Shown: piece after piece, positions 1-64,000 of the stretch | How positions within the stretch are numbered: position 1 is the first letter of the stretch | Layout: each line of letters begins with the position of its first letter | Sequence record: NC_024125.2 | From: Escherichia phage vB_EcoM_112 | Reading direction: 5' to 3' (one strand) | DNA: 64,000 nt | Notes under the pieces: model-generated | What the model saw: the letters and a program-made list of their open reading frames with translations, nothing else | What the model was told of the DNA's origin: nothing | The model's database searches: none | Position numbers and translations under genes: made by a program

Positions 1-147
1 ATCTATACGAAGTGTGCAGTACTGTTTAAGTAATTCTTCAAATGGCGGGATATATTCGTTTTTACAAATTTCTTCTACTCTAGCATCAGAATGGTGTGTA
101 AAAGCATTCATCAGGGATAGATAAGGACCAGTTAAAAATGTTCTCAT
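1..147 (-). CDS. hypothetical protein, N-terminal part (gene runs off window start)
   Basis: Minus-strand ATG at 147..145, open reading frame to position 1 (MRTFLTGPYLSLMNAFTHHSDARVEEI...); not in ORF track because incomplete. Confidence 0.3.
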   Translation of the reverse strand, partial: MRTFLTGPYLSLMNAFTHHSDARVEEICKNEYIPPFEELLKQYCTLRID

Positions 148-287
148 TTCTTCTCTCTAAGTTTGGGCCGTTCCATGGCGCATGAATTGTCCATTTCTGT
201 ATTTACCCATTACCGCACTTAGGCTCGACCTTATTACAGGTTGGCGGGAATCCCTCATAGAATCATGAGGTCCAGGTTGTTCCCATA

Positions 288-761
288 TTATTTGAACGAT
301 TTAACGTACTGAATAGAACCTTTACTATTCACAAAGGCAATTTTACCATTTTTATTATACATGGTAGCAGTACGTTGATAGCCATAAGTTTGTTTACCAG
401 ATTGATAACCAACTAATGCGAAATTATCTTCACCCATTTTATTCTGTTTAGCGCGAATGCGTTCATGACCATGTACCATAAGAACCTTAGCATCACCAGT
501 TGCAATGGATCTACGAGTTTTTTCATCTTCAACTGTATTAACAAAGTCGTCAAATGAATCAAATTTAGCATGAGATTTATTATACAGTTTTCCATCTACT
601 GCATAATTATATCCTTGTACATCCATCTCAACTTCTGTACCATCATCCAGTACAGCAGTGATTTTCTGTCCTTTTTTAAATTTCAAAAGATCAGTAAAAG
701 ATTCAGCAATAATTTGAGAATTAATAGCTGCTTCAGTAATAAATTCTTGATATGTTTTCAT
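288..761 (-). CDS. internal-protein-like capsid-targeted protein (157 aa)
   Basis: N-terminus MKTYQEFITEA matches T4 internal-protein capsid targeting sequence consensus; AAGGA RBS upstream; sits downstream of e where T4 has ipII/ipIII. Confidence 0.7.
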   Translation of the reverse strand: MKTYQEFITEAAINSQIIAESFTDLLKFKKGQKITAVLDDGTEVEMDVQGYNYAVDGKLYNKSHAKFDSFDDFVNTVEDEKTRRSIATGDAKVLMVHGHERIRAKQNKMGEDNFALVGYQSGKQTYGYQRTATMYNKNGKIAFVNSKGSIQYVKSFK

Positions 762-855
762 GTGTATCCTTTAAATGTAAATATTTTAATTAATAATTTA
801 TCTCTTCAAGTAACTGTGAATATACTATCACAATTCTAGGAGAAAGTAAATAACT

Positions 856-1824
<969 letters not shown>

Positions 1825-1843
<19 letters not shown>

Positions 1844-2313
1844 TCAGTGATAAAGTTATTTAAATTTTGAGCGTATTTCTTTTCATCAAAAATCTTTTGC
1901 TGTCTGCGTAAACGCCATGGCATTTCAATGAACACGCACCATATTCCTGATAATATTGCTGCTGTAAAAATATTAACAAGTATGGTTAAAAGAATCCAAT
2001 CTCCTATTCTGTCCATTGGATTTTTTATAAAAAAGTAAAATACGAATGATGTCACAGGAAGACTAATAATATACCACAGAATCATAATTTTATCTGTGAA
2101 CCAATCAGCGTTCGTTAACTTAGCGCGACCATTATGAATACACACGAATTTATCATCTGTTATAATAGATGGCTTAGCTGCTTGATATCCCATTCTAAAC
2201 TCCCTAATCAACAAATTTTTCATATCTTCGGAACAACCATTCCAGTCAACTCTATCAACTGAAATGCCATCATCCCCATCATCTAAATCATACCAGCGAG
2301 TTTTTAAAATCAT
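1825..2313 (-). CDS. hypothetical membrane protein (two predicted TM helices)
   Basis: 162 aa ORF; hydrophobic segments ILWYIISLPVTSFVFYFF and ILLTILVNIFTAAILSGIWCVF; ATGA start/stop overlap with upstream ORF. Confidence 0.6.
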
Positions 2314-2672
2314 TTAATTTTCCTACAATCACTCACAAACTCTTCCATTGATTCTTTTTCAATATAAGACATGTAGCTATTATATTCCTTTAATTGTATT
2401 TTGTAATCCTTTTTTCTTTGCCAATTTATTTTAAAATTATCATAATGAAAATATAACATGGTACCAAAGAATGAAAATAATGAAATCGCTATAGTATAAC
2501 GAAGTTCACTCCAAACCTCTGTTATAATTACTGTGCCGTCAATGTTTAAAATAAAACAGTCAATTAACAATCCAATAAGACTACCCGCAAGAGCTGCAAA
2601 TACTGATACAGCAAGAATTAATAGTGACTCAGGAAACGAATATTTGACTTTATTTAATTTTGGCTTTTGCAT
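2310..2672 (-). CDS. hypothetical membrane protein
   Basis: 120 aa ORF; hydrophobic segments LLILAVSVFAALAGSLIGLLIDCFIL and IAISLFSFFGTMLYF. Confidence 0.6.
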   Translation of the reverse strand: MQKPKLNKVKYSFPESLLILAVSVFAALAGSLIGLLIDCFILNIDGTVIITEVWSELRYTIAISLFSFFGTMLYFHYDNFKINWQRKKDYKIQLKEYNSYMSYIEKESMEEFVSDCRKIK

Positions 2673-3067
2673 CGTGATTCCTTAACAAATTTCATAATTT
2701 CATTAAATTCATACATATCTAGTTTAAGCTGGTGTTCCTTTTTAATCTTTTTACACTGAGCTTTCCAATCGCGTACACGTTTACGATAATGCCTTCCTTG
2801 ATACCAGTATCCTACCCAATTTACGGGTACTAATAAAAGTGGAACTATTAATGGAAGAATTAGCATTAACACAAGTATTTCGCCAGAATCAATATCAGTC
2901 ATAACATCTAAAACACCTCCAATAATCAATAGAATTACAAATGATATGAGTATAACAGGACCTATTAACACATCAGTAGAAATTATCTGACGCTTTAATT
3001 CATACTTCAACGGTTTACTTGGAAGGTATAGTGATGGTTTTGACATATTCTCTACATTCCTTAACAA
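2654..3067 (-). CDS. hypothetical membrane protein
   Basis: 137 aa ORF with non-ATG first codon; likelier start at ATG 3046 (MSKPSLYL); hydrophobic segments VLIGPVILISFVILLIIGGVL and ILVLMLILPLIVPLLLVPV. Confidence 0.55.
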   Translation of the reverse strand: MLRNVENMSKPSLYLPSKPLKYELKRQIISTDVLIGPVILISFVILLIIGGVLDVMTDIDSGEILVLMLILPLIVPLLLVPVNWVGYWYQGRHYRKRVRDWKAQCKKIKKEHQLKLDMYEFNEIMKFVKESRCKSQN

Positions 3068-3623
3068 ATTTTTCTAGTAATAAATCACTTTCAAAATTGG
3101 GATTTTCTACAAATTTATCAAAAAGATCATCAACAATAGTTAAGATATTCTTTTTACTAAGAATACGTTTATTTTCATGCTTCGTTTCAGAATCAACTAT
3201 AAGAGTAAAGAAATATTTCTTGCCCTGAAATTTTACAGTAGTATCAATATAAAATAAATTTGACTTTTGTAAATTACGTTTAAACCATGCGTCACTTAAA
3301 CTATAAACACCGAGATAATCAAAATCGTCGTTTAAATAACAAACTGTCCATTCAGGAGAAATGAAATCAGTAAATTCAACATCAAAATCACATGTTAATG
3401 AATAAATTGATTCAATACTGTTAATAAGTATTCCAGGACGTATTAAAGACTTTTTACCTCTAGAAAATCTTCCAGAAAGACTTTCATCAGTTTCATATGA
3501 AGAACCCCAATAATAATTACGTCCTTCTGCCATACGTTTAAGAGCATTTAGTAATTGGTCTGGAACATCAACCTGTCTTTGAAACTCTTCAAACATTGAA
3601 TTGAAATCACTTTGCATTTTCAT
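3015..3623 (-). CDS. hypothetical protein
   Basis: 202 aa ORF, same strand and operon context as neighbours. Confidence 0.6.
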   Translation of the reverse strand: MKMQSDFNSMFEEFQRQVDVPDQLLNALKRMAEGRNYYWGSSYETDESLSGRFSRGKKSLIRPGILINSIESIYSLTCDFDVEFTDFISPEWTVCYLNDDFDYLGVYSLSDAWFKRNLQKSNLFYIDTTVKFQGKKYFFTLIVDSETKHENKRILSKKNILTIVDDLFDKFVENPNFESDLLLEKFVKECREYVKTITIPSK

Positions 3624-3643
3624 TCCTATTTACTCCAAGTAAT

Positions 3644-3660
3644 AGGGGCCGAAGCCCCTT
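3644..3660 (-). repeat. GC hairpin GGGGC-CGAA-GCCCC, copy 1 of 3
   Basis: aggggccgaagcccctt; identical core at 44661..44677 and 63436..63453, all intercistronic on the minus strand. Confidence 0.7.
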
Positions 3661-3664
3661 ATCA

Positions 3665-4258
3665 TTATTTCAGAGAATTAATATATTCCTGAACATCGGC
3701 AGAGGTAGTTTCAACCCCAGAAATATTACCATTAAAGGTTTCAACTCGAGCAAGAGTATCTTCAATATCAACCTTAGTCAGCGCTGCAATTTCAACTACA
3801 TCATCGGCAGTACTAATTCCAAGGGCATTCGCTGCACGAGTTTCACGGATATATTCCAATTTAACTGCAAGTTCTTGGCGAGCATCATCCAATTCAACTA
3901 CTTTCTTAGCGATTTCAATTCGCATTTCAGCATAACCATCAGCTTTAGTAGTCAACTGCTCAGCTGTTCGACGATATAGTAAACCGAGTTTAGCATGCAT
4001 TGTTACATCTTGACCTTCGGAAAGAAGCTTGCGAATTTCACGCTCTTTTGATTCAGCCTGCTTATTCTTTTCGACAATAAGTTCACGAATACGCTTTTCT
4101 TCATTAATAGATTTAACGGAAGCAGTTTTTAGATCTTTAATCTTATCAAGTAGTTTTGCTGCTGCAGCAGTATACTGTTCTTCAACAGATAGATTTTTAG
4201 CCATAGCAGAACCAAGTTTAGTGCGAATAAACTCAACAATTTTCTTCAGTGTGTTCAT
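3665..4258 (-). CDS. hypothetical coiled-coil protein
   Basis: 197 aa, highly charged heptad-like sequence ([41 protein letters not shown]...); PspA/IM30-like architecture is a guess. Confidence 0.6.
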
Positions 4259-4314
4259 AGTATTTCCTTAGGTTGATACAATTAGATAATATCACGTTTT
4301 AATAGATTGTAAAC

Positions 4315-4650
4315 TTATTCTTCGTCTAGCTCGTCGATAAAGACGTTGATGGCCTCGATAACGGCATCATTGATAGCTAATAAAATAAAATCATCGTCAG
4401 TACCTTTAGAAGATTCTAAAGCATTGATATATGCTTGGTTGGCGAGTTCCCAAGCCTTTTTAAAATAAGGAGCTTCATCATCAGGACAAATATCCCGCAC
4501 GCCTTCAAAGATACGTTTGGCATAATCTAACACCCATTGTACAGGCATGTTTTGAGAGCGTTCGTTAAACTCTTTAAATTCCTTAGATTCAAAAAGCTCT
4601 TCAGGATAATAATTTCGATTACAAAAAGCTTTACTAAAGTTACGTTTCAT
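4315..4650 (-). CDS. hypothetical protein
   Basis: 111 aa ORF, acidic C-terminus. Confidence 0.55.
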   Translation of the reverse strand: MKRNFSKAFCNRNYYPEELFESKEFKEFNERSQNMPVQWVLDYAKRIFEGVRDICPDDEAPYFKKAWELANQAYINALESSKGTDDDFILLAINDAVIEAINVFIDELDEE

Positions 4651-4705
4651 AATGTTCTCCTCAAATTATAGGCTCATAATATCTCAATCATGAGCCTATG
4701 TAAAC

Positions 4706-4981
4706 TTATTTCATATTATTGAAATATTCTTCTGCGATTTCGTCGTTATCATGGTAAACTTTAGAAGACAGTTTAACATAACTTTCAGCAGTGAACATGT
4801 TAATCACAACCTTTACAGTATACCACTGACCGTCTTCATTGCCCATTACCGCATAAGTTTCAAACATCGGATGATCAGGACCGATAACTTTAATATCATT
4901 CACTGTACGACCGAAATCTTCTGAAACACATTTCATAAAGAAGTTGAACAGTTCGCCGTAATTATCCATTTCGTTCTCCAA
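4706..4981 (-). CDS. hypothetical protein
   Basis: 91 aa ORF. Confidence 0.55.
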   Translation of the reverse strand: MENEMDNYGELFNFFMKCVSEDFGRTVNDIKVIGPDHPMFETYAVMGNEDGQWYTVKVVINMFTAESYVKLSSKVYHDNDEIAEEYFNNMK

Positions 4982-5173
4982 GTTGTTTTCTGTATCAGTA
5001 GTTGATAGTTGTATAGTACCATGGAAGAACAGGGATGTAAACAGTTTTGTGAAAAAATTTTAAAAAATTTTGGGGAATTCTAGGGCAGGGAGGGGCAATT
5101 AAAAGATAGGATAATATATTATAAAGGATAGAAACTAAATGATGTCTAGAGAGGCCCGGAAAGGCCTAGATAC

Positions 5174-5204
5174 CAAAAAGCCCCAACCTTTTGGTCGGGG
5201 CTAA
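5174..5204 (-). terminator. GC hairpin with U-tract on minus strand; left copy of a 31-bp direct repeat
   Basis: aaaaagccccaaccttttggtcggggctaag; reads GCCCCGACC-AAAA-GGTTGGGGC-TTTTT on minus strand, directly after stop of 5210..5683. Confidence 0.65.
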
Positions 5205-5209
5205 GAATG

Positions 5210-5683
5210 TTATTTGATTTGTTTAGCAGACCAAATGCGATCTTTAATAATTTTTTGGATGTCTTCAACATACTCAAGAGAGTGAGCATGTGGGTTATCT
5301 TTGAAACTATAAGCACGAGCTAACTTTTGACCTTCAGTTTTGATTACTAAAAGCTCTTTAAGGATAGCTTCATATTTGGAGATAATTCCTTTAACAATAT
5401 TTTTTTCTTGTGTAGCTTTAGGATCTGCTTTAGGAGCAGGTTTACCTGAAGCCTTTGCAAAAGCAGCGCCAGTAGCAACTAAACTTTTCCAGGCCATACT
5501 AACAGCATTCCCCGTAAATCCTTCTGCTTTCATGTCGCGAGCAAATTGGAATCGCGATTCGTCAGAAGCATCTTTATAAGAATATTTACCCGCTGCAATG
5601 GCTGCTTTTGCGACAGCTTGAATTTCGGTGCTAGATGCTTCATTTAACACCGCTTCATTTAAAAATTGAGTATATGATTTCAT
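5210..5683 (-). CDS. CTS-bearing internal-protein-like protein (157 aa)
   Basis: ATG at 5683 preceded by AGGAAATAAG; N-terminus MKSYTQFLNEA resembles the capsid targeting sequence; the 231-aa track ORF 5210..5905 runs across promoter and terminator and is rejected. Confidence 0.7.
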   Translation of the reverse strand: MKSYTQFLNEAVLNEASSTEIQAVAKAAIAAGKYSYKDASDESRFQFARDMKAEGFTGNAVSMAWKSLVATGAAFAKASGKPAPKADPKATQEKNIVKGIISKYEAILKELLVIKTEGQKLARAYSFKDNPHAHSLEYVEDIQKIIKDRIWSAKQIK

Positions 5684-5721
5684 CTTATTTCCTGTTTTAA
5701 TTTGTAGATTTAATATACTTA

Positions 5722-5729
5722 TATTTATA
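5722..5729 (-). promoter_or_regulatory. T4 late-promoter motif TATAAATA (minus strand)
   Basis: plus-strand tatttata about 40 nt upstream of the ATG at 5683. Confidence 0.6.
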
Positions 5730-5731
5730 CT

Positions 5732-5762
5732 AAAAAGCCCCAACCTTTCGGTCGGGGCTAAG
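5732..5762 (-). terminator. GC hairpin with U-tract; right copy of the 31-bp direct repeat
   Basis: aaaaagccccaacctttcggtcggggctaag; 30/31 identical to 5174..5204, single difference in the loop. Confidence 0.65.
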
Positions 5763-6074
5763 CCTTGCGGCAACCTTGTCGGGGTTCCACCTGCTAAGGC
5801 AAGTGTTTGTACGAAACGCCGGGATTCGAACCCGGTTATCAAGCAGTTGACGCTACTCAATATTTTAAAAGGCCATATCTCGACCATATCCGAACGTTCC
5901 GTCAAAAACGCTACTCGGCTTACGGCAAAGATATTTCCTCGAATCGATAATTCGGTGCGCCGTTTCTGCTGTGATGTAAGGGGATATTAACAAATCGTAA
6001 AGATTTATTAAGACCAGTCCTTACTCAGGGAACATCAGTCCGACGACTTACCGGTAGCGACCCGGTTTCTTGTC
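5763..6074 (-). ncRNA. candidate stable small RNAs (T4 rnaC/rnaD-like region)
   Basis: 312 bp with no ORF between tRNA-Arg and a terminator; minus strand has tRNA-like T-arm CCGGG-TTCGAAT-CCCGG near 5815..5835; T4 encodes two stable RNAs next to tRNA-Arg. Confidence 0.4.
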
Positions 6075-6151
<77 letters not shown>

Positions 6152-6155
6152 TAAT

Positions 6156-6821
6156 TTAAAATTTCATTTTTCGACCTTTAAACCATCCTTCTGGAATTGG
6201 GTCAGTTTTCTTAATACGTTTAGAAACTTTTTCATCTAATGAATGAATCCACATCATACCGAATTGGGAATTCTTTTCACCTTTCTGGTGATTATTTTTG
6301 GCGTGAGATTCTTTCATTTTATTAATAGTTTCAGGAGTATGGGTCTTACCCAAGAAAGATTTAGTATTTAAAAATTTCTCTCTATACTTAGGATTATCCC
6401 AAAGCTGTTTAAACCTTTCTGAACCCATTTTACGATATTTTTCTTTAAGGTCTGGGTCGTTCTCAAATCTGGTTTTAAAAGCGGCAGCTCCTTTTAAGGA
6501 AGCTTCTTTCTTTTTATCCAAATATTCTTTAGTGTTTAAATGGTCCCAACCACCTTCACCACCTAATTTCAAATTATAAACATCAGGGCGCTTTAAAAAC
6601 TCTTCAGTCACAATATTCTTTTCTAACTCAAACATAGAGGTTTTATCGTCAAAGAACTCTAATATTTCTTTAGAAAAATTTTCTATACCATACTTATCTT
6701 GGGCTCTTTTTAATAATTTACCAGAACCCATATATCCATCATCTAAATTTTCGGTAGAATGAGCGCCTATATAGATTTTATTATTAATTTTATTTGTTAT
6801 TTTATAAATGTAATGGAACAT
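6156..6821 (-). CDS. segB: GIY-YIG homing endonuclease
   Basis: 221 aa; N-terminal GIY-YIG motif (HYIYKITNKINNKIYIGAH); lies inside the tRNA cluster as T4 segB does. Confidence 0.85.
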   Translation of the reverse strand: MFHYIYKITNKINNKIYIGAHSTENLDDGYMGSGKLLKRAQDKYGIENFSKEILEFFDDKTSMFELEKNIVTEEFLKRPDVYNLKLGGEGGWDHLNTKEYLDKKKEASLKGAAAFKTRFENDPDLKEKYRKMGSERFKQLWDNPKYREKFLNTKSFLGKTHTPETINKMKESHAKNNHQKGEKNSQFGMMWIHSLDEKVSKRIKKTDPIPEGWFKGRKMKF

Positions 6822-6862
6822 AAATATCTCCTATTTCTAAGAGTATTTATGTTCCCAAAATA

Positions 6863-6934
6863 TGGCCCTGGGTGGAATTGAACCACCATCTGGCGATTAT
6901 GAGTCGCTTGCTTGAACCTTCCAGCTACAGGGCC
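6863..6934 (-). tRNA. tRNA-Ile (anticodon CAU)
   Basis: Acceptor GGCCCTG/CAGGGCC, anticodon loop CTCATAA, T-arm GGTGG-TTCAATT-CCACC; no encoded CCA. Confidence 0.7.
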
Positions 6935-6940
6935 TTGATA

Positions 6941-7013
6941 TGCTGATTGGCGGAATCGAACCGCCGACGTCCTCATTACAAGTGAGGTGCTCTACCTACT
7001 GAGCTAAATCAGC
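6941..7013 (-). tRNA. tRNA-Thr (anticodon UGU)
   Basis: Acceptor GCTGATT/AATCAGC, D-arm GCTC..GAGC, anticodon loop CTTGTAA, T-arm GGCGG-TTCGATT-CCGCC. Confidence 0.8.
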
Positions 7014-7020
7014 GAAATTA

Positions 7021-7107
7021 CGGAGGCGATAGGATTCGAACCTATGAGTCGCCGGAGCGACTGCCGGTTTTCAAGACCGGTGCATTAAACCACTCTGCCA
7101 CGCCTCC
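7021..7107 (-). tRNA. tRNA-Ser (anticodon UGA), class II
   Basis: Acceptor GGAGGCG/CGCCTCC, anticodon loop CTTGAAA, long variable arm, T-arm TAGG-TTCGAAT-CCTA. Confidence 0.8.
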
Positions 7108-7109
7108 AG

Positions 7110-7183
7110 TCTCCGCGGCAGGATTTGAACCTGCGACATTCTGCTCCCAAAGCAGACGCTCTACCAAACTGAGCTACACGAAG
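7110..7183 (-). tRNA. tRNA-Pro (anticodon UGG)
   Basis: Acceptor CTTCGTG/CGCGGAG with G-U pairs, anticodon loop TTTGGGA, T-arm GCAGG-TTCAAAT-CCTGC; only 2 nt from tRNA-Ser (Pro-Ser dimer). Confidence 0.75.
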
Positions 7184-7195
7184 TAAATTAAATTT

Positions 7196-7267
<72 letters not shown>

Positions 7268-7273
7268 AAACTT

Positions 7274-7360
7274 TGGTACGAGAAGTGGGACTCGAACCCA
7301 CAAGGAAATCATTCCGCAGCATTTTAAGTGCTGTGCCTTTACCAATTTGACCATTCTCGC
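7274..7360 (-). tRNA. tRNA-Leu (anticodon UAA), class II
   Basis: Acceptor GCGAGAA/TTCTCGT, anticodon loop CTTAAAA, long variable arm, T-arm GTGGG-TTCGAGT-CCCAC, encoded CCA. Confidence 0.8.
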
Positions 7361-7361
7361 G

Positions 7362-7434
7362 CTGGGAATAAAGGACTCGAACCTTTGCATCTAGCAGTCA
7401 AAGTGCTATGCCTTACCAACTTGGCTAATTCCCA
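7362..7434 (-). tRNA. tRNA-Gln (anticodon UUG)
   Basis: Acceptor TGGGAAT/ATTCCCA, anticodon loop CTTTGAC, T-arm AAAGG-TTCGAGT-CCTTT; 1 nt from tRNA-Leu (Gln-Leu dimer). Confidence 0.8.
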
Positions 7435-7531
7435 ATTATTAACAAAGGCTCTCAAGCAAGAACCCTTGATGATAGAGGGTATTAATCAGTGCGGTATGAG
7501 TTAATAATAACAAATAATTCTTAAAGCATAT

Positions 7532-7819
7532 TTACCATTTATGATGATACATACTTACGATGCATTCAAGACCCAAAGAATTCTTGAAAATATCATATTC
7601 AAGAGGACCTTTTTCTGTTTCAATAAAGAAATCAAAATTTACTGTATTAAATTTACGGTCTTCCTTTACTAATTTAACTTGAGAAGATGAACGGTCAATG
7701 TAAACCTTTTCAACTTCAAAACATGTTAAAATGCCATAATCATCAATCAAGGCTTTAGCTGCTTCTTGATCATATTTATATCCATTTTCAACGGATGATA
7801 CTTTTGCATAAAGAATCAT
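7532..7819 (-). CDS. hypothetical protein
   Basis: 95 aa ORF between tRNA cluster and internal-protein-like locus. Confidence 0.55.
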   Translation of the reverse strand: MILYAKVSSVENGYKYDQEAAKALIDDYGILTCFEVEKVYIDRSSSQVKLVKEDRKFNTVNFDFFIETEKGPLEYDIFKNSLGLECIVSMYHHKW

Positions 7820-7821
7820 TA

Positions 7822-8205
7822 TCAGCCTTCATCAACAATAGTATGAGTATGGGCATTTACAATTTGCCACCAATCAAAGCGATTAGAACCATACATCGGT
7901 TTGTTTTCATTTTCTTTGATAATATCACGGAGTTCATCTTCAGTAGCGGCTTTCGCGATTAAATCAGCATATCCACCACGAGGATAATAATTATCACCTG
8001 CAAAAAGTAAAAAATTTGGTGTAATATTATTGAACTCTTCAAGAGTAATAACTGTTCCTGATGGTAGTTGAACAATCTCTACATAGTTATATCCTAATTT
8101 TTGAGCAGCATCTACTGCTTCAAGCAGGGTATCATGAGCCCGTCCTATTTGGCAATTTGGCTTTTTAGATGGATTAGCCTGATAATCCGCGTACACTTTA
8201 TACAT
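7822..8205 (-). CDS. hypothetical protein (127 aa from ATG at 8205)
   Basis: Track ORF 7822..8238; ATG at 8205 (MYKVYADYQ) has RBS AAAGGTGA and avoids overlap with the upstream ORF. Confidence 0.55.
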   Translation of the reverse strand: MYKVYADYQANPSKKPNCQIGRAHDTLLEAVDAAQKLGYNYVEIVQLPSGTVITLEEFNNITPNFLLFAGDNYYPRGGYADLIAKAATEDELRDIIKENENKPMYGSNRFDWWQIVNAHTHTIVDEG

Positions 8206-8206
8206 T

Positions 8207-8392
8207 CTATTCACCTTTAGAAATTTTATCCATAACAATAGCGATTAAACCAATTAAAAATGCTACTACAAGTGAAAACACATTTTCTGCTGTAGTCAAT
8301 AATCCACATATAAATCCAACAAACATTGAAAAACTAAAAGCGGAAGCAGAAATTGCAATAGCAACATTTCGAATTAATTCACAACGTTTCAT
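8207..8392 (-). CDS. hypothetical small membrane protein (61 aa)
   Basis: Almost entirely hydrophobic (AIAISASAFSFSMFVGFICGLL...VVAFLIGLIAIV); first gene after promoter element at 8412..8450. Confidence 0.5.
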   Translation of the reverse strand: MKRCELIRNVAIAISASAFSFSMFVGFICGLLTTAENVFSLVVAFLIGLIAIVMDKISKGE

Positions 8393-8411
8393 TTTATTCT
8401 CCTCAGTAGTA

Positions 8412-8450
8412 GATAGGGTAATAGTATCACTACCCTATCTAAAAGTAAAC
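8412..8450 (-). promoter_or_regulatory. early-type promoter with inverted repeat (promoter/stem-loop element), copy 1
   Basis: Minus strand: GTTTAC (-35), about 18 nt, TACTAT (-10); perfect inverted repeat gatagggta-atagtatcac-taccctatc on the spacer and -10. Confidence 0.55.
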
Positions 8451-8684
8451 TTATTTTTTACGAAAAATTGATTTATATTTATCAGCCCATTTCTCGATGA
8501 CTTTTTCTGGTCCATAGATAACAAAATAATCACCAAACTCTTCACCACCGAGTTGACCGAAATTATCTAATGCATCACGAAGAACTCCATGAGGCATTTC
8601 GCCCATTTTATCTTTCTTGCCAATGTAAATAAACTCAACTTTTACATCAGCAGCTTCAGCAATAAATTCTTGATACATTTTCAT
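8451..8684 (-). CDS. CTS-bearing internal-protein-like protein (77 aa)
   Basis: ATG at 8684 preceded by GGAG; N-terminus MKMYQEFIAEA; track ORF extends to 8702 through a non-ATG codon. Confidence 0.65.
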   Translation of the reverse strand: MKMYQEFIAEAADVKVEFIYIGKKDKMGEMPHGVLRDALDNFGQLGGEEFGDYFVIYGPEKVIEKWADKYKSIFRKK

Positions 8685-8711
8685 TTTATTCTCCAATTTC
8701 ACATTTGTTTT

Positions 8712-8750
8712 GATAGGGTAATAGTATCACTACTAAAACCCCGTGTAAAC
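8712..8750 (-). promoter_or_regulatory. early-type promoter with partial stem-loop, copy 2
   Basis: gatagggtaatagtatcactac...gtaaac; minus-strand -35 GTTTAC and -10 TACTAT retained, right stem arm degenerate. Confidence 0.5.
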
Positions 8751-8762
8751 AACTTTGTGAAA

Positions 8763-9020
8763 TTATTTTAAATCTTCTAATCGTTTCTTCATCTTAGAAC
8801 CGTTCTTAGCGATTTCTCCTGCATCAGAGCATAATGCTAAAAGTGCTTTAACTTTAGTTTGGTCTCCTTTAAAAGACGAAGGATCGACTGCAGCAGCAAG
8901 TTCTTTAATACGAGAGAAAAGACGCTCAGCTTCAGCTAAAGCCATTCCAAGCTTTACTTCCATACCGTGGGAAGATTCAGTGATAGTAGTTTTTGTAGCA
9001 AACTCTTTGAAAGTTTTCAT
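8763..9020 (-). CDS. internal-protein-like protein with CTS-like N-terminus (85 aa)
   Basis: N-terminus MKTFKEFATKTTITE; RBS AGGAAAA; own upstream promoter element. Confidence 0.6.
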   Translation of the reverse strand: MKTFKEFATKTTITESSHGMEVKLGMALAEAERLFSRIKELAAAVDPSSFKGDQTKVKALLALCSDAGEIAKNGSKMKKRLEDLK

Positions 9021-9041
9021 TTTATTTTCCTAATTAATTTT

Positions 9042-9080
9042 GATGAGGTAATAGTATCACTACCTCATCAGCATGTAAAC
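9042..9080 (-). promoter_or_regulatory. early-type promoter with inverted repeat, copy 3
   Basis: gatgaggta-atagtatcac-tacctcatc: stem retained by paired changes relative to copy 1 (GG to AG and CC to CT); -35 GTTTAC at 9075..9080. Confidence 0.55.
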
Positions 9081-9092
9081 AACTTTATGAAA

Positions 9093-9789
<697 letters not shown>

Positions 9790-9790
<1 letters not shown>

Positions 9791-10515
9791 TATAGTACCT
9801 TTAGTGTATTTTTAATTTTAGAAAAAAGTTCTTCAAGAGAACCATCATTTGTAATTACTAAATCGCCATCACGAATTGGCAATCCAGCTTCTGTAATATG
9901 TGTATCATTGGATTTTTGACCAGGACGAACTACATGAATTACTGTAGCACCCATCGCCCTAGCCGCATCCATTTCATGATCTTGACGAGTATCAGGAACG
10001 ATATAATAATCATAACCTGAGTTAAATTTATCAAGATAATCTAAAGCAAATAATTTTACCCAGTACATGCGATCGAAGTTATTAACAATCAAATCCGTAC
10101 CTAGGGCTTGCATCAGACGACGGACTGACCATTGATCTTCAATATTATTTATAACGTCAATAATCTTGTTAAATGCTACGGAATTAACTGATTCTTGTCC
10201 TTCGTCATCAAAAACAAACACACCCTTAATTGGGCTTTTACCATTAAGATAGCAAAATGCTTGTTCCATAATCGTGATTACTTCTAATTTAGTCAGATTT
10301 AAATTAGTCTCACGATCATAGTCAATTCCTTCAAACTCTTTACGAGTTAAGCAAGGATAGTCGGTGTTTGCTGCAAATACTCCCCATGCATAAGCCAATG
10401 CATCCTTAATAGGACCAGCAAGTTGGTATTTAACTGCAGAATAATTGCTCATGATAAAATCAGCAGTAGTATCTTTTCCACTACGCTTTACACCGCTTAA
10501 AAATATTAGTTTCAT
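9790..10515 (-). CDS. 1: deoxynucleoside monophosphate kinase gp1
   Basis: 241 aa from ATG 10515 (MKLIFLSGVKRSGKDTTADF), P-loop GVKRSGKDT; track ORF has a 13-codon extension. Confidence 0.9.
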
Positions 10516-10564
10516 GTGTTTCTCCTCAAATTTAATTAAGATTATAACACACAAAACTGAAGCA

Positions 10565-11095
10565 TTAAACTTCTGCTATAATTTTGCCATCTTTTTCTAC
10601 TTGAAAATACGTATAAGGAATCGTTGCAGTACATACTAAAGCTGGGTCTGAATCTTCCGTATAGCTAAATTCTACTTCAGATAGGTCAGAAACCCAAGGC
10701 TTATAAAAATTTATTGACATCACGATTTCAGTTTTGCTATTATCTAAAATGTAAAGCGTAATGTACTCAGGACCTGTTTTTTGGGCAGTATTTTCACCTG
10801 TAAGATAGTTGCTAGTTCCTAGCATCCATTCATACATTCCTATCCACGACTTAAGTTCTTCATCAACTATAAATCTCACGATGAGTGGATCGTACTCAAA
10901 TGTAGCACCCGGTCGTTGTGCTCGACCTAGTCCAAACGGCCCAGTCACGGTATCAGTAACAGGTATTCTAATTCCTGGAATAGGAACTGACTGAGCATTT
11001 AAAGTAAAAGCAGATGTAGTATTACTGTGTGGTATTGATACTACAAAGTTAGTTGTATTTGCTTGGTTAAAAATTTGTTGCAGAGCTTGCGACAT
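10565..11095 (-). CDS. 3: tail completion / sheath stabiliser gp3
   Basis: 176 aa from ATG 11095 (MSQALQQIFNQ...), matching T4 gp3 length; track ORF starts 27 codons upstream. Confidence 0.8.
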   Translation of the reverse strand: MSQALQQIFNQANTTNFVVSIPHSNTTSAFTLNAQSVPIPGIRIPVTDTVTGPFGLGRAQRPGATFEYDPLIVRFIVDEELKSWIGMYEWMLGTSNYLTGENTAQKTGPEYITLYILDNSKTEIVMSINFYKPWVSDLSEVEFSYTEDSDPALVCTATIPYTYFQVEKDGKIIAEV

Positions 11096-11201
11096 ATATT
11101 CCTCATAATGCTTTATAATTGTTGGTGGTATAATGGGTCTAAGTCCCTTCCATTCAATTCCATTTAGAACAAACAACAGAAAAGAATGGAAGATAATAGA
11201 A

Positions 11202-11876
11202 TTAATTTATTAGACTTCTTAAACGAGCAGAAGTCATAAATGGAAATTTTTCTAAAGTTGGCTTTCGCCAATATCTCGGATGACAAGTTGATTTAAAATC
11301 AAGAACAATTTTCTTTGCTTCATCAATAGTGTTAACTCCAAAGTTATCTAACATTATTTTCTTTTCTTTTTCCCACCGTTTATTAGCTAAAGCAGATTGA
11401 AGCTTTTTGTTTTTAAATGTGTCATTTTTTCTAGAATGAGTTGTTCCTTGTGTCGGACTCCATCCTCTTCCTAAAATAAATCCCTCAGGAATTATATCTC
11501 CATCATGCAATTTTATACATCTTTTACCATTATTATAATATTTTCGTCCAGTTTGTGTATTTGAAATATTATTTGCATGTTTTCTTTTTAACCAACCATA
11601 AACTTTATTATTTCTCCTAACATATTTAGTTGAAACCGTCATTTTTATGGCTGCATAAGATAATTTTAAAGAATTTGGGTGTATTTTTACTAATAGCTGA
11701 TGTGCAACATAATGCTCTTCTGGAGTTAAATCAACCAAGTTAGAAGCACCATTACTACCGCCTAAACATTTCGGAATAATATGATGTCTTTCTTTATATC
11801 CAGTAAGGGCTCTATTGCGAGCCCTATCAATTAGTGAATTATAAATTTTTTCATAATTCATCGTACATTGCTCCAA
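11202..11876 (-). CDS. HNH homing endonuclease (free-standing, inserted between genes 2 and 3)
   Basis: HNH core [30 protein letters not shown]; basic C-terminal half; start overlaps 3' end of gene 2 (alternative ATG at 11861). Confidence 0.8.
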
Positions 11877-12685
11877 ACTTTGTTTGCAGAGAAACGTTTT
11901 CCTTTGGAGTAGAAGCTTTGGAGCGGCATCAACACAACGTTCGCCCAGTCTTTCGGGGCGATTTCAACAAGGCTACCCATAATATTACCAGGTATATATG
12001 CCTTAATCATTTGATCTGCACCCCTAAATCCTTTCACTTGACTCCAATCAATTTTTAATTTCGTTTTATTAGTAATAGTAGGTGTATTTGAATATTGCTT
12101 TAAAAGCTCTTCTAGAAACTGTTGACGAGCTTTAGGCGGAATATAGTGCAAGTTTAATCCGTACATTAAATTATGCTTACCTAAACCAAGGTAAATTATC
12201 AAAGGAAATTTATCCCAGTAAGGAAGAGTTTCCTTGTGTTTAGCATCATAAGCAAAAGCATATATTCGTCCCGGCTGCGGGCGAACAACTTTATGTCCTT
12301 TTACTTGCTTAATAGTTTCGGCAAACCACTTTCTGGTTTTATTATTAATTGCTGCACCTTCATTACGAATTTTATCACGCAATGTTTGTCTGAATGAATT
12401 TATCATAAGCAGTTGTCTTTCTTGCTTATTGAGTTTATTCATTGGTTTTGATTCAAGCTTTTGAATCTTTTCAGCCGTTTTAATTCCTGAAGCATATTTT
12501 GACATTGCTGAAGTAAACGTAGAGTATTTGATTCCTCTTTCTTCAGCAAATTGCTTTCCTGTCATTCCTTTTGCTTTGGCCTTTTTATATTCAAGACCTA
12601 TCTGAATCCATTTCTTTTCGTTTAATGATTGCTTAACCTTTGGAACTTGGGGAGTGCTTTCATTAATTATTTGAAAAATAGCCAT
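11858..12685 (-). CDS. 2: DNA end-protector protein gp2
   Basis: 275 aa (T4 gp2 about 274); position between genes 4 and 3. Confidence 0.8.
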
Positions 12686-13137
12686 TATGCCCCCTTAAAG
12701 CCAAGAGCTCGTAATCCATCTTCTGTTAGAATTCTAAATTTTATTCCACGCTTTTCAGCTAAAGATTGTGCTGCTTTCCATTTGTCAGTGTTCACAGACC
12801 AGGTATAAATTTCATTCATAAATCTTTTCTTCGCTGCGGTTGTTAGATGTGCGGGTTTAACCGGTGGTTGTGTTTCTTTTTTAGGTTTTATTTCAATAAA
12901 AAATTCTTGCCCAGAAGAATCTTTCATCCAAATATCCATGAAGTATCTACGTTTTTTCCCTTCGGCATTACAAAAATAAGGAATTACTGCTGTTTCACTA
13001 CCCCATGCAATAATTTCTGGATTTTTATCTAACCATTCAAAAAAGAATTTTTCCCAATTTGATCTATACGTAATTTTTTTAGGGTCACCTCTATATTTTG
13101 ATATATTTTTAGGAACCCATTTTCCAGAATATGCCAT
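12685..13137 (-). CDS. 4: head completion protein gp4
   Basis: 150 aa; ATGA overlap with gene 2; divergent from gene 53. Confidence 0.85.
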
Positions 13138-13139
13138 TG

Positions 13140-13170
13140 GATTCTCCTTATAAATAGATAATATATTTAT
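13140..13170. promoter_or_regulatory. divergent late promoters for genes 4 (minus) and 53 (plus)
   Basis: plus-strand TATAAATA at 13151..13158 and tatttata at about 13165..13172 in the 47-bp gap. Confidence 0.55.
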
Positions 13171-13184
13171 AAACAGGAGGGCCC

Positions 13185-13775
13185 ATGCTCTTTACATTTT
13201 TTGATCCGATTGAATATGCGGCCAAAACGGTGAATAAAAACGCGCCGACTATTCCTATGACAGATATTTTTAGAAACTATAAAGACTATTTTAAGCGTGC
13301 TCTTGCGGGATATCGCTTACGTACTTATTATATTAAAGGTTCACCACGCCCGGAAGAATTAGCAAATACTATATATGGAAATCCACAGTTGTATTGGGTT
13401 TTATTGATGTGTAATGATAATTATGATCCGTATTATGGATGGATTACTTCACAAGAAGCTGCTTATCAAGCATCTATACAAAAATACAAAAACGTAGGTG
13501 GAGACCAAATAGTATATCATGTAAATGAGAATGGTGAAAAATTTTATAATTTAATATCATACGATGATAATCCATATGTTTGGTATGACAAAGGTGATAA
13601 AGCTAGAAAATATCCTCAATATGAAGGAGCACTTGCTGCGGTCGATACGTATGAAGCTGCTGTTCTTGAAAATGAAAAACTTCGTCAAATAAAAATAATA
13701 GCAAAATCAGACATTAATTCATTTATGAACGACCTTATACGTATAATGGAGAAATCTTATGGAAATGATAAGTAA
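13185..13775 (+). CDS. 53: baseplate wedge protein gp53
   Basis: 196 aa, matches T4 gp53 length and position. Confidence 0.9.
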   Translation: MLFTFFDPIEYAAKTVNKNAPTIPMTDIFRNYKDYFKRALAGYRLRTYYIKGSPRPEELANTIYGNPQLYWVLLMCNDNYDPYYGWITSQEAAYQASIQKYKNVGGDQIVYHVNENGEKFYNLISYDDNPYVWYDKGDKARKYPQYEGALAAVDTYEAAVLENEKLRQIKIIAKSDINSFMNDLIRIMEKSYGNDK

Positions 13776-15486
13776 TAACCTTAATTGGTTTGTTGGTGTT
13801 GTTGAAGATAGAATGGACCCATTAAAATTAGGTCGTGTTCGTGTTCGTGTTGTTGGTCTGCATCCACCTCAAAGAGCACAAGGTGATGTAATGGGTATTC
13901 CAACTGAAAAATTACCATGGATGTCAGTTATTCAACCTATAACTTCTGCAGCAATGTCTGGAATTGGAGGCTCCGTTACTGGACCGGTAGAAGGAACTAG
14001 AGTTTATGGTCATTTTTTAGACAAATGGAAAACTAACGGAATTGTCCTTGGCACGTATGGTGGAATAGTTCGCGAAAAACCGAATAGACTTGAAGGATTT
14101 TCTGACCCAACTGGGCAATATCCTAGACGTTTAGGAAATGATACTAACGTACTAAACCAAGGCGGTGATGTAGGATATGATTCCTCTTCTAATGTTATTC
14201 AAGATAGTAACTTAGACACTGCAATAAATCCTGATGATAGACCACTATCAGAGATTCCAACTGATGATAATCCAAACATGTCAATGGCTGAAATGCTTCG
14301 CCGTGATGAAGGATTAAGACTAAAAGTTTATTGGGATACCGAAGGATATCCGACAATTGGTATTGGTCATCTTATCATGAAGCAGCCAGTTCGTGATATG
14401 GCTCAAATTAATAAAGTTTTATCAAAACAAGTTGGTCGTGAAATTACTGGAAACCCAGGTTCTATTACAATGGAAGAGGCGACGACTTTATTTGAGCGTG
14501 ATTTGGCTGATATGCAACGTGACATTAAATCACATTCTAAAGTAGGACCAGTCTGGCAAGCTGTCAACCGTTCTCGTCAAATGGCATTAGAAAATATGGC
14601 ATTTCAGATGGGTGTTGGTGGTGTAGCTAAATTTAACACAATGTTAACTGCTATGTTAGCAGGAGATTGGGAAAAAGCGTATAAAGCCGGTCGTGATTCA
14701 TTATGGTATCAACAAACAAAAGGCCGTGCATCCCGTGTTACCATGATTATTCTTACGGGAAATTTAGAATCATATGGCGTTGAAGTGAAAACCCCAGCTA
14801 GGTCTCTATCAGCAATGGCTGCTACTGTAGCTAAATCTTCTGACCCTGCTGACCCTCCTATTCCAAATGACTCGAGAATTTTATTCAAAGAACCAGTTTC
14901 TTCATATAAAGGTGAATATCCTTATGTGCATACAATGGAAACTGAAAGTGGACATATTCAGGAATTTGATGATACCCCTGGGCAAGAACGATACAGATTA
15001 GTTCATCCAACTGGAACTTATGAAGAAGTATCACCGTCAGGAAGAAGAACAAGAAAAACTGTTGATAATTTGTATGATATAACCAACGCTGATGGTAATT
15101 TTTTGGTAGCCGGTGATAAAAAGACTAACGTCGGTGGATCAGAAATTTATTACAACATGGATAATCGTCTTCACCAGATAGATGGAAGCAATACAATATT
15201 TGTACGTGGCGACGAAACGAAAACTGTTGAAGGTAATGGAACTATCCTAGTTAAAGGTAATGTTACTATTGTAGTTGAAGGCAATGCTGACATTACAGTT
15301 AAAGGAGATGCTACCACTTTAGTTGAAGGAAATCAAACTAATACAGTAAATGGAAATCTTTCTTGGAAAGTTGCTGGGACAGTTGATTGGGACGTTGGTG
15401 GTGATTGGACAGAAAAAATGGCATCTATGAGTTCTATTTCATCTGGTCAATACACAATTGATGGATCGAGGATTGACATTGGCTAA
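13759..15486 (+). CDS. 5: baseplate hub and tail lysozyme gp5
   Basis: 575 aa; internal lysozyme domain MAEMLRRDEGLRLKVYWDTEGYPTIGIGHL paralogous to e; C-terminal beta-helix repeats (VEGNxT...). Confidence 0.95.
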   Translation: MEMISNNLNWFVGVVEDRMDPLKLGRVRVRVVGLHPPQRAQGDVMGIPTEKLPWMSVIQPITSAAMSGIGGSVTGPVEGTRVYGHFLDKWKTNGIVLGTYGGIVREKPNRLEGFSDPTGQYPRRLGNDTNVLNQGGDVGYDSSSNVIQDSNLDTAINPDDRPLSEIPTDDNPNMSMAEMLRRDEGLRLKVYWDTEGYPTIGIGHLIMKQPVRDMAQINKVLSKQVGREITGNPGSITMEEATTLFERDLADMQRDIKSHSKVGPVWQAVNRSRQMALENMAFQMGVGGVAKFNTMLTAMLAGDWEKAYKAGRDSLWYQQTKGRASRVTMIILTGNLESYGVEVKTPARSLSAMAATVAKSSDPADPPIPNDSRILFKEPVSSYKGEYPYVHTMETESGHIQEFDDTPGQERYRLVHPTGTYEEVSPSGRRTRKTVDNLYDITNADGNFLVAGDKKTNVGGSEIYYNMDNRLHQIDGSNTIFVRGDETKTVEGNGTILVKGNVTIVVEGNADITVKGDATTLVEGNQTNTVNGNLSWKVAGTVDWDVGGDWTEKMASMSSISSGQYTIDGSRIDIG

Positions 15487-16015
15487 TATACTTCCAATGA
15501 GCGCTGATTTAGGAGAATCCATGGAAGGTTCTTCTATCGACGTCACCTTTACCGCTCAATTAGAAACGGGTGAAACGTTAGTATCTATAAATATAACTAG
15601 TTACGAAGAAACTCCTGGGGTTTTAGTAGAAGAAAATCGCTTATATGGAACATATGAATCTGTATTTGGTTTCGGAAATGACGCGTTGAAATATCGTTTA
15701 GGCGATGAATTTAAAACTGCTGCTTCATGGGAAGAACTTCCTACTGATTCTGATACTCAGTTGTATTTGTGGAAAGCTCCTCAAAATCTCCAGAAGACAT
15801 TCACTTACGAAGTAACATTAATATATGACTACCAAGAACAAAGTGAATCTGGGGGTTCTGGCAGTAATTCTAGGTCATCTTCTGATACTACTGAACCAAC
15901 GAATCCTCCAGCTCCAATAAGAAAAACACTTGTTAAAAATTATACTAAAACTATAGTTGGAAATTGGAGTCGTTGGGCTAATAAATTGAGAAGCTATGTG
16001 TATGAGAGGCCATAA
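15458..16015 (+). CDS. 5.1: gp5.1-like protein
   Basis: 185 aa ORF between 5 and 5.4. Confidence 0.6.
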
Positions 16016-16309
16016 ATGTCAGGATTAAGTTATGATAAGTGTGTTACTGCTGGCCATGAAGCGTGGCCTCCAACAGTTGTGAATGCTACACAAAGTAAAG
16101 TATTCACTGGAGGAATTGCTGTTCTAGTAGCAGGCGATCCAATTACAGAACATACAGAAATTAAAAAGCCATATGAAACACATGGCGGAGTGACACAACC
16201 CAGAACTTCTAAGGTATATGTCACTGGAAAGAAAGCTGTTCAAATGGCTGATCCAATATCATGCGGTGATACTGTGGCTCAGGCATCATCTAAAGTATTC
16301 ATTAAATAG
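16016..16309 (+). CDS. 5.4: PAAR-repeat spike tip protein gp5.4
   Basis: 97 aa, Gly/Val-rich PAAR-like sequence. Confidence 0.8.
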
Positions 16310-16317
16310 GATTTAAA

Positions 16318-18300
16318 ATGGCAAATACCCCTGTAAATTATCAATTAACAAGAACAGCAAATGCTATTCCCGAGATATTCGTCGGGGGTACGTTTGCTGA
16401 AATAAAACAAAACCTCATTGAATGGCTTAATGGCCAAAATGAATTTTTGGATTATGATTTTGAAGGCTCAAGATTAAACGTTCTGTGTGACCTTTTGGCT
16501 TATAATACGTTGTACATTCAACAGTTTGGTAATGCTGCTGTGTATGAAAGCTTTATGCGTACTGCTAACTTACGAAGTTCAGTTGTTCAAGCTGCACAAG
16601 ATAACGGATATTTACCTACTTCAAAATCCGCTGCGCAGACCGAAATTATGTTAACATGCACCGACGCATTGAATAGGAATTACATTACTATTCCTCGCGG
16701 AACTCGCTTTTTAGCATATGCAAAAGATACTTCTGTTAATCCATATAACTTCGTTTCTACCGAAGACGTTATTGCTATTCGTGATAAAAATAACCAATAT
16801 TTTCCGCGTTTAAAATTGGCCCAGGGACGTATAGTAAGAACTGAAATCATTTATGATAAATTAACACCTATTATCATTTATGATAAAAATATTGATAGAA
16901 ACCAGGTTAAATTATACGTTGATGGAGCGGAATGGATTAACTGGACGAGAAAGTCAATGGTTCATGCTGGTTCAACATCAACGATTTACTATATGCGTGA
17001 AACTATTGATGGAAACACTGAATTCTATTTTGGTGAAGGTGAAATTTCTGTTAATGCTTCTGAAGGAGCTTTGACCGCTAATTATATCGGAGGTCTTAAA
17101 CCTACTCAGAACTCTACGATTGTTATTGAGTACATCAGTACTAATGGTGCTGACGCGAACGGAGCAGTCGGATTTTCATACGCAGATACATTAACAAATA
17201 TAACTGTCATCAATATTAATGAAAATCCAAACAGTGACCCAGATTTTGTTGGGGCAGATGGAGGCGGTGATCCAGAAGATATTGAGCGTATTCGCGAATT
17301 GGGTACTATTAAACGCGAAACCCAGCAACGATGCGTAACTGCGACTGACTATGATACATTCGTTTCAGAGAGATTCGGTTCTATTATTCAGGCAGTTCAG
17401 ACTTTCACTGATTCTACTAAACCTGGGTATGCATTTATTGCTGCTAAACCTAAATCAGGATTGTATTTAACTACTGTACAACGTGAAGATATTAAAAATT
17501 ATCTCAAAGACTATAATTTAGCTCCTATTACGCCATCAATTATTTCTCCTAATTATCTTTTTATTAAGACTAATTTAAAAGTCACATATGCTTTAAATAA
17601 ACTGCAAGAATCCGAGCAGTGGCTTGAAGGTCAAATAATTGATAAAATTGATCGCTATTATACCGAAGATGTAGAAATTTTTAACTCATCTTTCGCTAAA
17701 TCTAAGATGTTGACATATGTAGATGATGCAGATCATTCTGTCATTGGTTCATCAGCGACTATTCAAATGGTTCGTGAAGTACAAAACTTCTATAAAACGC
17801 CTGAAGCGGGTATTAAATACAATAATCAAATAAAAGATCGTTCTATGGAATCTAATACGTTTTCATTTAATTCTGGACGAAAGGTTGTAAATCCTGATAC
17901 TGGTTTAGAAGAAGATGTATTATATGACGTTCGTATAGTATCAACAGACCGAGATTCTAAAGGAATTGGTAAAGTTATTATTGGTCCATTTGCTTCTGGC
18001 GATGTTACAGAAAATGAAAACATTCAGCCGTATACAGGCAATGATTTTAATAAATTAGCAAATTCTGATGGACGCGACAAATACTATGTTATCGGTGAAA
18101 TAAATTATCCGGCTGACATGATTTATTGGAATATCGCTAAAATTAATTTAACATCTGAAAAATTTGAAGTTCAGACTATTGAATTATATTCTGACCCAAC
18201 CGATGATGTTATCTTTACTCGCGATGGTTCACTGATTGTATTTGAAAATGATTTACGTCCGCAATACTTAACTATCGATTTGGAGCCTATATCACAATGA
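16318..18300 (+). CDS. 6: baseplate wedge protein gp6
   Basis: 660 aa, T4 gp6 length and order. Confidence 0.9.
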   Translation: MANTPVNYQLTRTANAIPEIFVGGTFAEIKQNLIEWLNGQNEFLDYDFEGSRLNVLCDLLAYNTLYIQQFGNAAVYESFMRTANLRSSVVQAAQDNGYLPTSKSAAQTEIMLTCTDALNRNYITIPRGTRFLAYAKDTSVNPYNFVSTEDVIAIRDKNNQYFPRLKLAQGRIVRTEIIYDKLTPIIIYDKNIDRNQVKLYVDGAEWINWTRKSMVHAGSTSTIYYMRETIDGNTEFYFGEGEISVNASEGALTANYIGGLKPTQNSTIVIEYISTNGADANGAVGFSYADTLTNITVININENPNSDPDFVGADGGGDPEDIERIRELGTIKRETQQRCVTATDYDTFVSERFGSIIQAVQTFTDSTKPGYAFIAAKPKSGLYLTTVQREDIKNYLKDYNLAPITPSIISPNYLFIKTNLKVTYALNKLQESEQWLEGQIIDKIDRYYTEDVEIFNSSFAKSKMLTYVDDADHSVIGSSATIQMVREVQNFYKTPEAGIKYNNQIKDRSMESNTFSFNSGRKVVNPDTGLEEDVLYDVRIVSTDRDSKGIGKVIIGPFASGDVTENENIQPYTGNDFNKLANSDGRDKYYVIGEINYPADMIYWNIAKINLTSEKFEVQTIELYSDPTDDVIFTRDGSLIVFENDLRPQYLTIDLEPISQ

Positions 18301-21300
18301 CAGTAAAAGCACCTTCAGTCACTAGTCTCAGAATTTCCAAGTTATCCGCAAATCAGGTGCAAGTACGCTGGGATGACGTTGGTGCTAATTTCTACTATTT
18401 TGTAGAAATCGCTGAGACAAAAACAGACTCGGGGGAAAATCTCCCGAGCGATCAATATCGTTGGATTAATTTAGGATATACAGCAAACAATAGTTTCTTT
18501 TTTGATGATGCTGATCCACTAACATCATACATCATTAGAGTAGCTACAGCTGCACAAGATTTTGAGCAATCTGATTGGGTTTATACAGAAGAGTTTGAAA
18601 CTTTTGCTACGAATGCTTACACATTTCAAAACATGATTGAAATGCAATTAGCCAATAAATTCATTCAGGAAAAATTTACTCTTAACAATTCTGATTATGT
18701 TAATTTTAATAATGATACTATAATGGCTGCATTGATGAATGAATCGTTCCAATTCAGCCCATCATATGTTGATGTTTCATCAATAAGTAATTTTATTATT
18801 GGTGAAAATGAGTATCATGAAATACAAGGTTCTATTCAGCAGGTATGTAAGGATATTAACCGAGTTTATTTGATGGAATCAGAAGGGATTCTATATCTTT
18901 TTGAGCGCTATCAACCCGTAGTTAAAGTATCTAATGATAAAGGACAAACCTGGAAAGCTGTGAAGCTCTTCAATGACCGTGTAGGATATCCTTTATCTAA
19001 GACAGTATATTACCAATCTGCGAACACAACATACGTTCTAGGATACGACAAGATTTTCTACGGCCGTAAATCTACTGATGTTAGATGGTCAGCCGATGAT
19101 GTCAGATTTAGTTCACAGGATATAACATTCGCTAAACTTGGCGACCAATTACATCTAGGATTTGATGTAGAAATTTTTGCCACTTACGCGACTTTACCAG
19201 CGAATGTATACCGCATTGCAGAAGCTATTACTTGCACCGATGATTACATTTACGTTGTCGCCAGAGACAAAGTTAGATACATAAAAACGAGTAATGCACC
19301 TATAGATTCTGATCCATTATCTCCAACATATTCGGAAAGACTTTTTGAACCTGATACCATGACTATAACCGGAAATCCTAAAGCAGTATGCTATAAAATG
19401 GATTCTATCGGTGATAAAGTTTTTGCTCTTATTATTGGTGAAGTTGAAACATTAAATGCCAATCCGAGAACTTCAAAAATAATTGATTCTGCTGATAAAG
19501 GAATATATGTTTTAAATCATGACGAAAAAACATGGAAAAGAGTTTTCGGTAATACCGAAGAAGAAAGAAGACGTATTCAACCCGGATATGCGAATATGTC
19601 AACTGACGGTAAATTAGTTTCTCTATCTTCGAGTAATTTTAAATTTTTAAGTGATAACATTGTTAATGACCCTGAAACTGTGGTGAAATATCAGTTAATC
19701 GGTGCTGTTAAATATGAATTTCCCCGTGAATGGTTAGCTGATAAGCATTATCATATGATGGCATTTATAGCGGATGAAAAATCTGATTGGGAGACTTTTA
19801 TTCCTCAACCAATGAAATACTACGCAGAACCGTTCTTTAACTGGTCTAAAAAATCTAACACACGCTGTTGGATAAACAACTCTGATAGAGCTGTAGTAGT
19901 TTATGCTGATTTAAAATACACTAAAGTTATAGAAAATATTCCAGAAACATCACCAGATAGATTAGTTCATGAATACTGGGATGATGGTGATTGCACGATA
20001 GTAATGCCAAATGTTAAATTCACTGGATTTAAAAAATATGCGTCTGGGATGCTTTTCTATAAAGCCTCCGGTGAAATAATTTCTTACTATGATTTTAACT
20101 ATCGTGTGAGAGATACAGTAGAAATTATTTGGAAGCCGACTGGAGTATTTTTAAAAGCATTTTTACAAAACCAAGAGCATGAGACTCCTTGGTCACCAGA
20201 AGAAGAGCGTGGATTAGCTGACCCTGATTTAAGACCATTAATTGGCACAATGATGCCTGATTCTTATTTGCTACAGGATTCGAATTTTGAGGCATTTTGC
20301 GAAGCATATATTCAGTATCTTTCTGATGGATATGGAACTCAGTATAACAATTTACGAAATTTAATTCGTAACCAATATCCACGAGAAGAGCATGCATGGG
20401 AATATTTGTGGTCAGAGATATATAAAAGAAACATTTATTTAAATGCTGATAAACGTGATGCTGTTGCGAGATTCTTTGAATCACGTAGCTATGATTTTTA
20501 TTCTACTAAAGGAATTGAAGCATCATACAAATTTCTTTTTAAAGTTCTTTATAATGAAGAAGTTGAAATTGAAATTGAATCTGGGGCTGGTACTGAATAT
20601 GACATAATCGTTCAATCTGATTCTTTGACTGAAGATTTAGTAGGACAAACGATTTATACAGCCACAGGAAGATGTAATGTTACTTATATAGAAAGAAGTT
20701 ATTCTAATGGTAAATTGCAATGGACCGTAACTATTCATAATCTTTTGGGAAGATTAATTGCTGGTCAAGAAGTTAAAGCAGAAAGACTCCCTAGTTTTGA
20801 AGGCGAAATTATTCGTGGAGTTAAAGGAAAGGATTTGCTTCAAAACAATATAGACTATATTAATAGAAGTAGATCATACTATGTAATGAAAATTAAATCC
20901 AATTTACCTTCTTCCCGTTGGAAATCTGACGTTATTCGTTTTGTTCATCCAGTAGGATTTGGATTTATAGCAATTACCCTTTTAACGATGTTTATTAATG
21001 TTGGTTTAACTCTTAAACATACAGAGACTATAATTAATAAATACAAAAACTATAAATGGGATTCTGGATTGCCTACTGAATATGCTGATAGAGTAGCTAA
21101 ATTAACTCCAACCGGTGAAATTGAGCATGATTCAGTAACAGGCGAAGCAATTTATGAGCCTGGCCCAATGGCTGGTGTAGAATATCCTCTTCCTGATGAC
21201 TATAATGCTGAAAATAATAATTCAATATTTCAAGGTCAATTGCCGTCTGAACGACGTAAATTAATGAGTCCTTTATTTGATGCATCTGGAACAACATTTG

Positions 21301-21395
21301 CGCAATTTAGAGATTTAGTTAATAAACGTCTAAAAGATAATATAGGAAATCCAAGAGACCCTGAAAATCCAACACAGGTTAAAATAGATGAATGA
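18297..21395 (+). CDS. 7: baseplate wedge protein gp7
   Basis: 1032 aa, T4 gp7 length and order. Confidence 0.9.
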   Translation: MTVKAPSVTSLRISKLSANQVQVRWDDVGANFYYFVEIAETKTDSGENLPSDQYRWINLGYTANNSFFFDDADPLTSYIIRVATAAQDFEQSDWVYTEEFETFATNAYTFQNMIEMQLANKFIQEKFTLNNSDYVNFNNDTIMAALMNESFQFSPSYVDVSSISNFIIGENEYHEIQGSIQQVCKDINRVYLMESEGILYLFERYQPVVKVSNDKGQTWKAVKLFNDRVGYPLSKTVYYQSANTTYVLGYDKIFYGRKSTDVRWSADDVRFSSQDITFAKLGDQLHLGFDVEIFATYATLPANVYRIAEAITCTDDYIYVVARDKVRYIKTSNAPIDSDPLSPTYSERLFEPDTMTITGNPKAVCYKMDSIGDKVFALIIGEVETLNANPRTSKIIDSADKGIYVLNHDEKTWKRVFGNTEEERRRIQPGYANMSTDGKLVSLSSSNFKFLSDNIVNDPETVVKYQLIGAVKYEFPREWLADKHYHMMAFIADEKSDWETFIPQPMKYYAEPFFNWSKKSNTRCWINNSDRAVVVYADLKYTKVIENIPETSPDRLVHEYWDDGDCTIVMPNVKFTGFKKYASGMLFYKASGEIISYYDFNYRVRDTVEIIWKPTGVFLKAFLQNQEHETPWSPEEERGLADPDLRPLIGTMMPDSYLLQDSNFEAFCEAYIQYLSDGYGTQYNNLRNLIRNQYPREEHAWEYLWSEIYKRNIYLNADKRDAVARFFESRSYDFYSTKGIEASYKFLFKVLYNEEVEIEIESGAGTEYDIIVQSDSLTEDLVGQTIYTATGRCNVTYIERSYSNGKLQWTVTIHNLLGRLIAGQEVKAERLPSFEGEIIRGVKGKDLLQNNIDYINRSRSYYVMKIKSNLPSSRWKSDVIRFVHPVGFGFIAITLLTMFINVGLTLKHTETIINKYKNYKWDSGLPTEYADRVAKLTPTGEIEHDSVTGEAIYEPGPMAGVEYPLPDDYNAENNNSIFQGQLPSERRKLMSPLFDASGTTFAQFRDLVNKRLKDNIGNPRDPENPTQVKIDE

Positions 21396-22392
21396 TTCAA
21401 GTGTTATCTATCGTGCGATAGTTACTTCAAAATTTAGAACAGAAAAAATGTTGAATTTTTATAATTCAATTGGAAGTGGTCCGGATAAAAACACTATCTT
21501 TATCACATTTGGAAGATCAGAACCGTGGTCATCAAATGAAAATGAGGTGGGCTTTGCCCCACCTTATCCAACCGATTCTGTATTAGGCGTAACTGACATG
21601 TGGACGCATATGATGGGAACAGTAAAGGTTCTTCCATCAATGCTTGATGCTGTTATTCCTCGTCGAGATTGGGGAGATACTAGATATCCGGATCCATACA
21701 CATTTAGAATTAACGATATTGTAGTGTGTAACTCAGCTCCTTACAATGCTACTGAATCAGGCGCAGGCTGGTTAGTATATCGTTGTTTAGATGTTCCTGA
21801 TACTGGAATGTGTTCAATAACATCTTTAACTGATAAGGATGAATGCCTCAAATTAGGTGGAAAATGGACACCTTCTGTTAGGTCAATGACTCCTCCTGAA
21901 GGCCGAGGAGATGCTGAAGGAACAATTGAACCTGGAGACGGATATGTTTGGGAATATCTATTTGAGATTCCGCCTGATGTATCTATAAATAGATGCACAA
22001 ATGAATATATCGTGGTTCCTTGGCCTGAGGAATTAAAAGAAGACCCGACTAGATGGGGGTATGAAGATAATCTCACTTGGCAGCAAGATGATTTTGGATT
22101 GATTTACCGAGTTAAGGCAAATACTATCCGTTTTAAAGCATATTTAGATTCAGTTTATTTTCCTGAAGCTGCATTGCCAGGAAATAAAGGATTTAGACAA
22201 ATATCAATAATCACGAATCCTCTTGAAGCTAAAGCTCATCCAAATGACCCAAACGTTAAAGCTGAAAAGGATTATTATGACCCAGAAGATTTAATGAGGC
22301 ATTCGGGCGAAATGATTTATATGGAAAATAGGCCACCTATTATTATGGCAATGGATCAAACAGAAGAAATCAATATTCTGTTTACATTTTAA
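21388..22392 (+). CDS. 8: baseplate wedge protein gp8
   Basis: 334 aa. Confidence 0.9.
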   Translation: MNDSSVIYRAIVTSKFRTEKMLNFYNSIGSGPDKNTIFITFGRSEPWSSNENEVGFAPPYPTDSVLGVTDMWTHMMGTVKVLPSMLDAVIPRRDWGDTRYPDPYTFRINDIVVCNSAPYNATESGAGWLVYRCLDVPDTGMCSITSLTDKDECLKLGGKWTPSVRSMTPPEGRGDAEGTIEPGDGYVWEYLFEIPPDVSINRCTNEYIVVPWPEELKEDPTRWGYEDNLTWQQDDFGLIYRVKANTIRFKAYLDSVYFPEAALPGNKGFRQISIITNPLEAKAHPNDPNVKAEKDYYDPEDLMRHSGEMIYMENRPPIIMAMDQTEEINILFTF

Positions 22393-22397
22393 ATTAA

Positions 22398-22432
22398 GGG
22401 AGCCCATAGGCTCCCTTTTTTCTTTATAAATA
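22398..22432 (+). promoter_or_regulatory. terminator hairpin plus late promoter TATAAATA upstream of gene 9
   Basis: gggagcccataggctccc then T6 (22398..22421); TATAAATA at 22425..22432. Confidence 0.6.
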
Positions 22433-22456
22433 TTATAAACTCATAAGGAAACCGCT

Positions 22457-23323
22457 ATGTTCATTCAAGAACCAAAGAAATTGATTGATACCGGCGAAAT
22501 TGGTAACGCTTCTACTGGTGATATCTTATTCGACGGTGGTAATAAAATTAATAGTGATTTTAACGCAATTTATAATGCGTTTGGCGATCAGCGTAAAATG
22601 GCAGTAGCAAATGGCACTGGAGCTGATGGTCAAATTATCCATGCTACTGGATATTATCAAAAACACTCTATTGCTGAGTATGCAACTCCAGTAAAAGTTG
22701 GCACTAGACATGATATTGATACCTCTACTGTAGGTGTTAAAGTTATCATTGAAAGAGGAGAACTTGGCGATTGTGTTGAATTCATTAACTCTAATGGATC
22801 AATATCAGTTACTAATCCTTTAACGATTCAGGCTATTGATTCAATTAAAGGTGTTTCAGGTAATTTGGTAGTAACTACTCCATATAGTAAAGTTACTTTA
22901 CGCTGTATTTCATCTGATAATTCTACGTCGGTTTGGAATTATTCTATTGAAAGCATGTTTGGTCAAAAGGAATCACCAGTTGAAGGTACGTGGAATATTT
23001 CTACATCTGGATTAGTTGACATTCCATTGTTTCATCGCACTGAATATAACATGGCTAAATTGTTAGTTACATGCCAGTCAGCAGATGGAAGAAAAATTAA
23101 AACAGCAGAAATAAATATTCTTGTGGATATTGTTAATTCAGAGGTCATTTCTTCTGAATATGCTGTCATGCGAGTTGGGAATGAAACCGAAGAAGACGAA
23201 ATCGCTAATATTGCATTTAGTATTAAAGAAAATTATGTAACGGCGACTATAAGTTCTTCAACTGTCGGTATGAGAGCAGCAGTTAAAGTTATCGCTACGC
23301 AGAAAATCGGGGTGGCTCAATAA
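22457..23323 (+). CDS. 9: baseplate protein gp9 (long tail fibre socket)
   Basis: 288 aa. Confidence 0.9.
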   Translation: MFIQEPKKLIDTGEIGNASTGDILFDGGNKINSDFNAIYNAFGDQRKMAVANGTGADGQIIHATGYYQKHSIAEYATPVKVGTRHDIDTSTVGVKVIIERGELGDCVEFINSNGSISVTNPLTIQAIDSIKGVSGNLVVTTPYSKVTLRCISSDNSTSVWNYSIESMFGQKESPVEGTWNISTSGLVDIPLFHRTEYNMAKLLVTCQSADGRKIKTAEINILVDIVNSEVISSEYAVMRVGNETEEDEIANIAFSIKENYVTATISSSTVGMRAAVKVIATQKIGVAQ

Positions 23324-25128
23324 TGAAACAAAATATTAATATCGGTAATGTTGTAGATGATGGTACCGGTGACTACCTGCGTAAAGGTGGTATAAAAATA
23401 AATGAAAACTTTGATGAGCTTTATTACGAGCTTGGTGACGGTGATGTTCCATATTCAGCTGGTGCCTGGAAAACTTATAATGCTTCATCAGGACAAACAT
23501 TAACAGCAGAATGGGGAAAATCATATGCCATTAACACTTCATCTGGAAGAGTAACTCTACAACTTCCTAAAGGAACCGTTAATGATTATAATAAAGTAAT
23601 TAAAGCTAGGGATGTATTTGCAACATGGAATGTTAATCCAGTTACTCTAGTAGCCGCTTCTGGTGATACTATTAAAGGATCATCGTCATCAGTTGAAATT
23701 AATGTTCAATTTAGCGATTTAGAATTAGTTTATTGTGCTCCAGGACGTTGGGAATATGTCAAAAACAAACAAATTGACAAAATTATTAGTTCAGATATTA
23801 GTAATGTAGCACGTAAAGAATTTTTAGTCGAAGTTCAAGGACAAACAGACTTTTTAGATGTTTTCCGTGGAACTAGCTATAATGTTAATAACATCCGAGT
23901 AAAACACCGCGGTAATGAATTATATTATGGCGATGTATTTAGTGAAAACAGTGACTTTGGCTCTCCTGGGGAAAATGAAGGAGAATTGATTCCTCTTGAT
24001 GGATTTAATATTAGGTTAAGACAGCCTTGTAATATTGGTGACACTGTTCAAATTGAAACATTTATGGATGGTGTATCACAATGGAGAAGTTCATATACAA
24101 GACGCCAAATAAAAGTATTAGATTCAAAATTAACGTCAAAAACTTCTTTAGAAGGAAGTATTTACGTTACTGATTTATCAACAATGAAATCAATTCCATT
24201 CTCTGCATTTGGATTAATTCCTGGAGAACCTATTAATCCTAATTCTCTTGAAGTTCGTTTTAATGGAATTTTACAACAACAAGCTGGAACAGCCGGATAT
24301 CCTCTGTTTTTGTGTGAAGGTGCTAATTCAGATACGCAAGCAGGATGTATATCTCTTGGTGGTGAATGGAAAGAATCGAATACAGATTATTCTATAGAAT
24401 ATGAAGATGGAAAACCTGTCAGTCTTTTATTTGATAGAAAATTTGAATCTGGCGATATAATCGTTATAACATGGTTCAATAATGATTTAGGAACTCTTTT
24501 AGAAAAAGATGACATTATTGAATTAACTGATGACCGTTATGTTAGTAAAGGATCATCTACTGAAGTTACTGGTGATGTAGCCTTAACAGATTTTGATAAA
24601 ATCGGTTGGCCAAATGTTGAAAAAGTTGATTCTTATACTAGAACGTATAATTCAATATCATCTATTTTCGACAGCATTTATCCTGTTGGTTCAATTTATG
24701 AAAATGCTATAAATCCAAATAATCCAGTGACTTATATGGGATTTGGTTCATGGAAATTATTTGGTAAAGGGCAGGTTTTAGTAGGATGGAATGATGATGT
24801 TACAGATCCAAACTTTGCATTAAACAATAATGATTTAGATTCTAGCGGAAATCCTTCACATACCGCCGGTGGAACAGTTGGTACAACATCAGTAACGCTT
24901 GAAAACGCAAATCTTCCTGCGACTAAAACTGATGAAAGAGTTTTAATTGAAGACGAAAATGGATCAGTTATTATTGGAGGATGTCAATATGACCCAGACG
25001 AAACTGGTCCTATATATACAAAATATCGTGAAGACTACGCAACAACAAACTCTTCACATACTCCTCCTACTAATATTAGTAATATTCAACCGTCTATTAC
25101 TGTATACCGTTGGATAAGGATTGCATAA
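23323..25128 (+). CDS. 10: baseplate wedge protein gp10
   Basis: 601 aa. Confidence 0.9.
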
Positions 25129-25787
25129 TGAGTTTACTTAATAATAAAGCGGGAGTTATTTCCCGCTTAGCAGATTTTCTTGGTTTTAGAACTAAGAAAA
25201 ATGATATTTCGGTTATGAATAATCAGCCGGTAGGCGCTGTAACAATTTCACAAATAGCAAAAGGTTTTTATGACCCAAATGTAGAATCTGCTATCAATGA
25301 TGTTAGAAATATGGCAGAGCAACAGGTTGGAGCTGTATTAATTAATATAAGCGGCGTATCTCCTACTGGAGTGCAACAAACAGACTATTGGTCATTTGAA
25401 GGAACTGTTACTGATACTTCAGCCAAACCAGGTGACCCAGTTATTGTTAACATGTTTGGTATTCCAGTTAAAGCTACTAACGGAATGACTTCAATTGAAT
25501 TTACCAGTGCCGTTAGAATAGCTCTACAGGAAATGGTTGCAAAATTTATTGCAATTGATTCATTTGAAGACCATCCTACTATAGGGAATAAAATACAAGT
25601 TAAGTATTTAGATAACCAAGAACATATCTTAGAGCAATACTCTGATAAAGGAATTACTTTCAAACAAGAAATAATTTCTCCTTCTAAACCTGGATATGGA
25701 ACTTGGCAATTATTAGGTGCGCAAACTGTCACGTTAGATAGTCACACACAACCTACAGTATTTTATTATTTTGAGAGAATAGCATGA
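25128..25787 (+). CDS. 11: baseplate wedge protein gp11
   Basis: 219 aa from ATG 25128 ([20 protein letters not shown]). Confidence 0.9.
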
Positions 25788-27334
25788 GTAATAATACATA
25801 TCAGCACGTATCAAATGAATCAAAATATGTTAAATTCGATCCAGTGGGATCGAATTTTCCTGACACTGTTACGACGGTGCAGTCTGCATTATCAAAAATA
25901 AGTAATATCGGCGTAAATGGTATTCCTGATGCAACTATGGAAGTTAAAGGAATAGCAATGATTGCATCAGAGCAAGAGGTTTTAGATGGAACAAATAATT
26001 CTAAAATCGTTACACCAGCTACATTAGCAACAAGATTATTGTATCCAAATGCTACTGAAACTAAATATGGTTTAACGCGCTATTCAACAAATGAAGAAAC
26101 ATTAGAAGGCTCAGATAATAATTCATCAATAACACCGCAAAAACTGAAATACCATACTGATGATGTGTTCCAAAATAGATATTCGTCTGAGTCATCAAAC
26201 GGGGTTATTAAAATATCATCTACGCCTGCAGCTTTGGCTGGTGTCGATGATACTACGGCGATGACTCCGCTGAAAACCCAAAAACTTGCAATAAAATTAA
26301 TTTCACAAATAGCTCCTTCAGAAGACACTGCAACAGAATCTGTGAGAGGAGTAGTTCAATTATCTACTGTTGCACAAACTCGTCAAGGAACTCTCCGCGA
26401 AGGATATGCAATTTCCCCGTATACCTTTATGAATTCTGTTGCAACACAAGAATATAAGGGTGTTATACGTCTAGGAACACAAGCAGAAATTAATAATAAT
26501 TTGGGGGATGTTGCAGTAACAGGTGAAACACTAAATGGTCGAGGAGCTACCGGTTCTATGCGTGGGGTAGTAAAATTAACGACGCAAGCTGGTATTGCTC
26601 CTGAAGGTGATAGCTCTGGGGCATTAGCCTGGAACGCAGATGTAATTAATACTCGTGGTGGACAAACTATTAATGGTTCTTTAAATTTAGATCATCTCAC
26701 AGCAAATGGAATTTGGTCGCGCGGCGGAATGTGGAAAAATGGCGATCAACCTGTTGCCACTGAAAGATATGCGTCCGAAAGGGTTCCGGTTGGAACTATT
26801 ATGATGTTTGCGGGTGATTCAGCACCTCCAGGTTGGATTATGTGTCATGGTGGAACTGTGTCAGGAGATCAATATCCTGATTATAGAAACACAGTTGGAA
26901 CAAGATTTGGTGGGGATTGGAATAATCCAGGGATTCCTGATATGCGAGGTCTTTTCGTCAGAGGAGCGGGCACAGGTGGTCATATTTTAAATCAACGAGG
27001 ACAAGATGGTTATGGGAAGGATAGACTTGGTGTAGGATGTGATGGAATGCATGTTGGTGGTGTTCAAGCGCAACAAATGTCATACCATAAACATGCTGGT
27101 GGTTGGGGAGAATATAACAGAAGTGAAGGTCCATTTGGCGCGTCTGTTTATCAAGGATATCTTGGAACTAGAAAATATGCCGACTGGGATAACGCTTCAT
27201 ACTTCACCAATGATGGATTTGAATTAGGTGGACCGAGAGATGCCCTTGGTACACTTAATCGTGAAGGATTAATTGGTTATGAAACTAGACCATGGAATAT
27301 ATCATTAAACTATATTATTAAAATTCATTACTAA
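25784..27334 (+). CDS. 12: short tail fibre gp12
   Basis: 516 aa, [20 protein letters not shown]...; somewhat shorter than my recollection of T4 gp12. Confidence 0.9.
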
Positions 27335-27343
27335 GGATTACAA

Positions 27344-28801
27344 ATGATTGAATTAAAAGATTTACCTTTTGTTGATAGCGTTCCTGGCGAAGGTCAGGAA
27401 CGTATTTCATGGATTAAAAATGGTGAAGAAATACTAGGAGCTAGTACTAAGTATGGAAACGATGGATCAATGAATAGACCAACTGTTTCCGTGTTTAAAA
27501 ATGTCGAAGTTCTTGATGAAAATGTGGGAATTCTTAAAACTGCCGTTGAAACATCGCAGGAAGATATTAAAACAATTCAAGGCATTTTAGATGTATCAGG
27601 AGATATAGAAGCACTATCGCAGATCAGCGTTAATAAAAATGATATATCAAATTTAAAGACACTCACAAATGAACACACTGATATATTAAATGGTACAAAT
27701 ACCACAGTTGACCGCATTCTTTCTGATATAGGTCCATTTAATGAGCAAGCAAATTCAGTTTATAGAACGATTAGAAATGATTTGCTGTGGATTAAAAGGG
27801 AATTAGGGCAATATGCTGGGCAAGATATTAATGGTCTTCCTGTTGTAGGAAATAACAGCACGGGAATGAAGCACCGCATCATTAATAATACAGATGCTAT
27901 AACTTCCCAAGGAATACGTCTAAGTGATTTGGAAGAAAAATTTATTGAATCTGATGTAGGTTCGCTTACAATCGAAGTAGGAAATCTTAGACAGGAATTA
28001 GGACAAAGACCATCTTCATTTAGTGAAAGCATATATTCGCGTGTGCATAATTTAGATCAAGCACAAATTGATCTAAATTCTGAAATTAAATTTATAAAAA
28101 CTTCTATTGGATATCCAGGAAATACTTCTATAATCACAGATGTCAATGTCAATAGTCAAGAAATTTCAGCTTTAAATGATGAACTAAATAAAAGCGGAGG
28201 TGTTAAACAACGATTAACTATTATTGAAACATCGATTGGTTCAGATGATATTCCTTCTAGTATTAAAGGTCGAATTAAAGATAATACTACTTCTATTGAA
28301 TCTTTAAATGGAATTGTAGGTGAAAACACCTCGTCTGGTTTAAGAGCCAATGTTTCATGGTTAAACCAAATTGTTGGAACTGATTCTAGCGGTGGACAAC
28401 CTTCTCCTCCTGGGTCTCTTTTAAATAGAATTTCAACAGTTGAAACTTCCGTTAATAGATTGAACAATGATGTTCAAAACTTACAAGTTGAAATTGGTAA
28501 TAACAATTCCGGAATTAAAGGACAAGTTGTAGCATTAAATAAATTAGTAAATGGAACAAATCCAAATGGTTCAACTGTCGAAGAACGCGGATTGACTAAT
28601 TCAATAAAAGCTAATGAGACTAACATTGCTTCAATTAATCAAGAGATTCGTAGCATTAAAAGCGATGTATCTTCATTACAAAGGGATGTCCAGACTTTAC
28701 AGGAAGCCGGTTATATTCCTGAAGCTCCAAGAGATGGGCAAGCTTACGTTCGTAAAGACGGCGAATGGGTATTGCTTTCTACCTTTTTATCACCAGCATA
28801 A
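27344..28801 (+). CDS. wac: fibritin (whisker)
   Basis: 485 aa coiled-coil protein; C-terminal foldon [27 protein letters not shown]. Confidence 0.95.
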
Positions 28802-28832
28802 CATGGGGCCGCAAGGCCCCAAAGGATTTTAA

Positions 28833-30534
<1,702 letters not shown>

Positions 30535-30541
30535 TAAATAT

Positions 30542-30549
30542 TATAAATA
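30542..30549 (+). promoter_or_regulatory. late promoter TATAAATA upstream of gene 15
   Basis: exact TATAAATA about 35 nt upstream of ATG 30585. Confidence 0.55.
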
Positions 30550-30584
30550 TTATAAACTAATTAAAGCCCAGATTAGGAGAAATC

Positions 30585-33722
<3,138 letters not shown>

Positions 33723-33753
33723 ATATATTAAAGCATATTAAAGAGGATTAAAA

Positions 33754-35733
33754 ATGACTTTATTATCTCCGGGCATTGAGCTCAAAGAAACTACGGTTCA
33801 AAGCACCGTGGTTAATAACTCTACTGGTACAGCAGCTTTGGCCGGTAAATTCCAGTGGGGTCCTGCTTTTCAGATTAAACAGGTTACAAATGAAGTAGAT
33901 TTAGTTAATACTTTTGGTCAACCAACCGCTGAAACTGCTGACTATTTTATGTCTGCGATGAATTTCTTGCAGTACGGAAATGACTTACGAGTAGTTCGTG
34001 CTGTTGATAGAGATACCGCTAAAAACTCATCACCAATTGCTGGTAATATTGAATACACAATTTCTACCCCAGGTAGTAACTATGCGGTTGGAGATAAAAT
34101 CACGGTCAAATATGTTTCAGATGATATTGAAACTGAAGGTAAAATTACTGAAGTAGACGCAGATGGAAAAATTAAGAAAATTAATATTCCTACTGCAAAA
34201 ATTATCGCTAAAGCTAAAGAAGTCGGTGAATATCCAGAATTAGGTTCTAACTGGACTGCGGAAATTTCTTCGTCTTCCTCTGGTTTAGCTGCAGTAATAA
34301 CTCTTGGAAAAATTATTACTGATTCTGGTATTTTATTAGCTGAAATTGAAAATGCTGAAGCTGCTATGACAGCGGTTGACTTTCAAGCAAATCTCGAAAA
34401 ATACGGAATTCCAGGAGTAGTAGCTCTTTATCCAGGCGAATTAGGCGATAAAATTGAAATTGAAATCGTATCTAAAGCTGACTATGCAAAAGGAGCTTCT
34501 GCATTACTCCCAATTTATCCGGGCGGTGGTACTCGCGCATCTACTGCTAAAGCAGTGTTTGGATATGGACCACAAACTGATTCACAGTACGCTATTATAG
34601 TTCGTCGTAATGATGCTATTGTTCAAAGCGTTGTTCTTTCGACTAAGCGTGGTGAAAAAGATATTTACGATAGTAACATCTATATCGATGACTTTTTCGC
34701 AAAAGGCGGCTCAGAATATATTTTTGCAACTGCACAAAACTGGCCAGAAGGCTTCTCTGGAATTTTAACTCTGTCTGGTGGATTATCATCAAATGCTGAA
34801 GTAACAGCAGGAGATTTGATGGAAGCTTGGGACTTCTTTGCTGACCGTGAATCTGTTGACGTTCAACTGTTTATTGCGGGTTCTTGTGCCGGTGAATCTT
34901 TAGAAACAGCATCTACTGTCCAAAAACACGTCGTTTCAATTGGGGATGCTCGCCAAGATTGCTTAGTATTGTGCTCACCGCCGCGTGAAACTGTAGTTGG
35001 AATTCCTGTAACTCGTGCTGTTGATAACTTAGTCAATTGGAGAACTGCAGCAGGTTCATACACTGATAATAACTTTAATATCAGTTCAACCTATGCAGCA
35101 ATTGATGGTAACTATAAGTATCAGTATGACAAATATAATGATGTGAATCGTTGGGTTCCATTAGCAGCTGATATTGCTGGTTTATGCGCAAGAACTGATA
35201 ACGTATCTCAGACTTGGATGTCTCCAGCTGGTTATAATCGTGGTCAGATTCTTAACGTTATTAAACTGGCTATTGAAACTCGCCAGGCTCAGCGCGACCG
35301 TTTATACCAAGAAGCTATCAACCCAGTAACTGGTACAGGTGGTGATGGTTACGTATTGTATGGTGATAAAACAGCTACTTCTGTTCCTTCTCCATTTGAT
35401 CGTATTAACGTTCGTCGTCTGTTTAATATGTTGAAAACGAATATCGGACGTAGTTCAAAATATCGTTTGTTCGAATTAAACAACGCGTTTACTCGTTCAT
35501 CATTCCGCACAGAAACTGCCCAGTACTTACAGGGAATTAAAGCTCTCGGTGGAATTTATGAATATCGTGTAGTTTGCGATACAACAAATAACACTCCGTC
35601 AGTAATTGATAGAAATGAGTTTGTTGCAACATTCTACATCCAACCGGCGCGCAGTATAAATTATATCCAACTTAATTTCGTCGCAACTGCTACTGGTGCA
35701 GATTTCGATGAGTTAACTGGTCTTGCAGGTTAA
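33754..35733 (+). CDS. 18: tail sheath protein gp18
   Basis: 659 aa. Confidence 0.95.
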   Translation: MTLLSPGIELKETTVQSTVVNNSTGTAALAGKFQWGPAFQIKQVTNEVDLVNTFGQPTAETADYFMSAMNFLQYGNDLRVVRAVDRDTAKNSSPIAGNIEYTISTPGSNYAVGDKITVKYVSDDIETEGKITEVDADGKIKKINIPTAKIIAKAKEVGEYPELGSNWTAEISSSSSGLAAVITLGKIITDSGILLAEIENAEAAMTAVDFQANLEKYGIPGVVALYPGELGDKIEIEIVSKADYAKGASALLPIYPGGGTRASTAKAVFGYGPQTDSQYAIIVRRNDAIVQSVVLSTKRGEKDIYDSNIYIDDFFAKGGSEYIFATAQNWPEGFSGILTLSGGLSSNAEVTAGDLMEAWDFFADRESVDVQLFIAGSCAGESLETASTVQKHVVSIGDARQDCLVLCSPPRETVVGIPVTRAVDNLVNWRTAAGSYTDNNFNISSTYAAIDGNYKYQYDKYNDVNRWVPLAADIAGLCARTDNVSQTWMSPAGYNRGQILNVIKLAIETRQAQRDRLYQEAINPVTGTGGDGYVLYGDKTATSVPSPFDRINVRRLFNMLKTNIGRSSKYRLFELNNAFTRSSFRTETAQYLQGIKALGGIYEYRVVCDTTNNTPSVIDRNEFVATFYIQPARSINYIQLNFVATATGADFDELTGLAG

Positions 35734-35768
35734 TACGGTGCATTCTAAAGGCCTGTTTCGGCAGGCCA

Positions 35769-35835
35769 TATAAATACACTATATCCTTAATTCTTTAATT
35801 CTATATGCCCTAGGTTAAACATAGGGATATAAATA
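35769..35835 (+). promoter_or_regulatory. two late promoters TATAAATA upstream of gene 19, after a hairpin
   Basis: TATAAATA at 35769..35776 and 35828..35835; hairpin ggcctg-tttcgg-caggcc just upstream. Confidence 0.55.
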
Positions 35836-35849
35836 CTACAGAGGCTAAT

Positions 35850-36341
35850 ATGTTTGTAGATGATGTAACACGAGCGTTTGAATCTGGTGATTTTGCTCGA
35901 CCTAACTTATTCCAAGTAGAAATTTCCTATCTTGGACAAAATTTTACGTTTCAATGTAAAGCCACTGCTTTACCAGCTGGTATTGTAGAAAAAATTCCAG
36001 TCGGATTTATGAACCGTAAAATTAACGTAGCAGGCGATCGTACATTCGATGACTGGACTGTTACAGTAATGAACGATGAAGCTCATGATGCTCGCCAGAA
36101 GTTTGTTGATTGGCAAAGCATTGCTGCGGGACAAGGAAACGAAATTACTGGTGGAAAACCTGCAGAGTATAAAAAGAGCGCTATCGTTCGTCAATATGCT
36201 CGTGACGCTAAAACAGTAACAAAAGAAATTGAAATTAAAGGTCTGTGGCCTACTAACGTGGGTGAACTTCAATTAGATTGGGATTCAAACAATGAAATCC
36301 AAACATTTGAAGTAACTCTTGCTCTCGATTATTGGGAATAA
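35850..36341 (+). CDS. 19: tail tube protein gp19
   Basis: 163 aa. Confidence 0.95.
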   Translation: MFVDDVTRAFESGDFARPNLFQVEISYLGQNFTFQCKATALPAGIVEKIPVGFMNRKINVAGDRTFDDWTVTVMNDEAHDARQKFVDWQSIAAGQGNEITGGKPAEYKKSAIVRQYARDAKTVTKEIEIKGLWPTNVGELQLDWDSNNEIQTFEVTLALDYWE

Positions 36342-36373
36342 AATGAATGGGGAGAAATCCCCATCCTGCTTAA

Positions 36374-37998
<1,625 letters not shown>

Positions 37999-37999
<1 letters not shown>

Positions 38000-38214
38000 T
38001 GGAAGGTTTAATTGAAGCTATTAAATCAAACGACCTCGTAGCCGCTCGTAAATTATTTGCTGAAGCCATGGCTGCAAGAACGATTGATTTAATTAAAGAA
38101 GAAAAAATCGCTATCGCTCGTAATTTCTTAATCGAAGGTGAAGAACCTGAAGACGAGGATGATGACGAAGACGAAGACTCTGATGAAGATGACGAAGACG
38201 AGGATGATGAATAA
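37999..38214 (+). CDS. 67: prohead core protein gp67
   Basis: 71 aa with poly-acidic C-terminal tail; ATGA overlap with gene 20. Confidence 0.8.
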
Positions 38215-38639
38215 TGCTTCTGATCCCTGAAACTCATGAATTAGTTCTCGAGAATGTCGAAGCACTTATTCCTGAAGCACAGGGTCGCTTTGACGAATTG
38301 TCTTCTGCTTTAAATAAAGACGATATAAATACAATTGTCGAGAATATGCTTGATGATGAAACTGATTTAGCGGTTGCATTAGCTTCTATTAATGAAAACA
38401 TGCCGTTAAATGAATTCATTGTTAAGCACGTTTCAGCTCGTGGTGAAATTACTCGCACTAAAGACCGCAAAACGCGTGAACGAAATGCATTTCAAACCAC
38501 TGGGCTGTCTAAAGCAAAACGTAGACAAATTGCTCGTAAAGCTACCAAAACGAAGATTGCCAATCCAGCAGGTCAATCTCGTGCTCAGCGTAAGCGTAAA
38601 AAAGCTCTTAAACGCCGTAAAGCATTAGGATTAAGCTAA
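38214..38639 (+). CDS. 68: prohead core protein gp68
   Basis: 141 aa, basic C-terminus. Confidence 0.8.
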
Positions 38640-39277
38640 TGAATGAACCCCAATTACTAATTGAAACTTGGGGTCAACCTGGCGAAATTATTGATGGCGT
38701 ACCAATGCTTGAATCTCATGATGGAAAAGACTTAGGTTTAAAACCGGGTTTATACATCGAAGGAATATTCATGCAAGCGGAAGTCGTCAATAGAAATAAA
38801 CGTCTTTATCCAAAACGTATATTAGAAAAAGCGGTAAAAGACTATATTAATGAGCAAGTTTTAACTAAACAAGCTCTCGGAGAATTAAATCATCCTCCAC
38901 GCGCTAATGTTGACCCGATGCAAGCCGCTATCATTATAGAAGATATGTGGTGGAAAGGAAATGACGTATACGGACGAGCTCGTGTTATTGAAGGTGACCA
39001 TGGTCCTGGAGATAAATTAGCAGCTAATATTCGTGCCGGATGGATTCCAGGAGTTTCTTCTCGTGGATTAGGTTCATTGACTGACACAAATAAAGGTTAT
39101 CGTATCGTAAACGAAGGATTCAAATTAACTGTAGGTGTTGATGCAGTATGGGGTCCAAGTGCTCCAGATGCATGGGTAACTCCTAAGGAAATTACCGAAT
39201 CACAGACGGCGGAAGCCGATACAAGTGCCGATGACGCCTATATGGCTCTCGCAGAGGCCATGAAAAAAGCGTTATAA
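38639..39277 (+). CDS. 21: prohead core protease gp21
   Basis: 212 aa. Confidence 0.9.
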   Translation: MNEPQLLIETWGQPGEIIDGVPMLESHDGKDLGLKPGLYIEGIFMQAEVVNRNKRLYPKRILEKAVKDYINEQVLTKQALGELNHPPRANVDPMQAAIIIEDMWWKGNDVYGRARVIEGDHGPGDKLAANIRAGWIPGVSSRGLGSLTDTNKGYRIVNEGFKLTVGVDAVWGPSAPDAWVTPKEITESQTAEADTSADDAYMALAEAMKKAL

Positions 39278-39307
39278 ATATTATTATCTAAACAACAGGA
39301 CTACAAA

Positions 39308-40117
39308 ATGCTTAAAGAACAACTGATTGCCGAAGCGCAGAAAATTGATGCTTCCGTTGCTCTTGATAGTATTTTCGAATCAGTTAATATTTCTCCGGAA
39401 GCAAAAGAAACTTTCGGCACTGTATTCGAAGCTACCGTCAAGCAGCACGCCGTTAAATTAGCTGAATCTCATATCGCTAAAATTGCTGAAAAAGCAGAAG
39501 AAGAAGTAGAAAAAAATAAAGAAGAAGCCGAAGAAAAAGCTGAGAAGAAAATCGCTGAGCAAGCTTCTAAATTCATTGACCATCTTGCGAAAGAATGGCT
39601 CGCTGAAAATAAATTAGCAGTTGATAAAGGTATTAAAGCCGAACTGTTTGAATCCATGCTTGGTGGATTAAAAGAGCTCTTTGTTGAACACAACGTTGTT
39701 GTTCCAGAAGAATCAGTTGATGTTGTAGCTGAAATGGAAGAAGAGCTGCAAGAACATAAAGAAGAATCAGCTCGTCTGTTCGAAGAACTCAATAAGCGTG
39801 ACGCATATATCAATTATGTGCAGCGTGAAGTGGCATTGAGCGAAAGTACTAAAGATCTGACTGAGTCTCAAAAAGAAAAAGTCTCTGCTCTGGTCGAAGG
39901 TATGGATTATTCAGATGCATTCTCAAGTAAATTGAGTGCAATCGTAGAAATGGTGAAGAAATCTAATAAAGATGAAAGCACTATTACTGAGAGTATAAAT
40001 ACTCCTGATACTGAAGCAGCCGGACTGAATTTCGTCACTGAAGCTGTAGAAGATAAAGCTGCACAAGGTGCAGAAGATATTGTAAGTGTATATGCGAAAG
40101 TCGCATCTCGTTTCTAA
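39308..40117 (+). CDS. 22: prohead scaffold protein gp22
   Basis: 269 aa, highly charged coiled-coil. Confidence 0.85.
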   Translation: MLKEQLIAEAQKIDASVALDSIFESVNISPEAKETFGTVFEATVKQHAVKLAESHIAKIAEKAEEEVEKNKEEAEEKAEKKIAEQASKFIDHLAKEWLAENKLAVDKGIKAELFESMLGGLKELFVEHNVVVPEESVDVVAEMEEELQEHKEESARLFEELNKRDAYINYVQREVALSESTKDLTESQKEKVSALVEGMDYSDAFSSKLSAIVEMVKKSNKDESTITESINTPDTEAAGLNFVTEAVEDKAAQGAEDIVSVYAKVASRF

Positions 40118-40135
40118 TTTTAAAGGTTAACACAA

Positions 40136-41701
40136 ATGACTATCAAAACTAAAGCTGAACTTTTGAACAAATGGAAGCCATTACTGGAAGGTGAAGGTTT
40201 ACCGGAAATTGCTAATAGCAAACAAGCGATTATCGCTAAAATCTTTGAAAACCAGGAAAAAGATTTCCAGACAGCTCCGGAATATAAAGACGAAAAAATT
40301 GCTCAGGCATTTGGTTCTTTCTTAACAGAAGCTGAAATCGGCGGTGACCATGGTTACAATGCTACTAACATCGCTGCAGGTCAGACTTCTGGCGCAGTAA
40401 CCCAGATTGGCCCAGCTGTTATGGGTATGGTACGTCGTGCTATTCCTAACCTGATTGCTTTCGATATTTGTGGTGTTCAGCCGATGAACAGCCCGACTGG
40501 CCAGGTATTCGCACTGCGCGCAGTATATGGTAAAGACCCAATCGCTTCCGGCGCTAAAGAAGCATTCCACCCAATGTATGGTCCAGATGCAATGTTCTCT
40601 GGTCAGGGTGCTGCTAAGAAATTCCCAGCTCTGGCTGCTAGCACACAAACCACAGTAGGTGATATCTATACTCACTTCTTCCAGGAAACTGGTACTGTAT
40701 ATCTGCAAGCTTCTGCTCAAGTAACAATTAGTTCAAGTGCCGATGATGCAGCTAAATTAGATGCTGAAATTAAGAAACAAATGGAAGCTGGTGCACTGGT
40801 AGAAATCGCTGAAGGTATGGCTACTTCTATCGCTGAACTTCAGGAAGGTTTCAATGGTTCTACCGATAACCCATGGAATGAAATGGGCTTCCGTATCGAT
40901 AAGCAAGTTATCGAAGCTAAATCTCGTCAGCTGAAAGCTGCTTACTCTATTGAATTAGCACAAGACCTCCGCGCTGTTCACGGTATGGATGCTGATGCTG
41001 AACTGTCTGGCATTCTGGCTACAGAAATTATGCTGGAAATCAACCGTGAAGTTGTTGATTGGATTAACTACTCCGCACAGGTTGGTAAATCTGGTATGAC
41101 CCTGACTCCGGGTTCTAAAGCTGGTGTATTTGACTTCCAGGATCCGATTGATATTCGTGGTGCTCGCTGGGCAGGTGAATCCTTTAAAGCTCTGTTGTTC
41201 CAGATTGACAAAGAAGCAGTTGAAATTGCTCGTCAGACTGGTCGCGGCGAAGGTAACTTCATTATCGCTTCCCGTAACGTAGTTAACGTTCTGGCTTCAG
41301 TTGATACAGGCATTTCTTATGCTGCACAGGGTCTGGCTACTGGCTTTAACACTGATACTACCAAGTCAGTATTTGCTGGTGTTCTGGGTGGTAAATACCG
41401 CGTATATATCGACCAGTATGCTAAACAGGATTATTTCACTGTAGGTTATAAAGGTCCGAACGAAATGGATGCTGGTATTTACTATGCTCCATATGTAGCT
41501 CTGACTCCGCTGCGTGGTTCCGATCCGAAGAACTTCCAACCGGTAATGGGATTCAAAACTCGTTACGGTATCGGTATCAACCCATTTGCAGAATCCGCTG
41601 CTCAGGCTCCGGCTTCTCGCATCCAGAGCGGTATGCCTTCTATTCTGAATAGCCTTGGTAAAAACGCTTACTTCCGCCGTGTATATGTTAAAGGTATCTA
41701 A
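40136..41701 (+). CDS. 23: major capsid protein gp23
   Basis: 521 aa, MTIKTKAELLNKWKPLLEGEGLPEIANSKQ... recognisable as T4 gp23. Confidence 0.97.
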   Translation: MTIKTKAELLNKWKPLLEGEGLPEIANSKQAIIAKIFENQEKDFQTAPEYKDEKIAQAFGSFLTEAEIGGDHGYNATNIAAGQTSGAVTQIGPAVMGMVRRAIPNLIAFDICGVQPMNSPTGQVFALRAVYGKDPIASGAKEAFHPMYGPDAMFSGQGAAKKFPALAASTQTTVGDIYTHFFQETGTVYLQASAQVTISSSADDAAKLDAEIKKQMEAGALVEIAEGMATSIAELQEGFNGSTDNPWNEMGFRIDKQVIEAKSRQLKAAYSIELAQDLRAVHGMDADAELSGILATEIMLEINREVVDWINYSAQVGKSGMTLTPGSKAGVFDFQDPIDIRGARWAGESFKALLFQIDKEAVEIARQTGRGEGNFIIASRNVVNVLASVDTGISYAAQGLATGFNTDTTKSVFAGVLGGKYRVYIDQYAKQDYFTVGYKGPNEMDAGIYYAPYVALTPLRGSDPKNFQPVMGFKTRYGIGINPFAESAAQAPASRIQSGMPSILNSLGKNAYFRRVYVKGI

Positions 41702-41715
41702 TCTTTGACGATTTA

Positions 41716-41757
41716 AGGGACCTTCGGGTCCCTTTAGTTGTTTTTATGGTATAAATA
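41716..41757 (+). promoter_or_regulatory. gene 23 terminator hairpin (UUCG loop) followed by late promoter for gene 24
   Basis: agggacc-ttcg-ggtccct at 41716..41733; TATAAATA at 41750..41757. Confidence 0.65.
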
Positions 41758-41784
41758 AATCATATAAACTGAAAGGAAAGCGCA

Positions 41785-43068
41785 ATGGCTAAAATCAACG
41801 AACTTCTGCGCGAATCAACCACAACGAATAGCAACTCAATCGGTCGCCCAAATCTCGTTGCTTTGACTCGCGCTACCACTAAATTAATATATTCTGACAT
41901 TGTAGCAACGCAAAGAACTAATCAACCTGTTGCTGCTTTTTATGGTATCAAATACCTTAACCCAGACAATGAATTTACATTTAAAACTGGTGCTACTTAT
42001 GCTGGCGAAGCTGGATATGTAGACCGAGAACAAATCACAGAATTAACAGAAGAGTCTAAATTAACTCTCAATAAGGGCGATTTATTCAAATATAATAATA
42101 TCGTTTATAAAGTATTAGAAGATACACCATTTGCTGATATTGAAGAAAGCGACTTAGAGTTAGCTCTTCAGATTGCAATTGTTCTTTTAAAGGTTCGTCT
42201 ATTTTCTGACGCAGCGTCAACAAGCAAATTTGAAAGCTCTGATAGTGAAATCGCGGATGCTAGATTCCAGATTAATAAATGGCAAACCGCAGTTAAATCT
42301 CGCAAACTTAAAACTGGCATCACAGTTGAATTAGCACAAGATTTAGAAGCAAATGGATTCGATGCTCCTAATTTCTTGGAAGATTTGCTTGCAACTGAAA
42401 TGGCAGATGAAATCAATAAAGACATTCTGCAGTCTTTGATTACAGTGTCAAAACGCTATAAAGTTACAGGAATTACTGATAGTGGATTCATCGATTTGAG
42501 TTATGCATCTGCTCCTGAAGCTGGTCGTTCATTATACCGAATGGTATGTGAAATGGTTTCGCATATCCAAAAAGAATCAACTTATACAGCAACGTTCTGT
42601 GTTGCTTCAGCTCGTGCCGCTGCGATTCTTGCTGCATCAGGTTGGTTAAAACATAAACCAGAAGATGATAAATATCTTTCACAAAATGCCTATGGGTTCT
42701 TAGCTAATGGTTTACCGCTTTATTGCGATACTAACAGCCCATTAGATTATGTAATCGTTGGCGTAGTAGAAAATATCGGTGAAAAAGAAATTGTTGGATC
42801 AATTTTCTATGCTCCGTATACAGAAGGTCTCGACTTAGATGACCCTGAACATGTAGGTGCATTTAAAGTTGTTGTTGATCCAGAAAGCTTGCAACCGTCT
42901 ATCGGTTTATTAGTTAGATATGCTTTATCTGCAAATCCTTATACCGTAGCAAAAGATGAAAAAGAAGCAAGAGTAATTGATGGTGGAGACATGGATAAAA
43001 TGGCGGGCCGTTCAGATTTGTCTGTTTTATTAGGTGTTAAGCTACCAAAAATTATCATTGATGAATAA
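41785..43068 (+). CDS. 24: capsid vertex protein gp24
   Basis: 427 aa, paralog of gp23. Confidence 0.9.
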   Translation: MAKINELLRESTTTNSNSIGRPNLVALTRATTKLIYSDIVATQRTNQPVAAFYGIKYLNPDNEFTFKTGATYAGEAGYVDREQITELTEESKLTLNKGDLFKYNNIVYKVLEDTPFADIEESDLELALQIAIVLLKVRLFSDAASTSKFESSDSEIADARFQINKWQTAVKSRKLKTGITVELAQDLEANGFDAPNFLEDLLATEMADEINKDILQSLITVSKRYKVTGITDSGFIDLSYASAPEAGRSLYRMVCEMVSHIQKESTYTATFCVASARAAAILAASGWLKHKPEDDKYLSQNAYGFLANGLPLYCDTNSPLDYVIVGVVENIGEKEIVGSIFYAPYTEGLDLDDPEHVGAFKVVVDPESLQPSIGLLVRYALSANPYTVAKDEKEARVIDGGDMDKMAGRSDLSVLLGVKLPKIIIDE

Positions 43069-43071
43069 AAC

Positions 43072-43098
43072 AAAGGGACCGAAAGGTCCCTTTTTATT
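43072..43098. terminator. bidirectional terminator between gene 24 (plus) and rnlB (minus)
   Basis: agggacc-gaaa-ggtccct flanked by A/T tracts on both sides. Confidence 0.65.
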
Positions 43099-44102
43099 TA
43101 GCTCACCAACTCAATCCAAGCTGGACGAAGTACATCTTGTACCATTTTAACTAATTCCTTTTTAATCAAAGAAGGATTATCTGCTTGAGTTAGAGTAATA
43201 CCTTCACGAGAAGTTTCTTCCAAAATATCTTGAACAGTTAGCCCCATCACCTTTCCAAAATCTTTAGGACCAATTTCGCCAATTTTAGAAATAACGTTAT
43301 TTACTCGGTTCAGTGTAACGTAACAAGCTAAAATTCCCACCAATTTGTTATTGGCTTCTGATAGCTCAACTTTAGCTTTAATAGGCTTATCAGACTTTTT
43401 CTTTTCACTAAATTTAGAATTCTTGCATTTGATAGCGACACGATTTCCATTACGAAGCCAAGAAGGATAACAAGGTTTCAATACATATCCTTCAGCGGTA
43501 AATACTTCGCCTTTTGCTTCGGCATTCCAGACGCATTTATTTGCATCAACTAATCCAGCATGGTCTACTGTAAAATTATAATCTTGGACGACAGAATCTA
43601 AATCATTTGGCAATTTAATAAGCTCTTCAAATTTACCGCGACCTAAAAGTGGAGCCATTTTAAATTTAAATGTATTGCAGAATGATTCCATCATATAATC
43701 GTCGACATAAGTCACATCACCACTTTCTGTAGTGACAATAATGTCAAATACATAAAAATCTTTATCGCCATAATCGACATTCTTCTGAATGCCAGGTCCA
43801 GCGAATTCGCCAAAGACTTGATAAGATACAACTGCTGAAGTTTCCATAATATCTTGTACTGCTTTAATGGAATCAGCGTAATTCTTTAAAATAATTTCAT
43901 ACCCAAAGAAATCTTCAGCAGGAAGAATTGGTCCAGTACGTTTAGCGCAAGTTACTTTATCACGCTCAATAATCAATGAGAAATTTGTACCATGAATCTT
44001 TTCACGAGCTACCCATTCGCCGCCAGTCAATCCCAAGCTATAAAGTTTTTCAATAAATTTAGAGTTGTAATGATTTTCAAGACTGCTATACTTTTTAAAC
44101 AT
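43098..44102 (-). CDS. rnlB: RNA ligase 2
   Basis: 334 aa; nucleotidyltransferase motif I KIHGTNFS. Confidence 0.85.
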
Positions 44103-44111
44103 AATTAATCC

Positions 44112-44390
44112 TCAAAATGTAATTTCTAACCAATCACCATCACGCTGATCACTATTAACTTTAAAGCTGAATCCTTCTTTTCTCAGCCAATCACCAATTT
44201 CTTCAGTAATCAATTTATCACGAGCAATACAATAATAATTAAAATGTGTTTTACCTTGTTCAGCTGCTTTATTAGCAAGTTCTGAAAAATCTTTAATAAA
44301 ACACTCTAGCTTAAACTGTTTACTTTTAAGTGCTTTTTCGCGTAATTGATTAGCAAAAGATTCATTTTCATAAAGATCATACTGTTCCAT
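44112..44390 (-). CDS. hypothetical protein (T4 24.2 position)
   Basis: 92 aa ORF. Confidence 0.5.
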   Translation of the reverse strand: MEQYDLYENESFANQLREKALKSKQFKLECFIKDFSELANKAAEQGKTHFNYYCIARDKLITEEIGDWLRKEGFSFKVNSDQRDGDWLEITF

Positions 44391-44592
44391 TTTTCACCTT
44401 TTTATTAATATGTCTTTTTCTATAGACAACTTTTTCTCGAGTCTCAAATTTATTCTTAGCAGTCATAGCTCGAGCCCATAATACAGCCACTTCTTTCGCC
44501 TGTAAGTTCAATTCACGAGCAATTTCAATGAATGACTTTCCAGACTCATGGAGTGTAAACACCACAACCTCAGTTCTCATAATCAATCTCAT
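44377..44592 (-). CDS. hypothetical small protein with possible helix-turn-helix (T4 24.3 position)
   Basis: 71 aa; segment SGKSFIEIARELNLQAKEVAVLWARA resembles an HTH. Confidence 0.45.
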   Translation of the reverse strand: MRLIMRTEVVVFTLHESGKSFIEIARELNLQAKEVAVLWARAMTAKNKFETREKVVYRKRHINKKVKNGTV

Positions 44593-44660
44593 GTTATCGA
44601 GTTGGTGCCATTATATACATCATTTTCTGATTGTGTTTTGTGTGCTTTCAAAATGAAGAA

Positions 44661-44677
44661 AGGGGCCGAAGCCCCTT
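44661..44677 (-). repeat. GC hairpin GGGGC-CGAA-GCCCC, copy 2 of 3
   Basis: aggggccgaagcccctt followed by atgattat; first copy followed by atcattat. Confidence 0.7.
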
Positions 44678-44681
44678 ATGA

Positions 44682-45812
44682 TTATGGATAGGTATAGATG
44701 ATACCAGTTTCTAAAGCAGTTTTATGAATGATGTATCCATTACGCGATTCTTGGACATCAACTTCTGGATAATCTTTCATCATCTTCTGAAGAGTGTAAC
44801 GATGCAGGTAGTATTTACTATCTGGATCTTCAGTTTTCCAATCTTTACCTTCTTCAGTCATTTTTTGGATTTCATCCATAACCCACCAACCGCACCAGAT
44901 GTAAGCTGAAGTACGATGTGGAAGAGGATGAACATAAGGTAATTCACCTTCTGGTTCCGGAGCAACTTTATCAGTTACCTGAACTTGACCTTCTGCCGTA
45001 ATAGTTTTGCTATCATAATCAGCAGCAGTAACAGTTGCAGTAACTTCAATAGTTTGACTTCCAATAGATGAGGTATCAACGGTATATACATTAGTTGACC
45101 CTTCTACAGGAGAAGAATCTTTCTTCCATGAATAAGCAATTTGCGCTTCTTCTGGAGCATTAGTGACATTAGCGGTAAATGTAGCCGAAGCATCTTGCTG
45201 CACGTTAATAGAAGGAGGAGTCAATGTAACCTGTGGATTCATTGTCTTCTTATTAACCGTTAATGACACTTCATTAGAAGTAACTTCCTTTGCATCATAA
45301 TCTGTCGCGGTTACTTGAGCCACACACTTAATTCTTTTTACCCCGCTTTCGGCAGGAGTATAATTGAATGTAGCAGAAGTTGCTTCGCCCACAGGAGAAC
45401 CGTCAACGTACCATTGATACGTAGCAGATGCACCTGATGGCTGTGAAGCTAAGGCAGCGGTAAATTCAACAGCTGTTCCGATTACTCCTTCCGGAGGACT
45501 ATTAGGAGTTACAGCTAAGGTAGTCGTTTGTGTCTTATTTTGAACTGTGATAGTTGTAGTAGCTTCTGCTGTTTCAGCTTCAGCTTCTGGAACTGTATTT
45601 GTTGCAACTACTTTAATAGTCTTTTGTCCAGCAGGTCCTTTTAATACATAATCAAAAGTTGCTTCAGCTCCATCTTGTGGAGCATCATCTACAGTCCAAG
45701 CATAGGTAATAGTTCCACTTCCAGTTTCACCACTGGGTGTAGCAGTAAACTGCTGAGTCTGATCTATAACTCCAGTAGGTGTTTTAGGAGTTATATCAAC
45801 TGTAAAAGCCAT
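44682..45812 (-). CDS. hoc: highly immunogenic outer capsid protein
   Basis: 376 aa with repeated Ig-like segments (AxYxW..., VTAxDYD...). Confidence 0.85.
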   Translation of the reverse strand: MAFTVDITPKTPTGVIDQTQQFTATPSGETGSGTITYAWTVDDAPQDGAEATFDYVLKGPAGQKTIKVVATNTVPEAEAETAEATTTITVQNKTQTTTLAVTPNSPPEGVIGTAVEFTAALASQPSGASATYQWYVDGSPVGEATSATFNYTPAESGVKRIKCVAQVTATDYDAKEVTSNEVSLTVNKKTMNPQVTLTPPSINVQQDASATFTANVTNAPEEAQIAYSWKKDSSPVEGSTNVYTVDTSSIGSQTIEVTATVTAADYDSKTITAEGQVQVTDKVAPEPEGELPYVHPLPHRTSAYIWCGWWVMDEIQKMTEEGKDWKTEDPDSKYYLHRYTLQKMMKDYPEVDVQESRNGYIIHKTALETGIIYTYP

Positions 45813-45821
45813 AAGTTATCC

Positions 45822-46502
45822 TTATTTTAATGTTACGAAAGAAGAATTGCGTGTTTCACGAATTAAAACTGATCCATCACGATTAATGTAATAAATTAAG
45901 CTAAATAAAGTTTGGTGTGCTGACGCATGTTCAAAACTAGTTGGGTGAGATTTCCAATCCGGAGTTTCAGCAATCCATTGATAAATCCACCAAGGAACAG
46001 TACAGAATCCTGGATTTTTTCCAATCAGCTGAAGATTCGGACTAAAGTTTTCCGGAAGAGTAAATACAGACGGCTTTTCAGATTCAACAATCTCAGCTAC
46101 AGCCTGTTCGAATTTTTCTTCAACAAAAGGAGTATCTTCAATCAAAACTGAGGTATTTTCAGGAATTTTATCCGTTTCTACTACTTCAATTTTAATGTCA
46201 GATTTAACCGGAGAATCAATCAGAAGTGCTGCTTCTGGATTGACTTCTTCATCGTCATATTTTAATCCCTCTGCGGCATCAGCAGCATCAATTAGGTCTT
46301 TAATAGATAACCCATCAGTCTCAGGCATAGGTTCACTAGCGAGCTTCTGGAGGGCTTCTTCAATATCAATAACGATATTATCAAAAGATTTATTCTTTTT
46401 GACCTTTATACCAAACTGTTCAGCATATTCAGCTAATTTAGCCTTAGCTTCTTTATTATCATCAAGAGCCTTCAGCTCTGCAATATAATCTTTATCTATC
46501 AT
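45822..46502 (-). CDS. inh: inhibitor of prohead protease
   Basis: 226 aa, position between hoc and uvsW. Confidence 0.75.
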   Translation of the reverse strand: MIDKDYIAELKALDDNKEAKAKLAEYAEQFGIKVKKNKSFDNIVIDIEEALQKLASEPMPETDGLSIKDLIDAADAAEGLKYDDEEVNPEAALLIDSPVKSDIKIEVVETDKIPENTSVLIEDTPFVEEKFEQAVAEIVESEKPSVFTLPENFSPNLQLIGKNPGFCTVPWWIYQWIAETPDWKSHPTSFEHASAHQTLFSLIYYINRDGSVLIRETRNSSFVTLK

Positions 46503-46552
46503 AATATTTCCTCAGTATAAATATAGATATATTTATTACATGGTATTTAGAC

Positions 46553-48064
46553 ATGACTGACATTAAAGTACATTTTTATGATTTTAGTCACGTGAGAATT
46601 GATTGTGAAGAAAGTACATTTCATGAACTCCGTGATTTCTTTAGCTTTGAAGCTGACGGGTATCGTTTTAATCCGAAATACAAATATGGCCACTGGGATG
46701 GACGAATCCGTCTTTTAGATTATAATCGTCTTCTTCCATTTGGCTTAGTCGGGCAAATTAAAAAGTTCTGTGATAACTTTGGCTATAAAGCCTGGATTGA
46801 CCCGCAAATTAATGAAAAAGAAGAATTATCAAGAAAAGATTTTGATGAATGGCTTTCTAAATTAGAAATCTATTCAGGAAATAAAAGAATTGAACCACAC
46901 TGGTATCAAAAAGATGCAGTGTTCGAAGGATTAGTTAATCGTCGTAGAATTCTTAATCTTCCAACATCCGCTGGTAAATCGTTAATTCAAGCTTTGCTTG
47001 CGCGATATTATTTGGAAAATTATGAAGGTAAAATTCTTATCATTGTTCCAACAACTGCTCTGACAACTCAGATGGCTGATGACTTTGTTGACTATCGTTT
47101 ATTCAGTCATGCAATGATAAAGAAAATTGGTGGCGGAGCATCAAAAGATGATAAATATAAAAATGATGCACCAGTCGTTGTTGGTACATGGCAAACTGTA
47201 GTTAAACAACCAAAAGAATGGTTCTCACAGTTTGGAATGATGATGAATGATGAATGCCATCTTGCTACAGGAAAAAGTATTTCATCTATCATATCAGGTT
47301 TAAATAACTGTATGTTTAAATTTGGTCTATCAGGTTCATTACGTGATGGCAAAGCTAATATCATGCAGTATGTTGGAATGTTTGGTGAAATATTTAAGCC
47401 AGTAACGACTTCTAAGTTAATGGAAGATGGGCAAGTAACTGAGTTAAAAATTAATAGTATTTTTCTTCGCTATCCCGATGAGTTCACTACTAAATTAAAG
47501 GGAAAAACTTACCAAGAAGAAATAAAAATTATTACTGGGCTCAGTAAAAGAAATAAATGGATCGCTAAATTAGCTATTAAGCTTGCACAAAAAGATGAAA
47601 ACGCTTTTGTCATGTTTAAACATGTATCACATGGTAAAGCTATTTTCGATTTAATTAAAAATGAATACGATAAAGTTTATTACGTATCAGGGGAAGTTGA
47701 TACCGAAACCCGCAATATAATGAAAACCTTAGCTGAAAATGGTAAAGGAATAATTATAGTAGCAAGTTATGGTGTATTTTCTACTGGTATTTCAGTTAAA
47801 AATCTGCATCATGTTGTTTTAGCGCACGGTGTTAAATCAAAAATCATTGTATTACAAACAATCGGTCGTGTATTACGTAAGCATGGTTCTAAGACAATAG
47901 CAACTGTCTGGGACCTCATAGATGATTGTGGTGTTAAGCCAAAATCTGCTAATACGAAAAAGAAATATGTTCATTTGAACTATCTTTTAAAACACGGCAT
48001 TGATCGTATTCAGCGCTACGCAGATGAAAAATTTAATTACGTAATGAAAACAGTTAATTTATAA
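46553..48064 (+). CDS. uvsW: SF2 DNA helicase UvsW
   Basis: 503 aa; Walker A PTSAGKS, DECH box. Confidence 0.9.
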   Translation: MTDIKVHFYDFSHVRIDCEESTFHELRDFFSFEADGYRFNPKYKYGHWDGRIRLLDYNRLLPFGLVGQIKKFCDNFGYKAWIDPQINEKEELSRKDFDEWLSKLEIYSGNKRIEPHWYQKDAVFEGLVNRRRILNLPTSAGKSLIQALLARYYLENYEGKILIIVPTTALTTQMADDFVDYRLFSHAMIKKIGGGASKDDKYKNDAPVVVGTWQTVVKQPKEWFSQFGMMMNDECHLATGKSISSIISGLNNCMFKFGLSGSLRDGKANIMQYVGMFGEIFKPVTTSKLMEDGQVTELKINSIFLRYPDEFTTKLKGKTYQEEIKIITGLSKRNKWIAKLAIKLAQKDENAFVMFKHVSHGKAIFDLIKNEYDKVYYVSGEVDTETRNIMKTLAENGKGIIIVASYGVFSTGISVKNLHHVVLAHGVKSKIIVLQTIGRVLRKHGSKTIATVWDLIDDCGVKPKSANTKKKYVHLNYLLKHGIDRIQRYADEKFNYVMKTVNL

Positions 48065-48077
48065 GGGCTTCGGCCCT

Positions 48078-48320
48078 TTGGAGAAAAAGATGTTACTAGA
48101 ATTTAAACAATTTCTTTATGAAGCTTCTATTGATGAATTTATGGGTAAAATTGCCTCCTGTCAAACATTAGAAGGTTTAGAAGAACTTGAAGCTTATTAT
48201 AAGAAAAGAGTTAAAGAAACTGAATTAAAAGATACTGATGACATCTCAGTCAGAGATGCTTTGGCAGGAAAAAGAGCTGAATTAGAAGATTCAGACGATG
48301 AAGTAGAAGAAAGCTTTTAA
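48078..48320 (+). CDS. uvsW.1: UvsW.1-like small acidic protein
   Basis: 80 aa ORF directly downstream of uvsW. Confidence 0.6.
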   Translation: MEKKMLLEFKQFLYEASIDEFMGKIASCQTLEGLEELEAYYKKRVKETELKDTDDISVRDALAGKRAELEDSDDEVEESF

Positions 48321-48375
48321 ATTAAAAAAGGCCCAACCAAAAAGGAAGGGCCAAAACTATAGACTAAAGGTCACA

Positions 48376-48543
48376 CTATAGCAAAAGTTGTGTTTCATTT
48401 AATTGTTCTTCCGAACTTTCTGAAACTGGTAGTTCTTTAATGTAATTATAGCAAGGCCCAGGATGCACAGGACCTTTGTCTGTTTCAACAACCAATGCAG
48501 AATCGATTGGAGTTTTACAGACAACACAAATCTTATCTGACAT
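48376..48543 (-). CDS. hypothetical Cys-rich small protein (55 aa), not in ORF track
   Basis: ATG 48543 preceded by GAGGAGACAATC; MSDKICVVCKTPIDSALVVETDKGPVHPGPCYNY... (CxxC ... HPGPC). Confidence 0.45.
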   Translation of the reverse strand: MSDKICVVCKTPIDSALVVETDKGPVHPGPCYNYIKELPVSESSEEQLNETQLLL

Positions 48544-48666
48544 GATTGTCTCCTCTGAATTATATATCTATTTATAACCCCATCTTAAAACGCATTTCTT
48601 GTACACGCTTTAAACATGCTTCCATTTCTGCTAAAAGTCTAAATACTTCTTTATAATTTGTCATAT

Positions 48667-48894
48667 TTACCCCATATCTCTCATATGCATATCAATGCCC
48701 ATATCTTTAGAATAAAAATATTCATCAAGATATCCGGCAAATTTTCCTTTAATATAAAGGACATCTTCACCACACGGGTGGTCGGCCAGGATACGAATAT
48801 CCTGACGCTTAAGATTATGCTTTTTCATTAAGAATTGAATTTCCGTTTCAAATTCTTCTTCATAATTAAAAGCATCATCAATGCTATATCTCAT
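48667..48894 (-). CDS. hypothetical protein (T4 uvsY.-2 position)
   Basis: 75 aa ORF; ATGA overlap with uvsY. Confidence 0.5.
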   Translation of the reverse strand: MRYSIDDAFNYEEEFETEIQFLMKKHNLKRQDIRILADHPCGEDVLYIKGKFAGYLDEYFYSKDMGIDMHMRDMG

Positions 48895-49307
48895 TATTTT
48901 CCAGCCTCAAATGCCCGCATGTCTTGAATATGCTTAATAGCAAATCCGCGTGATTTAATAGCATCAAGAGCTCCGCTACAGAAATCTAATAAAATCCCCC
49001 AATACTGTAACGAGGTATCAACCTTTAAAACATCCTTATCAGCTGATAGAACTGTCTTCATTTCTGATTTCTCGTAACGATCCATACTAAATTCATCACC
49101 ATCTCCTCGTCCCGAGTAGTAGTCTAATTTAGCTTTAAGAGCAACTTTTTTCTGTGCTTCAATTCTAAGCATTTCCTTTTTAATACTTGAATGCTTATTA
49201 AGCCATTTACTATATAACATCACATTATTAGCTGCTTCATACTGTAATTTAGTCGAATCTATAAACACATCTTTCTTCAATTCTTCTTGAAGATCTTCTA
49301 ATCTCAT
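48894..49307 (-). CDS. uvsY: recombination mediator UvsY
   Basis: 137 aa. Confidence 0.85.
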   Translation of the reverse strand: MRLEDLQEELKKDVFIDSTKLQYEAANNVMLYSKWLNKHSSIKKEMLRIEAQKKVALKAKLDYYSGRGDGDEFSMDRYEKSEMKTVLSADKDVLKVDTSLQYWGILLDFCSGALDAIKSRGFAIKHIQDMRAFEAGK

Positions 49308-49373
49308 ATTGTTCTCTATTCAATTGTTATTGGATGGACTTAGATTCATTATACCACGTTTATACGTGAAGCA

Positions 49374-49772
49374 TTATACTCTATTACTGGAAGCCAATTG
49401 CAGTTTTATCTGTTCAATGTCATCGGGGTTATCAATGACTGAAAAGCGTATTTCTACTATAAGAGTATAATCATCATAAACGGGTATCACATTAACTGCT
49501 AATTTATCAATACGTGGCTCATAGTTTCTTACTGCGCTTTCGATATTGCGCTCAACTGTGTCAGCAGTAAGAGGAGTCATATTTTCAAAAAGCTGGTCGG
49601 ACAAATCGCATCCAAATTCAGGGTCAAACGGTCTTGAACCTTTTCTTGTTGTAATAATTCCCAAAAGACTGTTTTTAATTGACCTTAATCCAAGTGATCT
49701 GGAAACGTCTTTGTTCCAATCCATTTTCATTTCCGGGTCAATGTCAGAATAAAGCTTATTAATATTTGCCAT
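49374..49772 (-). CDS. 25: baseplate wedge protein gp25
   Basis: 132 aa. Confidence 0.9.
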   Translation of the reverse strand: MANINKLYSDIDPEMKMDWNKDVSRSLGLRSIKNSLLGIITTRKGSRPFDPEFGCDLSDQLFENMTPLTADTVERNIESAVRNYEPRIDKLAVNVIPVYDDYTLIVEIRFSVIDNPDDIEQIKLQLASSNRV

Positions 49773-50398
49773 TATAGTAACTCAAAGAACTCTTTGAGGC
49801 CTCTTATTACATGAGCATGGGTTTTTCCACACTCTGGACACTTAATTGGAACAGCCAAATAAACGGTAGGCTTTAAAAGCATATCTTTTATAGCTACAAT
49901 ATCTGACTCTGTGATGATAGAATATAAATCTTCTAGTTCCTTTTCATTTAAGTCTTCAACTGGAATGCTTTCCCCGTTAGCATGAATCGTTTCTATGCAT
50001 GATACTATCATGTGGGCTATATTTTTATCATCAAAAATTTTAGGGTATCGGAATTTAATTTTAATGTCACCCAGTGTATACCAGAGGTCTTCTGGTGCAT
50101 CTATTTGTGCATGTAATAGATTTATATGGGTTGGTATTTCAGTTCCACAGGTGCACTTCCAGGAGTTTTCGTGATTAACTTCGCCGAGAGAATGTGCCCA
50201 TAAATGAATCAGCAGTAGTTCTGATTCTTGGCGGTTTAAATCTTTTGCATTTGTGCAGTCTTTGATTAGCTTTTTAACAATTGCTTCTACAGAACCATTA
50301 TTTTTGGCAGTAATAAGTTCTAGATATTCTTTAAGCGTGAATGCGCGACAATTGATTATTTTAGAACCAACTCTCACATCAAATTTGTATTCATACAT
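49772..50398 (-). CDS. 26: baseplate hub protein gp26
   Basis: 208 aa. Confidence 0.85.
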
Positions 50399-50448
50399 AT
50401 TTAGCTCCTTTATTTATCATATTTATAAATAGAATAAAAGGAGCATCT

Positions 50449-51198
50449 ATGGCAAACATTATTCGTTGTAAATTACCAGATGGTGTTCATCGTTTTAAAC
50501 CATTTACGGTAGAAGATTATCGAGATTTTTTGTTAGTTCGAAACGATATAGAACATCGGTCACCACAAGAACAAAAAGAAATAATTACTGATTTAATTGA
50601 TGATTATTTTGGAGACTATCCGAAGACTTGGCAACCATTTATATTTTTGCAGGTATTTGTAGGGTCGATAGGTAAAACTAAAGTACCAGTCACATTCGTA
50701 TGTCCAAAATGTAAAAAAGAAAAGACAGTTCCATTTGAAATATACCAAAAAGAATTAAAGGAACCTGTTTTTGATGTAGCTAATGTTAAAATTAAATTAA
50801 AGTTTCCTTCTGAGTTTTATGAAAATAAAGCAAAGATGATTACTGAAAATATTCATTCTGTTCAAGTAGATGAAATTTGGTATGATTGGAAGGAAATTAG
50901 CGAGTCTAGTCAAATAGAACTCGTTGACGCCATCGAGATAGAAACATTAGAACAAATTCTCGATGCAATGAATCCTATTAATTTAACTCTACATATGTCA
51001 TGCTGTAATAAGTACATTAAAAAATACACTGATATAGTAGACGTGTTTAAGCTATTAGTTAACCCAGATGAGATATTTACTTTTTATCAAATTAATCACA
51101 CACTCGTAAAAAGTAATTATAGCTTAAATTCAATAATGAAAATGATTCCTGCTGAGCGCGGATTCGTATTAAAACTGATTGAGAAGGATAAACAATAA
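50449..51198 (+). CDS. 51: baseplate hub assembly protein gp51
   Basis: 249 aa. Confidence 0.85.
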
Positions 51199-52373
51199 TG
51201 AGTATGTTGCAACGCCCCGGATATCCAAATCTCAGCGTTAAATTATTTGATAGCTACGACGCTTGGAGTAATAATAGATTTGTTGAATTAGCTGCTACTA
51301 TTACCACATTAACTATGCGGGATTCTCTTTATGGACGAAATGAAGGAATGCTGCAGTTTTATGATTCTAAAAATATCCACACAAAAATGGATGGAAATGA
51401 AATAATTCAAATTTCTGTAGCTAATGCAAACGATATTAATAATGTTAAAACACGAATTTATGGATGCAAGCATTTTTCCGTGTCAGTAGATTCAAAAGGT
51501 GATAACATCATTGCTATTGAATTGGGAACTATTCATTCTATAGAAAATCTTAAATTTGGTAGACCATTTTTCCCTGATGCAGGTGAATCTATAAAAGAAA
51601 TGCTTGGTGTCATTTATCAAGACCGCACATTATTAACTCCAGCAATAAATGCTATAAATGCTTATGTTCCTGATATTCCATGGACTAGTACATTTGAAAA
51701 TTATTTGTCCTATGTAAGAGAAGTTGCTCTAGCTGTAGGAAGTGACAAATTTGTATTTGTGTGGCAAGACATCATGGGAGTTAACATGATGGACTATGAT
51801 ATGATGATAAATCAAGAACCATATCCAATGATTGTCGGCGAGCCATCTTTAATAGGTCAATTCATCCAAGAATTAAAATATCCATTAGCATATGATTTCG
51901 TTTGGTTGACTAAATCGAATCCTCACAAACGTGACCCAATGAAAAACGCTACTATCTATGCGCATTCGTTTTTGGATTCTTCATTGCCAATGATTACTAC
52001 AGGAAAGGGCGAAAACTCTATTGTAGTGTCAAGGTCAGGTGCTTATTCTGAAATGACTTATAGGAATGGATATGAAGAAGCTATTCGTCTTCAAACTATG
52101 GCGCAATACGATGGCTATGCTAAATGTTCTACTGTCGGTAATTTTAACTTGACTCCTGGCGTTAAAATTATTTTTAATGATAGTAAAAATCAATTTAAAA
52201 CCGAATTTTACGTTGATGAAGTTATCCATGAATTATCAAATAATAATTCCGTAACTCATCTATATATGTTCACTAATGCAACGAAACTGGAAACAATAGA
52301 CCCAGTTAAGGTTAAAAATGAATTTAAATCTGATACTACCACTGAAGAAAGTAGTTCTTCCAATAAGCAATAA
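51198..52373 (+). CDS. 27: baseplate hub protein gp27
   Basis: 391 aa. Confidence 0.9.
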
Positions 52374-52851
52374 AGAAGTTTCTATTCCTAAAATGGGTCT
52401 TAAACACTATAACATTTTAAAAGATGTTAAAGGTCCTGATGAAAATTTAAAACTTCTTATTGATTCTATTTGTCCGAATTTATCACCGGCAGAAGTTGAT
52501 TTCGTTTCTATTCATCTATTGGAATTTAATGGAAAGATTAAATCTCGTAAAGAAATAGATGGTTATACTTATGACATTAATGATGTTTATGTATGCCAAA
52601 GATTGGAATTTCAATACCAAGGAAATACATTTTATTTTAGACCTCCTGGAAAATTTGAACAATTTTTAACTGTAAGCGATATGTTATCCAAATGCTTGCT
52701 TAAGGTCAATGATGAAGTTAAAGAAATTAATTTTCTTGAGATGCCAGCATTCGTTTTAAAATGGGCAAATGATATTTTTACAACTTTAGCAATTCCTGGC
52801 CCTAATGGTCCAATAACTGGAATTGGCAATATTATTGGATTATTTGAATGA
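52318..52851 (+). CDS. 28: baseplate hub protein gp28
   Basis: 177 aa, overlaps 3' end of gene 27. Confidence 0.8.
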
Positions 52852-54620
52852 AAAAGCCACAAGAAATGCAAACGATGCGTAGAAAAGTTATTTCAGATAA
52901 TAAACCAACACAGGAAGCGGCTAAATCCGCTTCCAATACTTTATCTGGACTTAATGATATATCTACGAAATTGGATGATGCTCAAGCTGCTTCTGAATTA
53001 ATAGCTCAAACTGTCGAAGAAAAATCGAATGAAATAGTTGGAGCAATTGGTAACGTAGAAAGCGCAGTGAGTGATACTACTGCCGGTTCTGAGTTAATTG
53101 CTGAAACTGTCGAAATTGGCAACAATATTAATAAAGAAATCGGTGAATCACTCGGAAGCAAATTAGATAAATTAACAAGTTTACTAGAGCAAAAAATTCA
53201 GACAGCTGGAATTCAACAGACTGGAACTAGTTTAGCCACGGTTGAAAGCGCTATTCCTGTTAAAGTTGTTGAGGATGATACTGCTGAATCTGTGGGTCCT
53301 TTATTACCGGCTCCCGAAGCAGTTAATAATGATCCTGATGCTGATTTTTTCCCGACTCCTCAGCCAGTTGAACCCAAACAAGAATCGCCAGAAGAAAAAC
53401 AGAAAAAAGAAGCATTTAACTTAAAATTATCTCAAGCTTTAGATAAATTAACAAAGACTGTTGATTTTGGATTTAAGAAATCCATTTCAATTAGTGATAA
53501 AATATCAAGCATGTTATTTAAGTACACCATAAGTGCTGCTATTGAAGCTGCTAAAATGACTGCAATGATATTGGCTGTTGTTGTTGGAATAGACCTGTTG
53601 ATGGTTCATTTTAAATACTGGTCAGATAAATTTTCAAAAGCCTGGGATTTATTTAATACTGACTTTACTAAATTCTCTAGCGAAACCGGAACATGGGGTC
53701 CTTTATTACAGAGCATCTTTAGTTCTATTGATAAAATTCAACAATTTTGGGAAAAGGGAGATTGGGGCGGATTGACGGCAGCTATCATAGAAGGACTCGG
53801 AAGTGTTCTTTTTAATTTAGGAGAGCTTATTCAATTAGGTATGGCTAAATTATCTGCTGCAATTCTTCGAGTCATTCCTGGCATGAAAGACACTGCTGAT
53901 GAAGTAGAAGGAAGAGCACTGGAAAATTTCCAAAATACTACTGGAGCATCTCTCAATAAAGAAGACCAGGAAAAAGTTGCAAATTATCAGTACAAAAGAA
54001 TGAATGGAGACCTTGGTCCGATAGCAAAAGGATTAGACAAAATTGCGAACTGGAAAACTCGTGCATCTAACTGGATTCGTGGTGTAGATAATAAAGAAGC
54101 ACTAACATCTGATGAAGAGAGAGCAGAGGAAGAAGAAAAATTAAAGCAGCTTTCTCCAGAGGAAGCTAAAATTGCTTTAATGAAAGCTAATGAAGCTCGT
54201 GCTGCTATGAATCGTTTTGAAAAATATGCTGATTCAGCTGATATGAGTAAAGACTCAACGGTTAAATCTGTTGAATCTGCCTATGAAGACCTTAAAAAAC
54301 GGATGGATGACCCGGATTTAAACAATTCACCGGCAGTTAAAAAAGAACTTGCTGCTAGATTTTCTAAAATTGATGCTACTTATCAAGAGCTCAAGAAAAA
54401 TCAGCCTAATGCCAAACCTGAAACTTCTGCTAAATCGCCAGAAGCGAAACAGGTCCAGGTTATTGAAAAGAACAAAGCACAGCAAGCTCCTGTTCAGCAA
54501 GCATCTCCTTCAATCAATAATACTAATAATGTTATTAAGAAAAATACTGTCGTTCATAATATGACACCTGTCACAAGCACAACTGCTCCTGGTGTATTTG
54601 ATGCGACTGGAGTTAATTAA
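52848..54620 (+). CDS. 29: tail tape-measure / baseplate hub protein gp29
   Basis: 590 aa. Confidence 0.9.
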   Translation: MKKPQEMQTMRRKVISDNKPTQEAAKSASNTLSGLNDISTKLDDAQAASELIAQTVEEKSNEIVGAIGNVESAVSDTTAGSELIAETVEIGNNINKEIGESLGSKLDKLTSLLEQKIQTAGIQQTGTSLATVESAIPVKVVEDDTAESVGPLLPAPEAVNNDPDADFFPTPQPVEPKQESPEEKQKKEAFNLKLSQALDKLTKTVDFGFKKSISISDKISSMLFKYTISAAIEAAKMTAMILAVVVGIDLLMVHFKYWSDKFSKAWDLFNTDFTKFSSETGTWGPLLQSIFSSIDKIQQFWEKGDWGGLTAAIIEGLGSVLFNLGELIQLGMAKLSAAILRVIPGMKDTADEVEGRALENFQNTTGASLNKEDQEKVANYQYKRMNGDLGPIAKGLDKIANWKTRASNWIRGVDNKEALTSDEERAEEEEKLKQLSPEEAKIALMKANEARAAMNRFEKYADSADMSKDSTVKSVESAYEDLKKRMDDPDLNNSPAVKKELAARFSKIDATYQELKKNQPNAKPETSAKSPEAKQVQVIEKNKAQQAPVQQASPSINNTNNVIKKNTVVHNMTPVTSTTAPGVFDATGVN

Positions 54621-54628
54621 GGAATAAT

Positions 54629-55723
54629 ATGGCAATTGTTAAAGAAATAACTGCTGATTTAATTAAAAAGTCCGGTGAGAAAATTTCAGCCGGACAGAGT
54701 ACTAAATCAGAAGTAGGAACTAAAACATACACAGCCCAGTTTCCAACTGGGCGTGCTAGTGGTAATGACACTACAGGGGACTTCCAGGTAACAGATCTAT
54801 ATAAGAATGGATTATTATTTACTGCATACAATATGTCATCTAGGGATTCTGGAAGTCTTAGATCGATGAGATCTAACTACTCTTCTTCATCTTCGAGTAT
54901 TTTACGTACAGCCAGAAACACTATCAGTAATACAGTATCAAAACTATCAAATGGATTAATATCAAATAATAATTCAGGAACAATAAGTAAAGCTCCTATC
55001 GCAAACATTCTTTTACCGAGATCTAAATCTGATGTTGATACATCATCACATAGATTTAATGATGTTCAAGAAAGCCTTATCAGTAGAGGCGGAGGTACTG
55101 CTACTGGAGTGCTAAGTAATATTGCTTCAACCGCAGTATTTGGGGCACTGGAAAGTATAACACAAGGTATAATGGCTGATAATAATGAACAGATTTATAC
55201 GACAGCCAGAAGTATGTATGGTGGTGCTGAAAATAGAACTAAAGTGTTTACTTGGGATTTGACTCCACGTTCAACAGAAGATTTAATGGCTATTATTAAT
55301 ATCTATCAATATTTTAACTATTTTTCTTATGGTGAAACTGGTAAATCTCAATATGCTGCTGAAATAAAGGGGTATTTAGATGATTGGTATCGTTCTACGT
55401 TAATTGAACCTTTATCTCCGGAAGACGCAGCTAAAAATAAAACACTATTTGAGAAAATGACATCGAGTTTAACTAACGTTCTAGTAGTTTCAAACCCGAC
55501 AGTTTGGATGGTGAAAAACTTTGGTGCAACATCTAAGTTTGATGGAAAAACGGAAATATTTGGTCCATGCCAAATACAGAGCATTAGATTTGATAAAACA
55601 CCTAATGGTAACTTTAACGGATTAGCTATTGCTCCAAACCTCCCTAGTACATTTACTCTCGAGATTACTATGAGAGAAATTATCACGTTAAACCGTGCTT
55701 CTTTATATGCGGGGACTTTTTAA
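54629..55723 (+). CDS. 48: baseplate-tail tube junction protein gp48
   Basis: 364 aa. Confidence 0.9.
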   Translation: MAIVKEITADLIKKSGEKISAGQSTKSEVGTKTYTAQFPTGRASGNDTTGDFQVTDLYKNGLLFTAYNMSSRDSGSLRSMRSNYSSSSSSILRTARNTISNTVSKLSNGLISNNNSGTISKAPIANILLPRSKSDVDTSSHRFNDVQESLISRGGGTATGVLSNIASTAVFGALESITQGIMADNNEQIYTTARSMYGGAENRTKVFTWDLTPRSTEDLMAIINIYQYFNYFSYGETGKSQYAAEIKGYLDDWYRSTLIEPLSPEDAAKNKTLFEKMTSSLTNVLVVSNPTVWMVKNFGATSKFDGKTEIFGPCQIQSIRFDKTPNGNFNGLAIAPNLPSTFTLEITMREIITLNRASLYAGTF

Positions 55724-56646
55724 TGTATTCTTTAGAGGAATTTAATAATCAAGCAATAAACGCAGATTTCCAACGTAATAATATGTTTAGCTGCGTTTTT
55801 GCGACAACTCCATCAACTAAAAGCTCTTCGTTGATAAGTTCAATTAGCAACTTTTCTTATAATAACTTGGGCCTAAATTCAGATTGGTTAGGATTGACTC
55901 AAGGTGATATTAATCAGGGAATTACCACGCTAATTACTGCTGGCACACAAAAACTGATAAGAAAATCAGGGGTTAGTAAATATCTTATTGGTGCCATGAG
56001 TCAACGTACAGTTCAAAGTTTATTAGGCTCATTTACAGTTGGTACATATTTAATTGACTTCTTTAACATGGCATATAACTCATCTGGATTGATGATATAC
56101 TCTGTAAAAATGCCAGAGAATAGATTATCCTATGAAACTGACTGGAACTATAATTCTCCTAATATTCGTATAACTGGGAGAGAATTAGACCCTTTGGTTA
56201 TTTCATTTAGAATGGATTCAGAAGCTTGTAACTATCGTGCAATGCAAGACTGGGTTAACTCCGTTCAAGACCCAGTAACTGGACTGCGTGCTTTGCCACA
56301 GGATGTCGAGGCAGATATTCAGGTTAATCTTCATTCTCGTAATGGATTGCCTCATACTGCGGTGATGTTCACTGGATGCATTCCAATATCAGTGAGCGCT
56401 CCTGAGTTATCATATGATGGAGATAACCAAATAACTACATTTGATGTTACTTTTGCGTATAGAGTGATGCAGGCTGGAGCAGTTGATAGGCAAGCTGCGC
56501 TTGAATGGCTTGAATCTGCTGCTATAAATGGTATTCAAAGCGTTCTCGGAAATAGTGGAGGTGTTACTGAACTATCTAATTCGCTTTCACGACTCAGTAG
56601 ATTAGGTGGAACTGCAGGAAGCATTTCAAATATTAGTATACTATGA
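55723..56646 (+). CDS. 54: baseplate-tail tube initiator gp54
   Basis: 307 aa. Confidence 0.9.
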   Translation: MYSLEEFNNQAINADFQRNNMFSCVFATTPSTKSSSLISSISNFSYNNLGLNSDWLGLTQGDINQGITTLITAGTQKLIRKSGVSKYLIGAMSQRTVQSLLGSFTVGTYLIDFFNMAYNSSGLMIYSVKMPENRLSYETDWNYNSPNIRITGRELDPLVISFRMDSEACNYRAMQDWVNSVQDPVTGLRALPQDVEADIQVNLHSRNGLPHTAVMFTGCIPISVSAPELSYDGDNQITTFDVTFAYRVMQAGAVDRQAALEWLESAAINGIQSVLGNSGGVTELSNSLSRLSRLGGTAGSISNISIL

Positions 56647-56694
56647 CAGGGATTGTCAATTCGCAGAGTAAAATATTAGGAGCAATATAACAAC

Positions 56695-56712
56695 GGGGAC
56701 CTTTCGGTCCCC
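56695..56712. terminator. bidirectional hairpin between gene 54 (plus) and minus-strand ORF
   Basis: ggggacc-tttc-ggtcccc followed by atattttta. Confidence 0.6.
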
Positions 56713-56718
56713 ATATTT

Positions 56719-57009
56719 TTATTTGCGGAATGAAATGAAAGCAGAAACTGAAGCAACTAAACTGTCTTCAATATAAACTTCAATTTTTACCGGAGCTTCT
56801 GACTCAAATTTACCTGTTACTACACCCTGAAAAATACTTTCAGTCTGTTCTGGCTTTGAAAAATTTTCAGAAGGAAAAATTCCAAACTTTTTATCTGTTC
56901 CGAAAATTTTGATAAATTCATCATAAACTGCTTCATTAAAAGCATTATCAGCAGGAATAACGCCTTCAACTACAAGTTCTTGACCTAAAAAGCGTAAAGA
57001 AGATTTCAT
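56719..57009 (-). CDS. hypothetical protein
   Basis: 96 aa ORF downstream of the alt duplicate. Confidence 0.5.
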   Translation of the reverse strand: MKSSLRFLGQELVVEGVIPADNAFNEAVYDEFIKIFGTDKKFGIFPSENFSKPEQTESIFQGVVTGKFESEAPVKIEVYIEDSLVASVSAFISFRK

Positions 57010-57041
57010 TTTGTGTTCCTCATGTTATGTCAGTAAGACTA

Positions 57042-57427
57042 CTATAACACAACACGAGGGACTTGTAAACTACATTTTGAACTTTTTAGTACGCGTAATA
57101 GGCATGCGTCGATTTTATACTGTTTCATTGTTTGAAGAGCAGTATCAAAAACAGCATTAATGACACCAATTGGATTTCCACCCAAGTTTTTAAGCTTAAC
57201 TAATGATAGTTTCTCATTAACACCTATCATTACGATATGCATCATTTTATCGCCCGGCTTAACGTTTTATTCGTATCACCGCCAGAGGTGTATGTACAAA
57301 ATCTAAATCCAGGAAGCACGCTTTCTTCGCCGGCTTGAATAGCAAAAATTTGTGGTATTTTATGCTTAGGATTTAAGTTAACAACCGGCGCCGAAGCGCC
57401 GTCAAATAATTCTGTAATAAGTTCCAT
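57042..57427 (-). pseudogene. frameshifted partial duplicate of the alt N-terminal region (two ORFs of 61 and 67 aa)
   Basis: 57242..57427 (MELITELFDGASAPVVNLNPKHKIPQIF...) aligns to Alt residues about 2-57; 57042..57245 (MMHIVMIGVNEKLSLVKLKNLGGNPIGVINAVFDTALQTMKQYKIDAC...) to about 64-125. Confidence 0.65.
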
Positions 57428-57430
57428 GAT

Positions 57431-59482
57431 TTATCCTTGAACGAACTTGTAAGGCATGTTTGCAATATCTATGCAAGACGCAATAATTCCAAGAGATGAT
57501 TCTACTTTCTGTTTAACATTTGATGAAACAAATGATGCAAAGTCAACTCTATCTTCTATATCACCTGTCATTGTAACCAATTCACCAGTTTCCATTAAAC
57601 GGTCACCGTCATAAATTACCGATTCGGTGAGTTCTTCTGTGGTCATAACTTCAGCTTGAATAAGCTTGTTGTTAGTTCTAACTGTTCCATCGTTGTAAGA
57701 TGCATCGGTTATTTTATTAACTTTGACCATTAATCCACGTGGCAAAATGACTTCCATTTCATTTGAAGGCGCTAAACTTCCACCGGGTAAAACAACATTG
57801 ACCTTATCAGCCCCAGTAATAACCCATCCAATTCCAACTAAATTATCGCTAGAATTTACAAGTCCTTCATCAGTTTTATCAATAGAAACACTTAAACGCT
57901 TTTCGTCTGGTAAAACACCCACAGATGAATCAGTCATCCAAGTACCAAAAATATTTGGATATAATGATGTTGACACAAAGTTTCTAAAATAAAAAACTCG
58001 ATTTTTTACCATTGCTTCATATATTGAAGGTAACATTCGTTGTGAACGATACAAAGTAATACCTTTTGGTAATCGTTCACCATTTTTAAAGGCTGAATCT
58101 AAATTATCAATGGCTTGTTCTATTTCAGGTGCTGTTAAAATACTTGTACGCTCATCTGGATTATATAATCCCAAAAGAGCATTATTTATGTCTACATATC
58201 CTGAACCTACATATTCACGAATTCCGCGTTTTTGCGCTGGTGTGTATTTAGATGAATCTTTATTTTCGACTATAGGATGTAATGACCATCCAGCGGTAAG
58301 AGCATATCCACGTAATTCTCTTCGAATAATCTTTGTTTTTATTGCATTCCAAGAATTTTGTACTAACTCATTTGCAGCATCTTGGTTTAAATGCGAATGT
58401 CTGTTAATATTTCTTTCAAACCAAGCACCTTTATATTTTTCTAAAGTATCATCGACGATAGAAGCAATAGTTTCTAAAGTTTTTATTGAAGTAATAGATT
58501 CTTTTCGTAATTTTTCTAAAGCTTTATTTTTTATTTCTGCATTAATAATGGATTCTTTATCTTCAGGAATTATAGAAGCTTCTCTGAATGCCATCCCAGC
58601 TGTAACACTGCTAAGAGCATTCTCTAGTGCAAATCCTGAAGTAGAAATTACCGTTAATTCATTAGAATCAGAAATTAAAGGAGCGTCCGCTGGTTTATTT
58701 AATTCTGCCGCTGAAGCCTCAAATTTTTGAAACATCGGTGTTTCAAATCTAGAAGATTCCAATGACTGACTTTGTGCAATTGCTCTACGGGAAATTTTAA
58801 CTTTAACGATTACAGCTTGGTCAGAACGTTTATCATTTTCTTGTGCAATAGATGCTGCAATTGCCTCATTTTTAGTTACTTGAGCTCCAGTATCTTTATT
58901 GATATAAACATCACCGACCTTCGATTCAACTTTAGTAAAGAGCTCGGTACTAATTTCCGGAACCCCTGGAATGTCTTCTAGTGATACATTTTTGCGATGT
59001 ATAAGAATATATGCATACTTTTTATCATAATCCCAGAGTTCCTTAAGAAGGACGTATCTGCCACCTGAACGACTACGGATAAGTCTATCAGCAATAACTT
59101 GAATTTGTCGAGCTTGGCCAGCAGTTTTAGACTTAAGAATACGAAGCATACAAGCATCAATTTTATACTGACGCATTGTTTGCAATGCAACAGTAAAAAC
59201 CGAATTGATATAATTAATTGGGCTTGGACCAAGACCTTTCAATTTAGCAATTGAACCTTTAGCGGTTAATGTAAAAGGAACAATATGCATCATTTTATCG
59301 CCCATCTTTAAATCACGATTAGTATCACCTCCAGATGTATAGGTACATAAACGAAAGCCTGGTTGTTCAATTGCGTCATCAACATGAACTGAAAAAATTT
59401 GCGGTATTTTCTTCTTTGGATTTAAGTTTGTAATCGGAAGAGTAGTATCTTCGTCAAATAATTCTGTAATTAGTTCCATCAT
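57431..59482 (-). CDS. alt: ADP-ribosyltransferase Alt (virion-packaged)
   Basis: 683 aa; C-terminal ART-like R / S-T-S / E elements (LYRSQR, FVSTSLY, EMEVILPRG); late promoter upstream. Confidence 0.9.
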   Translation of the reverse strand: MMELITELFDEDTTLPITNLNPKKKIPQIFSVHVDDAIEQPGFRLCTYTSGGDTNRDLKMGDKMMHIVPFTLTAKGSIAKLKGLGPSPINYINSVFTVALQTMRQYKIDACMLRILKSKTAGQARQIQVIADRLIRSRSGGRYVLLKELWDYDKKYAYILIHRKNVSLEDIPGVPEISTELFTKVESKVGDVYINKDTGAQVTKNEAIAASIAQENDKRSDQAVIVKVKISRRAIAQSQSLESSRFETPMFQKFEASAAELNKPADAPLISDSNELTVISTSGFALENALSSVTAGMAFREASIIPEDKESIINAEIKNKALEKLRKESITSIKTLETIASIVDDTLEKYKGAWFERNINRHSHLNQDAANELVQNSWNAIKTKIIRRELRGYALTAGWSLHPIVENKDSSKYTPAQKRGIREYVGSGYVDINNALLGLYNPDERTSILTAPEIEQAIDNLDSAFKNGERLPKGITLYRSQRMLPSIYEAMVKNRVFYFRNFVSTSLYPNIFGTWMTDSSVGVLPDEKRLSVSIDKTDEGLVNSSDNLVGIGWVITGADKVNVVLPGGSLAPSNEMEVILPRGLMVKVNKITDASYNDGTVRTNNKLIQAEVMTTEELTESVIYDGDRLMETGELVTMTGDIEDRVDFASFVSSNVKQKVESSLGIIASCIDIANMPYKFVQG

Positions 59483-59502
59483 ATCCTCTCTAGTGTTTAT
59501 TC

Positions 59503-59510
59503 TATTTATA
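59503..59510 (-). promoter_or_regulatory. late promoter TATAAATA (minus strand) upstream of alt
   Basis: plus-strand tatttata; hairpin aaaggcccgaaggccttt at about 59518..59535 just upstream. Confidence 0.55.
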
Positions 59511-59531
59511 AAATTAAAGGCCCGAAGGCCT

Positions 59532-59720
59532 TTAGTAATCTAGTGGTAAGAGAGTACGATATATTTCAAACTTTGGTCCTTTTTCATAGGCATCAAATGT
59601 TTCTGTGAATTTATTATAAGCGTATGCATCTACAAATTCGAGAACGATTTGTGATACAGAAGTAGAAACATCTCCACCTTCTTTTTGAGCAATGACAATT
59701 GCTTCTAAGTAAGCTTTCAT
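59532..59720 (-). CDS. hypothetical protein
   Basis: 62 aa ORF with ATGA-type overlap to 3' end of gene 30. Confidence 0.45.
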   Translation of the reverse strand: MKAYLEAIVIAQKEGGDVSTSVSQIVLEFVDAYAYNKFTETFDAYEKGPKFEIYRTLLPLDY

Positions 59721-61180
59721 AGACCAGTTACCTCATGAAAATCGCCAAATACATCTTCGAACGTATTAGCTTTAGTTTTATCTTCGCGTAAACGAATCGC
59801 AATCGGAAGAAATAATTTAACGTAATCAGTGCGGCCATCAGATTTTAACCAACCGTTGCATTCGCACTCTAGAATTTTTCCAATATAATAATTTTGGTTT
59901 TCCATAATGCGAGTACGGTCAAGTTCATGCGATTTTACACCGGCTTTATCTTTTAAGCCTGAACCAGCATTTACCTTAATTTTTCCACACTCTGACTCAA
60001 GAATAAATCCACCTGCTTTAGTAGGGTCTTTACGGTGAGGATAAATTCCTACAATTTTTAAATCAACATCAATTACTTCTTTAAATTTATAAAGATTTTT
60101 TGAACGGGCATTTTCCCATAACCCATCAACGTTTTTGAGAATAATACCTTCAAGACCTTGGTCAATATACTTTTTATAAATTACCTTGGCTTCGTCTAGG
60201 TTATTTACTACCTGGTTTTCAATTAAAATTACTTTATCATAGCCTGATGTCATTTGTTCTAGTTTAGAAAAACGTACATCATATTTCAAACGAAATGCAG
60301 GAAGACCGTATATTTCTACCAACGGTACATAATCCCAGACCTGAAACTTCATGCATTGAGCTTCTTTTTCAGAAATGGTTCCCTTTAAAGATTTATTAGC
60401 GATTCCATTAGAAGTAGTACGTGATTCAGCTACTTCGGCGAATTCTTTGGCTTTACTAATTTCAGGATAAGCATCAAAAAGAAAATCTAGGCCTTCTGGT
60501 TCCTTTTTAACTTGCTCATGGTATACCAATTCGCCATCAATTAACACACCTTCTGGATGAATCTGGCGGGCTTCAGCAGTCATTTTGATTAACTCTTCCT
60601 TAAGAAGATCTAATCCTAGATATTCATTACCAGCTCGTGATAAAAGACGAACATCATCTAATTCATCACCTCTGACTTCGGCAAAGCACCGAGCTCCATC
60701 AGCTTTTAATTGGGCAAAGGCTGGAAATTTGATATTCTTATTAATGCCTTTTTCATCATAAGAACTTGCCAGCATTTGAGGTTGTTCAGGAATTAAACCT
60801 GGCCAAACTTTGTTTGCAATAGATACTGAAGCACCGCATTCAAGGTCTCGCATCATCACCCGACGCAAAACTTCAACATCATCTTTTTTACCGTCAGTAA
60901 TATATCCAGTTAATTCCTCAATTGCTGCATTGCCAGTTAATTTCCGAGTAGCTAACGTGAATTCAATGAAGTCAAGCATATCGGTAATAGTCAGCATTCC
61001 AAAACTCTGGGTAGCAATACCAGGTTTAGGCCATTTCTTGATATAATACTGCAACCCACGAGAATAAGTTAAACGATATACTCGTTTAAGCAATTCATTA
61101 TCTTTATTCTTTTCAAGAATTGCTTGCTTCTGCTTAGTTGAACCAATAGATGCTATTTCGTTCAGAATTTTAAGAATCAT
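59717..61180 (-). CDS. 30: ATP-dependent DNA ligase gp30
   Basis: 487 aa; adenylation motif KADGAR (LKADGARCFA). Confidence 0.95.
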   Translation of the reverse strand: MILKILNEIASIGSTKQKQAILEKNKDNELLKRVYRLTYSRGLQYYIKKWPKPGIATQSFGMLTITDMLDFIEFTLATRKLTGNAAIEELTGYITDGKKDDVEVLRRVMMRDLECGASVSIANKVWPGLIPEQPQMLASSYDEKGINKNIKFPAFAQLKADGARCFAEVRGDELDDVRLLSRAGNEYLGLDLLKEELIKMTAEARQIHPEGVLIDGELVYHEQVKKEPEGLDFLFDAYPEISKAKEFAEVAESRTTSNGIANKSLKGTISEKEAQCMKFQVWDYVPLVEIYGLPAFRLKYDVRFSKLEQMTSGYDKVILIENQVVNNLDEAKVIYKKYIDQGLEGIILKNVDGLWENARSKNLYKFKEVIDVDLKIVGIYPHRKDPTKAGGFILESECGKIKVNAGSGLKDKAGVKSHELDRTRIMENQNYYIGKILECECNGWLKSDGRTDYVKLFLPIAIRLREDKTKANTFEDVFGDFHEVTGL

Positions 61181-61446
61181 TGTTCATCCTTTAGAGTTTG
61201 GTTTACAGCTCTATTATAAATCAATTCATCATTAAGCTCAGTCAAAGACCTATGATATGTAGTTCTAACTTTATTTCCTTGCATCCAGTGCTTGACGTAA
61301 ATGAAACCTTGTTCTACGCATTTTTTAAAAATTCGTTCGTCTTTTTGAGCACGGAATTCTGGATTGCATCTAAAAAATTGATTTACGTGACCGTAATCAC
61401 GTGTAGTATTACCTTCATTTTCATAAATAGTATGAACAACAAACAT
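61177..61446 (-). CDS. hypothetical protein (30.1 position)
   Basis: 89 aa ORF. Confidence 0.5.
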   Translation of the reverse strand: MFVVHTIYENEGNTTRDYGHVNQFFRCNPEFRAQKDERIFKKCVEQGFIYVKHWMQGNKVRTTYHRSLTELNDELIYNRAVNQTLKDEQ

Positions 61447-62285
61447 TAGAATGCTCCTTGGAAAATATTATCACCACTAGTAGGTCTATTATACAAATAC
61501 TCTATACCGCCGGGTTTAATATAGTTCCATGTCTGAAACGGATGTGTCTGATATGGATGATATAGATGATTATAAGGATTAAATCCAGGAGTTCTCCAGG
61601 TAGTGTTCCAAGGAAAAGAATCGTTTTTAATCATCTTTTCAATTACATCTTTTATAGCTTTTTCACTATCAAAACTTTCTTTATTTTCCTTCGGTGAAAA
61701 AAGCTTATTCTCTACATCGTTCCATGTATAAACTCGCTGAGCAGTTTTTGGAATACTGTCACGTTCCCCTCGAGCCATCCAATAAACAGGAACATTTAAT
61801 ATTTCACTCGCGTGATCGCAGTGGTGAGCGAGATCGTCAATATAACAAATCACGTTATATTTCTCTTTTGCCTTTTTAAACAACTCTTCTTTTGAAGAAT
61901 CATGACCACACATCAGTACTTCTGAGAAGGCACCAGGAAAAAGAGCATTCAAATTAAATTGACGATTCAGCAGAGCGTCAATAGAATCACCCAATGCTGT
62001 AACAGCTACAAAATTATAATCTTCTTTTAATTTGTTAATTACACACAGGGCATCTTTATATGGAGACAAGTAACGAATAAAATCTGAACGATTGTATTTT
62101 TCAATTAACTTGACGCCAAGTTCTTCATCACAATTAAAAAGTTTACCAGGAGAAATAAATTTTTCATCTTGGATCATTTTTAAAATATGTTCCAATGGAA
62201 GATTATATTTCTGAGCAAAATAAGGAAGGCCTGATTGCCAGCTTAAACATACTCCATCAATATCAGTTAAAATAGTAGGCTTCAT
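61446..62285 (-). CDS. HAD-superfamily-like hydrolase (30.2 position)
   Basis: 279 aa; N-terminal DIDGV motif (HAD motif I DxDG). Confidence 0.55.
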   Translation of the reverse strand: MKPTILTDIDGVCLSWQSGLPYFAQKYNLPLEHILKMIQDEKFISPGKLFNCDEELGVKLIEKYNRSDFIRYLSPYKDALCVINKLKEDYNFVAVTALGDSIDALLNRQFNLNALFPGAFSEVLMCGHDSSKEELFKKAKEKYNVICYIDDLAHHCDHASEILNVPVYWMARGERDSIPKTAQRVYTWNDVENKLFSPKENKESFDSEKAIKDVIEKMIKNDSFPWNTTWRTPGFNPYNHLYHPYQTHPFQTWNYIKPGGIEYLYNRPTSGDNIFQGAF

Positions 62286-62746
62286 AGAGAGTCTCTTAAT
62301 AGGTTTAACACATCAATAAATTCAGCTTCGGTTAGTATTGTATCATCTTTTGTTAGACCACTAGCCATGCTGTGCTTCAAAACTTTTCCTTTCGAGGCTT
62401 GTAATGCATCACGAAAGCCCTTGTTTTGGATTGCTGCTTCAAAATATGCATTTGTGTATAATTCTTTCCACGCCGGGGAGTATCTTGAAAACGGAACTCC
62501 AAGCCAGAAGAGGGTCCCACGGTCCTGAGCTCTAGCATAAGACCTTCCAGCTTGTTGAGCGGCAAGCCCGGATAACCCAAATATACGACGTTGTTGTTCA
62601 ACATTTTTCACCTTGCATCCTTGGAGGAATCCTTCAAGACCTCCAAATTGAATACCATCCATAACGAAAGGCCATTGGGCGAAATTACTTAATGCACATG
62701 ATGGCCACCTAAAATTGCTTCTAATCTCTAACTCAGACATTTTCAA
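62282..62746 (-). CDS. NADAR / YbiA-like domain protein (30.3 position)
   Basis: 154 aa; LSNFAQWPFVMDGIQF resembles the YbiA/NADAR signature FSNFAAWPIKVDGKTW. Confidence 0.5.
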   Translation of the reverse strand: MKMSELEIRSNFRWPSCALSNFAQWPFVMDGIQFGGLEGFLQGCKVKNVEQQRRIFGLSGLAAQQAGRSYARAQDRGTLFWLGVPFSRYSPAWKELYTNAYFEAAIQNKGFRDALQASKGKVLKHSMASGLTKDDTILTEAEFIDVLNLLRDSL

Positions 62747-62939
62747 TGCTTATAATTTCAACATCAGCCCAATGACCATAGCAAGGAAGACGAAATTCAA
62801 CTGGCCAGTTAGGGTCCTTTTCTAATATAATAGACTCAACTCGTGGTTCTTCATGTTCATCAGTATATGGATTTTTATCTGTTACTTTATATGTGACCTT
62901 AATGTACTGAATTCCAAAAATCTTATTAATTATATTCAT
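62733..62939 (-). CDS. hypothetical protein
   Basis: 68 aa ORF. Confidence 0.45.
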   Translation of the reverse strand: MNIINKIFGIQYIKVTYKVTDKNPYTDEHEEPRVESIILEKDPNWPVEFRLPCYGHWADVEIISIENV

Positions 62940-63133
62940 ACTAATTCCTTTAATCCGTAGATAGGAGATAATTCATCGCCCATATGAAGGTCTTCATTTC
63001 CATCTACCCAAGAAACAATATAAGCCTCTTTTACTTGAACATCTCCCAATTTAAATGCGGGTAAAACCTTAGAAATTAATCCAGGTATACCAACTCCCTT
63101 TAATTCAACGGTTTGACCTAAAAAGAATTTCAT
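62936..63133 (-). CDS. hypothetical protein
   Basis: 65 aa ORF. Confidence 0.45.
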   Translation of the reverse strand: MKFFLGQTVELKGVGIPGLISKVLPAFKLGDVQVKEAYIVSWVDGNEDLHMGDELSPIYGLKELV

Positions 63134-63420
63134 TAGAACCTCATCTGAAACCCATGTGATTTAACATTACCGCCATTAATATCAGAACTATTAATTTCGC
63201 GTGCAATTGAGGGATCAATGTCAATTTCACGATTGAGTTTAGCGATAGCTAGAGTATCACGCCCATTTACAGTACGAAACTCTAAAGGGCAGACTGCATT
63301 AACATAGTTTTTAATCGATTCACTGGTAGGTTGCAAATGAGCAGGAAGGTCTTTAGGCGCCTTAGAGAAAACCACTTCACAGAAATTTTTGCGGGTATCA
63401 AAATAAGTAGTCATAAACAT
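63133..63420 (-). CDS. hypothetical protein (95 aa from ATG 63420)
   Basis: Track ORF 63133..63471; ATG 63420 has RBS GAGGA and leaves hairpin 63436..63453 intergenic. Confidence 0.5.
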   Translation of the reverse strand: MFMTTYFDTRKNFCEVVFSKAPKDLPAHLQPTSESIKNYVNAVCPLEFRTVNGRDTLAIAKLNREIDIDPSIAREINSSDINGGNVKSHGFQMRF

Positions 63421-63435
63421 AGTATTTTCCTCAGT

Positions 63436-63453
63436 AAGGGGCCGAAGCCCCTG
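63436..63453 (-). repeat. GC hairpin GGGGC-CGAA-GCCCC, copy 3 of 3
   Basis: aaggggccgaagcccctg. Confidence 0.7.
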
Positions 63454-63460
63454 TTTTATT

Positions 63461-63826
63461 TTAAATATCAAATTCGTTAAGAACTACATCAAAGATTGCT
63501 TCAAGATGCTCAGGTTTAGCTCTGTTACTCAGAATATGACGAATCCAAGTTTTAACCAGAAGCTTACGATTGACGCCATTCCAGCAAGGATGAGTCCCTA
63601 AATCACGTTGACGAAAATCATCATCTAATGCGATTTTAAAAGAAGAACCTTCTTTCGTGATTGAAACCGTGATGCCATTTTCAAATCGCATATAAACGTA
63701 GTTAGGAGTCATATACTGTTCAATTTCGCATACTGATCCATTTTGATGTTTCCAAAGGCAGATAGTATCAATAGAACCTGCAATACCGTTAGAAACATAT
63801 TTACGTTCAAAGTTGATGTAGTTCAT
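63461..63826 (-). CDS. hypothetical protein (30.7 position)
   Basis: 121 aa ORF; sigma70-like promoter on minus strand in 63827..63894 (GTTTAC, 17 nt, TATTAT). Confidence 0.5.
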   Translation of the reverse strand: MNYINFERKYVSNGIAGSIDTICLWKHQNGSVCEIEQYMTPNYVYMRFENGITVSITKEGSSFKIALDDDFRQRDLGTHPCWNGVNRKLLVKTWIRHILSNRAKPEHLEAIFDVVLNEFDI

Positions 63827-63894
63827 TTTTATTCTCCGAGATGTTTAATTGCGGTACAGATATATAATATCATATCCTGTACCAAAGTAAACAA

Positions 63895-64000
63895 TTATTT
63901 TACTACTTTCCAATGCTTCATGTCAAGTTTACCAACTTTTTTCATCTTCTCAATTAAGCGTTCGGCACGTTGGCGAGCTGTAACATAATACCATTCACCT
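63895..64000 (-). CDS. hypothetical protein, C-terminal part (gene starts beyond window end)
   Basis: Open minus-strand frame ...GEWYYVTARQRAERLIEKMKKVGKLDMKHWKVVK ending at stop 63895..63897. Confidence 0.35.
   Translation of the reverse strand, partial: GEWYYVTARQRAERLIEKMKKVGKLDMKHWKVVK

What the first reader, a model, noticed from the sequence alone, without database searches (positions are those of the whole stretch)
57042..57427. Frameshifted tandem duplicate of the Alt N-terminal region next to alt
Immediately downstream of alt (57431..59482) are two short ORFs whose products align in order with Alt residues about 2-57 and about 64-125, split by a frame change at 57242..57245. This is a partial tandem duplication of the Alt N-terminal, non-catalytic region, followed by frameshift or decay. 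It could be a decaying paralog, a small N-domain-only protein made by itself, or a frameshift-dependent product. The Alt N-terminal region is plausibly the part involved in capsid packaging, so an N-domain-only product could compete with or chaperone Alt.
Basis: seen in the sequence. Interest (0 to 1): 0.55.

Follow-up and report, generated by a model that had tools for sequence, protein, structure and literature searches.

The report
Decaying remnant of second alt gene
The two small ORFs after alt are the T4 genes alt.-1 and alt.-2, the broken left-over of a second full-length alt gene that most T4 relatives still have; T4 annotators already recorded them as an alt duplication, so the finding is real but ordinary.

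Summary
The window is a T4-like phage (Tequatrovirus). ORFs 57242..57427 and 57042..57245 (minus strand) are T4 alt.-1 and alt.-2. They match Alt residues 2-58 (63% identity, E=6e-24) and 64-118 (64%, E=1e-21). This is already known: the T4 RefSeq note calls them an old duplication of the first part of alt, and Nolan et al. 2006 list them as alt paralogs. T2 and about 80% of sequenced relatives carry a full-length second alt gene (685 aa, with the ADP-ribosyltransferase domain) at this position. The window's form arose in two steps: a roughly 1.7 kb deletion between two 9-bp repeats (CTAAAAAGT), then loss of one A from an A5 run at 57265..57268, 20 nt upstream of the ATGA stop/start overlap. 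Of 17 truncated copies examined, only 2 keep an intact 128-aa ORF. Thirteen carry the frameshift, 9 a stop at codon 6, and 2 a second frameshift. Changes private to truncated copies are 10 amino-acid-altering to 3 silent, which is the neutral ratio; in full-length copies the ratio is 2 to 12. T4 proteomics found the RNAs but not the proteins. Verdict: transcribed pseudogene remnant, of low interest.

The parts
57431..59479 (-). alt, the full-length head-packaged ADP-ribosyltransferase (682 aa). An extra in-frame ATG lies at 59480..59482.
   Evidence: ORF list; Pfam PF03496 E=1.4e-34 at residues 375-615; orthologous to the annotated alt of G8 and T4.
57242..57427 (-). alt.-1 (61 aa): first fragment of the remnant, homologous to Alt residues 2-58. 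The last 6 codons (TLSRAI K*) are read out of frame.
   Evidence: BLASTP E=6e-24; T4 annotation; phrog_23015 and phrog_802.
57042..57245 (-). alt.-2 (67 aa): second fragment of the remnant, homologous to Alt residues 64-118, followed by a 12-aa non-homologous tail.
   Evidence: BLASTP E=1e-21; T4 annotation; phrog_15247 and phrog_802.
57265..57268 (-). A4 run: site of the 1-nt deletion (A5 to A4) that splits the 128-codon ORF into alt.-1 and alt.-2.
   Evidence: Alignment with T2, SYGD1 and FL12 (A5) versus the window and T4 (A4); coordinates checked.
57242..57245 (-). ATGA overlap of the alt.-1 stop (TGA) with the alt.-2 start (ATG). It is a consequence of the upstream frameshift, not its site.
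   Evidence: Sequence.
57081..57089 (-). CTAAAAAGT: the single remaining copy of the 9-bp direct repeat at the roughly 1.7 kb deletion junction that removed the body of the second alt paralog.
   Evidence: T2 has the repeat at nt 339 and nt 2038 of its second alt gene. 88 of 471 records span this junction; the rest match only from the repeat onward.
57045..57080 (-). Twelve out-of-frame codons (SKCSLQVPRVVL) that read through the ancestral TAG stop into former intergenic DNA.
   Evidence: In T2 the same DNA reads ...SKKFKM* in another frame; translation.
57041..57069 (-). Early-promoter-like site (G)TTTACA-17-TATAGT, with TG before the second hexamer, upstream of alt.-3 and inside the tail of alt.-2.
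   Evidence: Best-scoring promoter-like site in the region, 10 of 12; a promoter is annotated at the same place in phage Lutter; in T4, alt.-3 RNA is early class and alt.-1/-2 RNA is middle class.
56719..57009 (-). alt.-3 (96 aa, DUF5498): an intact neighbouring gene, not part of the duplication.
   Evidence: Pfam PF17602 E=5e-64; detected as protein in T4; T4 mutants with C-terminally extended Alt.-3 escape the CmdTAC defence system (PMC11618068).
56693..56714 (.). Bidirectional terminator hairpin that ends the alt operon and gene 54.
   Evidence: Terminator scan on both strands; annotated in G8.

Best explanation
alt.-1 and alt.-2 are two fragments of a pseudogene, the remnant of a second full-length alt paralog. 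Shown steps follow. (1) An old tandem duplication produced two complete alt genes; this state survives in T2 and most Tequatrovirus genomes. (2) In one lineage, recombination between two 9-bp direct repeats (CTAAAAAGT) deleted about 1.7 kb. This removed the ADP-ribosyltransferase domain and shifted the frame at the 3' end, leaving a 128-codon ORF (phages SYGD1 and N2). (3) Loss of one A from an A5 run then split that ORF into alt.-1 and alt.-2 (T4 and this window). (4) Further lesions are accumulating. Inferred: the remnant is transcribed passively as part of the alt to alt.-3 transcript. It persists because the deletion is recent and because its 3' end carries the alt.-3 promoter. Any peptides made have no selected function.
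For: The locus exists in three states. T2 has alt (697 aa), a second Alt-like gene (685 aa) and alt.-3. SYGD1 has an unsplit 128-aa ORF. T4, G8 and the window have the split form. The alignment shows the A5 to A4 change and the repeat-bounded deletion junction. The T2 second paralog has the ADP-ribosyltransferase domain PF03496 (E=8e-20) and is 41% identical to T2 Alt over its full length. The junction-spanning query found 88 truncated records against 383 full-length-type records. Among 17 truncated copies, 2 are intact, 13 have the A4 frameshift, 9 have the stop E6*, and 1 each has an extra single-base deletion at nt 278 or nt 342. tblastn also shows 3-piece matches in 7 records (5 phages), consistent with second frameshifts. 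Variants private to truncated copies are 9 nonsynonymous plus 1 nonsense against 3 synonymous, which fits the neutral proportion of 0.78 (binomial p=1.0). Variants private to full-length copies are 2 against 12, and shared variants are 1 against 18 (Fisher p=0.0018 and p=1.6e-5). dS between alt and the duplicate is about 1.6, so the duplication is old. In T4, alt.-1 and alt.-2 RNAs are classed as middle and the proteins were not detected, whereas Alt.-3 and many equally small proteins were detected (PMC9697503 Table S2). The T4 RefSeq note and Nolan 2006 already call these ORFs a duplication of alt.
Against: In this window both ORFs are intact. alt.-1 has a good ribosome-binding site (AAGGA, 7 nt upstream of the ATG), and the ATGA overlap could couple translation of alt.-2. 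The alt.-2 ORF is intact in 15 of the 17 copies. The count of private variants is small (13), and the full-length sample is only 9 genomes. Failure to detect a 6-7 kDa protein by shotgun proteomics is weak negative evidence. The 17 copies are not independent lineages, and recombination blurs the history.
Confidence: 0.88

Rival explanations
1. Alt.-1, Alt.-2 or both are functional small proteins. For example, an N-terminal-only Alt fragment might keep the Alt propeptide (MELITE, cut by the prohead protease gp21), enter the prohead, and compete with or assist Alt.
For: Both ORFs are intact in the window, T4 and G8. Alt.-1 keeps the ITE-6 cleavage motif that is processed in Alt (PMC5694885). alt.-1 has a ribosome-binding site, and the ATGA overlap allows coupled translation. 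The RNAs are made in T4.
Against: A stop at codon 6 of alt.-1 is present in 9 of 17 truncated copies from viable phages. Further frameshifts occur in alt.-2. Private substitutions fit neutrality at 10 to 3. About 80% of relatives have the full-length gene instead. No protein was detected in T4. The split falls inside one continuous conserved region of Alt, and the Alt.-2 tail is out-of-frame sequence.
Confidence: 0.07
2. A programmed -1 ribosomal frameshift, or transcriptional slippage at the A run, restores a 128-aa fused N-terminal Alt-like protein.
For: The frame change lies in a homopolymer run, and a -1 shift there would restore the ancestral reading exactly (NKNVKPGDK).
Against: AAUAAAACG has no X XXY YYZ heptamer, and four A residues are too few for efficient polymerase slippage (established knowledge). 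The 96 nt around and downstream of the site fold no better than shuffled sequence (z=-0.45). Relatives have the plain in-frame A5, so the A4 is a mutation and not a conserved recoding signal. Many A4 copies also carry the upstream stop E6*.
Confidence: 0.02
3. The DNA is kept for a non-coding role: it supplies the promoter and leader for alt.-3, or spacing within the alt operon.
For: The best promoter-like site of the region (GTTTACA-17-TATAGT) lies at 57041..57069 within the tail of alt.-2. A promoter is annotated there in phage Lutter. alt.-3 is early class whereas alt.-1 and alt.-2 are middle class. The deletion endpoint lies just upstream of this site.
Against: This explains only about the last 45 nt. 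The 340 nt upstream have no such feature, and they accumulate indels and substitutions of every kind. The idea is compatible with the pseudogene explanation rather than a replacement for it.
Confidence: 0.03

Closest known systems
Phage T4 genes alt.-1 and alt.-2 (NP_049810, NP_049809; UniProt P39495, P39494)
   Same: Same position between alt and alt.-3, same lengths (61 and 67 aa), same A4 frameshift, same ATGA overlap and same deletion junction. The fused query is 97.7% identical to T4 at protein level.
   Different: Only a few substitutions: for example N17 here against T17 in T4, and a TLSRAIK tail here against TLNQAIK in T4.
Second full-length Alt-like ADP-ribosyltransferase of T2-type phages (T2 YP_010073850; RB32 'alt.-2' ABI95018; Sf24 gp47)
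   Same: It sits at the orthologous locus. Its first 116 codons are 93-94% identical to the window's remnant, and it has the same upstream and downstream flanks.
   Different: It is 685 aa long with an ADP-ribosyltransferase domain (PF03496) and a conserved C-terminus. It is in frame (A5) and under purifying selection, with 2 nonsynonymous to 12 synonymous private variants. The window lacks about 1.7 kb of it.
Alt of phage T4 (head-packaged NAD:protein ADP-ribosyltransferase)
   Same: The N-terminal 118 residues are homologous (63-64% identity), including the MELITE propeptide with the gp21 cleavage site.
   Different: The remnant has no catalytic domain and no C-terminal propeptide, is split into two frames, and shows dS of about 1.6 against alt.
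Alt duplications in other T4-like phages (44RR ORF187c and ORF188c, RB49 ORF183c; Nolan et al. 2006)
   Same: Tandem paralogs of alt lie next to alt, some full-length and some partial (PMC1524935). Two alt-like places per genome were also seen in Aeromonas phage L9-6 and phage VR5.
   Different: These are different genera. I did not test here whether they are independent events.

Membership tests
T4 alt.-1 / alt.-2 orthologs | Located between alt and alt.-3 on the same strand | tested here: met
   The ORF order alt, alt.-1, alt.-2, alt.-3, then gene 54 on the opposite strand matches T4 and G8.
T4 alt.-1 / alt.-2 orthologs | Near-identity to the T4 proteins, with the same frameshift and the same deletion junction | tested here: met
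   97.7% identity to T4 in tblastn, found as two pieces. The A4 run and the CTAAAAAGT junction are identical.
Alt-like ADP-ribosyltransferases (Pfam PF03496, phrog_802) | ADP-ribosyltransferase catalytic domain | tested here: not met
   Neither ORF has any Pfam hit. Together they cover only profile positions 2-120 of 674 in phrog_802. The catalytic domain lies at residues 375-615 of Alt.
Alt-like ADP-ribosyltransferases (Pfam PF03496, phrog_802) | Homology to the Alt N-terminal region | tested here: met
   BLASTP E=6e-24 and E=1e-21.
Pseudogene or gene remnant | Derived from a longer intact gene at the orthologous position in relatives | tested here: met
   T2-type phages have a 685-aa gene there. 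The deletion junction was mapped to 9-bp repeats.
Pseudogene or gene remnant | Disabling lesions that vary among close relatives | tested here: met
   Among 17 copies: A5 to A4 in 13, E6* in 9, and extra single-base deletions in IME537 and F25. Only 2 copies are intact.
Pseudogene or gene remnant | Relaxed selective constraint | tested here: met
   Private variants are 10 nonsynonymous or nonsense to 3 synonymous in truncated copies and 2 to 12 in full-length copies (Fisher p=0.0018). The truncated ratio fits the neutral proportion. The counts are small.
Pseudogene or gene remnant | No stable protein product | not testable with these tools
   Literature only: in T4 the RNAs were detected and the proteins were not (PMC9697503 Table S2).
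Programmed -1 ribosomal frameshift sites | Slippery heptamer X XXY YYZ at the frame junction | tested here: not met
   The sequence is GAAUAAAACGUU, which contains no such heptamer.
Programmed -1 ribosomal frameshift sites | Stable downstream RNA structure | tested here: not met
   Minimum free energy -14.3 kcal/mol, z=-0.45 against shuffled sequences.
Programmed -1 ribosomal frameshift sites | Frameshift arrangement conserved among relatives | tested here: not met
   Full-length and unsplit relatives are simply in frame with A5.
T4 internal head proteins carrying a capsid-targeting propeptide | N-terminal propeptide ending in a gp21 site (I/L-x-E) | tested here: met
   Alt.-1 begins MELITE followed by LFDG, identical to the Alt propeptide cleaved at ITE-6. 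This is a sequence match only.
T4 internal head proteins carrying a capsid-targeting propeptide | Presence in proheads or virions | not testable with these tools
   No virion proteomics entry for Alt.-1 or Alt.-2 was found.

The most novel reading that the evidence does not exclude
In phages where alt.-1 is intact (this window, T4, G8), the 61-aa product might still be made. Through the retained Alt propeptide (MELITE, cut by gp21) it might be loaded into proheads as a small injected peptide, or it might titrate the sites that recruit Alt. That would be an early stage of a gene fragment being put to a new use.
Probability: 0.05. Interest if true: 0.4.

Novelty: already known. Interest (0 to 1): 0.15.

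Why it matters
It matters little for new biology. The similarity of alt.-1 and alt.-2 to alt is already recorded in the T4 reference annotation and in Nolan et al. 2006. This analysis adds a corrected history that is useful for annotation. The pair is not a partial duplication, and the full-length RB32 gene is not an 'insertion in alt.-2' as its record says. The pair is a deletion-plus-frameshift remnant of a complete second alt gene that most T2-type phages still carry. Two practical points follow. Many genome records label these fragments 'ADP-ribosyltransferase', which misleads because no catalytic domain is present. The intact second Alt paralog of T2-type phages, probably a second head-packaged ADP-ribosyltransferase, is the uncharacterised gene worth studying, and T4 is a natural knockout of it.

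Tried and rejected
1. Counting all polymorphisms among the 17 truncated copies gave 21 synonymous to 11 nonsynonymous or nonsense changes, a pN/pS of about 0.15 that looks like purifying selection. I rejected this as misleading, because most of those variants are shared with full-length copies through ancestral polymorphism or recombination. I replaced it with the private-variant contrast.
2. An IMG/VR scan for more copies returned only 10 loci, too few to add much.
3. Programmed frameshifting was considered and rejected: there is no slippery heptamer, no downstream structure and no conservation.
4. Literature searches for alt.-1 and alt.-2 found only Nolan 2006 in the held library. The T4 genome review by Miller et al. 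2003 is not held. A search for Alt-like paralogs in Tequatrovirus found nothing relevant.
5. No solved structure covers the Alt N-terminal region; only the catalytic domain matches CdtA-type toxins weakly.
6. I did not run structure prediction or the large protein-database searches, because the comparative evidence already settled the question.

Full report
Identity of the region. The window is a T4-like phage of the genus Tequatrovirus. An 851-nt query around the finding is 99.9% identical to Escherichia phage vB_EcoM_G8, and it matches 502 phage records at 90% identity or more. On the minus strand the gene order is gene 30 (DNA ligase), alt.1, alt, two short ORFs, then a 96-aa ORF. Genes 54 and 48 follow on the plus strand. 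In the T4 reference genome the same three ORFs are named alt.-1, alt.-2 and alt.-3.

Check of the observation.
- Alt.-1 (57242..57427, 61 aa) aligns with Alt residues 2-58 at 63% identity, E=6e-24.
- Alt.-2 (57042..57245, 67 aa) aligns with Alt residues 64-118 at 64% identity, E=1e-21.
- The PHROG profile for Alt-like ADP-ribosyltransferases matches the two ORFs at profile positions 2-59 and 64-120 of 674.
- Neither ORF has a Pfam domain. Alt has the ADP-ribosyltransferase domain PF03496 at residues 375-615.
- The nucleotide alignment with the 5' end of alt covers about 335 nt. Identity over the codon alignment is 66%.

Two details of the finding need correction.
- Homology stops at Alt residue 118, not 125.
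- The frame change is not at 57242..57245. That position is only an ATGA stop/start overlap.

What relatives show. A tblastn search with the two products joined found 1,170 phage records. In most Tequatrovirus genomes the best match is a single in-frame piece covering residues 1-116 at 93-94% identity, and it lies inside a gene annotated as an Alt-like ADP-ribosyltransferase. Phage T2 has alt (697 aa), then a second full-length Alt-like gene (685 aa), then alt.-3. The second T2 gene carries the ADP-ribosyltransferase domain (E=8e-20). It is 41% identical to T2 Alt over its full length, and it shares the MELITE N-terminus and a conserved C-terminus. Phages SYGD1 and N2 instead have one unsplit 128-codon ORF at this place. 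T4, G8 and the window have the split pair.

The two mutations. Aligning these states shows both changes exactly.
- In T2 the sequence CTAAAAAGT occurs at nt 339 and at nt 2038 of the second alt gene. Truncated genomes keep a single copy, at window 57081..57089, with the 5' flank of the first repeat and the 3' flank of the second. This is a deletion of about 1.7 kb between short direct repeats.
- The deletion is out of frame relative to the old C-terminus. T2 reads ...SKKFKM-stop there. The truncated form reads through that stop for 12 more codons (SKCSLQVPRVVL) to a TAG in former intergenic DNA.
- T2, SYGD1 and FL12 have AATAAAAACG. The window and T4 have AATAAAACG. One A was lost from an A5 run, at window 57265..57268. 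This splits the 128-codon ORF.
- alt.-1 then runs 6 codons out of frame to a TGA. That TGA happens to overlap the conserved ATG ATG, which encodes Met63-Met64 of Alt and is used as the alt.-2 start.

Frequencies. An 81-nt query spanning the deletion junction matched 471 records. In 88 of them one place covers at least 80% of the query, which marks the truncated state. In all but one of the remaining records sampled, the match starts exactly at the repeat, which marks the full-length state. The window's form is therefore the minority, derived state. All truncated copies examined share one junction, which suggests a single deletion event spread by descent and recombination.

Evidence for decay. 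I extracted 17 truncated copies and 9 full-length copies.
- Only SYGD1 and N2 have an intact 128-codon ORF.
- Thirteen copies carry the A4 frameshift.
- Nine carry GAA to TAA at codon 6 (E6*), which abolishes alt.-1. These are FL12, IME537, pSe_SNUABM_01, JEP6, Lutter, ACG-C40, ELT1, fPS-90 and slur03. Annotators of several of these genomes call only alt.-2.
- IME537 has a further single-base deletion in a T run.
- F25 has a further single-base deletion in the A run at the junction.
- Three-piece tblastn matches in PD112, 235Ecol030PP and CE1 suggest the same kind of extra lesion.
- E6* and A4 occur in all four combinations, which implies recombination or recurrent slippage.

Test of selection. 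A simple count of all polymorphisms among truncated copies looked like purifying selection, at 21 synonymous to 11 other changes. Most of those variants are shared with full-length copies, so the count is uninformative. Sorting variants by where they occur gives a clear contrast.
- Private to truncated copies: 9 nonsynonymous plus 1 nonsense against 3 synonymous.
- Private to full-length copies: 2 against 12.
- Shared: 1 against 18.

The truncated-only ratio fits the neutral proportion of 0.78 (binomial p=1.0). It differs from the full-length-only ratio (Fisher p=0.0018) and from the full-length plus shared ratio (p=1.6e-5). The counts are small and the lineages are not independent, but the direction is unambiguous. 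Between alt and the duplicate, dS is about 1.6 and dN is 0.31. The duplication is therefore old and evolved under constraint, while the truncation is recent.

Expression. The time-resolved T4 transcriptome and proteome study (PMC9697503, Table S2) classes alt.-1 and alt.-2 RNAs as middle. It marks both proteins NA, meaning not detected. Alt.-3 is early at both the RNA and the protein level, and many proteins of similar size were detected. The strongest promoter-like site in the region, (G)TTTACA-17-TATAGT, lies at 57041..57069 inside the tail of alt.-2 and just upstream of alt.-3. A promoter is annotated at the same position in phage Lutter. This fits the different expression class of alt.-3. 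It also gives a reason why the 3' edge of the remnant is kept.

Rival readings. I considered three.
- Functional small proteins. The ORFs are intact here, alt.-1 has a good ribosome-binding site, and Alt.-1 keeps the MELITE propeptide that gp21 cleaves at ITE-6 in Alt (PMC5694885). Against this stand the common stop at codon 6, the neutral substitution pattern, the out-of-frame tails and the lack of detected protein.
- Programmed frameshifting. A -1 shift would restore the ancestral reading. However, there is no slippery heptamer and only four A residues. There is no downstream structure (z=-0.45). Relatives have a plain in-frame A5 rather than a conserved recoding site.
- A non-coding role. 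This explains only the last roughly 45 nt.

What is already known. The T4 RefSeq record says that alt.-1 and alt.-2 together reflect an old duplication of the first part of alt, into which a stop codon and a new start were introduced. Nolan et al. 2006 list T4 alt.-1 and alt.-2 among paralogous duplications of adjacent genes, and they mention a full-length alt duplicate in phage 44RR (PMC1524935). The RB32 record describes its full-length gene as an 'apparent insertion in alt.-2; similar to alt'. The Sf24 record notes a second Alt-like gene distinct from T4 Alt. The core finding is therefore not new. I did not find the direction of change stated in the held literature: full-length first, then deletion between 9-bp repeats, then frameshift and further decay. 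That is a refinement, not a discovery.

Verdict. The feature is a transcribed pseudogene remnant that is already annotated in T4. Interest is low.

Noticed in passing
L003 4001-6058 (phage T2); the orthologous position in the window is 57042..57427: T2-type phages, about 80% of matching Tequatrovirus records, carry a second full-length Alt paralog of 685 aa. It is 41% identical to Alt, has the ADP-ribosyltransferase domain, and keeps the MELITE N-terminus and the conserved C-terminal YDGDHLMETGE. It is probably a second head-packaged ADP-ribosyltransferase. I found no characterisation of it in the held literature.
   Followed up: partly
window 57041..57069 (minus strand): The best promoter-like site of the region, (G)TTTACA-17-TATAGT with TG before the second hexamer, lies inside the out-of-frame tail of alt.-2, 32 nt upstream of the alt.-3 ATG. 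This fits alt.-3 being an early gene in T4 while alt.-1 and alt.-2 RNAs are middle class.
   Followed up: partly
window 56719..57009 (minus strand): alt.-3 (DUF5498, 96 aa) is intact. In T4, mutations that extend its C-terminus let the phage escape the CmdTAC defence system (PMC11618068). Its normal function is unknown.
   Followed up: no
window 55723..56646 (plus strand): Gene 54 (tail tube initiator) encodes 307 aa here and in G8, against 320 aa in T4. The proteins are 97% identical but this one lacks the last roughly 14 residues. There is also a small difference at residues 218-221 (GCIP here, MHS in T4).
   Followed up: no
window 59480..59482 (minus strand): alt has an extra in-frame ATG directly upstream of the annotated start (MMELITE...). 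The literature quotes the Alt propeptide as 6 residues in one paper and 7 in another.
   Followed up: no
window 56693..56714: A GC-rich hairpin scores as a terminator on both strands between the converging alt.-3 and gene 54, so it is probably a bidirectional terminator.
   Followed up: no
L005, L006, L019, L020, L022-L024, L026, L027 (nt 16 of the remnant): The codon-6 stop (GAA to TAA) and the A5 to A4 frameshift occur in all four combinations among truncated copies. This points to recombination between closely related phages or to recurrent homopolymer slippage.
   Followed up: partly
phage records listed: Many GenBank records label the alt.-1 and alt.-2 fragments 'ADP-ribosyltransferase' or 'RNA polymerase-ADP-ribosyltransferase Alt', although they contain no catalytic domain.
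   Followed up: yes

What the first reader, a model, noticed from the sequence alone, without database searches (positions are those of the whole stretch)
62282..62746. NADAR/YbiA-like protein encoded in the ligase operon a few kb from the ADP-ribosyltransferase Alt
The 154-aa product contains LSNFAQWPFVMDGIQF, resembling the YbiA/NADAR signature (FSNFAAWPIKVDGKTW in E. coli YbiA as I recall it). NADAR domains are linked to NAD/ADP-ribose metabolism and to reversal of nucleic-acid ADP-ribosylation. Next to it are a HAD-like hydrolase (DIDGV motif) and DNA ligase. A phage ADP-ribose-processing enzyme could detoxify host ADP-ribosylating defences or balance the phage's own ARTs.
Basis: inference. 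Interest (0 to 1): 0.5.

Follow-up and report, generated by a model that had tools for sequence, protein, structure and literature searches.

The report
T4 AdfN (gp30.3), known anti-DarT enzyme

Summary
The ORF at 62282..62746 (-) is real. Its likely start is the ATG at 62740, giving 152 aa rather than 154. The product is 151/152 identical to phage T4 gp30.3; the one change, I125M, matches the family consensus.

The window is a Tequatrovirus segment with the T4 gene order alt, alt.1, 30 (ligase), 30.1, 30.2, 30.3, 30.4.

My tests support membership of the NADAR superfamily:
- Pfam PF08010 (Phage_30_3) at E=2e-70.
- Profile-profile match to a YbiA/NADAR alignment: 97% probability, E=7e-11.
- E36 and H123 are invariant and K43 is at least 90% conserved across 72 homologues.
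- The C-terminal helix, which is missing from the defective RB69 allele, is intact.

Published work already covers this protein. The phage NADAR class was defined bioinformatically (de Souza and Aravind, as cited). T4 gp30.3 removes guanine-linked ADP-ribose in vitro (Toxins 2024). As AdfN it is necessary and sufficient for T2/T4 resistance to DarTG1 (Nat Commun 2025; confirmed by HIDEN-SEQ 2025).

The feature is already known, so interest is low.

One question remains open: why AdfN-T4 works fully only during T-even infection.

The parts
62282..62740 (-). adfN (gene 30.3) coding sequence, 152 aa from the ATG; a phage-type NADAR ADP-ribosylglycohydrolase
62645..62692 (-). N-terminal NADAR signature LSNFAQWPFVMDGIQF (residues 17-32)
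   Evidence: L17, S18, N19, F20 and F25 are invariant, and D28 and G29 are at least 90% conserved, in 72 homologues. The motif aligns to YbiA FSNFAAWPIKVDGKTW.
62633..62635 (-). Codon for catalytic Glu36 (gaa)
   Evidence: The codon was read. E36 is invariant in A1 and aligns with YbiA E48. E36A impairs AdfN-T4 (PMC11825919).
62612..62614 (-). Codon for catalytic Lys43 (aag)
   Evidence: The codon was read. K43 is at least 90% conserved and aligns with YbiA K55. K43A impairs AdfN-T4.
62372..62374 (-). Codon for His123 (cac), the residue that defines the phage (gp30.3) NADAR class in place of Glu (YbiA class) or Asp (DarG1 class)
   Evidence: H123 is invariant in A1. The class definition comes from PMC11125620 and PMC11543638.
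62288..62329 (-). C-terminal alpha-helix (residues 138-151), intact here and lost in the inactive RB69 allele
   Evidence: AF2 predicts a helix at 138-151. The protein is full length relative to T4. The RB69 truncation of 15 residues reduces activity.
61446..62285 (-). Gene 30.2: a HAD-superfamily hydrolase-like protein whose start overlaps the adfN stop by 4 nt; substrate unknown
62733..62939 (-). Gene 30.4, whose stop overlaps the adfN ATG by 8 nt
   Evidence: phrog_2042.
61177..61446 (-). Gene 30.1 (DUF3045)
   Evidence: PF11243 at E=2.9e-64.
59717..61180 (-). Gene 30, ATP-dependent DNA ligase
   Evidence: PF01068; T4 annotation.
59515..59534 (-). Terminator-like hairpin at the end of the 30.x/alt.1 gene string, just upstream of alt
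   Evidence: Consensus scan only.
57431..59482 (-). alt, a packaged ADP-ribosyltransferase; a neighbour, with no evidence here that it is a functional partner
   Evidence: PF03496 at E=1.4e-34; T4 annotation.

Best explanation
The gene is the orthologue of T4 30.3, also called adfN (anti-DarT factor NADAR), in a Tequatrovirus. It sits in a tightly packed, overlapping string of genes (30.7 to alt.1). That string is preceded by a near-consensus sigma-70-like promoter and is described in the literature as early.

The 152-aa product consists of the minimal NADAR core fold. When a DarTG1-carrying host is infected, the DarT1 toxin ADP-ribosylates guanine in phage DNA and blocks replication. AdfN hydrolyses the N-glycosidic bond between ADP-ribose and guanine, using a Glu36/Lys43/His123 active site, and so restores the template. 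It does this enzymatically and does not bind the toxin.

Shown here: identity to T4 AdfN, the NADAR fold, profile homology, conservation of the catalytic residues, and an intact C-terminus. Taken from the literature for the 99.3%-identical T4 protein: the enzymatic activity and the in vivo role.
For: - The product is 151/152 identical to T4 gp30.3. The only change, I125M, matches the family consensus M. Two deposited phages, teqskov and JEP6, encode the identical protein.
- PF08010 at E=2e-70.
- hhalign of 72 gp30.3 homologues against 41 YbiA/NADAR sequences gives 97.1% probability, E=7.4e-11, over 120 columns. It pairs E36 with YbiA E48 and K43 with YbiA K55.
- A profile search of PDB sequences returns YbiA as the best hit, E=0.0088.
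- 10 of 72 members also hit PF08719.
- AF2 gives pLDDT 92.7 and pTM 0.88.
- E36 and H123 are invariant and K43 is at least 90% conserved.
- Substitutions relative to T4 show purifying selection.
- Literature: deleting adfN makes T4 and T2 unable to plaque on DarTG1; ectopic AdfN-T4 rescues RB69; purified AdfN-T4 removes ADP-ribose from DarT1-modified DNA while E36A does not; there is no two-hybrid interaction with DarT1.
- Literature: T4 NADAR hydrolyses guanosine-ADPr but not thymidine-ADPr in vitro.
- Literature: transposon insertions in 30.3 are lost on DarTG1 hosts.
Against: - Nothing was assayed on this particular allele.
- A single-sequence Pfam scan does not reach the NADAR model PF08719 at E<=1, and a single-sequence PDB search finds no NADAR.
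- AdfN-T4 cannot neutralise DarT1 in uninfected E. coli and only weakly rescues T5 and Bas25. The simple picture of a free-standing antitoxin-like eraser is therefore incomplete.
Confidence: 0.93

Rival explanations
1. The protein is a metabolic YbiA-type N-glycosidase. On this reading it cleaves reactive riboflavin-pathway intermediates or other small ribosyl compounds for phage nucleotide or cofactor housekeeping, and has nothing to do with defence.
For: It has the same fold as E. coli YbiA and a shared N-terminal motif. YbiA is annotated as an N-glycosidase.
Against: The gp30.3 class carries His123 where the YbiA class has its defining Glu. The T4 orthologue has a specific DarTG1-dependent phenotype and is dispensable on plain K-12. 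Even YbiA itself hydrolyses guanosine-ADPr in vitro.
Confidence: 0.02
2. The protein's main job is to reverse or tune ADP-ribosylation made by the phage's own transferases (Alt, ModA, ModB) on host proteins or RNA.
For: alt lies 2.8 kb away on the same strand. A survey noted that in T4-like phages NADAR genes are expressed early along with the ARTs (PMC9503650).
Against: Published substrates of the T4 NADAR are guanine-linked ADP-ribose in DNA and RNA; none of the passages I read reports a protein-linked substrate. A terminator-like hairpin separates alt from the 30.x string. Distant gp30.3 homologues have no ART neighbour. The T4 deletion has no reported phenotype without DarTG1.
Confidence: 0.03
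3. Besides DNA repair, the enzyme degrades soluble ADP-ribose-derived immune signals or RNA-repair by-products. This is the general proposal made for phage NADARs from comparative genomics.
For: PMC9503650 proposed it from distribution and context. Distant homologues sit near Nudix and Thg1-like genes in a roughly 300-kb phage-like contig.
Against: There is no experimental support in the papers read. The known phenotype is fully explained by removal of DNA guanine-ADPr.
Confidence: 0.05

Closest known systems
T4 gp30.3 = AdfN (anti-DarT factor NADAR), Johannesman et al., Nat Commun 2025 (PMC11825919)
   Same: It is 151/152 identical, the same length, and in the same genomic position between 30.4 and 30.2. 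E36, K43 and H123 and the C-terminal helix are all present.
   Different: There is a single I125M substitution, and M is the family consensus at that position. Nothing else differs.
DarG1, the NADAR antitoxin of DarTG1 (for example Geobacter lovleyi NADAR, PDB 8bat)
   Different: DarG1 has Asp at the third catalytic position and extra N-terminal elements that form an electropositive channel. The phage protein is the bare core with His there. AdfN-T4 cannot replace DarG1 in uninfected cells.
E. coli YbiA (PDB 2b3w; Pfam PF08719 NADAR)
   Different: Identity is only about 18-20%. YbiA has Glu in the last strand where gp30.3 has His123, and a longer loop (ENDxYWGDGG) that is absent from gp30.3. 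YbiA is chromosomal, next to dinG and rhlE.
AdfA (T4 61.2 family) and AdfM (tk.4 macrodomain)
   Same: They are other T-even anti-DarT factors.
   Different: AdfA binds DarT1 directly. AdfM is a macrodomain aimed at the thymidine-ADPr made by DarTG2. Neither is homologous to this protein.

Membership tests
NADAR superfamily | The NADAR alpha+beta fold: a helical core flanked by two small beta-hairpins. | tested here: met
NADAR superfamily | Sequence-profile homology to YbiA/DUF1768 (PF08719). | tested here: met
   hhalign gives 97.1% probability and E=7.4e-11. A profile search of the PDB returns YbiA at E=0.0088. 10 of 72 homologues hit PF08719, best E=1.5e-7. The window protein on its own does not reach PF08719 at E<=1.
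NADAR superfamily | A conserved catalytic Glu and Lys on the helix after the first hairpin (E-x6-K). | tested here: met
   The window protein has E36 and K43. E36 is invariant and K43 is at least 90% conserved in 72 homologues. They align to YbiA E48 and K55.
Phage NADAR / gp30.3 class (Pfam PF08010) | His in the last strand, in place of the Glu of the YbiA class or the Asp of the DarG1 class. | tested here: met
   H123 is invariant in 72 homologues. PF08010 scores 235 bits against a cut-off of 36. hhalign placed H123 opposite YbiA H126, one column away from E125, so the exact structural equivalence rests on the literature.
AdfN (functional anti-DarTG1 factor) | A full-length protein with the C-terminal helix; the RB69 allele lacking the last 15 residues is defective. 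| tested here: met
   The protein is 152 aa and co-linear with T4 to the last residue. AF2 predicts a helix at 138-151.
AdfN (functional anti-DarTG1 factor) | Hydrolysis of guanine-linked ADP-ribose on DNA. | not testable with these tools
   This is reported for the T4 protein and inferred here from 99.3% identity.
AdfN (functional anti-DarTG1 factor) | The gene is required for plaque formation on DarTG1 hosts. | not testable with these tools
   This is reported for T4 and T2 deletions and for transposon libraries.
HAD superfamily (neighbouring gene 30.2) | A Rossmannoid HAD fold with motif I DxDx(T/V) and a motif IV acidic pair. | tested here: met

The most novel reading that the evidence does not exclude

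The most novel reading my evidence does not exclude is that the missing factor is the gene immediately downstream, 30.2. This gene encodes a HAD-fold hydrolase. Its start overlaps the adfN stop by 4 nt, which would allow translational coupling. In the phage collection it has almost the same genus-level distribution as adfN: 1450 versus 1509 records with near-identical per-genus counts, almost all T4-like phages.

Such a pair might act together, for example by processing the released ADP-ribose or a phosphorylated intermediate, or by recruiting AdfN to replicating DNA.

Three points count against this reading. The co-distribution may simply reflect conserved synteny. Distant gp30.3 homologues lack an adjacent 30.2. 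The HIDEN-SEQ preprint's main text never mentions 30.2, and the only DarTG1-conditional gene it discusses there is adfN.
Probability: 0.05. Interest if true: 0.5.

Novelty: already known. Interest (0 to 1): 0.1.

Why it matters
This result serves as annotation. It lets the window's gene be labelled adfN, a functional full-length allele, and predicts that this phage resists DarTG1. That is useful when choosing phages for hosts that carry DarTG systems. It adds nothing new to biology. The family assignment, the enzymology and the in vivo role were published between 2012 and 2025. The one open point is why the T4-type enzyme needs the T-even infection context.

Tried and rejected
- Single-sequence searches did not reach NADAR. 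Pfam gave only PF08010, NCBIfam gave nothing, PADLOC gave nothing, and phmmer against the PDB gave only a chance hit. Profile-profile and fold comparison were needed.
- I tested whether 30.2 is a conserved partner of gp30.3 outside T4-like phages. In a roughly 300-kb contig (L003-L005) and in an 82-kb contig (L006-L008), the genes flanking the gp30.3 homologue show no similarity to gp30.2 and hit no PHROG family. Only the T4-like locus L009 keeps the order 30.3, 30.2, 30.1, ligase, alt. The idea of an obligate two-gene module is therefore not supported.
- I considered whether the internal out-of-frame ORF 30.3' (62377..62604) is a real overlapping gene. All 4 nucleotide differences from T4 within it change its amino acids and are silent in the 30.3 frame, so there is no sign of selection on it.
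- I considered co-transcription of alt with adfN as functional evidence and rejected it. A terminator-like hairpin follows alt.1, though this rests on a consensus scan only.
- The promoter scan over the region is not above background: 32 sites found against 26.7 +/- 4.7 expected. Only the 11/12 match at 63926-63897, upstream of 30.7, is worth noting.

Full report
**Observation**

The mechanical ORF list shows a 154-aa ORF at 62282..62746 on the minus strand, starting at a TTG. Two codons downstream, at 62740, there is an ATG that overlaps the stop of the upstream ORF (ATGTCTGA).

Phage T4's gene 30.3 is annotated as 459 nt / 152 aa. The window protein read from the ATG aligns to it end to end, with 151/152 identical residues. 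I therefore take 62282..62740 as the gene.

A YbiA N-terminal sequence containing FSNFAAWPIKVDGKTW matched E. coli ybiA ('N-glycosidase YbiA') at 100%. BLASTP aligns the two motifs, with 33% identity over 57 aa and E=5e-6 for the single comparison.

**Where the window comes from**

A 2.2-kb stretch around the gene is 97-98% identical to hundreds of Escherichia, Shigella and Yersinia T4-like phages. The gene order is that of T4: alt, alt.1, 30, 30.1, 30.2, 30.3 (with 30.3'), 30.4 and onwards.

The neighbours were checked:
- Alt carries PF03496, and the ligase carries PF01068.
- 30.1 is DUF3045.
- The genes from 30.4 to alt.1 overlap or abut one another.
- A near-consensus promoter-like site lies upstream of 30.7.
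- A terminator-like hairpin follows alt.1, just before alt (consensus scan only).

**Is it a NADAR?**

The window protein alone hits only PF08010 (Phage_30_3, E=2e-70) and not PF08719 NADAR. It finds no NADAR in PDB sequences. More sensitive tests overturn it:

1. I aligned 72 full-length homologues (A1) and 41 YbiA/NADAR proteins (A2). hhalign gives 97.1% probability and E=7.4e-11 over 120 columns. It pairs E36 with YbiA E48 and K43 with YbiA K55.
2. The A1 profile finds YbiA as its best PDB sequence, at E=0.0088.
3. 10 of the 72 homologues individually hit PF08719.
4. AlphaFold2 with A1 gives pLDDT 92.7 and pTM 0.88.
5. The top three Foldseek hits in the PDB are YbiA 2b3w, Phytophthora NADAR 8bau and Geobacter NADAR 8bat.

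Invariant residues in A1 include S18, N19, F20, E36, G37, F38, Q40 and H123. K43 is at least 90% conserved.

**What is already known**

Two papers cite the bioinformatic study by de Souza and Aravind for the classification. [quoted passage not shown] That fits the invariant H123.

- Toxins 2024 showed that T4 gp30.3 hydrolyses guanosine-ADPr but not thymidine-ADPr in vitro, yet fails to rescue DarT1 toxicity in uninfected cells.
- Johannesman et al. (Nat Commun 2025) mapped DarTG1 resistance of T2 and T4 to 30.3 and renamed it adfN. They showed that deletion abolishes plaquing on DarTG1 and that ectopic expression rescues RB69. E36A and K43A are impaired. The RB69 allele is a frameshift that removes the last 15 residues. 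The purified protein removes ADP-ribose from DarT1-modified DNA.
- A transposon screen confirmed that 30.3 is conditionally essential on DarTG1.
- A 2026 paper lists the T4 phage NADAR as acting on G-ADPr but not among the enzymes that remove C-ADPr.

**This allele**

The window protein differs from AdfN-T4 only by I125M, and M is the family consensus at that position. Two deposited phages, teqskov and JEP6, encode an identical protein. It has E36, K43 and H123 and the full C-terminal helix at 138-151.

Of 7 nucleotide differences from T4, all are at third codon positions and 6 are synonymous. I conclude with high confidence that this is a functional adfN.

**Surroundings**

I asked whether 30.2 could be the unknown T-even factor that AdfN-T4 appears to need.

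In favour:
- The coding regions overlap by 4 nt.
- The two genes have near-identical distributions by genus in the phage collection, mostly T4-like phages: 1509 versus 1450 records.

Against:
- Distant gp30.3 homologues in other contigs have unrelated neighbours.
- The co-distribution is what conserved synteny alone would give.
- The HIDEN-SEQ text never mentions 30.2 in its DarTG1 passage.

I rate this reading at about 5%.

**Verdict**

The feature is already known in sequence, fold class, enzymology and biological role. Interest is low.

Noticed in passing
window 62377..62604 (-): This internal out-of-frame ORF of 75 aa corresponds to T4's annotated gene 30.3'. Relative to T4, all 4 nucleotide differences within it are nonsynonymous in its own frame and synonymous in the 30.3 frame. 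There is no sign that it is under selection as a gene.
   Followed up: yes
window 61446..62285 (-), gene 30.2: The product is a HAD-fold protein with invariant DxD, K and DD motifs. It has no Pfam family and a disordered C-terminal tail of about 80 aa whose length varies (homologues run from 176 to 347 aa). Its substrate is unknown. It is almost confined to T4-like phages and has nearly the same genus distribution as adfN.
   Followed up: partly
proteins P0325, P0365, P0395, P0425, P0440 (relatives of the window protein): The gp30.3-type profile finds 1678 representatives of 50%-identity clusters (478 at E<=1e-30). Some are long fusions: with BspA-type leucine-rich repeats, with Lgt, with an FtsW/RodA-like membrane domain, or as tandem PF08010 copies. 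These may be cellular proteins or gene-call artefacts.
   Followed up: no
proteins P0004-P0007, P0013, P0016, P0017 (public alleles): Several deposited T4-like phages and metagenomes carry truncated 30.3 products of 89-126 aa at 80-98% identity. They recall the defective frameshifted RB69 allele and suggest that adfN is lost recurrently where DarTG1 is absent.
   Followed up: no
window 59515..59534 (-) and 63897..63926 (-): A terminator-like hairpin (TAAAGGCCTTCGGGCCTTTA followed by a T-run) lies directly after alt.1 and before alt. An 11/12 sigma-70-like promoter match lies upstream of 30.7. Together they appear to bracket the 30.7-to-alt.1 gene string.
   Followed up: no
L003:8115-10294 (the ~300-kb contig that carries a 38%-identical gp30.3 homologue): The distant homologue lies within 3-5 kb of Nudix and Thg1-like genes, and an AAA ATPase gene lies upstream. 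This context differs from the T4 ligase region.
   Followed up: no
literature, PMC11125620 methods: The T4 NADAR construct is described as 'gp30.3; residues 1-208', whereas T4 gp30.3 is 152 aa. This may be a typographical error or a tagged construct; I could not resolve it here.
   Followed up: no
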